Source: Catajapyx aquilonaris
Lineage: Eukaryota
Assembly (NCBI GenBank): GCA_000934665.2
Contig: JYFJ02003639.1
Coordinates: 1 to 39,332 of the forward strand
Length of the DNA: 39,332 nt
Direction of reading: 5' to 3'
Under the pieces are notes generated by a model. The model saw only the letters and a list, made by a program, of their open reading frames with translations, was not told the origin of the DNA and ran no database searches. Made by a program: the position numbers and the translations under genes. Below, piece after piece: positions 1 through 39,332 of the stretch. Numbering within the stretch: the stretch's first letter is position 1; the number at the start of each line of letters is the position of its first letter.

Positions 1-267
1 TGGCGGGAAATTTTGTCATCCCGGTGACGTCACTACCGCTGCGCTATAATTGGCCCGATCCGTTATGGCGCTACCTGTAGGCTTCTATATACTTTGGTCC
101 TGGGCCTGCGGGCTCAGTCAGTCGCCAGCCTCTGAGGAGGTAACACCTCCAGAGAAGGCACTGACCGGCGTTGCCGTGTTCAGGACCCGATCATACCAAA
201 GACCATTGTTGTATTATTCATTCATACTTTCAGGATTACTCAGTAATTAGGGACAGGTGTCATATCT

Positions 268-485
268 GGGCCAGCAGGTATCTGCGTCGCTCAGATATAC
301 ACCAACCAAGCATTCGTTATATCAGGGCCAGCAGAATACTGCGTCGCCCAGATATACGAATCCTTCCACTTAAGACTGACCAGTCATGTGTCATGGATGG
401 GCCAGCAGGCATCTGCGTCGCCCATACATACACTGATTAGGTGAAGCATATCAGGGCCAGCAGGCAACTGCGTCGCTCGGATATC
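268..485 (+). repeat. Degenerate direct repeats (4 copies of GGGCCAGCAG..CTGCGTCGC)
   Basis: Core motif starts near 268, 325, 399 and 454 with variable spacers; probably part of a host repeat or retroelement terminus. Confidence 0.7.
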
Positions 486-1111
486 TGAACCTGGCAGTCT
501 TGAGCCGTACCCTGATCCTGGCAACAATTTAGTAATTGAGCTTCCCTCACACTAACCATACAGCAGGTTAGCGGAATCCCGAATCGGGGCAGGTGTACCA
601 ACAACACAACACTCTTTGGTCACCTTAACTCTTACCTGTGCATGTGCTCAAACCTGGCATCACACAGATTAAGAACATGTTATCTTTCGTGTAATGAAAG
701 GATAGTTCTTGGCCATAAATAAGCATTAGCGTATTCACGGGATGCATGTAGCACTATAGGCAGCATAGCATTCATGCTAGTGGGCTCAATAAATTCGAGT
801 ATCTGCCAGAGCATGATTTGACCCGATTTTATGACATTTGTTGCCTCATAAAATCACATTTTTTCCGCATGTATGCTCCTCATGCTGGATTGGGGTTCTG
901 AAATACAGTAAAAATACACGCAAGACATTGTGGCGACATAAAGTTCCTCACTTTGGAGAGGATACGACGTTCAGCTGTCCATCATAGTCTTATAAGGTGG
1001 ATGAGAACAGATACATTTCCATTGAACAAACTAACGACTGGAGCAAGAAATTTAAGTGGGTTATGGAGTCACTTCCGGAGAGCCCATACTCCGACGTTGG
1101 TGATGCTCTAC

Positions 1112-1342
1112 TACGGAAGCCCTGAGGGGCAAGCGTGTATTTTTATATTAGTCCGTCACTCTTTCTTTTAGTCCGTCACTTTTTATATTAGTCCGTCACT
1201 TTTTATTTTAGTCCGTGACGAACTAATATATAAAGTGACGAACTAATATATAAAGTGACGAACTAATATATAAAGTGACGAACTAAAAGAAAAAGTGACG
1301 GACTTATATAAAAATACACGCTTGCCCCTCAGGGCTTCCGTA
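1112..1342. mobile_element. 231-bp foldback MITE, IS3EU-like (TAC...GTA ends, 6-bp TSD)
   Basis: TACGGAAGCCCTGAGGGGCAAGCGTGTATTTTTATAT at the left end and its reverse complement ending at 1342. CTCTAC flanks both sides (1106-1111, 1343-1348). The interior is inverted arrays of a 20-bp unit (TTTTATATTAGTCCGTCACT). Superfamily inferred from TAY termini plus 6-bp TSD. Confidence 0.85.
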
Positions 1343-1713
1343 CTCTACAGTATCTCTCTATGAAACTGCACCTGACGTCTGCGGATCTTCAAATGGTGCT
1401 GCAGCAATTGAAGAACACAAAGTTTTGACTTTTGCTACCAGCACATGCTACTAGGTAATACAGAAATAAATACACAATCGCACTCATTACTTAGACATAA
1501 AACATTGGCCTGAATTTTGCAAAACATTATATTTATGCAATCTTCTGAATGAGGATTTCAGTGTCCACTTTCAGGACAGAGTGAATATTGAGGCAAACGG
1601 AACTGGATCACTTTGAAATGAGACTGCATCCGGACATCTTAAGGAGGCAAAAAAGGAAGAGGAGGATGACCTACATCTTTCCTTTTCCTCCAGGAATCTG
1701 CCTGAATAACCCT

Positions 1714-2051
1714 AGTAGTATTATGCCTATGTGTCCTGGCACACTTGGCCTAGGGACACTCCCCAACACCAGAGGCAGCACTGTCTATGTGAAATAACAT
1801 AGGTGGGCGCTGCCAGCGCCTGAGCGGTGGGGAGTGTCCCTAGGCCAAGTGTGCCAGGACACATAGGCATGTTTCTGGTTTTTACGACTCGGTAGGGGCG
1901 CTACCGTCTACGGGAAATATCATTGGGAAGCGCCGACAGAGCCAATGGCGGTAAGAATGGCACTAGCTGAAGTGTGCTAGGTTGGTTGCACCATGTAGGC
2001 TACCATCTTGTAAAATGGCGACACCCATGAGCACCGCCATCTTTATCGGAG
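1714..2051 (+). repeat. Left terminal inverted repeat (338 bp)
   Basis: Reverse complement of 21040-21377; mismatches only at 1954, 1992 and 2001. Confidence 0.97.
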
Positions 2052-2227
2052 TTTTGTGTGTACCACGGATGCCGTATCTTTATTGTAAAATTACTCAATA
2101 CTCAAACTACAAGCATATACGGCTTGAAACTCATTACACTCCATAACATTCGGTTATTTTCTTTCAACCGCGGAATTCCCATTATTCCTTTTTAAATCTT
2201 ACCATCTGTCTGTAAAAGTAGGGGGGC

Positions 2228-2526
2228 CTGACAGTTCCATTAAGTGGCTATTAACGGGCATTTTCACCTGTCCATGGGCTCTTAAAAAGAGTGACTGACA
2301 GTCCCATTACCTGAGATATTTCCACCTGGTAATGGGTCCACATAGAGAGTGACTGACAGGTCCATTACCTAAGGAATTTCCACCTGGTAATGGGCCCTCA
2401 TAGAGAGTGACTGACAGGTCCATTACCTAAGGAATTTCCAATTACCCATGGGCTCTCAAAGAGAGTGACTGACAGTTCCATTACCTCAGATATTTCCACC
2501 TGGCTAATACTGAAGGTTCCATTAAG
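2228..2526 (+). repeat. Subterminal 58-bp tandem repeat array
   Basis: TGACTGACAG recurs at 2292, 2350, 2408 and 2466 (period 58), with degenerate partial copies on either side. Confidence 0.9.
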
Positions 2527-2692
2527 TGCTGGTAATAAGCTAACATTTTTCAGCTTCTTTTGCGCAGCAGCAAAACAGGGTAGAAGGCGAAGGTAGTCAG
2601 TTATAAATTTCTCCTTGACTGTACAAGTCGTGCCCTCTGCGTGTCCTGTGCCTCTACAATACCTGTGCCCAGATATAATACTTCCAGTGATT

Positions 2693-2796
2693 AGAGCAAT
2701 TGTGTATCGCGCTAAGTGCTTATAACCTGCTCATGTGTTAAGTGGCAAGAGCAATTGTGTATCGTGCTAAGTGCTTACCTGTACACGTGTCAAGTG
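2693..2796 (+). repeat. Two ~55-bp direct repeats
   Basis: AGAGCAATTGTGTATCG(C/T)GCTAAGTGCTTA at 2693 and 2748. Confidence 0.8.
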
Positions 2797-3113
2797 GATT
2801 GTGTCATGTGATTGTGTCCCAGATCGATATTGTGATAGTAGGATTGTTGGGAATGCATTACAAAACATGTTTTAGAGAAATTGTAAGTACAAACCTATTT
2901 TTATTTGCAAAATGACAACTAAAAGGAACATATATACGTACAATATCATGTTTACAAAGGTCATTTTCTATCCTTAAAAGCTACCAGCATAACAAAGCAT
3001 GTTTTAGAGTAATGGTTAGTACAACTATATATTGTGATTCATGTGTACCTTGATGGGAATGAGTTACAATATTTTTAACTGTTTAAAACTTTTTAAAACT
3101 GTTTGAAAATTTT

Positions 3114-3488
3114 TCACAATAAGGTATTTACGACGGTTATTTTTTTTTGTCCCTCGATCACCTTCTCTATGACATATCGCTCAGAGCTTATATTTTCGCA
3201 TAATATGCTCATAGCCTTATTGACTTCTTCATTACATACATTGACAAATTTGATAATGATAATAGGGATGTTGTCTCGTGTAATAGTGATTGTAGCAGAG
3301 TTACAATCAGGTATAAAGTCATTTTCCATGAAACGAAAGTGTTGAGATATTATTAGATCCCCATTTTCATTTTTTAAATCATATCCGGCCAAGATAGCAT
3401 GTTGGAAAAATGTACGCAAAGCTTGATCGACTTCTTCATCAAATTCATTAATAAATCCATCACATACAAGATTATCAAATTTGACCAT
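3114..3488 (-). CDS. Polinton accessory hypothetical protein (frame open upstream to an acceptor-like site at 3552)
   Basis: 124-aa ORF in AT-rich DNA, co-oriented with its neighbours; no recognisable domain. Confidence 0.6.
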   Translation of the reverse strand: MVKFDNLVCDGFINEFDEEVDQALRTFFQHAILAGYDLKNENGDLIISQHFRFMENDFIPDCNSATITITRDNIPIIIIKFVNVCNEEVNKAMSILCENISSERYVIEKVIEGQKKITVVNTLL

Positions 3489-3575
3489 GACTGTAGGAAA
3501 GTCAGCTTGTTTATTAGTTATTGCGGAAAGGATATTATCTTGCTTTAAGGCCCTGAAATGACGAGAAAATGTCTT

Positions 3576-3963
3576 TTACTCACTTTCACTTTCACTTATG
3601 AAGTCAGAACCAACACTTTCATAGTTAGAATCTAAATCTAAATCCCAATAATGAAAAGGTCGGCATATGCATTGAAGTGTGTCCAGCACAGCACAACATT
3701 TGTTACATACAATGTAACCATACAGAACATTCCCATTTAATATTTTCTTTTCGTCAAGTATTTGATATACTTCTCTGGCAAATATTTTCGACACTTGATT
3801 AAACTGAATGGATAATGTTCCATTAAATTCTGGCACAATAACTATGTTGTATACGAAATCAGAATAATCTAGATCATAAAGTGGACCTTTCCTTCCTTGC
3901 AAGCATGCCCTCCAAACAGATTTTAATCCATTAATCACTGAGAATATGTAGTTCTCATTTTGC
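3576..3963 (-). CDS. Cys-rich accessory protein with acidic tail, paralog of 4001-4444; no in-frame ATG, probably a 3' exon
   Basis: Shares RQN..Y, LKSVWR.C, I.IVP, G.I.CxxC and CxC with the neighbouring ORF. Preceded by a CACTAAC branch-like motif and TTACAG acceptor. Confidence 0.7.
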
Positions 3964-4000
3964 CTGTAATTAAAGGGAATTCAAGCAAGAAAGTTAGTGA

Positions 4001-4444
4001 CTATTCCCCATTATCACTATCACTAGTTGGTAGCATGTCAGACTCGTCACTATCAGATGAACTATAGTAAATGTCTTCACCATTCAAACACATGCAAGGC
4101 ATATTAGGCCAGCCAACTGCAGCACAATATCGACAAGTTATTTTCCCACATACCATATCACCCCCTGGGGCAAGCTTTTTATATAATTTGCCGATAGTAT
4201 CAACAGCTATCTCCTGTGGTAGGTCATTAAATTTCTGAGTAGTAGTTAGATTCCTATCTGGGACTATTAATATGTCGCAAACAATCAGTTTGATTTCTCG
4301 ACCCATTTCATCATATTTTGGGATATGACCTTTTGGCGTGTGCATATCTATACAAATTCTCCAAACGCTTTTTAGTTTACTGCAATAGTCGGTAAAGTAC
4401 TTCTGATTTTGCCTGAAAGTAGAGAAATGTATTTGTTTTACCAT
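4001..4444 (-). CDS. Cys-rich (CxxC...CxC) accessory protein with Ser/Asp-rich tail
   Basis: 147-aa ORF, clearly paralogous to 3576-3963; TATA-like run at about 4515-4523 upstream. Confidence 0.75.
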   Translation of the reverse strand: MVKQIHFSTFRQNQKYFTDYCSKLKSVWRICIDMHTPKGHIPKYDEMGREIKLIVCDILIVPDRNLTTTQKFNDLPQEIAVDTIGKLYKKLAPGGDMVCGKITCRYCAAVGWPNMPCMCLNGEDIYYSSSDSDESDMLPTSDSDNGE

Positions 4445-4634
4445 AACTGTTAATTTTTATGTCTGAATTAAACAAAGGAATATCCTGCAAGGCTATGATC
4501 ATATTTGGGATAAATATATATATAACCAACCCTACGATTTCCCATTTGATTAAAATCTACATACTAAGAACTAAGTTTATATGAAAACAAAAACACACAC
4601 AATGAAACGCATATTCTGAATTTTTATGAGAGAG

Positions 4635-5201
4635 TTAAACAAATGAATACCCCATTTCCCGAAGTTTTTTTTCAAATTTTTGTAATGCTATTATTATATT
4701 AGGAATAAATTTATAATAGAACCACCCCCCACGATTCCCCATTTGGTCAAAATCCCCATTAGGAAATTGTCGGATATGTACGTAGGGGGAGGTTTCGTAT
4801 TTTTTCATGATAGCATACCAGTCATTCCTATAAATTTCTACTGCGGCGATGTCATCCATTACCATATTTTCAGGTTTCTCTACTTCGGTATTCTTTCCTA
4901 AAAAGAACCATGTATAAATATGTGAATAAAAATAAAAATATACTATACATACTGGTAGCATGTTGTTTCTTGGTTTTCTTTGACCCCGCCTTGACTACTG
5001 GCAGAGGTATAGGCTTGCTATCTTCTTCATCAGAGCTGCTGATATCGACTCTTGGTTGAAGCTTGGTCTTACGACGCGCACCACCTACAATATATTTTAT
5101 TGTAAATCTAATAAGAAAAATGTTAAAAAGTACTTACCTGATGCACCGGAGGGCCCTGCAATGGCGGCGGAGTCGAGGGCTACAATCTTCTTGGGTGGCA
5201 T
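4635..5201 (-). CDS. Spliced 152-aa PC4-like ssDNA-binding/coactivator protein (exons 5201-5138, 5084-4953, 4897-4635)
   Basis: Two phase-1 GT-AG introns (53 and 55 nt) join MPPKK...ISSSDEEDSK...KKTKKQ in frame to YAIMKKYETSPYVHIRQF...RGGWF. The latter resembles the PC4 core (YV.V..F.G...IDIREY...KGI.L). Confidence 0.65.
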
Positions 5202-5394
5202 GATGATCACACACAAACACTCCGCTACTTAACAACTGTGTAAATGTACTGAGAAGTAGGGTTCTCAAGTTGGATGCTCAAGTAGTATTGATGTGTTGTG
5301 AGTCCTTCAACGCAAATATATAGTTTCTGCGAAGGGTCACGTGACGATAATGTACAGTACCACGCACGTATGTATCGCAAAAAGTAATACGTGT

Positions 5395-5890
5395 AAGTAG
5401 GCGTCTGTTGAGGTCATTTCCCAGTTGGGGTGAAGGAGAGGGAGTGGCTGTTATAAGAGGTCAAGCGGATGTCTGGTTGTCAGATGATACCGTTAGTAGG
5501 CGTCTGCTGAGCTCATTTACCAGATGTAAGAGGAGGATGTGAATTAATGAGGGGGAGTGAAATCTATATTATAAAAAGCGAGTTCATACTTGTTGGCGTC
5601 TGTTATAAGCGCTCAAGCGGATGTCTGGTTGCCAGATGATACCGTTAGTAGGCGTCTGTCGAGGTCATCTGCATGATGGTGTGAAGGAGGATGTGAATTA
5701 ATGAGAGGGGAGTGTCTGTTATAAGAGGTTAAGAGGATGTCTGGCTTTCAGATGATACCGTTAGTAGGCGTCTGTTGAGGTCATTTACCAGATGTAAGAG
5801 GAGGATGTGAATTAATGAGTGGGAGTGAAATGCCAAATGTTATAATATAAAAAAAGCAAGTTCATACTTACAAGTACAGGCGTCTGGTTA
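5395..5890. promoter_or_regulatory. Repetitive divergent promoter region between the PC4-like gene and polB
   Basis: Three copies of TTATAAG..AAG.GGATGTCTGG..CAGATGATACCGTTAGTAGGCGTCTG (about 5450, 5602, 5718), repeated GAGGATGTGAATTAATGAG, and TATA-like TATAATATAAA near 5841. Confidence 0.6.
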
Positions 5891-5922
5891 TACGGGTTTA
5901 TTCGCACTAAGGAGAGACCAGA

Positions 5923-8900
5923 ATGAGCTCGAGGAAGGCACATACTTGCACTCTGTGCAATGTAGGATTTTCTTCAAGACAGCAATTATTGCGTCATAAT
6001 GCTAATAACCACTTATGTAGTTTATGTAACGTGGTTATGTCCAACCGTGCTGAATTGTTAACACATCAAGAGGTAGTACACCCAATTCCGGATGTGGTAA
6101 GTACGATTTTAAATATAAGGTAATAATTTTATTAATATACTTTTAATAATTTAGGGTGAGTTCCGGTTGGAAAATTCTGCATTCCACAATGGCTTGCGAC
6201 AATTCCGATGTGAAAACGTGCATAATGCTACATCGGTGGAAGAAGTATTCCGGCAGTTCAGCCCACGGGAAATATGGCAAACACACCTAAACTTTTTTCC
6301 GGCACTACGAACACAGGTGACTCTTAGTGTTCTCATGGGAAAATTGGAAGGTGAGGAGGAAAATGAGTCCATTGCATATTTTCCAAGCACCTACGAAACC
6401 ATTTATCGTGAGTCTAATATGGAAGACGTGATTGAGAAGATGGTTGAAAAGATTAATACTAATATTGCCAATTATGAAAGTCGTGGATCAAATTGGTTTA
6501 TAAAGTGTTTTGAAATGCTAGATGTTGTTGTAGGAAATTATTCAGCTTGGAAAGTAGGGTGTTTTGTGGAAACACCTAAAGAATTGGTTCCCAAGAAGGC
6601 TATTATTAATGTGCAAGCTCCTAAGAATAAGTGTTTTTTATATAGTGTAGCAGCTGGCATGTTGAAAAATATTCGGAATCCTAACAGACCGGGACATTAT
6701 GAGGGACTTATTCAGAAATTTAATATCGAAAACCTAAATTTTCCCATCTCCGTTAAGGATGTTGATAAATTTGAAAGACAGAATTCAGTCTCTATCAATG
6801 TATTTGGTTACGAGGAATTTACAATTTTTCCCTTGCGAGTAACAGAGGTCGACAAGTTAAGTCATGTAAATCTACTGTTATTAGAGCAAAATGGAATGCG
6901 ACATTTTTGTACTATAACCAACCTAAGTCGTCTTTTGGCAACTGGCTCAGAATGTGGTCACTATAATTACTGTAGGTATTGTTTAAACAGATTTAAACAT
7001 ACATGTGAAGATCATGAAGCACAATGTAGAAATTTTGGATTACAGAAAACAAAAATTCCTGTTAATAGAAATCTAACTTTTAAGAACATACATAAGAAGC
7101 TGAAGAAAAGTTTTGTGGCATATGCAGACTTTGAATGTTTCATTTCCGATTCAAACAAGCACGTGCCACATAGCTATTCATATGTCATAATAAATGCGAG
7201 TGGGCAGGTTCACAAATTCCAATTGTATAGGGGTCCCAACACAATTTCCCACTTTTTGCAAAGTCTAACAGAAGATATTAAAACCATAGTTCCCAAAATA
7301 CAAGAAAACCGTAAACGGAAACGAGGGATTGAAGAGGGAGAACCTGAAATATGCCACATATGTGAAGAATCATTTGAGCCTAATGATGTTATTGTAGTCG
7401 ACCATGATCATAATAACGGAAAGTTTCGGGGATTTGCACATCGTCATTGTAATTTATCATATCGTCTAGATGATAAAATCCCCATATTTTTTCACAACTT
7501 CACGCGCTATGACAGTCATTTTTTAATTCGGGAAATGGCTGGCACAGATGCTCACATTGAACTAATTGCTCGAAATTCTGAACAAATCATTTGTATGATA
7601 GTGAATGACATGTGTTTTATTGACAGTTATAATTTTTTAGCATCCAGTTTAGAAAAATTAGTTGAAAATCTGGTTAACGCTCAGTCCAACTTTTCTATTG
7701 TTAAACAAGTGATAAAGGATCCAACTCTGATCGACTGTTTTAAGAGGAAAGGAGTTTTTCCCTATGAATATGTCACAAATTGGAATTGCTTTGATGACAC
7801 GTCTTTACCAAAAAGAGAAGCATTTTTTTCCACTTTATCAGGAAAAGGAATTACGCTAGAAGATTATGATTTTGCTAAAAAAATGTGGCAAGTTGCAAAG
7901 TGTGAAAATTTAGGTCAATATTCTGACGAGTATTTACGTGCAGATACGTTACTTCTTGCGCAGGTCTTTGAGGAATTTCGAAAACTTACTGATGTGACAT
8001 ACAAACTCGACCCTTGTCATTATATCAGTCTCCCCGGTTTAACTTTAGATGCTTGCCTTAAAAAAACCAAAATCAGTATAGAATTATTTAATCATGTAGA
8101 TTTTTACCAATTTGTAGAACGTGGGATACGAGGAGGATGTTCATTTATTGGCCAGAGATATAGCAAAGCAAACAATCCATACATGGGGTCAAAGTTCAAC
8201 AAAACTAAACCAACTTCTTATATTGTTTATCTTGATTTTAATAATTTATATGGGTACGCGCAAACCCAATTATTACCTGTAGGTGGTTATTGTTGGCGCG
8301 AGCCAAAAGATTTTGAGAAATGGATACATAATAATGCTATTGATGTATCGGATGATTCGGAGGTGGGTTACATGTTGGAAGTTGACCTAGATTACCCTAA
8401 TGACTTGCATATGGAGCATTCGTGTTTTCCATTAGCACCAGAGAAATTAATAGTAAAAGATAAATGGTTGTCCGACTTTCAAAAAACCATGAGTGGGCGG
8501 AAAGGTCCATCTAGGGTTGCTAAGCTAGTCCCAAATCTCTTTAACAAAAAGAATTACATTGTTGACTACAGATGTCTCAAACTTTACTTAAAGCATGGTT
8601 TGAAATTGGTTCGTATACATAGAGTCTTACAGTATAAACAATCTCACATCTTAAAGGAATACATTGAACTAAACAATGACCTTAGAAAAGAAGCTAAAAA
8701 TGATTTTGACAAATCTTTTTATAAGCTGATGAATAATTCTCTTTATGGAAAATGTTTAGAAGATGTTAGAAATCGACAGAATTTCGAACTTATAACCAAC
8801 CAGAAAAAGCTTCAAAAACGTATGAATGCTCCATCACTACAAAGAGCTATGGTTTTGGCCAAAGATTTAGTCTTAATACAAAAAAGAAAACTTTGTGTTG

Positions 8901-9499
8901 AACTCTCAAAACCTATCATTCTAGGTTTTACTATTCTAGAATTGGCTAAAAAACAAATGTATTCCTTCCACTATGACTTCATTAAACCATTGTATGGGGA
9001 CAGGTGCACTCTTTTAATGTCTGATACGGATAGTTATGTCTATTCAATTCAGACGGATGACATATATGCAGACATGAAGAAAAACAGCCAGTACTTTGAT
9101 CTTTCCAACTACCCTAAAACGCATGATTTATATGACTTGAGCAATAAAAGTCGGCTCGGGATAATGAAAGATGAATTGGGTGGAAAAATTGCTCATTCTT
9201 TTATTGGCTTAAAACCAAAAGCTTATAACCTTTTGCTAGAAGATGGAACTGAGAAAAGGGCGGCAAAAGGGGTCAGTCGTTCTACCAAGCTGAGTCATAG
9301 TGTATATAAGGAAGTATTAAAAAAGCAGATTGCAGTATATACTAAGATTGTACAAATTCGCAGCAAAAATCATGAAGTGTCTACTGAAACTGGTGTTAAG
9401 GTGGCATTACAACCATATGATGATAAGCGATATATCTTTGATGATGGATGTACTACAAGTGCTCTGGGTCATGTAGATAATAAGACATCTGACGAATAA
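5923..9499 (+). CDS. polB: Protein-primed family B DNA polymerase, spliced (exons 5923-6096, 6155-9499; 1172 aa), with N-terminal C2H2 zinc fingers and an inserted endonuclease VII-like domain
   Basis: Exonuclease motifs YADFEC, FHNFTRYDSHF and YLRADTLLL; RKGVFPYEY; polymerase motifs LDFNNLYG, KLMNNSLYGK and SDTDS. A phase-0 intron (6097-6154, GTAAGT...TTTAG) supplies the ATG missing from the TTG-started 6167 ORF. Confidence 0.95.
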
Positions 9500-9635
9500 C
9501 TTTTGTATTACTTATAAATAAGGTGAATAATAAATCACATTTTTAAACATCTAAGTGTTTATTACATTGTTGCACACACCTACAAACCATTAATCGAACC
9601 ATTTCAGGATGATTTACCTGTGGAGTCGTTATTGA

Positions 9636-9770
9636 TAAATCTAACGATGTTATTGCTAAAATAGATATCGATGGAATGATACGTTAAATCTAACGAAGAT
9701 ATCGATAAATCGATACGTTAAATCTAGCGATAACGATAGAACGATACGTTAAATCTAACGATATTGATAT
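9636..9770. repeat. Short CGAT-rich repeats between the convergent polB and ATPase genes
   Basis: GATACGTTAAATCTA at 9678, 9712 and 9743; TATCGATA at 9700-9707. Confidence 0.75.
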
Positions 9771-9771
9771 G

Positions 9772-10443
9772 TTACAGCGTTTCGTCATCAAAACATAATC
9801 TATATTTTCCATTTCCACGAGTTCGAGTCTTATCAATTGTAAGGAAACCATATTTTCTTTGCCAACTCTTTATACAAAGTTTTTTAAATTCTTGAAAATT
9901 TTCTAAATCATTGGTACAATGGTCACGATAAATCATATTTAAATTTCGATCACATTGAGGAAACACTAAAATCAAATTAGCATTGTCTCTGATTAATGCT
10001 GGGGGGATCATATTATATGTTTGTGCTAAATAAAAGCAATTCATATTTTTATGTCGACCGTGAGTAAAAACATCTTGAATTATGCGTTGTTTTCGAAGCT
10101 GAACATCATCAAACACAACTAAGTGTACTAAGCTGGGGTCGAGCTCGGTCAGTACTTCTTCGTCTTGAGTGAATAGTAATCTGCTCTCCTCTTCTTCATT
10201 TTTGAAGGCTTCCAGTAACCTTTTATATATTAGTTGCTCTGCTGTAGAAGTAAATATGATTAGTTTATCATAATCAATATATTTAGGAATAAGGATTAGG
10301 TTTACTAGTAAATTGGTTTTGCCACAGTTACTTGGACCAACTATAATGCATCTAATGCTTGAAGGTAATATTTTATGATGCTTTAAGAGCTTTGGTTGTA
10401 GTCCACTCGTCATGTTAAATATTTCCATCGTAAATGATAACAT
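9772..10443 (-). CDS. A32/FtsK-HerA family genome-packaging ATPase
   Basis: Walker A GPSNCGKT, Walker B LVVFDD, GRH motif, LAQ..Y and IR.NAN, as in Polinton and poxvirus A32-like ATPases. Confidence 0.93.
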   Translation of the reverse strand: MLSFTMEIFNMTSGLQPKLLKHHKILPSSIRCIIVGPSNCGKTNLLVNLILIPKYIDYDKLIIFTSTAEQLIYKRLLEAFKNEEEESRLLFTQDEEVLTELDPSLVHLVVFDDVQLRKQRIIQDVFTHGRHKNMNCFYLAQTYNMIPPALIRDNANLILVFPQCDRNLNMIYRDHCTNDLENFQEFKKLCIKSWQRKYGFLTIDKTRTRGNGKYRLCFDDETL

Positions 10444-10461
10444 TTTAATAGCTACACACCT

Positions 10462-11372
10462 TTATATGTCCACATCCATATCATATTCTTCGGCCCAAGA
10501 GACACTTTTTGTATTCCTTTTCCAATTAGAGTCACCTGCACATTCACCATCATCATCGTCGTCGTCGTCATCAGAAAGGGTGGATATTGCTGGTGATGTA
10601 ACTGTATTATCGAAAACTATCTCACCCTCCTCAATATCCTGTTGCTCCTCTCCCCAGTCTTCCACTTCCGATTCCACTTTTATACCATTTTGCAAAATGG
10701 AGGCATATGAGGGCTTATCTTTTGTTTCATTAATTGAAAAGTATGAGGGTATCTCTCGTTCATCTTTTGTTTCAATTTCTGTTTTGTCGGTTTGAAAGGA
10801 GATCTCATCATCACTAGGTAGTGGTGCTGTTACAGTCTCAATCCAATTGCTAACCATTGTTACTTTTTTCATTGCACAATCATGATTCAGGTAACATCTT
10901 TTCATATTTGTTGCAAAACATGCCTTTAAGATGTTATAGTTGGGACAACCCAGGGTTTCCACATTCACAACTGGACGTTGTAAATAGTTTGAAAACATTT
11001 GAGACTGAATAGACCCTGAAAGTGTGAAAGTAAAATTTTAAGACAAAGAATCATTTAACTTATGCATTTCTTACCTTTAGCATAGATGGTTTTGTAGTTC
11101 ATTGTCGCTGTTGTTAAACACTTCCCAATGTATTTATAAGGAACAGATCCGGCGGTAAAAGGAATTCCAGAAAAATTGTCACGTGTGTACAAATTCTCAT
11201 GTAAAATTGATGTTGACCAATGCTCAGAAGGTGATCGGAAGATAAAATGATTCGCTTCAGGTTCTAGTGTTGGGGATCCATTTGCGACCGACAGCGTAGC
11301 TACTTCTTTCGGAAAAAGTTCTCCTCTAGCATTCATGTAACAATGAGCTGCAATCATCACACCCGGTTCCAT
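10462..11372 (-). CDS. Spliced 283-aa protein (exons 11372-11075, 11015-10462); probable degenerate DEDD-exonuclease-fold, Zn-binding protein with acidic tail
   Basis: A phase-1 59-nt intron (11016-11074, GTAAGA...TTCAG) joins two track ORFs in frame, giving FPKEVA...HFIF.SP...IYAKG...VVNVE.LGCP...C...H.CA...V...W. Confidence 0.7.
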
Positions 11373-11446
11373 TGTCTAAGACTGTGAAATGGAATAAATA
11401 CTCTGACTATATATGCATGATTTTATGACTTTGCTTAAACATAAAC

Positions 11447-12700
11447 ATGCGCACGCATGTGAGTGGCACAGGTAATTTCTTAAACAAAGTGATTGATAAG
11501 CTTCCTTTTGAATTACATATCCCCGGATTTAATTTTTGTGGGCCAGGAACACGTTTAAAGAAAAGATTAGAGCGGGGAGATGTTGGGATTAATGAATTAG
11601 ACGAAGCTTGTAAAGAACATGACATTGCATATGCATCTGGTGCGGATAGACGAGAAGCAGATAAAGTTTTAGCGCAAAAGGCGTGGCAGTTAGTAAAAAG
11701 CCGACATGTCGGGTTAAAACAAAAACTAACTGCCTTAGCAGTAACAGCTGCGATGAAAGTGAAAGGGTTCATTGAAGGTCGTGGGAGTGGGGTAATGGAA
11801 ACCATTGCGAGAGAAGTACATCGACCCGCTAGAAAAACGTTTCCGAGACGTCACGTGATAACAAAAGGGCCTAATGATCTGTGGCAAGCGGATCTGGTTG
11901 AAATGTTGGAATTTTCCCGCTCAAATAAAGGTTATAAATATATACTAATGATAATCGATACATTCACTAAGTTCGCATGGGCTATAGCATTAAAAAAGAA
12001 AACAGGTGCAGAAGTAACTGATAGTATGAAAAAAGTAATGAAAAGAAATCATAAACCTACTCATCTGCAAACTGATAAGGGAAAAGAATTCTATAATCAA
12101 TATTTTTCTAAATTGATGCAGGAACTAAGTGTAAATCATTACTCTACACATTCCGATCTTAAAGCATCGATTGTTGAAAGACTCAATAGAACAATTAAAA
12201 ATCGCATGTATGAACGCTTTACAGCACTTGGCCATCATCGATGGATTGATTTATTACCAAGTATAATTAAAAAATATAATGAAAGCTATCATCGAACTAT
12301 AGGAACAACCCCATCTAAAGCTTATCGAAATGTGAAAGACATTACGGAGAAAATTTCTTCTTCCCGTAAAGTAGAACTCAAAACCCCCAAATATAAAATT
12401 GGAGATCGAGTGCGGATTTCAAAAGTAAGGGGGCAGTTTCACAAAGGTTATTTACCAAATTGGAGTAATGAGATATTTCAGATTGAAAGTGTTAGACAAA
12501 AGACTATAGATCCAATCACATACAAATTAGGTGGGGTAGATGGATCATTTTACGAACAAGAACTCTTAAAAACGAAAATTCCTGACGTGTATTTGATAGA
12601 GAAAGTTATAAAAAGGAAGGGTGATAAATTGTATGTGAAATGGAAGGGCTTTAGTTCTGCTCATAATAGTTGGATATTAAAGAGTGATGTAGAGGTATAA
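11447..12700 (+). CDS. Parvovirus VP1u-type phospholipase A2 fused to a retroviral-like (rve) DDE integrase with C-terminal chromodomain
   Basis: PLA2: PGFNFCGPGT...NELDEACKEHDIAY. Integrase: WQADL, IIDTFTKFAW, LQTDKGKEF, SIVERLNRTIK. Chromodomain: YLIEKVI...LYVKWKGF...NSWI. Confidence 0.95.
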   Translation: MRTHVSGTGNFLNKVIDKLPFELHIPGFNFCGPGTRLKKRLERGDVGINELDEACKEHDIAYASGADRREADKVLAQKAWQLVKSRHVGLKQKLTALAVTAAMKVKGFIEGRGSGVMETIAREVHRPARKTFPRRHVITKGPNDLWQADLVEMLEFSRSNKGYKYILMIIDTFTKFAWAIALKKKTGAEVTDSMKKVMKRNHKPTHLQTDKGKEFYNQYFSKLMQELSVNHYSTHSDLKASIVERLNRTIKNRMYERFTALGHHRWIDLLPSIIKKYNESYHRTIGTTPSKAYRNVKDITEKISSSRKVELKTPKYKIGDRVRISKVRGQFHKGYLPNWSNEIFQIESVRQKTIDPITYKLGGVDGSFYEQELLKTKIPDVYLIEKVIKRKGDKLYVKWKGFSSAHNSWILKSDVEV

Positions 12701-12733
12701 AAGTAAAAGAATGATTGAATAATTGTCACACAT

Positions 12734-13654
12734 ATGGATCGAATCCGTAAGTACGCTAAAGCAGCACAGCTAGAGGAATTAGTGCGTCTTAAGTTTCGCA
12801 AAAAAAGTGAAAGTAAAGCTAAAGGAGAGGAAGAATTAGTAGAATTTTTTAAACCACTAACAAAGAAATTGGACGAACAAAAACAGGGGGTGAATGACTT
12901 AACAACTGCAGTTAAAAAAGAAAAAGCAATACCGTCTCCAACTTCTACAGATTCACCTTGGAAAGCATCCACACCTCTCTCAACATCTAGATCCCGGTTC
13001 AAGACATATAATTCCAGTCCTAGCACTTCTCCCTCTACTTCTAGTTTACACACTTCCTCCCCTATCTTCAGTTTAGACAGACCTTCTAGACATGTATTGG
13101 AGGATGCTTATCTCAGTCATGAGGATCCTGATATTGTTTTTGGTGTAAGAAAGGAACATGATGGCTTTAGAGTTGGTAATCAAATCATTTCATTGTTTAG
13201 GGATGGAGTGACAGCATCGATAAAAGCCAAACAGTATGAAATGACACCAGGATTGATTGATTTATTAATTAATAGAAATCCTGTACATTATACTAACGAT
13301 GACTTGAGTAATTACACTATAATTTTACATGACACTAATACAATCCGACAAAATAATGACCCTGGAAATAGTAAACCAAAGTCGAGCTCCAGCAACAAAT
13401 GGCTTCAATTAATTAGGCCAATATGGTTTAAAATGAGAATGAAGGCAGGTGACGGAGTAAAAACGGTGCAAGAAGTTAATTTTTTACCTTATAAGAATCC
13501 TGACACCTTAGTATTTAGACTACAAGAGATATTAGCATCTAGGAATGCCGGAAATACCTCTCATTATAATGAAGCCATGTCATTAGTAGAAGAATTGCAT
13601 AGGAACAATTATATTACTGATCAGCAATATTCAAACTTACATAGAATGATCTGA
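12734..13654 (+). CDS. Conserved Polinton protein of unknown function (probable virion core/cement protein)
   Basis: Motifs D..FGV, Y..TPGL.DLL, YT..DL.NY..IL..TN and C-terminal P..LV.RL....AS..AGN..H.NE...VEEL recur in Polinton structural cassettes; Ser/Thr/Pro-rich linker. Confidence 0.75.
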   Translation: MDRIRKYAKAAQLEELVRLKFRKKSESKAKGEEELVEFFKPLTKKLDEQKQGVNDLTTAVKKEKAIPSPTSTDSPWKASTPLSTSRSRFKTYNSSPSTSPSTSSLHTSSPIFSLDRPSRHVLEDAYLSHEDPDIVFGVRKEHDGFRVGNQIISLFRDGVTASIKAKQYEMTPGLIDLLINRNPVHYTNDDLSNYTIILHDTNTIRQNNDPGNSKPKSSSSNKWLQLIRPIWFKMRMKAGDGVKTVQEVNFLPYKNPDTLVFRLQEILASRNAGNTSHYNEAMSLVEELHRNNYITDQQYSNLHRMI

Positions 13655-13703
13655 GAGTAAAAGTTAGTATAAATGATGTGAAAGATTTTAGACAGAGATC
13701 AGA

Positions 13704-14414
13704 ATGATGCTTCTCGAGATTAGTGGAAGGTGTCCATTAATTAGTGCGACATTCTCACCACCAATCGCTTTACCTGAAAAATGTGAATTAGCGTTAATTG
13801 GTTTTAACACCTATTATTCCAATCCGAATATCGATCATTCTAATTGCGAGTTATACTATACCATAGGCAATGGAAAGACTCAATTACTCAAAATCCCTTA
13901 CGGTCATTACGAAGCTAAGGAACTTGCAGAACTCATTAACCAAAAAATACCAGAAATAAATATTATTATAAATGACAATACCGGTAGGTCAGAGATAACA
14001 ACAACTTCTCAAGATAATGTTATATTAGCTTTTTCTGCGCCATATTCAGTTGGAAAGGTTCTAGGTTTTCACAAGAACGTTACATTACAACATAATACAC
14101 CTGCAAAGGTAAGTAAATTCTTAATCAACATAACTAAAGTTACGTCTATACAAATACATTGTAATATTGTAAGCCGGGGGTATGTTAATGGTAAAGAAAC
14201 AAATCTCTTATATTCTTATTATCCGGATGTTGCACCTCATTACCTAATAGTGAAAGAAATTGCTAATCCTATTTACCTACCACTATCAGCATCATTTATT
14301 GACGATCTACACATAAATATAACTGATCAGGATGGACAAAAGCTATATAATGGGGATGATTTAATCACTTTTCGCATTCACGTGAGACCAATCAATAGAG
14401 ATGTTATCGCGTAG
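13704..14414 (+). CDS. Minor capsid protein (penton, single jelly roll)
   Basis: F.PPI.L, ALI.F.TY.S.PNI, IP.G.YE, I.I.CNIV..Y.NG and PIYLP...I.ITDQDG pattern; lies directly upstream of the major capsid gene. Confidence 0.85.
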   Translation: MMLLEISGRCPLISATFSPPIALPEKCELALIGFNTYYSNPNIDHSNCELYYTIGNGKTQLLKIPYGHYEAKELAELINQKIPEINIIINDNTGRSEITTTSQDNVILAFSAPYSVGKVLGFHKNVTLQHNTPAKVSKFLINITKVTSIQIHCNIVSRGYVNGKETNLLYSYYPDVAPHYLIVKEIANPIYLPLSASFIDDLHINITDQDGQKLYNGDDLITFRIHVRPINRDVIA

Positions 14415-15666
14415 AGCTCAAGACGTTTTACATGGATTAACTTCTTCACCTGGGAATGAGGAACTAGAATTTAAAAAACTAGATTACATCGAATACCAAC
14501 CAGATTCTAGTGATTTAAACTTTCCCAATTCTGATGTGGTTCACAGACTACCTCGCCTTGATAGTTACGTAGATTTATCACGGGCATATTATTACTTTAA
14601 AGGAGTAATTGTAAAAGGGCCAACGAATCAAAAATTTGACCCTGCTGACAAGATACACCCAATCAATAATTTTGTTCTTTTCCATTTTGATAAATTTTCA
14701 TGTACCATTAATGATTCAGAGGTGACTTATCTTCAGAATTTAGGACGTGCTACAACTCTTAAATATATATCATGTTTACACGAAACAAATATAGAAAATG
14801 AAGGTTGGAATATAAATATTACCAGAAATAAAGATTCTCGTATAAAAGATGGACAATTCTCATTCATAATTCCACTGAAGCGGTTATCCGGCTTCTTTGA
14901 GGATTTAAATCAGGTTTTGTATGGTCCCACGGTTAAGTGCGTCTTGAGTCGTAATGATTTGGTCAAGGATACTCTATATGTGTATGAGGGTGCTGCAAAT
15001 GCAGTACATGAATCATATAAAATTAATTTTGAACAAATATCTTTATTCATCCCACATTTAGAACCTACTATATCCACACATACTAAATACCTATCTCTCC
15101 TACAAAACGAAACTCCGCAAGAATTTAAATATAGGGATTTTCGGTGTGGTACTTTGCCTCTGACAAAGGGGGCTAACACATTTTCTTTTAATATTCCGAT
15201 TAGTGGACTCATGGTTAATGTACCTCATTATGTGATAGTTGGGTTTCAAAGTGGACGAGAAAACGCATTGAAGAAAGATACCTCACATTTTGATCATATA
15301 TATCTTAAAGACATCAATATACTACTAAATAATCAGAGGTTTCCTGGAAAGGATTTAAATTTAGATTGGGAAAGAAATGAGTGTCAGAAATTATATTACA
15401 TGTTGATTAATTTTAAGAATTCATATTACGGAAGAGACTTGTCAACAGTGGTCTCACACTCTGACTTTATAGACAAATGTCCAATTGTTGCAATTGATTG
15501 TAGTCAGCAAAACATGGAACTAACTACTTCCAGTTCGAATATGGCACTCGACATACGACTTAGTAAGGATTTGGGAGAAGATACCCGCATGTATTATCTC
15601 CTAATCTATTACCGTACCTTCCAAACGTCTTTTGGTGGCACTCGCATGATGGAGTTGACAGTATAA
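14401..15666 (+). CDS. Major capsid protein (double jelly roll)
   Basis: 421 aa, beta-rich; NNF...F, F...IPL..L.GFFED, P.YVIVGFQ..R, FDH..L....LN..RFP and IDCS.Q motifs of Polinton major capsid proteins. Confidence 0.88.
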   Translation: MLSRRAQDVLHGLTSSPGNEELEFKKLDYIEYQPDSSDLNFPNSDVVHRLPRLDSYVDLSRAYYYFKGVIVKGPTNQKFDPADKIHPINNFVLFHFDKFSCTINDSEVTYLQNLGRATTLKYISCLHETNIENEGWNINITRNKDSRIKDGQFSFIIPLKRLSGFFEDLNQVLYGPTVKCVLSRNDLVKDTLYVYEGAANAVHESYKINFEQISLFIPHLEPTISTHTKYLSLLQNETPQEFKYRDFRCGTLPLTKGANTFSFNIPISGLMVNVPHYVIVGFQSGRENALKKDTSHFDHIYLKDINILLNNQRFPGKDLNLDWERNECQKLYYMLINFKNSYYGRDLSTVVSHSDFIDKCPIVAIDCSQQNMELTTSSSNMALDIRLSKDLGEDTRMYYLLIYYRTFQTSFGGTRMMELTV

Positions 15667-15689
15667 ATAGCTTCAACTTTAGTCGATTG

Positions 15690-15986
15690 ATGTCTATAAT
15701 GGTTGTGAGAAAGAAAGGGGTGAGACGTGTTAAAAAACAACGGAATCTGAAAAAAAAACGCGGAGGATTTCTACCTCTGCTGATACCTGCAGTAGGGGCG
15801 CTAGTCTCAGCCATTTCCGGAATTACGAGTGCGGCACTCAATGCCAAAGCCAATCAGAAACGTATGGATATGATACAAAAGCAGAATCAAATTATATCCC
15901 AACTAAAGGGTGGGAGGGGTCTAAAGCTTTATCCTTATCGGCAGAGGAGAGGTTCGGGGGTAAAAAGACGGAAATCACGCCGTTAA
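15690..15986 (+). CDS. Basic core protein resembling adenovirus pX (mu precursor)
   Basis: Lys/Arg-rich N-terminus followed by KRGGFLPLLIPAVGALVSAISGITSAAL, close to adenovirus pX MRGGILPLLIPLIAAAIGA; LKGG protease-type site. First ATG is at 15690. Confidence 0.8.
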   Translation: MSIMVVRKKGVRRVKKQRNLKKKRGGFLPLLIPAVGALVSAISGITSAALNAKANQKRMDMIQKQNQIISQLKGGRGLKLYPYRQRRGSGVKRRKSRR

Positions 15987-16372
15987 CAAATGAGGACATT
16001 ATTCATTTAGCTAAATGGTTAAAAATTAAAAATTTTAAAGGTGTTTTTATGCGTGACGAACTTAAAGGTGTTGTTGGAAACCGTGAGTGTGGGGTAATAA
16101 ATTTAGACAATAGTAATGGTCCCGGGACCCATTGGACAGCATACTGGAAAAATGATGGTAATGTTTATTACTTTGATAGTATTGGTGATATAAAACCTCC
16201 TACAGAATTAATAAAATATTTAGGACCCAATATATATTACAATGTAAATCGATTGCAGAGCATAGACAATGGTGAACCCTCTTGTGGTCACCTATGTTTA
16301 ATAATTCTCTCTGACCTAAGTGAAGGCTACTCGTTCCAAGATATTTTAAACCAATATGAATCGATTTGGTAA
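15980..16372 (+). CDS. Adenain/Ulp1-type cysteine maturation protease (conserved region starts upstream of the first ATG at 16049)
   Basis: Catalytic motifs GTHW, YFDS and Q...CGHLC. The in-frame upstream sequence reads PLTNEDII...IKNFKGVFMRD, the usual N-terminus of this family. Confidence 0.9.
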   Translation, partial: PLTNEDIIHLAKWLKIKNFKGVFMRDELKGVVGNRECGVINLDNSNGPGTHWTAYWKNDGNVYYFDSIGDIKPPTELIKYLGPNIYYNVNRLQSIDNGEPSCGHLCLIILSDLSEGYSFQDILNQYESIW

Positions 16373-17135
16373 ATGCACTTCTTCGTCACCAGGGCTACAT
16401 AGAATGGGAAGTGGGAAACAGTTCACAGAGGGAGACGATTTTTATGGATTTCATGGAAAGCGATTAAATAATGTAGGTCCACCACAACAATTAAATGATG
16501 TTGTAACAAGAGCCTATTTAGACCAGTTTGCTAGGATAAGAACAAGTGATGGAAAGGAACTGTTAACTGTTCCACCTCGCGGACCTATCAATGTTCACGA
16601 AAAGCGATTAAGTAATATAGGTCAACCTATTGAACCAATGGATGCTGTGACCTTACAATACATACAACAAAAATGTATTACGCATGATGACTCCATTAAA
16701 TGCTATTATGCGAATGGAGAAAGAATAGCAGGTGTTGCAACACCTGTAGATGATCAGGATTGTGTAAATCAAGGATTTCTCAAGTCGGTTACATTAATTC
16801 GCGACGAACATGGATACAATGCTAAAGGAAAACGCATTGGACAAGTTTTAGCGCCAGAATCTGATGATGATGTTGTCACCCTTGCTCACCTTACCCATCA
16901 GTGTTTAACTAAACATAAAAAACATTACACTGCAAAAAAATTAAAGATAATGAAACTGGGAACTCCGGAGGCACCGGATGATGCTTGTACTAAAGACTAT
17001 GTGGATTTTTACGTTCGCAACATTGTTAAAATACTTCTCAAATTGGGACGAGAAGATATGTCAGAAGAAGTCTTAGGTATAAATACAATGTTAAATGATG
17101 CACCTGTTCCACAAAGTGATTCAACCCCCTTGTAG
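16356..17135 (+). CDS. Putative fibre/spike protein with five adhesin-stalk-like repeats
   Basis: Repeats KRLNNVGPP...DVVTRAYLD, KRLSNIGQP...DAVTLQYI, ERIAGVATP...DCVNQGFL, KRIGQVLAP...DVVTLAHL and KIMKLGTP...DACTKDYVD; AATAAA at 17159. Confidence 0.75.
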   Translation: MNRFGKCTSSSPGLHRMGSGKQFTEGDDFYGFHGKRLNNVGPPQQLNDVVTRAYLDQFARIRTSDGKELLTVPPRGPINVHEKRLSNIGQPIEPMDAVTLQYIQQKCITHDDSIKCYYANGERIAGVATPVDDQDCVNQGFLKSVTLIRDEHGYNAKGKRIGQVLAPESDDDVVTLAHLTHQCLTKHKKHYTAKKLKIMKLGTPEAPDDACTKDYVDFYVRNIVKILLKLGREDMSEEVLGINTMLNDAPVPQSDSTPL

Positions 17136-17374
17136 AGTGAAGATGGAAATAACAATTAAATAAATTGTTTCTATATAATATCACTTTTATTTCATATTAC
17201 CTACTTATAATTCTGTTTTGCACCACCATGCGATACTATGGCCGGAGGTACAGCTATAGGGAGAAGTTTATTGCTACTATTATCGTTGTCGCTTTTCCCC
17301 CTTTTGGTCATACTACTGATTTTAAATTGAAGTGTTATTGTACTTATATATGAATCTGTTTTCCATTAGTGTAA

Positions 17375-17508
17375 GACACAGACACATCAAATGTGTTTTT
17401 ATGTTTATTTTTCTACGCCCTCCAAACCAGATGGCGTCCTTGACACAGACACATCAAATGCGTTTTTTATGTTTATTTTTTCTACGCCCTCCAAACCAGA
17501 TGGCGTCC
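17375..17508 (+). repeat. Two ~67-bp tandem repeats upstream of the right accessory cluster
   Basis: GACACAGACACATCAAATG...CTACGCCCTCCAAACCAGATGGCGTCC at 17375 and 17442. Confidence 0.88.
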
Positions 17509-17728
17509 CTAAACCAGTTGACTTCACACGCCAACATATCAGAGGTTTTATTACTTAGCTAGCTTTCTACACAGCTCATACTGCATTGGTTCATTCCATT
17601 CGGAAATCATCTCTACACCATCTCTCAAGCTGGATGGAGAGTCACGTAAGTAACTACATAGTTTCACTACTCTATAGTTACCTACCTACAATAGCAATCT
17701 CTCTTTATTCATAGACTCTCTCTCTACT

Positions 17729-18067
17729 ATGAATATTTTTAATCGTCTTTTCGGTGATGAATTGGTAAACCTGTTTAATGAGGAATTAATGTTTGGGTGT
17801 AGGTGGGAGTGTGTGGAACTTGAAATGTGGGACAATGATGAACCAGTTGTTTATTGGTACCGTGTTCCGGATGATGTAATTGTGGGTCTATTCGATGATC
17901 AAGCTTGCGGGATAGAATTTATTAACTTATTTAACGAAAACCCAGTTCAAAATTATTATATAGATTATTTTCCCAATAGAAATGGTTATTATACATGGCA
18001 ATATTCTTTGATAGATAAATGCGAGAGTGATGATGATGAATCATGTCGGGCATGTAAACGGGGATAA
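17729..18067 (+). CDS. Acidic accessory hypothetical protein with C-terminal CxxC
   Basis: 112-aa ATG-started ORF in AT-rich context; no recognisable family. Confidence 0.6.
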   Translation: MNIFNRLFGDELVNLFNEELMFGCRWECVELEMWDNDEPVVYWYRVPDDVIVGLFDDQACGIEFINLFNENPVQNYYIDYFPNRNGYYTWQYSLIDKCESDDDESCRACKRG

Positions 18068-18160
18068 TTAATTCCAACCATTAATTCATTAATTCCAACC
18101 CTTCTCGTTTCCGCTATTATATCTTCCTACCCACACCTCGCTTCCACTTAGTCTTGAGAC

Positions 18161-18589
18161 ATGGCTGTACACGTTGCACTATTCGTTGGTATTAAGCCAC
18201 ATAACTGTTTGAAATTACAAAAAACCGAAAAGGTGGTTAGTCTATGGAGGAATAATCACGAGGTGTTGGAAGATCCTGGATTAATCCCGTCTGGAATGGT
18301 TCACACCTATAGTCATTGCACATACAGCTACTTTACGTGTGATTGTAAGGCGAAGAAAAAAATTCAATTAGATATTGATAAGGGTATATCTTGGTATACC
18401 CACCCCGATTGTCGTGAAGAAGGTGAAGATGTCATTCGTCCTGGCATGGTGAGTCTATCATCACTAGTATTCGCGACTATTATTAAAAACATTTTCTTAC
18501 TAGATGATCACGTACGCCAAAATGATTCTTTGCGCCAGCCTCTTTCAAATGGAAAAAGAACTTTGTCAGTTGGAGGGTGGATCACGTGA
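18161..18589 (+). CDS. Cys/His-containing accessory hypothetical protein
   Basis: 142-aa ORF with HTYSHC...CDC...HPDC. Confidence 0.6.
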   Translation: MAVHVALFVGIKPHNCLKLQKTEKVVSLWRNNHEVLEDPGLIPSGMVHTYSHCTYSYFTCDCKAKKKIQLDIDKGISWYTHPDCREEGEDVIRPGMVSLSSLVFATIIKNIFLLDDHVRQNDSLRQPLSNGKRTLSVGGWIT

Positions 18590-18893
18590 CCTTCGGGAAC
18601 AGGTTCCTACAATGATCCGGATGACAAAAGAGGGCTGGTACTCGGGACGAAGACTGGTAAACCTGGTTCATCAACTACGTGCTGCAAAGGGATTGTCTGA
18701 GACTATGATGCAATATCGGGATTTATTCAAGGGCATGAAAGATAATACCTTGAAGAGATGTATTGTGAAACACTCCTTTATACCTCTCCCATCTACCTCT
18801 TCACAACTCCCATCTTCTGTTCCAGTCACCAATAATGAACCTTATTTTCCATACCCTACCGAAACTCTACTTTCTGACATATTTGACGTGTAG
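18504..18893 (+). CDS. Accessory hypothetical protein (overlaps the previous ORF; start uncertain)
   Basis: 129-aa ORF followed by AATAAA at 18911. Confidence 0.5.
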   Translation: MITYAKMILCASLFQMEKELCQLEGGSRDLREQVPTMIRMTKEGWYSGRRLVNLVHQLRAAKGLSETMMQYRDLFKGMKDNTLKRCIVKHSFIPLPSTSSQLPSSVPVTNNEPYFPYPTETLLSDIFDV

Positions 18894-19005
18894 TCTATCA
18901 CAGTCTTATCAATAAATGAATAATGTAAGAAATGTTTTATTTTGCTATTCCTTATAGCTGGAGAAGGTCTTTGACGAGTGCATTGATCGCCTTACGACTC
19001 TTAAA

Positions 19006-19296
19006 TTGTTAAGAAAAATAAACGCACATCGATGGACTGAAGCAACCATTCTCTATCGCGAAAGAGAAGATAGATGGTCAATGGAGTTATGTAGCAGTGA
19101 AGAAGATTTATGCTCGTCGTTGCCTAAGGAGTTAATTTTTGACATTTTACCTGTGGTTGAAAAACAATGTGATCGTAGTATATTTCATGGTTGTTTACCT
19201 ATGTCATGTCGTGCACCTTCAAATGTATGGTGTTTGGCAGGATCTCAGGGAAAGATGTGTACATGTAGAACTGGAGTAAAATATCGGCGAGGATAA
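19006..19296 (+). CDS. Cys-rich hypothetical protein or 3' exon
   Basis: TTG-started ORF with C-terminal C...C...C...CTC; true start unknown. Confidence 0.4.
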   Translation: MLRKINAHRWTEATILYREREDRWSMELCSSEEDLCSSLPKELIFDILPVVEKQCDRSIFHGCLPMSCRAPSNVWCLAGSQGKMCTCRTGVKYRRG

Positions 19297-19366
19297 ATTA
19301 ATTGTTTATTCAAGCCTTGTGCAAATAGTACATAATTATCAAATATGTTTCACATTGAATAATACA

Positions 19367-19564
19367 TTAGTTGCCATATATGGTTGTTAGTATGGTAGTT
19401 TCATTTACGGGTAAAGAATCACATGGACAAAAGAGGATACACGTAATTAAATGTCCAAATATATATATGCTGAATCCTAGAACAATGAGAATTGTAAATA
19501 GCCACTTACAGGTCTCCTCGCAACAGTGTTTGGTGCAACAACTTTTCGTCCAACACATTTTCAT
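19367..19564 (-). CDS. Small Cys-rich single-pass membrane protein (65 aa)
   Basis: CC...CCE..C, a hydrophobic helix, then IYI..H...CI..CPC. Paralog of 19579-19764; minus-strand AATAAA at 19305-19310. Confidence 0.7.
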   Translation of the reverse strand: MKMCWTKSCCTKHCCEETCKWLFTILIVLGFSIYIFGHLITCILFCPCDSLPVNETTILTTIYGN

Positions 19565-19578
19565 AAAGGTACAATAGC

Positions 19579-19764
19579 TTAAGGTATCATAGGTGGTGGG
19601 ACACATGGACAAAGAATAATACACGCTGTTGTGTGACATATTATATATATAACCACCATTAATATTATTAAATAAATGCCTATTTCTGAAAAATTGTTAA
19701 AACAAAACTTTTCACATTTCTCGCAACAGTTATTATTACACTTCATCTTCGGATTCTGAATCAA
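19579..19764 (-). CDS. Small Cys-rich single-pass membrane protein (61 aa)
   Basis: C...CCE.C...C, a hydrophobic helix, then IYIICH...CIILCPC; paralog of its neighbour. Confidence 0.7.
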   Translation of the reverse strand: MIQNPKMKCNNNCCEKCEKFCFNNFSEIGIYLIILMVVIYIICHTTACIILCPCVPPPMIP

Positions 19765-19838
19765 CTTATTATCAGATGCAAGACTGGGGTCAATGATCTA
19801 CTTATTCTGTCAAGGTGTACAAGTAGAACTACAATGAA

Positions 19839-20805
19839 TCATTGACGGGATAACTTCATAAAAGGGGATGGATTACAGTCCAAGTCTGAGATACATTGGC
19901 GCGGGGCCTTTATGGTCGGGTCGCCGTAACTCTGACACAGTCCAAGTCTGTCTGGGAAGCGATAATATCTTGGTTCAATGCCCCAGTATTTTGGCGAGTC
20001 TATTGCAAGATTATGTTGCCTAGATATGGTAATCCATGACACCTTTTTTACATGTATACTTAGCTTCTCTGCCATATCCATAGGATCAATGCCCTTTGAC
20101 ATGTAAAAACATTTTCGGGTGATGGGGTCTATAAATATGTGATACGTGCCTGTCGCGACGACAATGATACTGTCATATTTTTTAAATTTCTCCTGTAGAT
20201 TGATCCTATCATATGATTCAACTTTTTCCCCATTAATTAACCACGATCCCTCTCGAGGCTGAATCACATAATGTGCAATTTTCCTCTCCCTTTCACCCAC
20301 TGCCGGAAATAGGTTACTCTTTTGCCCATAATCACTTGGGGGAGGAAAAAACAATTGTTGATTCCCGAAAAATACTGGAGACGCGATGTTATCTCGCGTG
20401 ATGCTGGCTTTCGTTATCCACTGGACCTTGGCTTCTTTTTTGGCTCCTAACAGTGTTGCCAAATGCTCCACATCTTCTTCGCTGACATCATAATAGGAAG
20501 AGCAATTTCCCGATTTGCAATCGATTATAACGCAGGGACCATCAACTAGGTGTACCACAATGATGCCTTCCGGTTGCTGGCTCTTGTTTAGAATCGTCTC
20601 AATTTTAAACCGGCGCTCTAGTTGACCTGGTAGATGCCACTTTTTAATCGCATCCGGCATAAGTATTAGATACTGTCTACAATTGTTGACGTTGTAGAAA
20701 GACACCATATCTTGCACCTTTTCATCTAGTATCAATAATAAGAATAAGAAATCTCATGTAAAAGTTAAAAGCTCACTTATTAGTTGGCTTACCTGAATAT
20801 TGCAT
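19839..20805 (-). CDS. Spliced 299-aa hypothetical protein with internal duplication (exons 20805-20793, 20725-19839)
   Basis: ATGCAATATTCAG|GTAAGC donor and CTAG acceptor define a phase-1 67-nt intron in frame with the TTG-started track ORF. Confidence 0.75.
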
Positions 20806-20938
20806 GATCGTGGTATCAGTTAATTATTGTGAAACCGTGACGCTGCGACACAACCGTCTAGGGTGACACCCAGATCATCTATGATGAATTTACTCGAAAT
20901 TAACTCTTAGAAGTGCTTTGCTCTGCTCCATCAACCTT

Positions 20939-21144
20939 CGATAAAGGTGGTGGCGCTCATGGGTGTCGCCATTTTACAAGATGGTGGCCTACATGGTGCA
21001 ACCGACCTAACACACTTCCGCTAGTGCCATTCCTACCGCCTCCGATAAAGATGGCGGTGCTCATGGGTGTCGCCATTTTACAAGATGGTGGCCTACATAG
21101 TGCAACCAACCTAGCACACTTCAGCTAGTGCCATTCCTACCGCC
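20939..21144 (+). repeat. Tandem duplication (104-bp period) of the inner TIR segment, right end only
   Basis: CGATAAAG...CCATTCCTACCGCC at 20939-21040 and 21043-21144. Confidence 0.9.
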
Positions 21145-21377
21145 ATTGGCTCTGTCGGCGCTTCCCAATGATATTTCCCGTAGACGGTAGCGCCCCTACC
21201 GAGTCGTAAAAACCAGAAACATGCCTATGTGTCCTGGCACACTTGGCCTAGGGACACTCCCCACCGCTCAGGCGCTGGCAGCGCCCACCTATGTTATTTC
21301 ACATAGACAGTGCTGCCTCTGGTGTTGGGGAGTGTCCCTAGGCCAAGTGTGCCAGGACACATAGGCATAATACTACT
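21040..21377 (-). repeat. Right terminal inverted repeat (338 bp)
   Basis: Reverse complement of 1714-2051; ends in ACTACT, followed by TSD AACCCT. Confidence 0.97.
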
Positions 21378-22767
21378 AACCCTGAAGAAAATCGTAACCA
21401 GACAATATTTCTGTTCATATTTAGCGCCATTTAGCATCTGATGTCAGGCTTACGGGAGGCAACATATGGGACACACCCGACACACCATCTTACGCCTTGA
21501 CCACAAATTCAATAAAATCACTTGTGCCAACACGTAAAAGAAAACATCTGATTCTTTTTTCGCTAATGTGACGTGGAGATACCAAGTACGTGCAAGTATA
21601 TGCTGATGATAGAGACCATCCTGACAAAATAAAGCGACAATCCCTCCGCAAATTTGTGGGCGGGATGCTTATATGTCTGGTTCATATTGTCGCCTAATAA
21701 TTTTCATAGAAGTTCTGGGGCGAACAAAACAGCCTGGCTGTACCAGAAGCGAGATTAAAACGAGGCATATTAGGATAAAATAATAACTAATACGCCAAAA
21801 GATGGCCGAGTGCACCCTATTCGATTAAGGGATCATGAGAACCAACACACGACTAATTGTGGTGGGTGTGGTTCAAAGGACGAAATGCGTGGCATAAAAA
21901 TGGCACAGAGAAGGCAGTACACCAAGTGGGGAACTCTGGGCCATCCCAGGATTAAGTTCAAAAAGAGAGGCACGATCTGGTTAAAAATTGGACTTATCAA
22001 TGTTTTTGTTGAAACAAATCAAGGGCAGAGACAAAACATGCAATGCCTAAGCACTTAGATGCTTTTAACTACTGAACATCAATCTGGTCTTTTTGTCCAT
22101 CACATCACTTACAGTTAAGTATAAGGATGGAGAAGGATCAAAAACATTTAGCATCTGATACTAGCCTTGTAGGAACCGGAAAACACCTCAGACAAACACT
22201 TTAACACTTAGGCCTAGACCACACATTCCATAAAACCGCTGAAATAAATAACTATAGGCTACAATAACAGGCAAAACACGTAAAAGAAAACACCTTAATT
22301 GTCCCCTAATGTTAGCTGTATCAGTTTATAATTTTTGCACATTTTTGATTTGCTTCTGGCAGGAGCAAATGTATTAGAAACAATATTACTGAGACAGTTT
22401 GCACACTAAAGTCGAATGCAAATAAGAACGCAGACAACTGCCCCATGCAAACTCACTTCTTGGGGGCTGCCATTTGTATTGAAATTCCATTCCCCCATCC
22501 AGCGTTGGAATCACAAGAGGGTCACTGGGTCCATAATAAAACAAGTTACTTAGGACTATTCCTGACCCACTGCAATGCCAAAATCTTGCAATTTTCTCAT
22601 CGCTTATTTGTTCATAATTATTATATACTTCACAGATATGCTCATGAAGGCTGTTTGCACTAGTAAAACCAAACTAGCACGAAGTGGCTTCATCTCACAT
22701 TCTGCCTAACTCCTTGTATCTGGCGTATTCATTGTGCATGTCACAATTTTATCTTTGTGATGTAGAT

Positions 22768-23180
22768 GCGCAAGTCGAGCGGACTGTTTTGTTGATAGAT
22801 GGCGCGCAGTTGTTGCCAGGTTATGGCGTATCGCGTCGTAGTAAGTAAACAACAACACGATACGCCATAACCTGGCAACAACAGAACCGCTGTTGACTAT
22901 CCGCGAGTCTGCTAGGAGGCGGACTTTAGTTGCTAGATGGCTCTGCTGTTGCCACGTTATGGCACATCGCATCGTTGGTTACTATCCGAGCGCCATCTAT
23001 CAACAAAACAGTCCTCTCGACTTGCGCCTCTCGCGTGACGCGTCTGAGCGCACCCGTTCCTCGTCTATGAACCCCCTCTAGATGGCGTTTCCGGACACGG
23101 TTTCCTATGTCAAAAATGTTTGTCTTGGTCCCCTCTATCACCCCTAGAAGTTTGTCGGTTGAATTCATTTACACCCTGTA
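22768..23180. mobile_element. Truncated Tc1/mariner-type MITE remnant with nested inverted repeats
   Basis: 38-bp inverted repeat (22768-22805/22990-23027) and 25-bp perfect inverted repeat (22809-22833/22858-22882). Ends in CACCCTG-TA at 23172-23180; the partner TIR was not found. Confidence 0.5.
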
Positions 23181-25749
23181 TATTGGCTGAGAGACCTTGC
23201 CCTGGCGAAAACAAGCATTTCACTGAAAAAAAGAGCATCCGAGTGTATTTTACCGGCAAGATAATGAAAGCAGGCATTATATAGAATGCCTAGGAAATGT
23301 ACCAGTATACTATAAAATATGTCTCATGTTTTTAGGCAAAGTATGAAATGTTTGTTATTAAATATTTTGCATATAGGCATTTTATATAATACCTATAGGC
23401 ATTATATGGAATACCTATCGGCATGATATACAAAATAACGAGTAATTTTTAAGCAATTCAATATAGGCCTACTGTGTGACGTCTCGCGAGGACTTGAAAA
23501 CTTAGCCCTATTTCTATTTTTCCTAGCGAGAGTCCATGGGAGCTGCCATCTCCCCATTGGTTCCTCCCTCCCCGCACACTAATTACTCACCCATTGGTCA
23601 CAATTTGTCAGGGTGAGCCCGCCGAGATTGTGACCCACGGGCAGGTTGACCATATTGTCCACATGCTGTTAGTCGTCCCCTTCCAACTGGGTTTTCTCCC
23701 ATTTTCTTTACTCTAGTGTGGAACGAACATCGAGAAAAGTGGCAGAGGGAGGAATACATTTTTACAAAATTTGGATTTTTACCACGACAGAAAATGATAC
23801 AGTGTGGATGCGGCTTAAGAAGAAAAGCCTGGAAGGATCTCTGAGCCCATTTTGCAACTAGAAATAAACCAGAACGTAACTCCATTCATCAAAATCCCAT
23901 ATTCCCATTGGCAATGGAAAAGTTAAGGGGTACACAACTTGCAAGTAGTATCACCACCTTAATTACGACTGTGGATATACAAACAAGACGAAATAGTGCG
24001 ATTTCTCTAGATCCACGAGCCAAAGAGGACCACTCCAGGTTTGCTCAACGCATCGCTGAAGAGGAATTGAAGATATGCTTATTGCTCAGTTATTGCTTAT
24101 AAGTTATAACTGAAAAATGCAGGGAATCGTGCTGGCATCAGGAGATGGAAAGTTGCATGATTACATGCTCATGGAGTAGCGGTACCGGTACGGATACCGA
24201 GTGAAGCCATAGAAATCAGACGTCCAGCAGTCAGTAGTATCCAGTCTGACGAAATGGGTAAGAGCCAGGAATCGTATGCCAAGCTGGCCATAGAGACAAT
24301 GTGAGCAATCAGCCACACCCAACAGTATCCGACGGGCACCTCCTAATTGAAGATTCCGACCGCGTCCTGCATGATCATTTGGAGATGTAAGTTTATCCTG
24401 GATGGGTACACAGATTGCTCTAGCCACTTTAAAAGAATGTCCGTACACACCTCATGCAAACTGTTGTGATGACTCCACAGAAGGACCTTCTCTCATTCCT
24501 GTATCAAACCACACCTGAGGTCTACGAACCTACATTGAGTGCTGCATAAGTCGTGGAATATGCCAAATTTCCAGCTATTTCTGTCATCTCATGCTTGTAA
24601 TATGCTCACCTTGTAATAACATTTGTTTTCTTCGTCTGATGTATGCAACAACCTATGAGAATGTTGCCTGATTGACAGTTGTCACTTTGCCTCTTGGATG
24701 ACAATATTGATGAAGAAAATAATATTAGACGTTATATTCTGTTAGCGTTACCTTCTCCTGGGTTGATCTTAATACAATTTCAGAGAGGAAAAAAGGTTCG
24801 TACAAATTCCCGCAACGAAATTCATACCCCCTAGCTATCATCATGCTTGGGGACCACAATAGTACTTGTATAAATACACGACACTGGACTAATTGGCGTT
24901 AGCTTACATCATGATATTCAATTGATTTGATTGCATAAGAAATTCAAACATTATTTTGATAGACCATAAGGCCCATATGTGTTTGTTATGAAAATTGGAA
25001 TGAGCTCAAACTTGGTAAAATATATTTGGTCGCTTACTTGACTGGCCATCCATTACACACGGTAATTGCAATAGTACATTGTCGCCTAATAATTTTCCCA
25101 TTCATTCGGATAAACAATAGTTTATCCGAATGAAGATACACAGGAGAGGAGAGGGGTTGGTATCTGGCAAAGAAAATATTGGCAAAACCTTCTCTAAAAC
25201 TTCTCATCTGAATACCAGAACACCATGGAAAAACGATGCTGGATGATCCACAAGAATTCAATTCACTTTCTATTCAACATTACTAATCAAAGGTGATGCA
25301 AACTGGAGCAGGTGAAGAATGAACTAATCTTGTGCCTCTAATGCATTCGGATATGAAGCATTGGTAGCATGGTAGGTCACATACAGTTCATGTTACGAAT
25401 ACATGTCGCATTACGTGAAATACTGCCGACCATTGCATGAAAGGTTTACTTTGCTGATTGCCGAATAAAAGAGCGCTGAGTAAGATATCCCCTGGCAGCA
25501 AGTGTGAGCTATAGTTAAACCGTCAAATGACGCTTGAATATCTGTATGTAATAGATAACCATAGTGAACATCATAAACAGTTGTGGAAGTGGTGGTGAGT
25601 AATTGTACCTTTCAGTTACATTGTGAGATGTATGCAAAGAAAAAATTGATTTTTTACCACTGATATAAAAAGACATAACATATTATCACTGTAATTAGAA
25701 GCATAATATAATTACCGTTACGTAATTCTACTTGTATAAAATTTCGCCA

Positions 25750-26340
25750 AATGAAAAGTATGCTCAGTGCACTTGGAGATACCTGGGTGAGCGGAGAGTA
25801 CAACCAGCAATATCGCCTAAAGCCTATCCCATATTTGATAGGTTCAATTAGTATACGTCGCATGCTGCAGTTAGTTCACTTTCAACAAACAAGGGGATAC
25901 AATGTGCTGTCATTTTACATTTGGATCAGCGGTTAAAATTGTCGTTTAGTAAACCCTCCATAACTAACAAGTTACTATTAGGACTATTCCTGACATGTTA
26001 CAGGCCCCAAAATGTTTTGTTCATTTGGCACCTGCTCGATTCCATATTCAGATCGTGCCTGGCAGGGCATCAACAGACAGCACTCGCTGGATATGCACCT
26101 TTTATGACGAATGTGTCATTCATGTTTATGACAGTGCCAACCCTGCTGGTAGGGTTAATAATCTCACGAAAAATCAGATCAACTTCCTTGATCGTTTATT
26201 TCCTAACCGGTCCCCAATCATCCTCGAGGAAGTCCAGCAGCAGACTAATGGTGTTGACTGCGGTGTATTCGCTAATATTGCATTTGGTAGACATGCTATG
26301 TAGTATATGCTCCCTGTCCTAACGTCAAAAGGAAAAGAGA
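25750..26340 (+). pseudogene. Decayed Ulp1-like cysteine protease domain, probably transposon-derived
   Basis: W....F...IHVYDS...VQQQTNGVDCGVFA in ORF 25995-26303; catalytic His absent and flanks disrupted. Confidence 0.65.
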
Positions 26341-29300
26341 GGCTAAAAACCCATCGGGCCAACACCGCACTCTTGGGCCGTTGTCCCTGCTCACACCACT
26401 CCCCCGTATTGGCCGACACCAGAGCCTCTTGTAACTCTTGTATCTTGTAATATTTATCTGGGAACCACAATATAGCGTATATTGGTGCTTGACAGTGAAT
26501 TGCGACTCGAACTTACTTCCCCGGTGTACTGAAGATCCCATAATATAGTCATACCACATTTCGACATTGTCCTGAACATATCATGTTCCATAAAATTAAT
26601 CTTCGCCAATCATCCTGAGCTACTTGGCCGGATCTTTCTAACCTAGGCAACGACCTCACGGCTACCAACATCACCCCCTCATGTCACCCTCAATATCATT
26701 CATGTTGCGAATGGAGAACAATGTGAAGCAGGGGAAGTTTGTTGAGGTTATGAAGGCAGCAGAGATACATATGACAGAAGACCTTGCCGAGGGAACTGAG
26801 GTCACACAAAATTATGAGAGATTCAAGTTCACATCATCCAGTGACACAATTACGATAAAATTGCGAGTGATCAGTTTTTTTTAATGGGTTTAAACATTGA
26901 TCAAATCGACGAAAAGTCGTTCATGCAGTGTAAATGTTGGGCTATCTGTGCGAGTTATCTGATTTTCTCGCTTTACTAGCTCAAAATTATGAGTTTTTGA
27001 TGATGTTGATTTTGAAATAATTCATATTGGAAAATGCTGTTGGTTTCTTGGTATGCGAAGAGGAAGCTTTAAACGCTATAACTGTGTCTAGACTAAGGAA
27101 CAGTGATTGAAATCGTAAGTGGAAACCTAAGAACAATTTCTGTACAAATTTATGCCGTGCACGATACAGTGTCATAAGAACTAACACAAGAAATATAGGT
27201 CACAAAACCTCTGCGACCTTAATTTTCTTCTACCATCTACACTTCTACAGTATTGCAATGACTCTGCAAATATATTTGCATTATATCGGCATTTCTTGTC
27301 ACGAAGATGCCTATACAAACGAGGACTCTTTCAGACAGCTGTCTGATCTATGGCAGAAATGTTGTGTGAAGCAGTGCCTGGGGACATTTCATAAATATAA
27401 AAGTGGGAATACTTTTATTGATATGAATTAATTAATCGCATCATTATGCCGTACAACAATGCCATAATTTTACCTGACTTTATTTCCAAGATAATCACAA
27501 GGAAAACACCAGTTGTAATGCTGATGTAATTCAATACAATTTAATAGTATTACCCATATGGAGTAGCAATAATTTACTGCAGACATGGGAGGAACAGTAT
27601 GCTCCTGGTATACGCTCTATGCATAACACCTGATTTTTTTATTGCAACAATCAAAAGAAGATGGAAGGAAGGCTACACTCCAACAGACCTCCATCCATCG
27701 ACCCTCGGAGACATCTTCTGCCTGGCAATTGCACCAATAATTATTCCTCAACTAGTGAACTTATCATACAGCAGGAGGCGCAGTGTGAATCAACCACAAG
27801 AAAAATGTTCTCAATATACTGGCGAATGAATCGTTATTAACCCTAGCAGCCAACAGAGTATCCCATCATAACTGACCACCCAGAAGAGCCACAACTCTTC
27901 CCAAGGTCCGGCATCTTACCCGTGGATTCCCAATAATAACAGTATAAGCAGTTTAATTATAATTACCATCACATCAATGAGGATCATTATAAGGTATGAC
28001 GATAATTATTGGTAGTAAATGATGTCAACGTACTATCGGTCTCAATTAGTTTCGGCCACTTTAACCTGGTCTTGAAGCAACCCTTCGCACAGGCCCCACG
28101 GTGCGGGGAGGAGGTGTGTGTGTGGCTGATGGGACGGCCGACATTCGCTCAGATTGCAGTAGTATGACCCGGGAACCTGTCTGACAAATGCTTTTAAATG
28201 CTGTTACTGATCGGGTACGAGGGAAAGAAGCTATTGTTTTGTGCCATAGTTCGCATTAATATTTCGCCTCCCACGGCCGGATGGAGGTCAAGTATCACAC
28301 CTTGGGACACATCCAACGTCGTATTTTGTTCAATGTGCACATGTGATGTGAAAGTCGGGTAGGAAATATTTTATTTTTCTATAATAAAAGTACTCTTGTA
28401 GCACTAGAGGCTCCACACCAATGCACTAAATTAGGCAATGTACGTATTATGGCTTGCAATGGAAATTATTACAAACATGTACATTATAACATGTATAGCG
28501 TATTATCGATTAAGCGAGAGTGAAGAACACTGCATGACAGTCTACTATGAAGCAACGAACCATCTCTGCAAAAAAAAAAAAAAGTGTTTCATAATACGTT
28601 CCAAGCTGAACTCCTGTGCACCAGGGCTTACCGTTTTGTCTCTGATTATCAGTAATAGTGTGAACCACCTTGTAATACCAATAACCATGATTTCTCATTA
28701 CATGAATTATAAAACAGGCGTGTGTGCCATACTTTTCCTCCCACCCTCACCAACCCTGCCTTTACTGAGCAATTCTGTCTACTTAGTAACACCATACTGT
28801 CTTCATTACTAAACGTGACGTACACTGCTGTTTATGACAAGCTCTACGAGGAAATAGCCTGATTGACAGTTGTCAGTTTTAGGTGTCATTAGACGTTATA
28901 TTCTGTTAGCGTAACCTTCTCCTGTATTTCAGAGGGAAAAAATGTTCGTCCACATTCCGGCAACGAAATTCATACCCTCTAGCTACATGTACTGTACGAG
29001 TATACGCTTGCACAAACTGGTCTATTTGACGTTAGTCATATTATTGACAACCAACATCATGATATTCTAATGTATTTGATTGCACAAGAAATGCCAACAT
29101 TTGATAGACTACAAGGCCCATCGAGATGCCCCCACATGTCTTTCGAATTATGAAAATTGAAATATTGTAACCACTTCACCAATGTTTGAACTCAAACTTG
29201 GTAAAATTAGGTTACCCACGTGACTGGCTATCTGTCTGCATTTGTATGGCTCATTACATCATGCAGTAGTCCAGATAAGATGGACACGTTGGATGGACAT

Positions 29301-32300
29301 TACACCAGAGAAAGCCTGCATCAAAATTACCCCACAGCAAATCACTCTGTATCTGCATTTTTAATCGACGGTGTCGAAGCAGCAAGGTGCAGTTCGACAA
29401 TAGGACTAACGAGGAGCTCCAGGAAGCGGCTAAGATTACAATCTGACATTGCAAGTCACCAGGAGCCCCAAGTGAAATAATTCAATAATCCGCTTCACTT
29501 GCTTAAGCCTCCATTTGATGCAAAAGTGCCAAAAATGCTAATGTTATAATTATCCACATAGTTACAACAGCAGAACCAGAGACTGACAGTTGATGTAACT
29601 ATATTGCATGTTGTGCAGGATTATCTAGTCCATGGCTAACATGATGAAATTGGTTGGTACAAGACAATGAGAAGAAACTGTCTCATCACGTGCTATGAAG
29701 TGTAGAAACGTCACTGATGGTATTAATACCTGGATTAATTAATGATTAAATAATCCCCGGCCCACATACCAAAAGGTCGAGGAGGGTCATACCCAAGCTT
29801 ATCAGCCATTTGCGATCATACAGACGCTGCTGCCCCAATTAGTAAAATGGACATAAACAGCTTTTCTACGTACTTCAAAGTATGCAGGACTCTCAATCTC
29901 TTGTCAAGTATGAAAAAATAGCAACGAGATTTTCGGGAGAAGTGTTGGGTTCCTGTTTTGTGTCCAATTTCAGCAAACCAATGGCCGGATTGGCCGAGGG
30001 TGATCCCCATGTTGGCGATGGTGCACTGGTATAAATCACACAATGATTGGACCTTATCATAACTGACTAACATTCCGCAACTGCAGGGTCATTATGCAGG
30101 AGATTTGCAGTATCACCGTGGTCTGACCCAATCCAAATGCTGAAACAAGCAGTGCATGTGTTGTCCAACATTGTACCCATAATAAATGTCAGATAGCGGC
30201 TATCTTGCTATAAATATATGGCACTCTTAAGGCATCCAACATCATTATTTAATAATGCAAAGAGGAAAAAATGATCCCCTTAACATGGATTGTCTAATAA
30301 GGATATCTCGTGCAAGACAACAGAATCGCTCGATACTGCATATCGTACACGGAATATGTCAGAGATGTGCTAAGACAGCCTCAAACATCCCTGCACACAC
30401 AACAAAAAAACCAGGAAATTATGCTATTGGACGTGACAAAAGAGGGCGACTAGAATTGATGCGGACCAATGTAACACCAAAAGTGAAGTACTATTTCGCA
30501 TCAATGTGCACATATGGCACACACCACAGTATCAAGGTTTAAACTAGACGGTGGCACGAAAAGGTCACAACTCCCATTGAAAGAAGACAGCAACAAAAAA
30601 TGAAACCCATCAAATGTCCCTCGTAGCACGAATAAAAATTATTAGCAGCAAAAACCTAACTTTAACACAATATTTATATGCATTTGTGCCCTTCATATAG
30701 CACTCGTGGCAATCGCAATACGGGATCCGAATACCGTAATTAATATTACCATTGGAAATATCTAAATTAGACTCCTGTGGATTTTGTTGTCAAAATAAAT
30801 CCCTCCGCAATTTTGTGGGTATGCTGTTTGGATGTCTGTTACATATTGTTGCCAGATAATTTCAAAACCGCCTCTGGCCGTACCAGAAGCGAGAATGAAA
30901 CGAGGCATATTATGATATAATAATAGTAACTAATACGTCAAAAGAGTGAGGAGTCCTATTAGATTAACAGATTATGATAACCAACACAATCGATTCCAAA
31001 TGGATATATGAAGTATGTAAATAACTATAATTGGTCATGTCTGATCCAGTCTGACTTTCGCCTTTTACTCGGCTAAATGGGAATAAGACCTGACTATTCG
31101 ACCGTACTATTCCTCCAGTCAGGAACATAAGCCTAGCCATATTATTTTATCCTTGCAAGACACTCAGCACCTTCCGCCTGAAAGACACCCAAGACAGATC
31201 ATAAGACTCCCAGAACATGTTCAGAAAGTGTTCAAGAAGTGCATTACCGGCCGTTTAATGTATCTGAATTCCCAAAAGGTGGCAATACTGTACTATACTC
31301 GTATAATGGGTTGGTATAGATGGCAGGGGCATATAATGTATATGATATACTTACTCTTAAATTCTGATATGTGCTGACATATGGCAGGTAAAACCATAAT
31401 ATCTACTGATATCTTTGACAAAAATAGTTTGTAAATGCAACCAACGGCGAATATGGAAATTCCTCCAGTCAGCCACATCTTCTTTACAAGACGCCCAGCA
31501 CTTTCGGCCGGAAAGACAGCCATGACATCGACAAGGGGACATCAGATTCACAGAAGGACGAGAACGCACCTCACCAAGAAAACGTAACGATTCAGACGCG
31601 AAAATAATATTCCCTCTCCTCTGGGACCATGAAAAAGTGTATACACAAAACTTTATTTTTATCGATATTGATGTTTGCAATTTTGCGAAATGTGTCACAC
31701 CTGAATTACCACAGAAGGACTGTGCATGTCCTCAGGAGAGCCCCAGAAACTGTATTTCCCAGTATGCAATACGCCGAGTTCGTTTTTCACTGCGAGTAAA
31801 TGTTTCAGTATTGGTATCATTTGGACATCCACAACTCGCAAGGAAACTGATCTCAGTGCCAGCTGCAGTATTGGCAACGCAAAGATGTAAATTATTCATT
31901 TAATCACAACATACAGGAAACAGTCACGAAACAGTGCTTTTCAGGTAATGGGAGAGACGTAATCTTCCTCATGCGATGATGTGGTGAACCTTGACCATCA
32001 GCAATCAATGCATGACGTTGTTCAGCGAGTGGTAAATATACTGCAAGATTCATCCCAAATCATCAAGGAAAGGTTATCACAAGCTTTCATCAAACAAACA
32101 AACAAAAATATCCTAAACTATTTCAGACAATGACGAATTAGTGAAAGCTACACGGCCCGGGGGAAGGGAGAGTCAGTCTGGTTCGGGCTTCCAAGGAGGA
32201 AATATCCCGGCCTGACTCGACCAGAGTCGGGGTATGAAAGGACAATACCATGATGGTTTTATTAATTGAGGGGAAGAACCCTATTTGGATACCTCTACCG

Positions 32301-35300
32301 GACCAATCTTCGTCTCCATGACTCCGTCCATTTTACTTAATCCTATATCGCCTTGTCTAGTAGGTCACGGATATCTGGGAATGTGTAATTAAAGCGTGGT
32401 GCCGACGGGCCGTGGTGCACTAACCATTTGCTTCACTTCCTGATTAATGAGAGTAATTTCCACCTGATTGTCTGGTTTAAGAAGAAGCTATGGCTATCTG
32501 ACTACAGAAGACGCAGAGGTGGGACAGATGGCGACAGGAACGAAGTCTTACTCTGTCTCATCCGAGGACATAGAAGGTGGTGCAGTGAACCAGTCCACCA
32601 TATACAAGAGAAGAGGGGTGGGTTTGTCGACATTGCCTATAATTAATTTTTAAAAAATGCTCACATCAAGGAGGAGGAGGAAAAAGAAGACGACGGAGAA
32701 GACATGAGAGGACAGGAGGAAAATAATGTTTTCAATATTTAAATACACACCCCAAAGCCCATCAGATTGAGTACTTGGGCATTGATGTTGAATATGAGGA
32801 CTGTCTACAGCTGTTACTTGGAAGATGGAGCCGTTGTCAGAATGAAGCTGCTATAAAATTCTCCTTCTCGCTGTGACATAGCTTTGGTTTCTTATTCGTA
32901 ACCAACATTATGGTTCCCCTGCTGCGTGGCCTGCAGCCTGACTTGTTCTTGTTCTAATGTTGCAACACAAAAAGCAACTTTGGTTACTTTCTCAGTGTCA
33001 CACTTTTTTATACTTTTGTGACAACAGGTTTGGCTTCATCCTATTATGAGTTCATGACACCACCCGCGATGTTAGATGCACAGAGGCAGAGGTTCTTCGG
33101 GGACATCGGGTACGACAACATGATTGAACAAATAGCTTTCTACAAACCCATTCCTCACAACCTCAAGCCCAATGACGACACAGAAGAAGATGGTAGACAT
33201 GCATATTTTGCCTCCCTCGCCTCGGATGGATGGAGGTCAACTATCACACTTTGGACACCACATCAAAATCACATCCTGCATCGTCTTTTGTTCAATGCAC
33301 TCATGTGATGTGAAAGTTGGATGGGAAATATTATATTAATTATGTTTCAGTTACATTGACCAGGTGCAAGACACATAAATGTCTTGATTAGGAGTAGTCT
33401 CCTTGTACTTATTATAATTATGAATAGCCATGAGCTGCACTGCAAGGCACACCAATCCGGAGCGATACCATATGTTAAGGCACACCTGGCCGCATTACTT
33501 TACATTCGGCATAGTAGACATCTGCACAGTCTCCTTGTACTGTAACACACTAACTTAAAACGACATGCACTTGTTAATACTGCAGAAAATAAGCATATAA
33601 AATATCCCATCATCATGACAAGAATGAAAATGCTGCTCAGGTACATCCAGTTTCAAATGTAACTAAGGCAACTATTGCTTGAAATTATTGTCGTAGCAGG
33701 TAATCGTTCCTTTCTTGAAAGTACTAATGTAGCATTACAGGCTCAACAGCATTAAATTAGGCGATGTAAATCAAATTATGCGCTGCAATAAAAATTACAA
33801 ATATGACGCGTGGCACTTCCATAAGTGACACAAGAACGCTCGAGAGTTTCAAATGGTTTGATGCACTTTCTGCCCCTACTGCCCAGGTGCCACAAAGGAA
33901 TTGATGCAACACCCAACTACACCATTCATAGCATCTTACAAAAGCAGGTTCAACAAACTATGGGTGATAGTATAAGCAGCTTTCTACTAACACAGTGGAA
34001 AAGGTTAAGGTCGACCAACTCCCCAGCAATCTTAGTAGATGTGGGTCAAAGAACGAAACTGAGAAAACACGTCTTCCCATACAACAAAATGAAAACCTTA
34101 CGAAATATGGATCAATTTCGCACAACCCAAGATGTGATTATAAAATGTCGCACTTTGGTATGTAAATACACTTATTACACATCAAAATAATTCGGCGAAT
34201 CGTCACAGTGGTGGACGTTGGATGGAAGATACACAAAATGATGACTGATGGGCATGAAAAATCAGGATGAAACACTAAGGGCCATGTGGAGGCAGCTCCT
34301 TTCAGAAAAAGATGGTGCTTTTGGCTGTGTCTGAAGGAGAGCATGACTCGGGACAATAATATTACACACAAGACTCCTTCTGGAACTGATCCTGCTTGAA
34401 GGAAACTATCCCAGGAGCTGTGGAGACCAATGGATTGAGAGAATATATTTGACAGAATAGTAAGAGTCCTTCATTTACAAAGTCATCTGCTGTAAGGAAG
34501 ACATATGGCACACACCACAGTATCAAGGTTTTAACAAGACCGTACTATGAAAGAAGAGTAGTTGAAAGAAGCGAGCAGATCACATTCAAACCACATTCAC
34601 AGTGCTCCTCAAGGGACACACAGCGACTCATGAAATAGGCATTTCTGTAAAGTCTAGGCATACCTAGGCCTAGCTCTCTACCTGGCTCATATCCTTCAGT
34701 GTGTGCCAAGATTTTCAGGTGTATTAAAAACCCACTAAGAACGAAAATGTCATATTTAAACAACAACTAAAAATGAGACATGTCGACGAAACCTTTCACA
34801 GCTAATATGGTCAAAATGTTTACTGTTATATTAAGATTTCAGGAACTAGCTAAATTAATGTATGCTGCTGTTGCAGAGGAGGAAGATCAGTGGCGTTTCC
34901 TAAGCCATTAGGTGCAAGAACAGCAAATCATACCTACGACTGACTTCGGTTCCCTCTTCAGTCTACATTCGAGGTATTTTGACATTTGGTAACTTGTAAA
35001 TAATTTCAGAATGTACAGTAGTATCTGGCCCCATCTCACTTTCGCTACTCGGCTACGAAAAGAATAAGACCTTACTATTCGACCAGGTGTGCAACCACCC
35101 ACCAAGTTGCAGGTACCCATACCAATCCATCACATCCTCCTAGGACACCAGTAGTGGAGTGATGTCGTTGAATATTAAACGCCGAGGGATCACACGCATT
35201 AACCTTTCCTGCAAATTGCTATTCAATTCATGCCAGTTCAATATTGGTCTCTCCTCAAAATTGTTATAACAAATTCAAAAATATATTCATAGAAATTTTC

Positions 35301-36338
35301 TAATCATATACTTAAAAAATTGGAAATTGGAATCCAATGTCAACAGTTTGCACTAGTCGGGGAATCTACACTCGAATCATCTATAGCCTATAGCCGGAAA
35401 TACCACATGATGATTAGTCTTTCCACTGATATGCCCGAACCTAACTGATAGGGTTCATAGCAAAGCCATAGCCAAGTATTACTACAAGAGGACGACCCAT
35501 GAGGTCATCTGAAGCGCTGCAGTTGCAAATTTGCAATCCACAGTTCGTCAATACTTATCCCATGAAAGTATGGCTATGTTGCTGGGACCGATCAAGGTTC
35601 TCAGATAATGTAAAAACACACATGGATATTCAGAGCACACATTTAACTCTCCTCAATAAATTGTGACCTGCATAAGAACAAAATTGTGCTGATGTATGCA
35701 CCTTTTGATGTAGGCCTACACATTCGTTTACATAGCAAATCTGTTTCCAGCAATGCAACTAATTAATATTGTGGTCAAGTATAAGGACATTCCTGCAAAT
35801 AAACCTGCGAATACAGTTTTTCCATGAAATTCCTCTCTGGCCCTCTGGAACATTGGAAAAGAGTCATAAGCAGTGCAATATTATTTCTCCGAATGTGACA
35901 CAACAGCCAAACGGCGTGATGTAACACAAAAAGACCTCCACCATATTCTCAGGGCTTTTCCTGACACAGAATTACCGGCGCGGCGCTACGTTTCACTGAT
36001 TCTGGAGCCACGCTGGAGCCAACACAGCGACAGTGTTCGAAGGAATGTATTTTTAAAGCAGTTTGTGTCTCACTCAGCTAATCTACTAGCCATAATGTAG
36101 TCGACTAACGCACCGTACCTCCAGCCTACGATCTGATGTGTTGGGCAGGACCACCAGTACTGGATACCGACGACTGCAGCGACGAGAATGTCTCTCTGTC
36201 TCTGAACCGTTACAAGAAAGAACAAAGGGGGGGGAAAAAACAAGATGGCGACTTGTCCGGAGTGGGTGGGTGGGGTGGGAGGCCTGTCGCCCACGCCATC
36301 TGCCAGGCACCATGCCACCATTAGATTTTAAAATTTAA

Positions 36339-36392
<54 letters not shown>
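36339..36392. repeat. (AAT)n microsatellite (SINE tail)
   Basis: Uninterrupted AAT run. Confidence 0.95.
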
Positions 36393-36716
36393 TGTTGGGT
36401 TAGTGCTCACCCAGAGGGTATTTGCACGGACCTTTATTTCAATCGAAGTATACATGCTGGTGCCATATTCGAAGCGCCCGGGCCCACGGGCAGGATGACA
36501 GGAGGGGATGTGCAAAGTGCAGTGCAATGTCTTTATGTGGCCATTTTTAGTGAACTCCCCCGGGTGGTTTAGTCTGTGGATATACCACCCGAGACGAAGC
36601 CAGAGGTGACCCTTGAACTCTGCACGAGATGAAGGGGGTGTCCCCGGGTTGGGATCGAACCCGGGACCTTAACATCCGTGGGCGCGCACGTTACCGCGGC
36701 GCCACTCCGTCTCCCC
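36344..36716 (-). mobile_element. Full-length tRNA-derived SINE with (TTA)n tail
   Basis: Minus-strand A-box-like TGGCGCCGCGG (36704-36694), B-box GGTTCGATCC (36661-36652), 3' (TTA)n tract, and 14-bp TSD AAAATTTAAAATAA (36330-36343, 36717-36730). Confidence 0.88.
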
Positions 36717-38383
36717 AAAATTTAAAATAACCCCACATCAATATTTAATAGTTTAACCTCACGTGACTGTTTTCTAATGTGGCTTATATTCGGCAGCATG
36801 ATATTTAAGAAGACTTGGCATACACAGATGTTCCAGATCAACAGGCTGAAGCATGTTGGTTGCAACAGTCAGTTCCCCCCGATGGTGTCTCCACCTTATC
36901 GTGGTGGTGGGGGGTTTGTGGTTCTCCCATGACCCCAAGAGCTATGCCGGCGGTCCCCAAGAACCTGAAAATAATTATTCACACGATCACATCCGTAGCC
37001 TCTGAAGTTAGTACTAGAGCCTTGACAATGTCGCAAACCGACAAATGTTGACCATTTTGTTTCCTCCCCAAACGTAGCGTTGGAAACAAGTGCATGGCAT
37101 ATTTACCAGTAACTTACACCCACTGTACAGAGAGCTGACCAAGCTATCGCTGATATAATAACCGAACACCCTGCGCGCGCGGTGGACGGACCACGTAGCT
37201 ATGTGGTTGTTGTTCGACAATGCACTTCACATGACTAGTTGAGCTGTTGAGGACGAGGAATCGAGGAGATGATTTCACCTTACATTGTCTATCTGATTTT
37301 ATCTGATCCTGATTTCTGAATATCCTTTAAACATAATCTGTCCTTGGTGACTCCCTACAATGCCCGCATACCGGAAAGCACTGGCACTTCGTTAGTACAA
37401 AGTTGATGTAACACATTTCATGTGAAAAATAATGAATGGGGATTTGACTATTTCAATAGAGAATAGAGCAAGCACTTGCAACACGCACTTCCATGAGTAT
37501 TTAAGAAGGAGCGTGTGGAGCAAAAAGTGTGGAGATCTTTCTGTTTTTCCAAGCCCATCAGTTAATCATGGAGTCGAGTTCCTCATTACTCCTCTGCTTT
37601 GCCTTGTTGTGTGGAGCTGTTGTCGTCCATGCCGATGATATGCCTAATATGAATGAGGTGGGTCTTATTTGAACTTGAAAGATCTAAAAAGCTTAATAAG
37701 ACGCAGGAGTAATCTATGTTCATTATGCATATTTCTTTTTTTTTTAATGTGTTCGGTTCCATCCTGTGGAAAAGATGAAAGAATGCATTCAGAAACAACC
37801 AGACCCGACGAGCGAGACAGACGTCTGGCCAGAGGAACAGGGCTCTTCTATCCGGCCAATCACAGACGGGCGCTCCCCCGCGCCACAGGAGAAGTGTGGC
37901 ATGCCCTTGTACTTGTCTGTCATCTGTCGTCTCAGCATGTGCTCATCATGGACACGGGTTTTTTTTGCTTCAAAAAAGGATCTCGACTTAATACGAATAT
38001 GTTCTTGGAGTCTTACCACCAGAAACTGAAGTACATGTACATGGGGGTTAAGAAGTGTAAGCGTGTGGATAAGTGCATCGCTGTGCTGGAAGAATTGATA
38101 CTGGACAAAGAATTTGATGCCAAAATTAAATTGGAGATGGGCAAGTTAACGTCCAAAATTGCGGATTCAAGACGAAAACATAAAGAGGGCTCTAATTGTA
38201 AGTTGCAGTGTATCATGAACAGTGAGGAAATGACGTCGCAGGTGTCAGAGGAAGGAAGTGGGAAAATACACACAGTCAAAGAAAAAAATGTAGATCAATA
38301 TTGTGCAAAGGGCTTACTTGCCCTATGATGTGTGATGAATGTCATGTGTGCATCCATAATGTTTCATGCACCTGTTCTGATAA

Positions 38384-39235
38384 CACTGGTCTACAAGGTT
38401 TTTGTAGAAAAGATCACTGATAGTGTTCCTAATAGAACTTTTTACGCTGAATTCAAATATGTAATTAGAATCTGTCCATCACGCATAGTTTTTTTTCTAC
38501 GACTGTTTTTATGTTTTTATGGGATTAATGAAAAACTTTGTTAAGGCAATGGACCGCACTGGTGATGGATTTTCCTACTTGAAGGAACAATTCCCTAAGA
38601 TAAGTGATGCCAAGATTAAGGAAGGGATTTTTGTGGGTCCTCAAATAAGGCAGTTGATGAGGGATACAAGATTTGAGGAGCACTTAAACAGCGTAGAAAA
38701 GGCAGCATGGAATTCCTTTGAAAGTGTCACCAAAAACTTCTTGGGGAATTCAAAGGCTGAAAATTACCGTGAATTAGTATGCGAACTCTTGGACTCCTAC
38801 AAAGCTATGGGATGCAACATGTCCCTTAAGATCAATTTCCTGAACTCCCACTTGGACTTTTTCCCGGAGAATCTTGGTGATGTCAGCGATGAACAAGGAG
38901 AGCAATTTCATCAAGACATCACCAGCATGGAAAAGCGGTACCAAGGAAAATGGAATCCAAATATGTTGGCAGACTACTGCTGGACACTCAAGGGAGATAT
39001 CCCACAAGCAAAATACAGCAGAAGGTCATCAATGGCTTCTTTTTAATGGGTAATGTATATGTAACTTATATACCAGCTTCATATGACTCCTTCAAATTTA
39101 AATTGTGTGTTACGTAAACACCCTGCGTGATAGAAAGAAACTAATTACATATTTGAATTCAGCGGAAAATTTACTATTAGAATCACATATTATTTCCCGT
39201 GCTACACAAAAAAAGTTTTTTTTTGTAGACCAGTG
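38384..39235 (+). mobile_element. Internally deleted Chapaev3-type (CMC) DNA transposon, 852 bp
   Basis: TIRs CACTGGTCTACAA/TTGTAGACCAGTG, 3-bp TSD TAA (38381-38383, 39236-39238), and subterminal inverted repeat CGCTGAATTCAAATATGTAATTAG. Confidence 0.88.
38519..39046 (+). pseudogene. C-terminal fragment of a Chapaev-type transposase
   Basis: GLMKNFVKAM...AKIKEGIFVGPQIR...MSLKI.FL.SHLDFFPENLG.VSDE.GE.FHQDI..ME.RYQGKW...DYCW; N-terminal part missing. Confidence 0.85.
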
Positions 39236-39332
39236 TAATTTGGTTAAGGGTAACCTGTTCAAGCACATACATTGTGTATTTGGCAAACAACCCCACACTG
39301 TCTCAAGCATGATTGGCATGGCAATAGACACT

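Follow-up and report, generated by a model that had tools for sequence, protein, structure and literature searches.

A candidate gag-pro-type -1 ribosomal frameshift joining pX to an adenain-like protease in a Polinton/adintovirus element and its relatives

Results

An element that looks young and intact

The window – the whole 39,332-nt stretch analysed here, contig JYFJ02003639.1 of the Catajapyx aquilonaris assembly GCA_000934665.2, read on the forward strand and numbered from its first letter – contains a Polinton/Maverick element of the adintovirus kind, approximately 19.7 kb in size. All of the Polinton/adintovirus hallmarks are present: a protein-primed PolB, an rve integrase with a chromodomain, an A32-type ATPase, a double-jelly-roll (DJR) capsid protein, an adenain and terminal inverted repeats. 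The gene overlap described below sits within this element, the main features of which are the following:

1713-2051, no strand assigned: left terminal inverted repeat, a 339-nt arm 99% complementary to 21040-21378
6335-9499, + strand: protein-primed PolB
9772-10443, minus strand: A32-type ATPase
11447-12700, + strand: rve integrase with chromodomain
14401-15666, + strand: DJR major capsid protein gene, directly upstream of pX (Pfam DJR-like_dom, E 4.7e-42)
16356-17135, + strand: ORF with a fibre-like match
21040-21378, no strand assigned: right terminal inverted repeat, partner of 1713-2051

With terminal repeats that are 99% identical and core ORFs that run without interruption, the element looks young and intact.

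Several of these ORFs carry further domain matches. The integrase ORF (11447-12700, + strand) has a parvovirus-type PLA2-like domain (residues 22-69, E 3.7e-9) N-terminal to the rve and chromo domains; in relatives, by contrast, the PLA2-like domain is fused to pX, forming the PLA2X gene. In the PolB ORF (6335-9499, + strand), an Endonuclease_7 match (residues 327-380, E 5.4e-7) lies just ahead of the PolB domain, and the OTU-like N-terminal domain of adintovirus PolB, as described in the available text of PMC11071296, had no Pfam match in the window's PolB. The ORF at 16356-17135 (+ strand) overlaps the protease stop codon by 17 nt; over a short segment it matches the N-terminal domain of the phage T7 tail fibre (E 4.9e-7), and it may encode a fibre-like protein. 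A 108-nt inverted repeat (92% complementary, 15-nt spacer) made up of short GTGACGGACTAA-like units is located at 1112-1342, just beyond the outer end of the left terminal repeat.

The assembly of the region of interest was compared with Logan contigs of three DNA runs, which match 15300-16700 with zero indels at a word depth of 34-48; the three runs come from one sample, possibly the assembly source, and do not constitute independent support. Given these indel-free contigs, a homopolymer assembly error at the junction is unlikely. The DNA-run contig containing the pX/protease junction is 5927 nt only. In each run a second contig matches 50 nt of the capsid gene (15367-15416) with 8-10 mismatches and diverges beyond it, which suggests that a diverged further copy of a related element is present in the same genome.

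The pX and protease frames overlap, and the protease has no usable start codon

Immediately after the capsid gene, a short pX-like ORF runs into a second, protease-coding frame, and the two share the following features, all on the + strand:

15690-15986, + strand: pX-like core or membrane-active protein ORF, zero frame, 98 aa (Pfam Adeno_PX, E 6.8e-9)
15750-15758, + strand: A9 run, in phase; use unlikely
15903-15914, + strand: LKGG motif in pX (L72-G75), candidate adenain-type cleavage site, kept in the homologues P0187 and P0188
15959-15965, + strand: G_GUA_AAA, candidate -1 slip site of the G_GU class (P-site GUA to GGU, A-site AAA to AAA)
15962-15968, + strand: homologous counterpart of the relatives' A_AAA_AAC, with A_AAA_AGA as its seven bases (by alignment of the -1 frame KK codons)
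15965-16372, + strand: -1 frame as it would be read after the slip, with the linker KKTEIT followed by the adenain-like protease (stop codon 16370-16372)
15984-15986, + strand: pX stop codon TAA, 18 nt past the heptamer
16049-16051, + strand: first ATG in the protease frame (Met25), within the fold: in the model it follows helix 5-14 and closes strand 20-25
16130-16285, + strand: catalytic residues H52 (16130), D67 (16175), Q94 (16256) and C103 (16283), invariant in 36 aligned sequences

The Adeno_PX match covers pX residues 21-53 and scores 35.9 bits against a cut-off of 25; the closest pX homologues, P0187 and P0188, are 68% identical. Reading LKGG as an adenain-type cleavage site presumes the adenain cleavage consensus. 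An earlier note on this DNA had placed the protease in the -1 frame relative to pX, open from 15734 and with its first ATG at 16049, and had its conserved N-terminus (PLTNEDI...FKGVFMRD) begin at 15980, overlapping the pX stop codon; we reproduced all of these coordinates. The -1 frame is open for 253 nt.

A Pfam search with the protease returned no protease family up to E = 10. When a profile of 14 relatives was compared with PDB sequences, it matched ASFV S273R (E 1.1e-4) and adenain 1avp (E 3e-4). The AlphaFold2 (AF2) model of the protease has a mean pLDDT of 91.7, and the top six Foldseek matches to this model are all adenovirus proteinases (E 2e-7 to 9e-6, TMq 0.70-0.73), 1nln being the best of them (E 2.1e-7). 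The catalytic roles given above to H52, D67, Q94 and C103 are ones that we assume by analogy. Judged by profile and model together, the protein classes as an adenain-like cysteine protease of clan CE, peptidase C5-like.

The simplest way of expressing this protease would be initiation at ATG 16049, given that no earlier ATG occurs in the frame and that approximately nine of 185 predicted relatives begin at the equivalent Met. Met25, however, lies inside the confidently modelled fold, and a start at this position would delete folded and conserved parts: helix 5-14 and strand 20-25, both modelled at pLDDT 92-98, as well as L3, F20 and G22 of the N-terminal stretch, which are conserved in 35 relatives. 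We consider initiation at this ATG to be extremely improbable. As there is no ATG before Met25, and Met25 itself falls within the predicted fold, the window offers no usable start codon for the protease.

A putative slip site of the G_GU class

Towards its end the pX frame reads GGG (15957), GTA (15960), AAA (15963) and AGA (15966). This phase bears out the proposal that G_GTA_AAA at 15959-15965, right after RRGSG, is in register for a -1 slip, and a slip at this position would yield 92 + 135 = 227 aa, the same size as was originally suggested. The wording 'GGU variant' is legitimate as well: according to the available text of the review by Atkins et al. (PMC5009743), X_XX = G_GU is a natural variant, seen in T7 gene 10, cardioviruses and some luteoviruses. 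After the slip the A-site Lys codon would re-pair perfectly, and re-pairing at the P site would be poor (GUA versus GGU).

G_GUA_AAA is located one codon ahead of the A_AAA_AGA that is homologous to the relatives' A_AAA_AAC, a heptamer which the same review (PMC5009743) lists among the most shift-prone for mammalian ribosomes. Near its junction the window has G_GUA_AAA as its only heptamer, a non-canonical one, and the A-run at the homologous spot is A5 only. From its sequence, the window heptamer is to be classed as a recognised but weaker type than the lineage norm. In P0187 and P0188 pX has a basic K-R tail, not K-N, and on this basis the variant may belong to the clade and not to this copy alone. 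The window's protease has two nearest neighbours: L035, truncated by the end of its contig, and L059, with the protease at -1 and an A_AAA_AAC; P0002, a protein record at 65% identity, starts with an M two codons ahead of KK.

The A9 run at 15750-15758, put forward by the earlier note as a second candidate, is indeed present and in phase. As a slip site it was rejected: a shift there would skip the conserved pX domain, dropping Adeno_PX residues 21-53, and no relative has a site at this position.

The -1 layout prevails among relatives

Relatives were collected by scanning metagenome contigs with a 14-sequence alignment, and we analysed the best 80 of 416, whose proteases share 44-59% identity with that of the window. 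To locate pX we used an HMM built from the window pX and six in-frame fusions. Among the best 80 of 416, pX was found upstream of the protease in 49 loci, and the protease frame relative to pX was -1 in 39 of these, in frame in six and +1 in four; one of the loci tallied as in frame, L098, has a -1 A_AAA_AAC junction and an additional shift further upstream. Several of the relatives' upstream ORFs are PLA2-like plus pX-like.

A second scoring dispensed with the pX model and defined the -1 layout as an ORF of at least 150 nt ending at most 40 nt from the protease start, with the protease at -1. Ten of the 80 loci are cut at the contig end, leaving 70 assessable: 51 have the -1 layout, two are at +1 and 17 are otherwise arranged (own ATG or in-frame fusion). 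A protease-frame ATG before the conserved N-terminus is absent from 34 of the 51 -1-layout loci and present in 17, and the arrangement seen in the window – an overlapping -1 protease frame without a start of its own – is found in 34 of the 70 assessable relatives. Since loci are not independent samples, we grouped them by single linkage at 70% protease identity into 45 clusters; the -1 layout occurs in 31 clusters, the layout combined with an in-phase heptamer in 27, and the layout combined with A_AAA_AAC in 17. In the protease tree, heptamer-bearing -1 loci are found on each of the two main branches, and many long terminal branches carry them as well. The possibility that the overlap is a private indel of the window was rejected, the -1 layout being the majority state among the relatives' DNA.

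An exhaustive search of 185 predicted relatives yielded six full in-frame pX-protease fusions (P0045, P0049, P0066, P0082, P0120 and P0145), in which the pX-like domain is sometimes preceded by a PLA2-like domain; two further proteins, P0089 and P0115, begin within the pX tail. A homologue search for longer proteins returned no fused form, which is weak evidence. Since in-frame pX-protease fusions exist, the fused protein is a natural product. Many stand-alone protease calls start with an M approximately 10 codons upstream of the PLSN motif. Relatives of the two kinds that had been named as refuting a frameshift – in-frame fusions (the loci L038, L065 and L069, and the six of 185 proteins) and loci with their own ATG – do exist as a minority, but the -1 layout prevails.

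Scanning viral contigs with the protease brought up distant relatives, most of which have an ATG of their own immediately ahead of the domain, and the frameshift layout is thus lineage-specific rather than universal; the viral-contig scan with a pX alignment gave zero relatives. Two viral contigs are described here in their own right. In L002 (2960-3070, 37% identity) the same -1 layout without an ATG is seen: a lysine-rich 360-aa ORF terminating in ...AACAAAAAAAAACAATAA has an in-phase A_AAA_AAA there, and its stop codon comes 16 nt after the opening of the protease frame. In L005 (121-1125) the protease is fused in frame to an N-terminal part of approximately 185 residues with a PLA2-like YxGPG...HD motif.

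Slippery heptamers are conserved in ribosomal phase

Among the loci with the -1 layout and no ATG (from the best 80 of 416), 33 of 34 have an in-phase X_XXY_YYZ heptamer at most 40 nt from the upstream stop codon, and the remaining locus, L066, has an in-phase A_AAA_AAG 42 nt from the stop. The heptamer is mostly A_AAA_AAC, with a few instances of A_AAA_AAA or A_AAA_AAU, and with U_UUU_UUA or U_UUU_UUG in one sub-lineage. Of all 51 -1-layout loci, an in-phase heptamer is present in 47 and A_AAA_AAC in 31. As background we used the last 40 nt of 350 other ORFs (at least 300 nt, from the same loci), where 32 have any heptamer and one has A_AAA_AAC. The relatives' heptamer occupies the spot homologous to window positions 15959-15968, the zero-frame stop codon follows it by 0-6 nt in most relatives, and from the heptamer KK onward the -1 frame is conserved as protein, with the pattern KK..LP.RALTD. 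With the same overlap and in-phase heptamer recurring in relatives far above background, the -1 layout exceeds what chance would be expected to produce.

Whatever the amino acid, A is invariably the third base of the codon preceding the heptamer (CCA, TCA, GCA, CAA, ACA or GAA), a constraint on RNA, not protein. Conservation of site and phase beyond amino-acid needs is seen in 27 of the 45 clusters, on both main branches of the tree. The A6/A7+C runs at the junctions are in phase 0 in 28 of 28 cases, as compared with 17 of 86 in background ORFs, where AAAAAAC is found in phases 0, 1 and 2 in 17, 61 and 8 instances, respectively. The comparison with related Polintons that the earlier note had called for has therefore come out positive for frame, heptamer and phase alike, and its frameshift interpretation is supported by the relatives' layout and heptamers.

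Codon phase also bears on transcriptional slippage, whereby RNA polymerase would add one A within the A-run and so bring the protease into frame in some of the mRNAs. One extra base would give the identical protein, every junction is located at an A- or U-run, and lineages with A9-A11 are found in all three frame relations. Polymerase slippage is, however, independent of codon phase, yet all 28 of the A6/A7+C runs are in the ribosomal phase against a background of 20%, and the run in the window is only A5. We regard transcriptional slippage as decidedly unlikely.

Two groups of relatives depart from the common pattern. Junction runs of A7-A11 are found in L036, L037, L038, L057, L065, L069, L082, L088, L105, L110 and L111, with the protease at 0, +1 or -1; even close relatives differ, L037 (A11) being at +1 and L038 in frame. 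This variation could be due to homopolymer error, real length variation, sliding on poly(A) or polymerase slippage. The sub-lineage with U_UUU_UUA or U_UUU_UUG (GLFL; L041, L044, L047, L050 and L109) has a protease-frame ATG a few codons before the heptamer and a CxxC motif in the pX tail; here the protease could be made via the frameshift, from its own ATG, or by both routes.

A stimulatory RNA structure would be looked for 5-9 nt downstream of a programmed -1 site; none was detected among local, pseudoknot-free folds of the 75 nt past the window site (z = -0.17), in agreement with the initial impression that a strong downstream structure is absent. Across 47 sites the mean z is -0.04, with z < -2 in two of the 47, and RNAalifold with 11 sequences of one subfamily gave -2.5 kcal/mol and zero compensatory pairs.

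Routes to a protease by initiation or splicing

Scanning ribosomes might initiate at the ACG at 15968-15970, giving a stand-alone protease. This codon has A at -3 and G at +4, it is three codons upstream of the conserved N-terminus, and some relatives have a start of their own approximately 10 codons ahead of the PLSN motif. The ACG lies, however, inside the pX ORF, approximately 280 nt past the pX ATG, and what relatives conserve is the slippery heptamer, not a near-cognate start. Non-AUG initiation is, in our judgement, quite unlikely.

Splicing, on the model of adenovirus late mRNAs, would join an ATG-bearing upstream exon to an acceptor immediately ahead of the protease. It is plausible that Polinton-type elements use late transcription of the adenovirus kind, and a pyrimidine-rich stretch ending in CAG is found at 15924-15944. 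The same stretch, however, encodes the conserved LYPY motif of pX, the heptamers alone account for the relatives, and vertebrate Mavericks are described with intronless ORFs in the available text of PMC8097293. Splicing is thus a highly unlikely route to the protease.

An inherited but weakened site is the main rival

The main rival to an operating frameshift site is that the layout was inherited and the site itself is weakened or dead, the heptamer having drifted from the canonical one so that little or no full-length protease is made from this copy. The window reads A_AAA_AGA where 31 of 51 relatives have A_AAA_AAC; its stop codon is not adjacent to the heptamer, lying 18 nt beyond it as opposed to 0-6 nt in most relatives; and no structure was found downstream. 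On the other hand, the 99% identity of the terminal repeats, the intact core ORFs, the intact catalytic residues of the protease and a -1 frame that remains open over 253 nt all speak against decay. The K-R tail is common to the two closest pX homologues, so the variant may be clade-wide, and G_GU heptamers are functional in nature (PMC5009743). While it has to be taken seriously, we find a dead or nearly dead site unlikely.

Discussion

On balance we favour the reading that the pX/protease overlap is a gag-pro-type programmed -1 ribosomal frameshift site that operates in this copy, as the sequence comparisons suggest. The majority of ribosomes would translate the 98-aa pX-like protein and terminate at 15984, and a minority would slip one base back on G_GUA_AAA (15959-15965), read KKTEIT and enter the adenain-like protease, producing a 227-aa pX-protease fusion. 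The pX part would then carry the protease into the particle at a fixed low ratio, and the protease would free itself by cleavage, perhaps at LKGG (15903-15914). Slipping in this particular copy, and its efficiency, are what we infer from the relatives and the site.

For the lineage as a whole the case is firmer: a programmed -1 frameshift is very probably at work there, to judge from the conserved layout and phase. It is also likely, and we hold this with good confidence, that a gag-pro-like -1 frameshift is the ancestral and still prevailing route of protease expression in a large adintovirus/Polinton clade, convergent with retroviruses. This clade-wide reading envisages a site that is mostly A_AAA_AAC with the zero-frame stop codon 0-2 codons behind and no RNA stimulator; the frameshift would set the protease:core ratio, and fusion to pX or PLA2X would load the protease into the capsid. 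In lineages with A9-A11, sliding on poly(A) may achieve the same result.

If true, this would explain the expression and packaging of the maturation protease in these elements, and would represent a recoding signal that is deeply conserved in virus-like elements of the eukaryotic dsDNA kind. Gene models would need correction, as gene callers cut the protease at an internal Met (approximately nine of 185) or miss it altogether, and production of virus-like particles from such elements would require the transframe product. The relatives also provide a natural set of structure-less A_AAA_AAC-plus-stop sites for dissecting what drives -1 shifting. Searches of openly available full texts gave no report of a pX-adenain frameshift.

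Among known systems, the closest parallel is retroviral gag-pro, which includes virus examples with a heptamer of the A_AAA_AAC type. In both cases the structural ORF ends a few codons past A_AAA_AAC, and a protease lacking a start codon occupies the -1 frame; on our proposal the fusion would serve here, as it does there, to fix the stoichiometry and to carry the protease into the particle. Unlike retroviral gag-pro, the system described here belongs to a DNA element of the Polinton/adintovirus kind, its protease is a clan CE adenain rather than an aspartic protease, its upstream partner is pX or PLA2X, and no downstream pseudoknot or stem was found, in a search of local, nested folds.

With the sites of umbraviruses and dianthoviruses (the G_GA variant), cardioviruses and T7 gene 10, all covered in the available text of PMC5009743, the window shares a P-site triplet that is not a homopolymer (G_GA or G_GU). 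The umbravirus, dianthovirus and cardiovirus sites differ in belonging to RNA viruses with 3' stimulators or a trans-acting protein, neither of which was found here. In PEMV (G_GAU_UUU_UGG_UAG) a stop codon 3 nt past the site matters for shifting, according to the same text, and a zero-frame stop codon is likewise found near the heptamer (0-6 nt) in most relatives of the window.

According to the available text of a 2024 Buck-lab preprint (PMC11071296), some adintovirus Penton ORFs have a -1 site predicted by KnotInFrame close to their 3' end, and one sentence mentions predicted 'Hexon-Adenain (Hexain)' fusions. The virus group is the same, and there too adenain would be the transframe extension of a virion protein; the partner, however, is Hexon and not pX or PLA2X, and that text contains no comparative analysis of phase or conservation. 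Starrett et al. 2021 (PMC8502044), from the same laboratory, describe two adintovirus genes, PLA2X and GasderminX, whose products have a pX-like domain at the C-terminus, and their available text has the word 'frameshift' once only, of pseudogenes. Many upstream ORFs of our relatives are, like PLA2X, PLA2-like plus pX-like, and the window pX matches Adeno_PX; unlike PLA2X, it stands alone. As far as the available texts of these sources go, the general idea is already in print as a conjecture, while the pX/PLA2X partner and the comparative evidence are not.

Finally, the tail chaperone G/GT of long-tailed dsDNA phages, as presented in the available text of PMC5009743, relies on prokaryotic ribosomes and yields a chaperone, not a protease. 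Like the arrangement described here, it nonetheless involves a low-level -1 shift, close to the 3' end of a gene for virion assembly in DNA viruses, that is conserved even though sequence similarity is low.
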